Origin: Acidobacteriota bacterium | GTDB lineage: Bacteria; Acidobacteriota; Thermoanaerobaculia; Multivoradales; UBA5704 | Assembly (NCBI GenBank): GCA_040005235.1 | Contig: JBDTZG010000108.1 | Location: 1 to 12,038, forward strand | Length of the DNA: 12,038 bases | Direction of reading: 5' to 3' | Shown here: piece by piece, positions 1 through 12,038 of the stretch | How the letters are laid out: every line of letters starts with the position of its first letter | How positions within the stretch are numbered: position 1 is the stretch's first letter | Notes under the pieces: model-generated | Databases searched by the model: none | What the model was told of the DNA's origin: nothing | Seen by the model: only the letters and a program-made list of their open reading frames with translations | Program-made: the position numbers and the translations under genes

Positions 1-1940
1 CTCGGCTTGCGGATGCCGTGGTTCTGGCCGGGGTAGATGATCAGCTCGGTTTCGATCCCGAGCCGCTTGAGCGCTTGATAGAGCTGCTCTGAATTCAGCA
101 GCGGCACGTTCACGTCGTCCTGGCCGCCGAGAAAGAGGGTCGGCGTCTTGACGTTGTCGATGTGGAACCAGGGAGAGAGCTTCGTCCACAACTCGACGTT
201 TCGCCAAGGGAGCCCCAACTCGGTTTCCCACTCGTACTGATAATGATCGGTGCCGTAGTTGGCGAAATAGTTCGCCTCGCTCGCTCCGGAAGTCGCCGCC
301 TTGAAGCGAGTAGATTTGGTGATCACGTAGTCGGTGAGGATGCCGCCGTAGCTCCACCCTCCGACGCCCAGGCGGTCCGGATCTGCGACTCCCATCGAGA
401 TCGCGCCGTCGACCGCCGCCATCACGTCCGCAAAATCCTTGTTGCCCCAATCCGCCCAGATCGCGTAGCAAAAATCGCGGCCGTAGCCGGTCGAGCCGCG
501 CGGGTTCGCCGCGACCACCGCAAACCCTCCCGCTGCGAGCATCTGCCATTCGAGGTTCCAGCCCGTCGTGTACTGCGAGGTCGGCCCACCGTGGATGCGC
601 AGCACGGTCGGCAGGTTTTTACCCTTAGGCGCGTCCGGCGGCCGGGTCAGGAAGGCGTCGATCTTCGTGCTGTCGGCGCTGGTCGCCTTGAACCGTTCGA
701 GCTTGCCCAGCCGGATGCCCTTCAAGAATTCGTCGTTCGCGTGCGACAAGCGGAGCAGGTCGCCGGTTGCGCCGACCGCCGAGACTTCGCCGGGGTGGTC
801 CCATTGCGCCTCGACCACCGCGATCTCGTCTTTCGGTCCAAGGTCGAAGCTGTCGACTTCGCGTTCTCCGGCCACCACCCGGTCGGCCGGACCGCCCGAA
901 TTGGCCGAAACCCGGGCCAGATGCTGATTGCCCCCGTCTTCGAGTAGGAAGTAGACCTGCTGGCCGTCGGCCGAGAAACGGGGCGAGGAGATGTTGCGAT
1001 CCAGACCCCGCGTTAGGTCGCGCGGCGTGCCTCCGGCGGCCGGAACGATCGCCGCCGACGCGACGCCGTACCACATGTCGGACACCGGCCCGCCCGCTAC
1101 GTAGACGATCTCTTTGCCGTCCGGCGACCAATCGGGCGAAGCATCCGTTCCCGGCGAGGTGGCTACGGCGTGCGGCGCCGCCCCTTCCTTCGCCTCGACC
1201 ACGAAGATGTCGCTGTTCTGGTTCGCGTCCGGATCGGTGGTTCGATTGCTGGTGAAGGCGATCCGGGTTCCGTCCGGCGACCAGATGGGCTCGCTGTCGT
1301 CGTACTTGCCCGAGGTGACCTGGAAGGTCTTCTTGGTTGCGAGGTCGAACACGTAGAGATGCTCGCGGATCTCGCGCAGGTAGCCCTCGCCGTCGCGCTT
1401 GAACTGGCGGCGGTCGATGACGATCGGCTTCTCGGTCTTATCGTCGTCCTTCTCGCCCTCCTTCGGAGCATCCGGATCGACGTCGGCGACGATCAAAGCG
1501 AGCTTCTTGCCGTCCGGCGACCAGGCGATGTCCGAGACGCTGGCCTTGTACTCGGTCGCCTGCCAGGCCTCGCCGCCCCGCCGGTCGAGCAGGTAGACCT
1601 CCGTATCGTCGCCGTCCCGATCCGACAGGAACGCCAGATATTTGCCGGCCGGGCTCCACCGCGGCGTGTTCTCCGACTTCTTGCTCGTGGTCAACCGAAT
1701 CGCCTCGCCCCCCGCCCGAGGAGCCATCCAAATGTCGGCGTCCGACTTGTCCTTCTTCAAGTCCATCGACTGGACTGTGTAGGCCACCCACATCCCGTCA
1801 GGGCTGACCTGGGGATCGGAAACCGACTTCAAAGCCGCGACGTCTTCGGGCTTGAGCGACCGGGGAGAATCGGCCGCAAGGGCCGGAAGGGCGAAAGCAA
1901 CGAGCAGGAAGCCGAGCAGAGAGATACGACAGGAACGCAT
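1..1940 (-). CDS. S9 family (prolyl oligopeptidase / dipeptidyl-aminopeptidase-like) secreted serine peptidase; 3' end lies outside the window
   Basis: Read by hand; absent from the ORF track because there is no stop in the window. ATG at 1940 with AGGAG 5 nt upstream. Signal peptide MRSCRISLLGFLLVAFALPALA, TolB/PD40-like repeats (VSDPQVSPDG, WSPAGK, WSPDGK), IHGGP, nucleophile motif GWSYGG (342-359), GQDDVNVP (Asp about 114-116) and YPGQNHG (His 18-20). Confidence 0.95.
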   Translation of the reverse strand, partial: MRSCRISLLGFLLVAFALPALAADSPRSLKPEDVAALKSVSDPQVSPDGMWVAYTVQSMDLKKDKSDADIWMAPRAGGEAIRLTTSKKSENTPRWSPAGKYLAFLSDRDGDDTEVYLLDRRGGEAWQATEYKASVSDIAWSPDGKKLALIVADVDPDAPKEGEKDDDKTEKPIVIDRRQFKRDGEGYLREIREHLYVFDLATKKTFQVTSGKYDDSEPIWSPDGTRIAFTSNRTTDPDANQNSDIFVVEAKEGAAPHAVATSPGTDASPDWSPDGKEIVYVAGGPVSDMWYGVASAAIVPAAGGTPRDLTRGLDRNISSPRFSADGQQVYFLLEDGGNQHLARVSANSGGPADRVVAGEREVDSFDLGPKDEIAVVEAQWDHPGEVSAVGATGDLLRLSHANDEFLKGIRLGKLERFKATSADSTKIDAFLTRPPDAPKGKNLPTVLRIHGGPTSQYTTGWNLEWQMLAAGGFAVVAANPRGSTGYGRDFCYAIWADWGNKDFADVMAAVDGAISMGVADPDRLGVGGWSYGGILTDYVITKSTRFKAATSGASEANYFANYGTDHYQYEWETELGLPWRNVELWTKLSPWFHIDNVKTPTLFLGGQDDVNVPLLNSEQLYQALKRLGIETELIIYPGQNHGIRKP

Positions 1941-1983
1941 AGGTTCTCCTCGAACGGGGTGGCCGGGGGCGGCGAGCCCGCGC

Positions 1984-1992
1984 ATCCTAGCA
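1984..1992 (-). promoter_or_regulatory. Extended -10 element (TGcTAGGAT) of the peptidase gene
   Basis: TGn-TAGGAT on the minus strand, 43 nt upstream of the ATG. The identical 9-mer precedes the divergent gene. Confidence 0.5.
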
Positions 1993-2123
1993 GCGGCGGC
2001 GGGGAGGTCCGCGACACTCCGGCCCACTACAACCGAACCGCATTTTGAGCGTCTTCTCTCTCGAGACCTCACCGAATGCGACGGCTGCCGGAAGAGCCGG
2101 AGACGGCTTCGCCGTGAGAGCGA

Positions 2124-2132
2124 TGCTAGGAT
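2124..2132 (+). promoter_or_regulatory. Extended -10 element (TGcTAGGAT) of a probable leaderless DUF433 transcript
   Basis: TAGGAT at 2127-2132 with TG at 2124-2125, then 7 nt and the ATG at 2140. No Shine-Dalgarno sequence. Confidence 0.55.
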
Positions 2133-2139
2133 TCAGCGC

Positions 2140-2487
2140 ATGTCGAGACTCGCGCAGATCGAGGAGGAGCTGTCTACCCTCACTCGCGGCGAAAAAGCGG
2201 AGGTTCTTCGCTGGGTCGCGCGGGACCTGGGTGACAGCTTCGAGGTCTTTGCGGGCATCGATTCCGACCCCGCGGTCTGCGGCGGCGAGCCGTGCATCGT
2301 GAGAACGCGGATCCCCGTCTGGCTGTTGGTGCGTGCGCGGCAGCTGGGGAGTACCGAGGCCGACCTCCTTCAAGCCTACCCGCAGCTTCGCGCGGAGGAT
2401 CTCGCGAACGCCTGGGCCTACCACCGAGCCCACCGGAACGAGATCGAAGGCCAGATCGTAGCCAACGAAACGGCCCGCCCCTCCTGA
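2140..2487 (+). CDS. DUF433 domain protein (putative antitoxin), 115 aa
   Basis: IDSDPAVCGGEPCIVRTRIPVWLLV...GSTEADLLQAYPQLRAEDLANAWAY matches the DUF433 pattern. Start moved from 1852 to ATG 2140 because the longer ORF overlaps the peptidase gene. Confidence 0.9.
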   Translation: MSRLAQIEEELSTLTRGEKAEVLRWVARDLGDSFEVFAGIDSDPAVCGGEPCIVRTRIPVWLLVRARQLGSTEADLLQAYPQLRAEDLANAWAYHRAHRNEIEGQIVANETARPS

Positions 2488-3135
2488 CTACACCGCGAAC
2501 ACCCGCCCCACCTCCACCCCCGCCCGCGCCGCCAGATCGCGCAACGTCCGCTCGGCTTCTCCTGCGAAGACGGCGTCCTTCGGCAGGTAGGCGACCAGCC
2601 AACCGTGGGCGGTATCCGACTGAATTTTGACTCGCACGCTGTCGGTGATCGGGGTGCCGAGCGGCCCCTTTGCGTCGGCGAGAAGGGGTTTTCCTTCGAG
2701 CGAGAACGGGCCGCGGAGCGATTCGAAGGTTTCGCCTGGCGCTCCGGCGCGGAGCACGAGCGGCGGTTCCATGGAGTCGGCCGCCATGATGCAACTGGGC
2801 ACCGCGAGGTCGATCGAGAGTGCGTTGTTCAGGTCGACCAGCGGTTGGATCGCGGCAAGGTCTTCGCTTTTGAGTACCCTTCGGAGCAGCGCTTCGGACG
2901 ACGGCCGGTAACGGGTCGGATCGCACCCCGCGGCGCGAAACAGCTTGCGGATCGCGGCCACCGTCGGATCGTCGGCCGACAGCTGCGCACCGTGCCGCGC
3001 ACGAGCTTTCTCGATCGTCTCGCGCAGCACCGCGTGCGCCGCTGGGGAGGCGGGATCGACCGTCAGCTCGGCCCAGACGAGAGTCCAGCCGGGCAGGTCG
3101 AGAAGGACGGAGAAATGGGCGTCGCTCACGTCCAT
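2488..3135 (-). CDS. Standalone B3/4 domain protein (PheRS beta-subunit editing-domain-like)
   Basis: RKLFRAAGCDPTRYRPSSEALLRRVLK...PLVDLNNALS...LLADAKGPLG is typical of the B3/4 domain. Start is probably ATG 3135 or GTG 3129; the ORF-track start at 3210 overlaps the permease. Confidence 0.85.
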   Translation of the reverse strand: MDVSDAHFSVLLDLPGWTLVWAELTVDPASPAAHAVLRETIEKARARHGAQLSADDPTVAAIRKLFRAAGCDPTRYRPSSEALLRRVLKSEDLAAIQPLVDLNNALSIDLAVPSCIMAADSMEPPLVLRAGAPGETFESLRGPFSLEGKPLLADAKGPLGTPITDSVRVKIQSDTAHGWLVAYLPKDAVFAGEAERTLRDLAARAGVEVGRVFAV

Positions 3136-3164
3136 GATTTTGTCATGGCGTTCGCGGGTCTGCC

Positions 3165-5060
3165 TCACCGCGGGACGATCGGTTTCAAGCTCTCGGTTTT
3201 CGGATCCCATCGGGCGAAAGCGGCGGGGCCGATCTGCACCACCGTGACGCCGGAGATGGTCGTTTCGGGCGACGGGATGAAGCCGCGACCGACCTCTCTA
3301 CTGCCGCCGGTTGCCAGATCGAGCAGCAACAGGTGTCTCGCGAACGGATCGAGCGGCGCGTTTTCGGCCACCGCCGATGCGAGGATCTTGGTCGGAGTGG
3401 GCTGCGCACCGAACAACAGCCCGCGCTTGCCGCGAAGATCGAACCGTCGGCGCAAAATTCCCCGGCGGTCATAGACCGCGAAGCTTAGCAATCCAGGACC
3501 CCGCACCTGAATGGCCACGGAGCCATCGGAGAGCAGCACCCCTCCGGTCCGTCCAGCTTCGTTGATTTCACTCAGGACGGCACCGGTTCGACCGTCGAAC
3601 AACTTTCGCAACCCGGTCCCGGTCTCTCGAACGATTACCGTTTCCCCATCGAGGCTCACGTCCCAGGCGTAGCCGTGCACCCCGAGCGGAATCGTTCCGA
3701 TCGAGGTCGGCTCGGTTCCGGGGTTTCCCATAACCGCGAGGTCGCCGATCGAGATTCGCGGATCGAAGCTCGCCCCGACGTTTCCTCCCGCACTCCAGAA
3801 CCGAAGACGATCGTCGGTAATCCAGCGAATCCGAAGGGCGTCCCAATCCGACGTGATGGGAATCGAGCTCAGGAGGCGACCGGTCCGCAGCTCAAACACC
3901 AACAGGCGCCGGTCAGAACGCAGAGCGATCCGCCTTCCGGTGGGCGACAGCGTAGGCACTTCCGCGAGCCCCTCAAACGTGATCGGCGCGGTGCGGACTT
4001 CGGGCTTAGGCGCCGAAAGATCGACCCAGCGAACCTCCGAGCCGCGCGGCAGCCGGTTGATCCAAGCGACGATCTTTCCGTCGTCCGAAAATCCGGGGCG
4101 GATCGACACGTTCGAGAGGGTGAGTCCCTGGCGCACAACGCGGCCGGTCACCGCATCGATCAAGAACTGGCCGGAAAGGGCGCCTCGGCCCCGCAGATCT
4201 CCGCCGACCGCGAACCAGGTTCCGGCGGGCGCTTGAAACAGTGTTACGACTCTCTTAAGGTCGGAAAGGCCGGGAGAGAGGACCCAGCGCGAGGCCCCTT
4301 CAAGCGCCAGCGCCCCCAGCAGAAGCGGCCCCCAAAGCGCGAGAGAAAGTGCCTTGTGGCTGCGGGCGAGATCCGTTCGGCCGACGAGAATCTGGACCAG
4401 GCTTGCGCCGATCAGAACCACGAGGAGGAACGCGGAGAACGAGATCGCGCCGACCCCCAGGGCATCCAAGGCCCAATTGCGATGGAGCCGCGAAAGGGCG
4501 GTCTCGACCAACACGCCGACCGCCAGAAGGCCGGCGAAATCAAAGCCCAGGGTGGCGGAACGCGAAGCCAAGAACACCGTTACTCCGTGAGCGAGGAAAA
4601 AGAGCACCCCACAGGCGAGCAGGCCCACGGTGAACGCCCCGGCTGCATCGAGCGCCGGAAGCCAGCCGACTCCCGGGCCGGCGACCCCGTACCGGGCCGG
4701 GCCGCTCAGAAGCGCCGGCCCCCCCACCAGCAGAGCAGAGACCGAGAGGATACCGAGGGCCGCACCGATCCGTCCGGCCCAAATCGAGAAGCCCTGGATC
4801 GGACGAACGAAATCGAAGCCTAGCCGGCCGTCCGCAAGATCGCGGGCGATCGCGCCGGAACCAAGGATCAAGGCGTAGATGGAGCAGGTGAGTAACCCGA
4901 GGAGCAGCGCCGCGGCCGAGGCCGATTCGGCGGCGAACGTACCGGACTCACCTTGAAGCCGCGGGATGATCTGGGCCATCAGGCCAATCGCGACCGCGCC
5001 GAGCAAAAGGATGCGACGCAGGCGAAATTCTCGAGCGAAAATGGCGAGGAACGCGCTCAT
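3165..5060 (-). CDS. ABC-2-type permease-like membrane protein with a C-terminal beta-propeller-like domain, 631 aa
   Basis: N-terminus AIFAREFR, about 6-7 hydrophobic segments and ARDLADGRLGFDFVRPI (ABC-2 coupling-helix-like). The remaining ~370 aa are soluble with FSDDGKIVAW / LSPTGRRIAL / VSLDGETVIV repeats. ATGA overlap with the ATPase gene. Confidence 0.75.
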   Translation of the reverse strand: MSAFLAIFAREFRLRRILLLGAVAIGLMAQIIPRLQGESGTFAAESASAAALLLGLLTCSIYALILGSGAIARDLADGRLGFDFVRPIQGFSIWAGRIGAALGILSVSALLVGGPALLSGPARYGVAGPGVGWLPALDAAGAFTVGLLACGVLFFLAHGVTVFLASRSATLGFDFAGLLAVGVLVETALSRLHRNWALDALGVGAISFSAFLLVVLIGASLVQILVGRTDLARSHKALSLALWGPLLLGALALEGASRWVLSPGLSDLKRVVTLFQAPAGTWFAVGGDLRGRGALSGQFLIDAVTGRVVRQGLTLSNVSIRPGFSDDGKIVAWINRLPRGSEVRWVDLSAPKPEVRTAPITFEGLAEVPTLSPTGRRIALRSDRRLLVFELRTGRLLSSIPITSDWDALRIRWITDDRLRFWSAGGNVGASFDPRISIGDLAVMGNPGTEPTSIGTIPLGVHGYAWDVSLDGETVIVRETGTGLRKLFDGRTGAVLSEINEAGRTGGVLLSDGSVAIQVRGPGLLSFAVYDRRGILRRRFDLRGKRGLLFGAQPTPTKILASAVAENAPLDPFARHLLLLDLATGGSREVGRGFIPSPETTISGVTVVQIGPAAFARWDPKTESLKPIVPR

Positions 5061-5959
5061 GCGACACCTTTCGGCCCGGCCGATCCGACCAGGGCGACGA
5101 ACAAATCTTCGAGCCGAACGGCTTCCACCTCAGCCGTGCCGAAGCGGGCGAAGTCTGCCCAGCGCTCTTCGGAAAACCGCGAGACGATCGTTTCCAACCC
5201 CCAGGCCTTCCGTTCGACCGTCAAGGGCGCGAGCTCGGCGAGGGCCGCTTCGATCCCTTCCGCCGGCCGCGCCCAACGCAGGCGGCGAAAACGCTCTTTG
5301 ACCGATTCCAGATCCTCGTCGAGCAGGAGCGTCCCTTCGCGCAGGATGCCCACCCGATCGGCGATTCCTTCGACCGCCGCCAGCTCGTGGGTGGTCAAGA
5401 AGACGGTGGTGCCGCGCTCGGCCAGATCGCCGATCAGCTCTTCGAAAACGGAGCGCTTGGCGACCGGATCGAGGCCGAGGGTCGGATCGTCGAGAATCAA
5501 AAGAGGAGGCGCCGGGGCGAGGGCCAGAGCGAGCGCCACCTGCCCCTTCTGCCCCTTGGAAAGCCGGCCGAACGGGAGATCGAGCGGTACACCGAACCGG
5601 CGCAGGCGCTCGTCAAACCCCGCGCGATCGAAGCGAGGAAAGATCCGGGCGGAAAATCGTGCGATCTCCCGGGCGGAAAGCGTGGCTGGAGCATCCGTCT
5701 CTTCAGGAACCACGCCGACCTCGGCGAGCACCTGTGCCCGCTCCCGCCAAACGTCCCGGCCGAACAGTAGGGCACTCCCCGAATCAGGTCGGCGCAGGCC
5801 GAGCAGGCAGCGCACCAGGCTCGATTTTCCCGCGCCGTTCAATCCGATTAAAGCGTAGACAGAGCCCGGATCGACCGACAGTGAAACCTGGTCGAGGGCG
5901 CTCTTCCGCCCGTACCGGACGGACAGCTCGTTTGCCCGCAAAGGAACTTCGGGGCTCAT
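5057..5959 (-). CDS. ABC transporter ATP-binding protein (YtrB-like), 300 aa
   Basis: Walker A GLNGAGKS, signature LSKGQ, Walker B LLILDDPT and H-loop TTH. ATG 5959 overlaps the GntR stop (ATGA) and follows GGAGGAGG. Confidence 0.95.
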   Translation of the reverse strand: MSPEVPLRANELSVRYGRKSALDQVSLSVDPGSVYALIGLNGAGKSSLVRCLLGLRRPDSGSALLFGRDVWRERAQVLAEVGVVPEETDAPATLSAREIARFSARIFPRFDRAGFDERLRRFGVPLDLPFGRLSKGQKGQVALALALAPAPPLLILDDPTLGLDPVAKRSVFEELIGDLAERGTTVFLTTHELAAVEGIADRVGILREGTLLLDEDLESVKERFRRLRWARPAEGIEAALAELAPLTVERKAWGLETIVSRFSEERWADFARFGTAEVEAVRLEDLFVALVGSAGPKGVA

Positions 5960-6357
5960 GCCTCTCCTCCTCCTTCCCGGCTCTCGACGATCTGGTCCCA
6001 AGCCGACTCGACCGACTCGACCGTCTCCTCCCGCGAAACCCCGAGAGTGACCGCCTGGCTCGCGAACCGAACAGCGGCCTCGTCCAGCAGCCGGTCTCGC
6101 TCCCGCTTAGGGAACGCCGGGGGCTTCTCCGAAACGAAGGTCCCCTCCCCCCGTCGGACAACCAGCACCCCCTGGTCGGTCAAACGCTGGTAGGCCTTGG
6201 AAACCGTCGCCGGATTGACCTGCAGATCCTTCGCCAAATCGCGCACCGAAGGGACGCTCTCCCCCGAAGGAAGAGCCCCACTCGCCACCAAATGGCGAAC
6301 CGCCTCCTCAATCTGTCGCCAGATCGGGCGCGGATCCGATGGATCGATCCTAAGCAT
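5956..6357 (-). CDS. GntR family transcriptional regulator, YtrA subfamily
   Basis: PIWRQIEEAVRHLVASGAL...PSVRDLAKDLQVNPATVSKAYQRL...VRRGEGTFV winged HTH with a short helical C-terminus, upstream of ABC genes. Start is ATG 6357 (alternative GTG 6378). Confidence 0.93.
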   Translation of the reverse strand: MLRIDPSDPRPIWRQIEEAVRHLVASGALPSGESVPSVRDLAKDLQVNPATVSKAYQRLTDQGVLVVRRGEGTFVSEKPPAFPKRERDRLLDEAAVRFASQAVTLGVSREETVESVESAWDQIVESREGGGEA

Positions 6358-6396
6358 CCCGGCGTCCCCGAAGGCCACCGGCTGGGCGGTGGCGGT

Positions 6397-6414
6397 GTGT
6401 CAGGGTTATAACAC
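6397..6414. promoter_or_regulatory. Candidate YtrA operator overlapping the promoter
   Basis: Inverted repeat GTGTcA-GGGTTA-TaACAC (5 of 6 positions match). It contains the -10-like TGtTATAAC on the minus strand, about 40 nt upstream of ATG 6357. Confidence 0.6.
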
Positions 6415-6458
6415 GGCCCAGGACAGTGGTGGCGCGGCCGGCCTTGTGGCGTTCATCT

Positions 6459-6956
6459 TCAGCCCTCTCCAGCAAGCTCTAAGATCTTCCCGATCAGTTC
6501 CGGTGAAAGCCGGTAGCCGACATCGGCAAGTTGAACGAGAACCGGGGCGACTTCTTGGAGAAGACCCTTTTCCTTGGCGGCCAGGAGCACGCCGCCTGTG
6601 CCGACTACGCGGAGTCCTCGGCTTCTCGCGAGCGAGCGACCGCGCTTGTCGTCCATCAGTAGGAAACCGCAACGGAGCTGCTCGAACAAGGCGATTGCCT
6701 CGGCTTCTCCGGGGTCGACCATGAGGCGCAGCTCATTCAGTGCGTTGACCGGCTCCGGATCGGTTCGCACGATCCAGCCTTGGTCCAAAGCCTCACCAAG
6801 CACCTTGGCGCCCGGGCGGTCTGCGTGGATCTCGAGTTCGTCCAGAACCCGTCCTGGAATCAAGACCGTCGAGTAGAGGCTGTGGAGGATCCCAAGGAGA
6901 CGTGTCCTCGCCAACGCGATGAGCGGCCCGGCGTCGGCGACAATGACTTCGGTCAA
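6459..6956 (-). CDS. DUF3368 / PIN-domain putative toxin (VapC-like), 165 aa
   Basis: [40 protein letters not shown] and [15 protein letters not shown]...GYRLS are PIN plus DUF3368 motifs. The TTG start overlaps the upstream stop (TTGA). Confidence 0.9.
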
Positions 6957-7285
6957 CGCGCGTTCTCGAGCTCTTCGACCAGTTCTTCCGCCGGGTAACT
7001 CACCGCGGCAACGCCGGCCTGGCCGAGCAACTCAATGAAAGCCTCAATGGAGAGGTCGGCCAGCTTTGCGGCTTGCGCTAGCGTTGCTTGTCCGGCTTCG
7101 TAGACGTCCAGGGCCATTGCCCGATGGACTCCGTAAGCGAGCAGGCGCTCTCCGAAGGGAATCGCGAGAATGGCAGGCCGACCGTGCTTCGTGATGATGG
7201 AGAGCTTTCCCGCCTCGGCGTCCCGAAGCAGGTCTCCCGTACGAAGACGGAGGTCGCGGACGGTGAAAACGTCAAAGGGTTCCAT
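6953..7285 (-). CDS. Putative antitoxin with N-terminal Phd/YefM-like and C-terminal UPF0175-like domains, 110 aa
   Basis: [34 protein letters not shown] is Phd-like; [35 protein letters not shown] is UPF0175-like. ATG 7285 follows GGGAGGAAGAGG. Confidence 0.85.
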
Positions 7286-7302
7286 GGGCCTCTTCCTCCC
7301 AA

Positions 7303-7326
7303 TTGTGCCGTCAAAGCGTAGCACAA
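7303..7326. promoter_or_regulatory. Candidate autoregulatory operator of the TA operon
   Basis: Perfect inverted repeat TTGTGC-N12-GCACAA overlapping the minus-strand extended -10-like TGcTACGCT (7323-7315). Confidence 0.55.
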
Positions 7327-7387
7327 CGAAATTAAACTTCCGAATGGACCTAACTCCTAATTCCAGGGGAGGAGGAGCGCCAGCCGT

Positions 7388-7849
7388 TCACACCCTGGCA
7401 TACGCATGCTGCGTGAACCGGTTCCAGCCCTTCTTGGTCTTCGATTCGACCGCCCAGTTGCAGCCATCGTTCTCCCCGGGCCAATAGACCATGCGGGCGA
7501 GGCCGGCGGGCATTTGGGCTTCGAAGGCGATGGCTTCGGGGTGGATGTCGGAGCCGTCTGCGAGAGTTCCTTGGGATATCTTGCCGTCGGAGGTGAACGA
7601 CCAGAAGGCGATCACTCCGTTGTCGTCGACTCTGTAGATCGCGTGCTCTTCGTAGGCCTTGCCACCCGGCAGTTGCCAGCGGGCTTCGAGGAGCACGGCG
7701 GTTCCTTGAAGGATGGGGGTGAAGGTTCGGGAACAACCCACACGGCCCATCGGTGAATCGGCGTCGGCACGCCACGAACCGATCAGGGGTTCGAGGATGC
7801 CGAGTTTGCCGCGGCTTTTTTTCCAGAGTGTCGTCTTGGACGTTGGCAT
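7388..7849 (-). CDS. Hypothetical protein, possibly a calycin-like beta-barrel (DUF1579/nitrobindin-like)
   Basis: LEPLIGSW near the N-terminus, alternating beta-strand pattern and FWSFTSDG. Start is ATG 7849 or TTG 7858. The fold assignment is tentative. Confidence 0.7.
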   Translation of the reverse strand: MPTSKTTLWKKSRGKLGILEPLIGSWRADADSPMGRVGCSRTFTPILQGTAVLLEARWQLPGGKAYEEHAIYRVDDNGVIAFWSFTSDGKISQGTLADGSDIHPEAIAFEAQMPAGLARMVYWPGENDGCNWAVESKTKKGWNRFTQHAYARV

Positions 7850-7854
7850 GGCGA

Positions 7855-8135
7855 TCAATAGACCTCGTCGTGGCTTCCAACGGTCTCCAAGAGGATCGCT
7901 TCCTCGCCCTCGTGCTCGATAAAGGTGAAGAGGATTCTTAAGTCGTAGCTGGCGCTGCAGGCCAACGAGCCTTCGAGCCTGCCCTTCAGCTTGTGGCTTC
8001 GGAGCCTAGGATCGGTAGCATCGGTCGCACGTAGGGCCAGGCTGGCTTGAGTAATCTCTGGCTTGATGACCTAAGTGTGACCACCCGCAGGGCGGCACGC
8101 AGGAAGCCCGGCGAGGGGAAGAGCTTTCGCTTCAC
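7855..8135 (-). pseudogene. Frameshifted RelE/StbE/YafQ-family mRNA interferase toxin
   Basis: GTG 8135 (GTGA overlap with the antitoxin stop) reads MKRKLFPSPGFLRAALRVV and stops at 7988-7986. A second frame carries QASLALRATDATDPRLRSHKLKGRLEGSLACSASYDLRILFTFIEHEGEEAILLETVGSHDEVY* ending at 7855. The span is 281 nt, not a multiple of 3. Confidence 0.85.
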
Positions 8136-8335
8136 GCAAGCAGATCGCCGAGGATCTCGTCCGGCGTCCGAGGCCTACAGAGGCCAGCCTCGAAATCGAT
8201 CCGGGCCTCGCGAACCTCGCCGGCGAGGTCATCACGGCGACGCTCGACTAAGCGGCGGCGGACAATCTCGACCAGCTCAGTCTGCTCATCGAGCGGAAGC
8301 TCGTCCACGGCGTCCAGCAACTCAGCAAAGCTCAT
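8132..8335 (-). CDS. Putative type II antitoxin (cognate of the RelE/YafQ-like toxin), 67 aa
   Basis: Small acidic helical protein MSFAELLDAVDELPLDEQTELVEIVRRRL...TPDEILGDLLA. AGGAGG RBS, TATACT -10 upstream (about 8359-8364), and coupling to the toxin remnant. Confidence 0.8.
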   Translation of the reverse strand: MSFAELLDAVDELPLDEQTELVEIVRRRLVERRRDDLAGEVREARIDFEAGLCRPRTPDEILGDLLA

Positions 8336-8459
8336 CGCGGTGCCCTCCTAGCTTCCAAAGTATAGCTCGGCAAACCGGCCTTGAGCCTTTCCCGTGTTCT
8401 TGAACGTTCGGTCCCTTAGGCGTTTCCCCACCCCGTGGTCGACGGGCCCCATTCTAAGG

Positions 8460-9197
8460 TCAGGCAGGGACCTTCGTCCGGCGCTCTTTCGGAAAGCGAA
8501 CAAAGTCGGGATCGAGGAATACCAGGAGGTCGACGAGGGCTTGCTGCAGCACGATGAGTCGGGGACGTGCGGTGTCTAAATTCGTGCTCAGGATTTTGAC
8601 ATCGTCGCTCAGCGCGTCGATCAAACGATCGCCGCTAAGGACTACATTGTCCAAGTAGGCTGCATAGCCGCAGCATTCGAGGCATTGCTTTCCCTTCTTG
8701 ATCATTCTGTCGCCGATGGCTCTTTGCTCGCCCGCGAAGACGCGGAGGATCCGAGGGAAGCGATCGGTCGAGAAAAGGGAATAAATATCATCCTGCAATC
8801 GGGCCAGCCGTCGAGTCGGCTCGCTTTGGCCGAGATCGATATATTGGAGGTCGCGGCGGACGATCTCTGTCCACGCAAAGTACTGGGCGATGAGGAACGT
8901 TGTGTTGTCGACAGCGTAAGAGCGCTCGCGTGGATCGCCCGCGTCATAATAAGCCCCGAGGAAATCCTGCTGGAGGACGTTGTAGAGACGGCTCTGAAGG
9001 TCGTAGGCGGCGCGGGCGAGAGGCTCGCGATACCGCGCCGAGGTTTGCTCGGCGTCGAAGCGGCGCTGTTCGGCCAAACGAAGGCTTTCGAGCTTATCGG
9101 CAAGACGGGTGGTCCGGATTTGGCCCCAGAACGTAAATCCCAAAGTGACCAGCGCGACGGCCGCGGAGACTAAGGCGACGACCAGTTCGATCTTCAT
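8460..9197 (-). CDS. Hypothetical protein with an N-terminal membrane anchor and helical domain, 245 aa
   Basis: Hydrophobic N-terminus, then a charged helical linker, then YREPLARAAYDLQSRLYNVL...FLIAQYFAWTEIVRR...GEQRAIG. Protein-like composition; function not recognised. Confidence 0.8.
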   Translation of the reverse strand: MKIELVVALVSAAVALVTLGFTFWGQIRTTRLADKLESLRLAEQRRFDAEQTSARYREPLARAAYDLQSRLYNVLQQDFLGAYYDAGDPRERSYAVDNTTFLIAQYFAWTEIVRRDLQYIDLGQSEPTRRLARLQDDIYSLFSTDRFPRILRVFAGEQRAIGDRMIKKGKQCLECCGYAAYLDNVVLSGDRLIDALSDDVKILSTNLDTARPRLIVLQQALVDLLVFLDPDFVRFPKERRTKVPA

Positions 9198-9253
9198 ATT
9201 TGACTTTGTCCTTTTCGGTCGCCGTTGGGGCGACCACGCCGTTTATCTTGACA

Positions 9254-9338
9254 CGGGCTTTCAGTCCTTCTGGTGTTCTCGATCATTCCGGTCCTGGGGC
9301 GGTGCCCCAGGCTTTCATAAGACCGCGCCTTTGGCGCT
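9254..9338. repeat. REP-like composite palindromic element
   Basis: Three hairpins: GGGCTTTCAGTCC (9255-9267), CCTGGGGC-ggt-GCCCCAGG (9293-9311) and GCGCC-ttt-GGCGC (9325-9337). An extra hairpin GGTCGCC-N5-GGCGACC lies at 9217-9235. Only one copy is visible in the window. Confidence 0.55.
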
Positions 9339-9399
9339 GGCCCTTTGGGTTTCGTAAAGGCGGACTCACGATCAACTGGGGCGCGCCTGGCCCGGGCTG

Positions 9400-9954
9400 C
9401 TAGGGGAACACGCGTTTCCAGAGCAGCAACAAGCCTTGGACCAAGATGTACCCGCAGGCGGCAGACAGAACGACGAATTTGATTCCGGCCGCCAGGCTCG
9501 CGCCGAGGACGTCGAGCTTCGTGACGCCCTGGCCGAGCGAGTTGAGCATCCGCAGCATGAAGATGTTTTCGGTTGCATCCAAGGGGAGCGCGGCGAGCAT
9601 CGACCAGGCGATGACGAACCCGATCGGCCCGCCGAGTCCTTTCGGAGAACGAGCCAGCAGAGAACAGGCGAGCGAAAAAGCCAGCGGGTAGAGCATCAAG
9701 AACCCGAAGTCCCAGTGGATCTGCTTCTTGGCGAGATCGAGCTTTGAATCGTCGACCCAGGTCTTGATGATGGCTGCGGCACGATCCTGGGTCCAGGCGA
9801 GCTCAAGCGAGACCACCTTCTGCGTCGCCACACTGTTCTTGAGCTTCTCTCCCTGATTGCCGAGAGCAATGGAGTAGAGCACGGTCGCCACCACGAGAAC
9901 CAAGAAAACCACCCAGCGGGCAGGGCCCTGGAGAAACGCGAAAGGGTCGCTCAT
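9400..9954 (-). CDS. Hypothetical integral membrane protein (about 4 TM), 184 aa
   Basis: GGGAGGT RBS, four hydrophobic segments, and polar motifs SLELAWT, WDFGFLMLY, LDATEN and IKF. Confidence 0.85.
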   Translation of the reverse strand: MSDPFAFLQGPARWVVFLVLVVATVLYSIALGNQGEKLKNSVATQKVVSLELAWTQDRAAAIIKTWVDDSKLDLAKKQIHWDFGFLMLYPLAFSLACSLLARSPKGLGGPIGFVIAWSMLAALPLDATENIFMLRMLNSLGQGVTKLDVLGASLAAGIKFVVLSAACGYILVQGLLLLWKRVFP

Positions 9955-10179
9955 CTCTCTACCTCCCGAGATTTATGACTGACCCTACGCCAGGTTTACC
10001 CCGGCGGGACGAATCACCGCAACTCGAAGGGAAAATGGCGCCGCCGCGAGCCGGGTCCCCGGCGCGCTTCCTCGCGGCACCTCTGTAGAGGGAGAAATCC
10101 GGGGTCTTGCGGGGGCACCGACCGCTGTTTCCGGTGCGGGAAGCGGTACCGGGTCCGGAAAAACCGGTCCGCGGGTCAC

Positions 10180-10557
10180 GCGGAACGCTCCTTTGGGTTA
10201 ACGGAATGCTCCACTGAGCGCGCGGAATACTCCGCTAGATCTCAGGAACATTCCTCTGATGCTCAGGAATACTCCGCTGGAGGCCAGGAACATTCCTCCA
10301 AGTACCAGGAATGCTCCTCTGATCCTCAGGAACATTCCGCGCATGCCCAGGAACATTCCTCTGGATATCAGGAGTACTGCGCTGGATCTCCGGAGTATTC
10401 CGCTTACACTCCGGAGCATTCCGCCAGAGTTCAGGAATTGTCCTGAGGATCTCAGGAGTATTCCGCTGAGACCATGGAGTATTCCGTTGATGCTCAGGAG
10501 TATTCCTGGGGGTACGAGGAACACTCCGCTGGACCTCAGGAGCGTTCCGTGCATCTG
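10180..10557. repeat. Tandem array of 18 x 21-bp units with a 12-bp degenerate palindromic core MGGARYRYTCCK
   Basis: Units start at 10180, 10201, 10222 ... 10537 with no indels. GGA is present in 18/18, TCC in 17/18 and the full core in 14/18 (hand count). The 9-bp linkers vary around CTGRWNCTC. Confidence 0.95.
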
Positions 10558-10694
10558 GAGGAGTGGTGGCCGCGCCCTGCAATGCGGTGAAACGATCCGA
10601 CGCTGTCCACCGCGCAGCCTGCGAACTGGTGGTGCGGGTCAAGATATCGCTTTGCGCGACGGGCGGGGTACCCCGCGGACGGGGCCTTGGCGCG

Positions 10695-10719
10695 AAAAAC
10701 TGCCGAGCTGGTGCTCGGC
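10695..10719 (-). terminator. Possible intrinsic terminator of the catalase-DUF2180 operon
   Basis: Minus strand GCCGAGC-acca-GCTCGGC-ag-TTTTT, about 70 nt downstream of the stop at 10792. Confidence 0.45.
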
Positions 10720-10791
10720 GTTCCCGGGGAAAGGCCCCTTGCCGGTGGGCTTCGCGCGGAGCCGCCCGGGATCACCCCGGCCCGTTCGCTC

Positions 10792-10986
10792 CTACGCCGC
10801 GGCGACGACGGGTTGCTCCTTCCGGCTCGCCGCAGGCAGAGCGTGGCCGCAGCCGAGACCTGAGCCTCCGGGGGAGCCGACGGCTAGGCTCGCACGGTGA
10901 TCGGCGCAGAGGCCGATCGAGCAGTGGGGGCAGAGGGCGACCGCTTCGGTCGAGCGGCCGGCATCGTGGCAGGGATAGCAGCGCAT
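10792..10986 (-). CDS. Small Cys/His-rich putative zinc-binding protein (DUF2180-like), 64 aa
   Basis: MRCYPCH...AVALCPHCSIGLCADH...CGH gives CxxC, CxxC and CxxH. GGAGG RBS lies inside the end of the catalase gene; the ATG is 2 nt after the catalase stop. Confidence 0.75.
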   Translation of the reverse strand: MRCYPCHDAGRSTEAVALCPHCSIGLCADHRASLAVGSPGGSGLGCGHALPAASRKEQPVVAAA

Positions 10987-10988
10987 GA

Positions 10989-12038
10989 TCAACCAACCTC
11001 CACAAGTTCAGGGGTACGGACCGCTCCGAGCGCGGTGGGCATCATCACCGCGAGATCGGCGGTGGACATCCCGAGCTCCGCCGCGACCCGCATTCCGTAT
11101 TCTGGGTCGGCGCGGAAGAAGTGGCAGAGCTGCAGGTTCTGGACTTCCGGCCGGGCCTGGGAGAGCGGTGCCGCGATCGCCTTGGCCAGCCGGTCGCGTT
11201 GGCCTTCGTCGAACAGGCGAAAGAGGTTGCCCGCCTGGGTGTAATCGTCGTTGCCGATGCGGTGGTCGTACCGATCGGCCGCGACTTCGCCAAGCGGCAA
11301 CGCCGGTTCACGAAATTCGGGAGACTCGCGCGGCGTACCCGGCACGGTGTTGGGGAAGTAGTTCGGCGCGGCTTCCCCTTGTCCCACGGACATCATCCCG
11401 TCACGCTGGAAATGCATCACCGGGCAGCGCGGGCGGTTGACAGGGAGCTGCTGGAAGTTCGTGCCGATCCGATAGCGGTGGGCGTCGGCGTAGCTCATCA
11501 ACCGAGCCTGGAGCATCTTGTCCGGGCTCCAGGAGATTCCGGGCACCGTGGCGCTCGGCGAGAACGACGCCTGCTCGACCTCGGCGAAATAGTTCTGCGG
11601 GTTGCGATTCAGCTCCAGAATGCCCACCTCGATCAGCGGGAACCGGCCGTGCGGCCAGACCTTGGTGAGATCGAACGGGTTGTATTCGAATTCCGCCGCC
11701 TGCGCCTCGGTCATCACTTGGATGCAGAAGCGCCAACGCGGGAAATCACCCTGCTCGATCGATTGGAACAGATCGCGCTGGTGCGATTCGCGATCGCTGC
11801 CGATCAGGGCGGTCGACTCTTCGCCGGTCATGTTGTCGATTCCCTGGAGCGTCTTGAAATGGAATTTGCACCAGGTGCGGTTTCCGGCCTCGTCGATTAG
11901 GCTGTACGTGTGGCTGCCGAAGCCATGCATGTGGCGATAGCTCCGGGGCAGGCCGCGATCGGAAAACAGGATCGTCACCTGATGCAGCGACTCCGGCGAC
12001 TGCGACCAGAAATCCCACTGCATGTCCATGTCGCGCAG
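10989..12038 (-). CDS. katA: Monofunctional heme catalase, small-subunit type; 5' part outside the window
   Basis: WDFWSQSPESLHQVTILFSDRG, MHGFGSHTY, NPFDLTKVWPH, FAEVEQASFSP and the proximal heme-ligand motif RLMSYADAHRYR. The frame is open to the window edge. Confidence 0.97.
   Translation of the reverse strand: MRDMDMQWDFWSQSPESLHQVTILFSDRGLPRSYRHMHGFGSHTYSLIDEAGNRTWCKFHFKTLQGIDNMTGEESTALIGSDRESHQRDLFQSIEQGDFPRWRFCIQVMTEAQAAEFEYNPFDLTKVWPHGRFPLIEVGILELNRNPQNYFAEVEQASFSPSATVPGISWSPDKMLQARLMSYADAHRYRIGTNFQQLPVNRPRCPVMHFQRDGMMSVGQGEAAPNYFPNTVPGTPRESPEFREPALPLGEVAADRYDHRIGNDDYTQAGNLFRLFDEGQRDRLAKAIAAPLSQARPEVQNLQLCHFFRADPEYGMRVAAELGMSTADLAVMMPTALGAVRTPELVEVG

Follow-up and report, generated by a model that had tools for sequence, protein, structure and literature searches.

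The DNA analyzed here, a window of 12,038 nucleotides, contains an array of palindromic sites at an exact 21-bp period, and this array is the core of a dispersed, non-coding and non-autonomous repeat element that has been duplicated within one Thermoanaerobaculia genus. The cores of the array and their phase are under selection, the constraint on them is strand-symmetric, and the array does not code for protein. Judging from the sequence, the array may be a helically phased platform of double-stranded DNA for a homodimeric binder encoded elsewhere, an explanation that we adopt tentatively and would place slightly short of probable; the main rival to it is a self-propagating satellite. The interpretation offered in a preliminary description of this DNA is partly supported by the results. 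A literature search covering main texts returned no description of such arrays.

Laid out in rows of 21 bp, the array consists of 18 consecutive units of exactly this length, in one register and with no indel, just as the preliminary description had it (Table 1). Sixteen of the 18 units hold an exact GGARYRYTCC core, and the two imperfect ones have one mismatch in the unit at 10371 (GGAGTACTGC) and two mismatches in the unit at 10434 (GGAATTGTCC). When up to one mismatch is accepted, the core is matched 20 times in the window, 17 of these within 10182-10548; shuffled windows have 7.5 ± 3.0 such matches, and 20 or more were reached in 0 of 200 shuffles. TRF reports a period of 21 and 15.1 copies for the array. 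The half-units said to flank it are present, and both are in the register of the array (AAAACCGGTCC at 10160 and AGGAGTGGTGG at 10559). The linkers had been described as all different, which is correct for their sequences; they nevertheless share the consensus CTGGAYCTC (K-CTGGAYCTC) and, because of it, the units have an orientation.

The array is a real feature of this DNA and not an artefact of assembly, a doubt raised when it was first described. It is intact in a contig of run X1 that spans 9700-11100 and in a contig of run X2 that spans 9700-10718, both with 0 differences to the window, these runs being from the same study and both perhaps the source of this DNA. Furthermore, separately assembled sister genomes hold orthologous arrays. 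A CRISPR array was also considered and rejected: CRISPR repeats have about 23-47 bp and alternate with unique spacers of similar size, whereas here the core has 12 bp and the spacer 9 bp, the linkers have a shared consensus, and no cas family was found among the ORFs of the window, where none had been seen before either.

Table 1. Location of the array, of the other parts of the repeat element (window positions), and of the arrays of the same genome (contigs).
Feature	Location	Strand	Basis or description
Putative left terminal inverted repeat	10003..10021	.	Pairs with about 10580-10605 in folds
Left arm	10003..10180	+	Homology to G006:C1 ends at 10002; homology to the paralogous arms of G000:C66, G003:C45 and G006:C24 from 10005
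Array	10181..10558	+	Unit is M-GGARYRYTCC-K followed by a 9-bp linker; core-to-core distances are all multiples of 21
Right arm	10559..10611	+	Homology to the right flank of G003:C45 until about 10611 (78% over 55 bp)
Putative right terminal inverted repeat	10580..10605	.	Partner of 10003-10021 in folds
Six arrays of the genome (G000)	Contigs C12, C19, C66, C82, C88, C106		Within-cluster distances are all multiples of 21

The genome in which the window is contig C19 has 6.2 Mb in 140 contigs, a G+C content of 66% and a completeness of 100%. A pattern of two cores at 21 bp has 60 matches per strand in the whole genome, and 0 when it is read backwards as a control. The genome contains 215 exact cores, of which 83 fall in six clusters of 11-18 cores each, and the arrays have 15-23 sites each. 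The exact cores outside the arrays, mostly G+C-rich variants, number 132 and match the 133 expected from base composition, so that there is no scatter of single sites and no regulon; the idea that the array is a regulator sink, put forward at first, is not supported, given this lack of enrichment. BLAST with the array found relatives in five of the seven other genomes of the genus and none in the remaining two (G001 and G005), nor in 53 genomes from ten other genera of the family. Of those seven genomes, four contain the exact three-core pattern, which also occurs once in another genus and whose public matches are mostly in records named Thermoanaerobaculia. The scan for further 21-bp arrays proposed along with the first description has located six in the genome itself and relatives across most of the genus. 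Unit number varies from 14 to 27 across the genus arrays. The window copy apart, the arrays of the genome (five of six) are at loci common to sister species.

The window array is the center of an arm-array-arm element of ~600 bp, at about 10003-10611. The sister genome G006 has an empty site on its contig C1, with the same two flanking genes and neither an array nor a core between them; the distance from the 184-aa gene to the catalase gene is 246 bp there and 832 bp in the window. Since homology to this site stops at 10002, and homology to paralogous copies runs from 10005 to about 10611, the unit gained here (or lost in G006) is arm, array and arm together, ~600 bp in all. No target-site duplication could be read at this insertion, its right junction being too diverged. 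The flanks are common to pairs of copies: C19 and C66 have about 170 bp of left flank in common, and C12 and C88 have about 85 bp of left flank and 200 bp of right flank; in the rest of the genome the arms have no occurrence, and they are found only beside arrays.

The boundaries between arms and array are hybrid sites, CACC-RC-TCC on the left and GGA-GY-GGTG on the right. In the window, the last unit of the left arm (10160-10180) has the hybrid half-site AAAACC/GGTCC and the right arm opens with GGAGT/GGTGG (10560-10569). Arms of the C12 type keep the 21-bp register, with GGTGT-type and CTCC-type motifs in 42-bp steps; three copies of the right arm of this type align gap-free over 200 bp, and in the C12/C88 type the right arm terminates in a conserved hairpin with a T run. 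No small ORF is shared by the conserved arms, and the substitutions in the right arm by codon position, 51/28/40 in three non-independent pairs, have no coding pattern. When either strand is folded to minimum energy, the opening ~19 nt of the element are paired with the closing ~25 nt, which suggests that the element has short inverted ends. In a local alignment for long terminal inverted repeats only the C12 arms were symmetric (-81..-4 with +5..+81), and the alignments of other arms, in G+C-rich DNA, were unconvincing.

Paralogous arms, an empty site, termini that pair in folds and a variable unit number are all features of MITE-like or BOX-like modular repeats; among those expected of MITE-like elements, a target-site duplication and recent copies are missing here. 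The BOX element of Streptococcus pneumoniae has the structure boxA-(boxB)n-boxC, and MIRU and the BIME/REP clusters are modular interspersed repeats as well. Like these, the present element is dispersed, non-coding and multi-copy, it has two conserved arms with variable tandem units between them, and it is located in gaps between ordinary genes, itself carrying none. Unlike these, it has a 21-bp unit with a 10-12-bp dyad core under strong selection, drifting linkers and an exact phase, its old copies are mostly fixed at orthologous loci, and it has no hairpin covariation.

Constraint was analyzed on 399 in-register units, taken unfiltered from 21 arrays of the genus. GGA and TCC are conserved in 95-99% of them. 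The four central positions of the core keep their purine or pyrimidine class in 89-92% of units and are split nearly evenly between two bases; these positions vary by transitions only. At the linker positions the top base reaches just 42-73%. The half-sites vary independently, with frequencies mirrored across the dyad: position 5 (A/G 65/27%) mirrors position 8 (T/C 59/30%), and position 6 (C/T 40/49%) mirrors position 7 (G/A 41/49%). The combinations of positions 4 and 7 (AT 154, AC 79, GT 62, GC 19) have the values of independence, and at the core center CA is counted 97 times and TG 96 times. This mirroring confirms the claim that the dyad symmetry extends to the degenerate positions.

The exact two-turn phasing claimed for the window holds for the genus as well. 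Among 360 cores with at most one mismatch in the 21 arrays, only 7 gaps are not multiples of 21, four of them due to stray cores 66-139 bp outside an array, two adding up to 42 and one being a true 20-bp step; the phase is thus broken once in about 339 intervals. Five of the six arrays of the genome have recognizable boundaries, and in each of these the distance between the boundary sites divides exactly by 21. When orthologous arrays with flanks 79-90% identical are compared, as had been recommended, they differ by the gain or loss of whole units, and they share 51-71% of their linker positions and 53-81% of their degenerate core positions. Cores and phase are kept while linkers drift, and no frame is open in all arrays; selection acts on the nucleic acid and not on a protein, in agreement with the original proposal of selection on the DNA or RNA. 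A constraint that is equal on both strands, position by position, is what a homodimer on double-stranded DNA would produce and one-strand RNA would not.

Outside the genus, similar rows of the same core are found. Species-representative genomes contain at least 113 stretches with the three-core pattern at 21 bp; their linkers are unrelated, and by record name they belong to Acidobacteriota, Bacteroidota, Spirochaetota, Planctomycetota, Verrucomicrobiota, Chloroflexota and others. Arrays are rare: a sample of 400 other genomes across the phylum gave a match in one, and the control gave 0. In 119 metagenome loci, where the spacing was left free from 17 to 25 bp, the main spacing among the matches listed was 21 bp in 58 loci, 22 bp in 14, 18 bp in 13 and 24 bp in 5, and 244 of the 425 adjacent spacings among the matches listed were 21 bp. 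Such a bias toward 21-22 bp rather than toward multiples of three suggests helical phasing. Some of the cross-phylum matches are plain coding repeats (L014, for instance). A link to phages was rejected, the sole match in a viral contig being three identical units within a 279-aa ORF, an unrelated coding repeat. The arrays in different phyla may have one binder or paralogous binders, or they may be no more than a random selection from a broader class of palindrome arrays at two-turn spacing.

Some of these arrays have features of their own. Two metagenome contigs (L234 and L238) carry 13-16 units of the same core at a 22-bp period. A Tannerella MAG (L074, 1791-2241) has two sub-arrays in a single 21-bp register, GGGGAYGTCCCC and then GGGAAYGTTCCC, joined by the hybrid core GGGGAC/GTTCCC. 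In a Planctomycetaceae MAG (L013, 1500-1730) a second tandem repeat, with a 24-bp period, comes directly after the 21-bp array.

We prefer the platform reading because no frame is open in all arrays, the units have no pairing covariation, Rfam has no match to them and the genus has no csrA. Under this reading the array would act as double-stranded DNA, in which each unit would be a dyad-symmetric site made of two head-to-head GGARY half-sites around a flexible central pyrimidine-purine step. The 21-bp spacing, equal to two helical turns, would place all sites on one face of the helix, and a homodimeric DNA-binding protein from elsewhere in the genome would most likely fill the row cooperatively, giving a nucleoprotein structure of ~380 bp. 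We infer all three of these properties, the binding of a protein, its homodimeric state and its cooperativity. The complex may be an architectural site, a roadblock to transcription or replication, or a handle for the element's own mobilizing enzyme.

Half-sites do behave as modules, as seen in the hybrid sites at the array ends, in the related motifs at 42-bp steps in the arms and in the hybrid core of the Tannerella MAG. The proposal of an array for a dimeric binder, made in the preliminary description, stands in so far as symmetry and phasing fit a dimeric binder of double-stranded DNA, and is not supported in its centromere/iteron and regulator-sink versions. Several points count against a platform: no binder turned up in the survey of neighbor genes, the sole LacI-family gene of the genus has a palindrome of its own, recombination-driven turnover of units might maintain cores and phase alike with no benefit to the host, single core sites elsewhere in the genome are at chance level, both strands would fold very well as RNA, and the cross-phylum matches may in part be due to chance. 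If a protein fills the rows, each chromosome would have a handful of strongly selected nucleoprotein structures of ~400 bp.

The main rival to the platform is a selfish satellite or MITE-like element with no host function, whose cores would be the sites of a recombinase or transposase (Y1, for example) or of unequal exchange, so that only units with an intact core would be copied and whole units would be gained and lost. We consider it unlikely, although several observations are as a satellite would leave them: the empty site in G006, with its left junction exactly at the start of the paralog homology, the arms that C19 has in common with C66 and C12 with C88, the pairing of the element ends in folds, the whole-unit differences between orthologous arrays and the hybrid cores at the array boundaries. 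Moreover, strong Y1_Tnp matches (at least 80 bits) are present in the six genomes with arrays and absent in G001 and G005, these being eight related genomes and not independent ones, and a family of REP-like hairpins with 77 hits in the genome has a copy within 300 bp of two of the six arrays.

On the other hand, no autonomous copy was found, the arms being only beside arrays, and no array contig of the genome carries a Y1 transposase gene. Movement must be rare, given that the loci of five of the six arrays are common to sister species, yet the cores are 95-99% intact while the linkers decay. No target-site duplication is readable, and known tyrosine and serine recombinase sites are longer than the 12-bp sites of the array. 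The comparison with REP/BIME and RAYT is similarly divided, with 11 Y1_Tnp matches in the genome and a presence that tracks the arrays in the eight related genomes, and with no contig shared by an array and a Y1 gene, no pairing covariation in the units and a REP-like family that is separate from them. If the element is selfish after all, it would be a rare bacterial satellite in which unit length and core are held by its own mechanism of propagation.

Other repeats are present in the window. At 10701-10732, 270 nt past the stop of the catalase gene, there is a terminator-like hairpin of ~30 nt (GCCGAGC-TGGT-GCTCGGC) with a T run on the minus strand. This hairpin belongs to the REP/REPIN-like family, whose 77 BLAST hits in the genome are often close inverted pairs, and the contig depth at this place is 865 vs 19. 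An 88-bp dispersed repeat at 9254-9341 has many copies in sister genomes (10 in G006 and 6 in G003), and a copy of it lies about 30 bp from a Y1-transposase gene both in G000:C59 and in G006:C7.

We regard as distinctly improbable a further rival, in which the array would be a structured non-coding RNA or belong to a UTR and present an RNA-binding protein with repeated short hairpins (stem N-GGA/UCC-N', loop RYRY). Compared with shuffles, the two strands have much more stable folds (z -10.5 and -6.2), as would any row of palindromes. In 17 of 35 distinct arrays of other organisms the pair outside the core is complementary (25% expected), with all four pair types, and base pairing explains this as well as paralogous binders would. 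In addition, the right arm of the C12/C88 type ends in a conserved hairpin and T run, there is a terminator-like site at 10184-10168 on the minus strand, and several arrays lie between co-directional genes. However, the units have no strand asymmetry (CA 97 vs TG 96; AC 79 vs GT 62) and no covariation within the core or across the linker (p = 0.9 and 0.08, the second value leaning away from pairing), and the outer pair M..K is Watson-Crick in just about 45% of the units of the genus, which fits independence. Furthermore, the orientation of the arrays relative to flanking genes varies among loci, and no promoter-like site was found in 9300-11100.

The specific possibility of a CsrA/RsmA sponge, raised at first, is not supported, on three counts. 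CsrA (PF02599) was found in 0 of the 8 genus genomes, with the control positive in 3 of 14 named genomes; Rfam gave no match at gathering score, only a chance miRNA match at E 0.2; and there is no pairing covariation in either register. The arrays resemble the sponge RNAs CsrB and RsmZ in having many GGA motifs within a few hundred bases, and differ from them in the lack of a CsrA gene in eight genomes, in that GGA would be in stems and not in loops, and in the lack of an Rfam match.

It is very improbable that the array encodes a heptad protein repeat, R-(N/S)-(I/V/T/A)-P-L-D-L in the frame from the first base of the unit, with a synonymous M/K degeneracy. The period is a multiple of three, MGG is Arg and CCK is Pro in that frame, which is open in two of the six arrays of the genome, and ORFs of 118-213 aa overlap the array; but across the six arrays 0, 1, 0, 4, 1 and 2 stops interrupt this frame, every frame of the C82 array contains two or more, and none is open in all six, so that the stop counts contradict the protein repeat against which the preliminary description had cautioned. 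The would-be third codon positions 3 and 9 are an invariant G and T (96-98%) despite the 66% G+C of the genome, and the palindrome reads identically on both strands. Pfam has no match to the three overlapping ORFs, an ORF that covers an array in another organism rarely runs past it, and 22-bp arrays with the same core exist.

A plasmid-type centromere (parC/sopC) or a set of replication iterons is just as improbable. Rows of tandem sites at a two-turn spacing are known from R6K, pPS10, pSK41 parC and F sopC, and the arrays resemble them in this spacing; but six copies lie in ordinary chromosomal gaps among housekeeping genes (catalase, xerC-like/hslVU, hydrolases), most of them at orthologous loci, no Rep, ParA/ParB or ParR/ParM-type gene and no recurrent neighbor was found among 332 flanking ORFs (96 loci) or in the window, and the sites are palindromes and not direct repeats. 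F sopC with SopB, the parC of pSK41 and R1 with ParR, and the ARG boxes (21 bp from center to center) are all rows bound by dimers, and the sopC unit carries a palindrome. The arrays are like these in being a row of sites at whole helical turns, fit for cooperative filling by dimers, and unlike them in that neither a binder gene nor a partition gene is linked to them, in their six chromosomal copies with 15-23 sites each, and in the lack of single promoter sites.

The platform reading can be extended beyond the genus, in a form that we consider unlikely. GGARYRYTCC rows at 21-22 bp could be the landing sites of an undescribed and widely scattered DNA-binding system, in which a homodimer, or paralogues differing in the base preferred outside the core, would polymerize along one face of the helix; a few nucleoprotein bodies of ~400 bp per chromosome might then act, for example, as domain boundaries or roadblocks, from Acidobacteriota to Bacteroidota and Spirochaetota, and the arm-array-arm element would be the vehicle by which the sites spread. 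Should a protein indeed fill the rows, they would offer a way to approach chromosome organization or the insulation of transcription in uncultured Acidobacteriota of soil and perhaps in many further phyla. The rules of the sequence (two independent GGARY half-sites, transitions only in the center, exact two-turn spacing and hybrid ends) are concrete enough for the design of a pull-down or DAP-seq bait.

A survey of neighbor genes, as suggested in the preliminary description, identified no recurrent neighbor and no binder among the ORFs of 86 loci and 332 flanking ORFs. In an all-against-all blastp of 2331 ORFs from the 86 loci, the large cluster consists of array-overlapping ORFs only, and the rest are small clusters of orthologues. 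Pfam assigned the 150 + 127 + 55 flanking ORFs to unrelated housekeeping genes and scattered mobile or defense genes, and none of the small ORFs beside arrays in 12 low-G+C loci was recurrent. The neighbors of the arrays in the genome are catalase, an xerC-like gene with hslVU, hydrolases and toxin-antitoxin pairs.

Proteins can read this core, since it is contained in the CelR/CebR boxes of the LacI family in Actinobacteria (TGGGAGCGCTCCCA, with the variant TGGGAACGTTCCGC), as two papers describe them (PMC4358012, PMC3377646). In these accounts, the box TGGGAGCGCTCCCA is like the array in its 10-bp core GGAGCGCTCC, with a described variant that has GGAACGTTCC, in its central CG step, and in being read by an HTH homodimer; the boxes are unlike the arrays in that they are single or double operators in the promoters of cellulose-use genes (PMC4358012, PMC3377646). 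A LacI-family binder was nevertheless rejected for the arrays. The sole LacI-family gene of the genus has a different palindrome upstream, TGTAACCGGTTACA (4/4 loci), and G001 and G005, which lack arrays, have this gene as well.

This LacI-family regulator occurs once per genus genome (L159, at G000:C111:89144-89278, with the orthologues L160, L162 and L164), and the perfectly conserved TGTAACCGGTTACA, about 90 bp upstream, is presumably its operator. Among the other genes of the window there is a toxin-antitoxin pair of UPF0175 and DUF3368 (PIN-like) at 6459-7324, and two of the six arrays (C82 and C88) have DUF433 genes no more than about 0.7 kb away.
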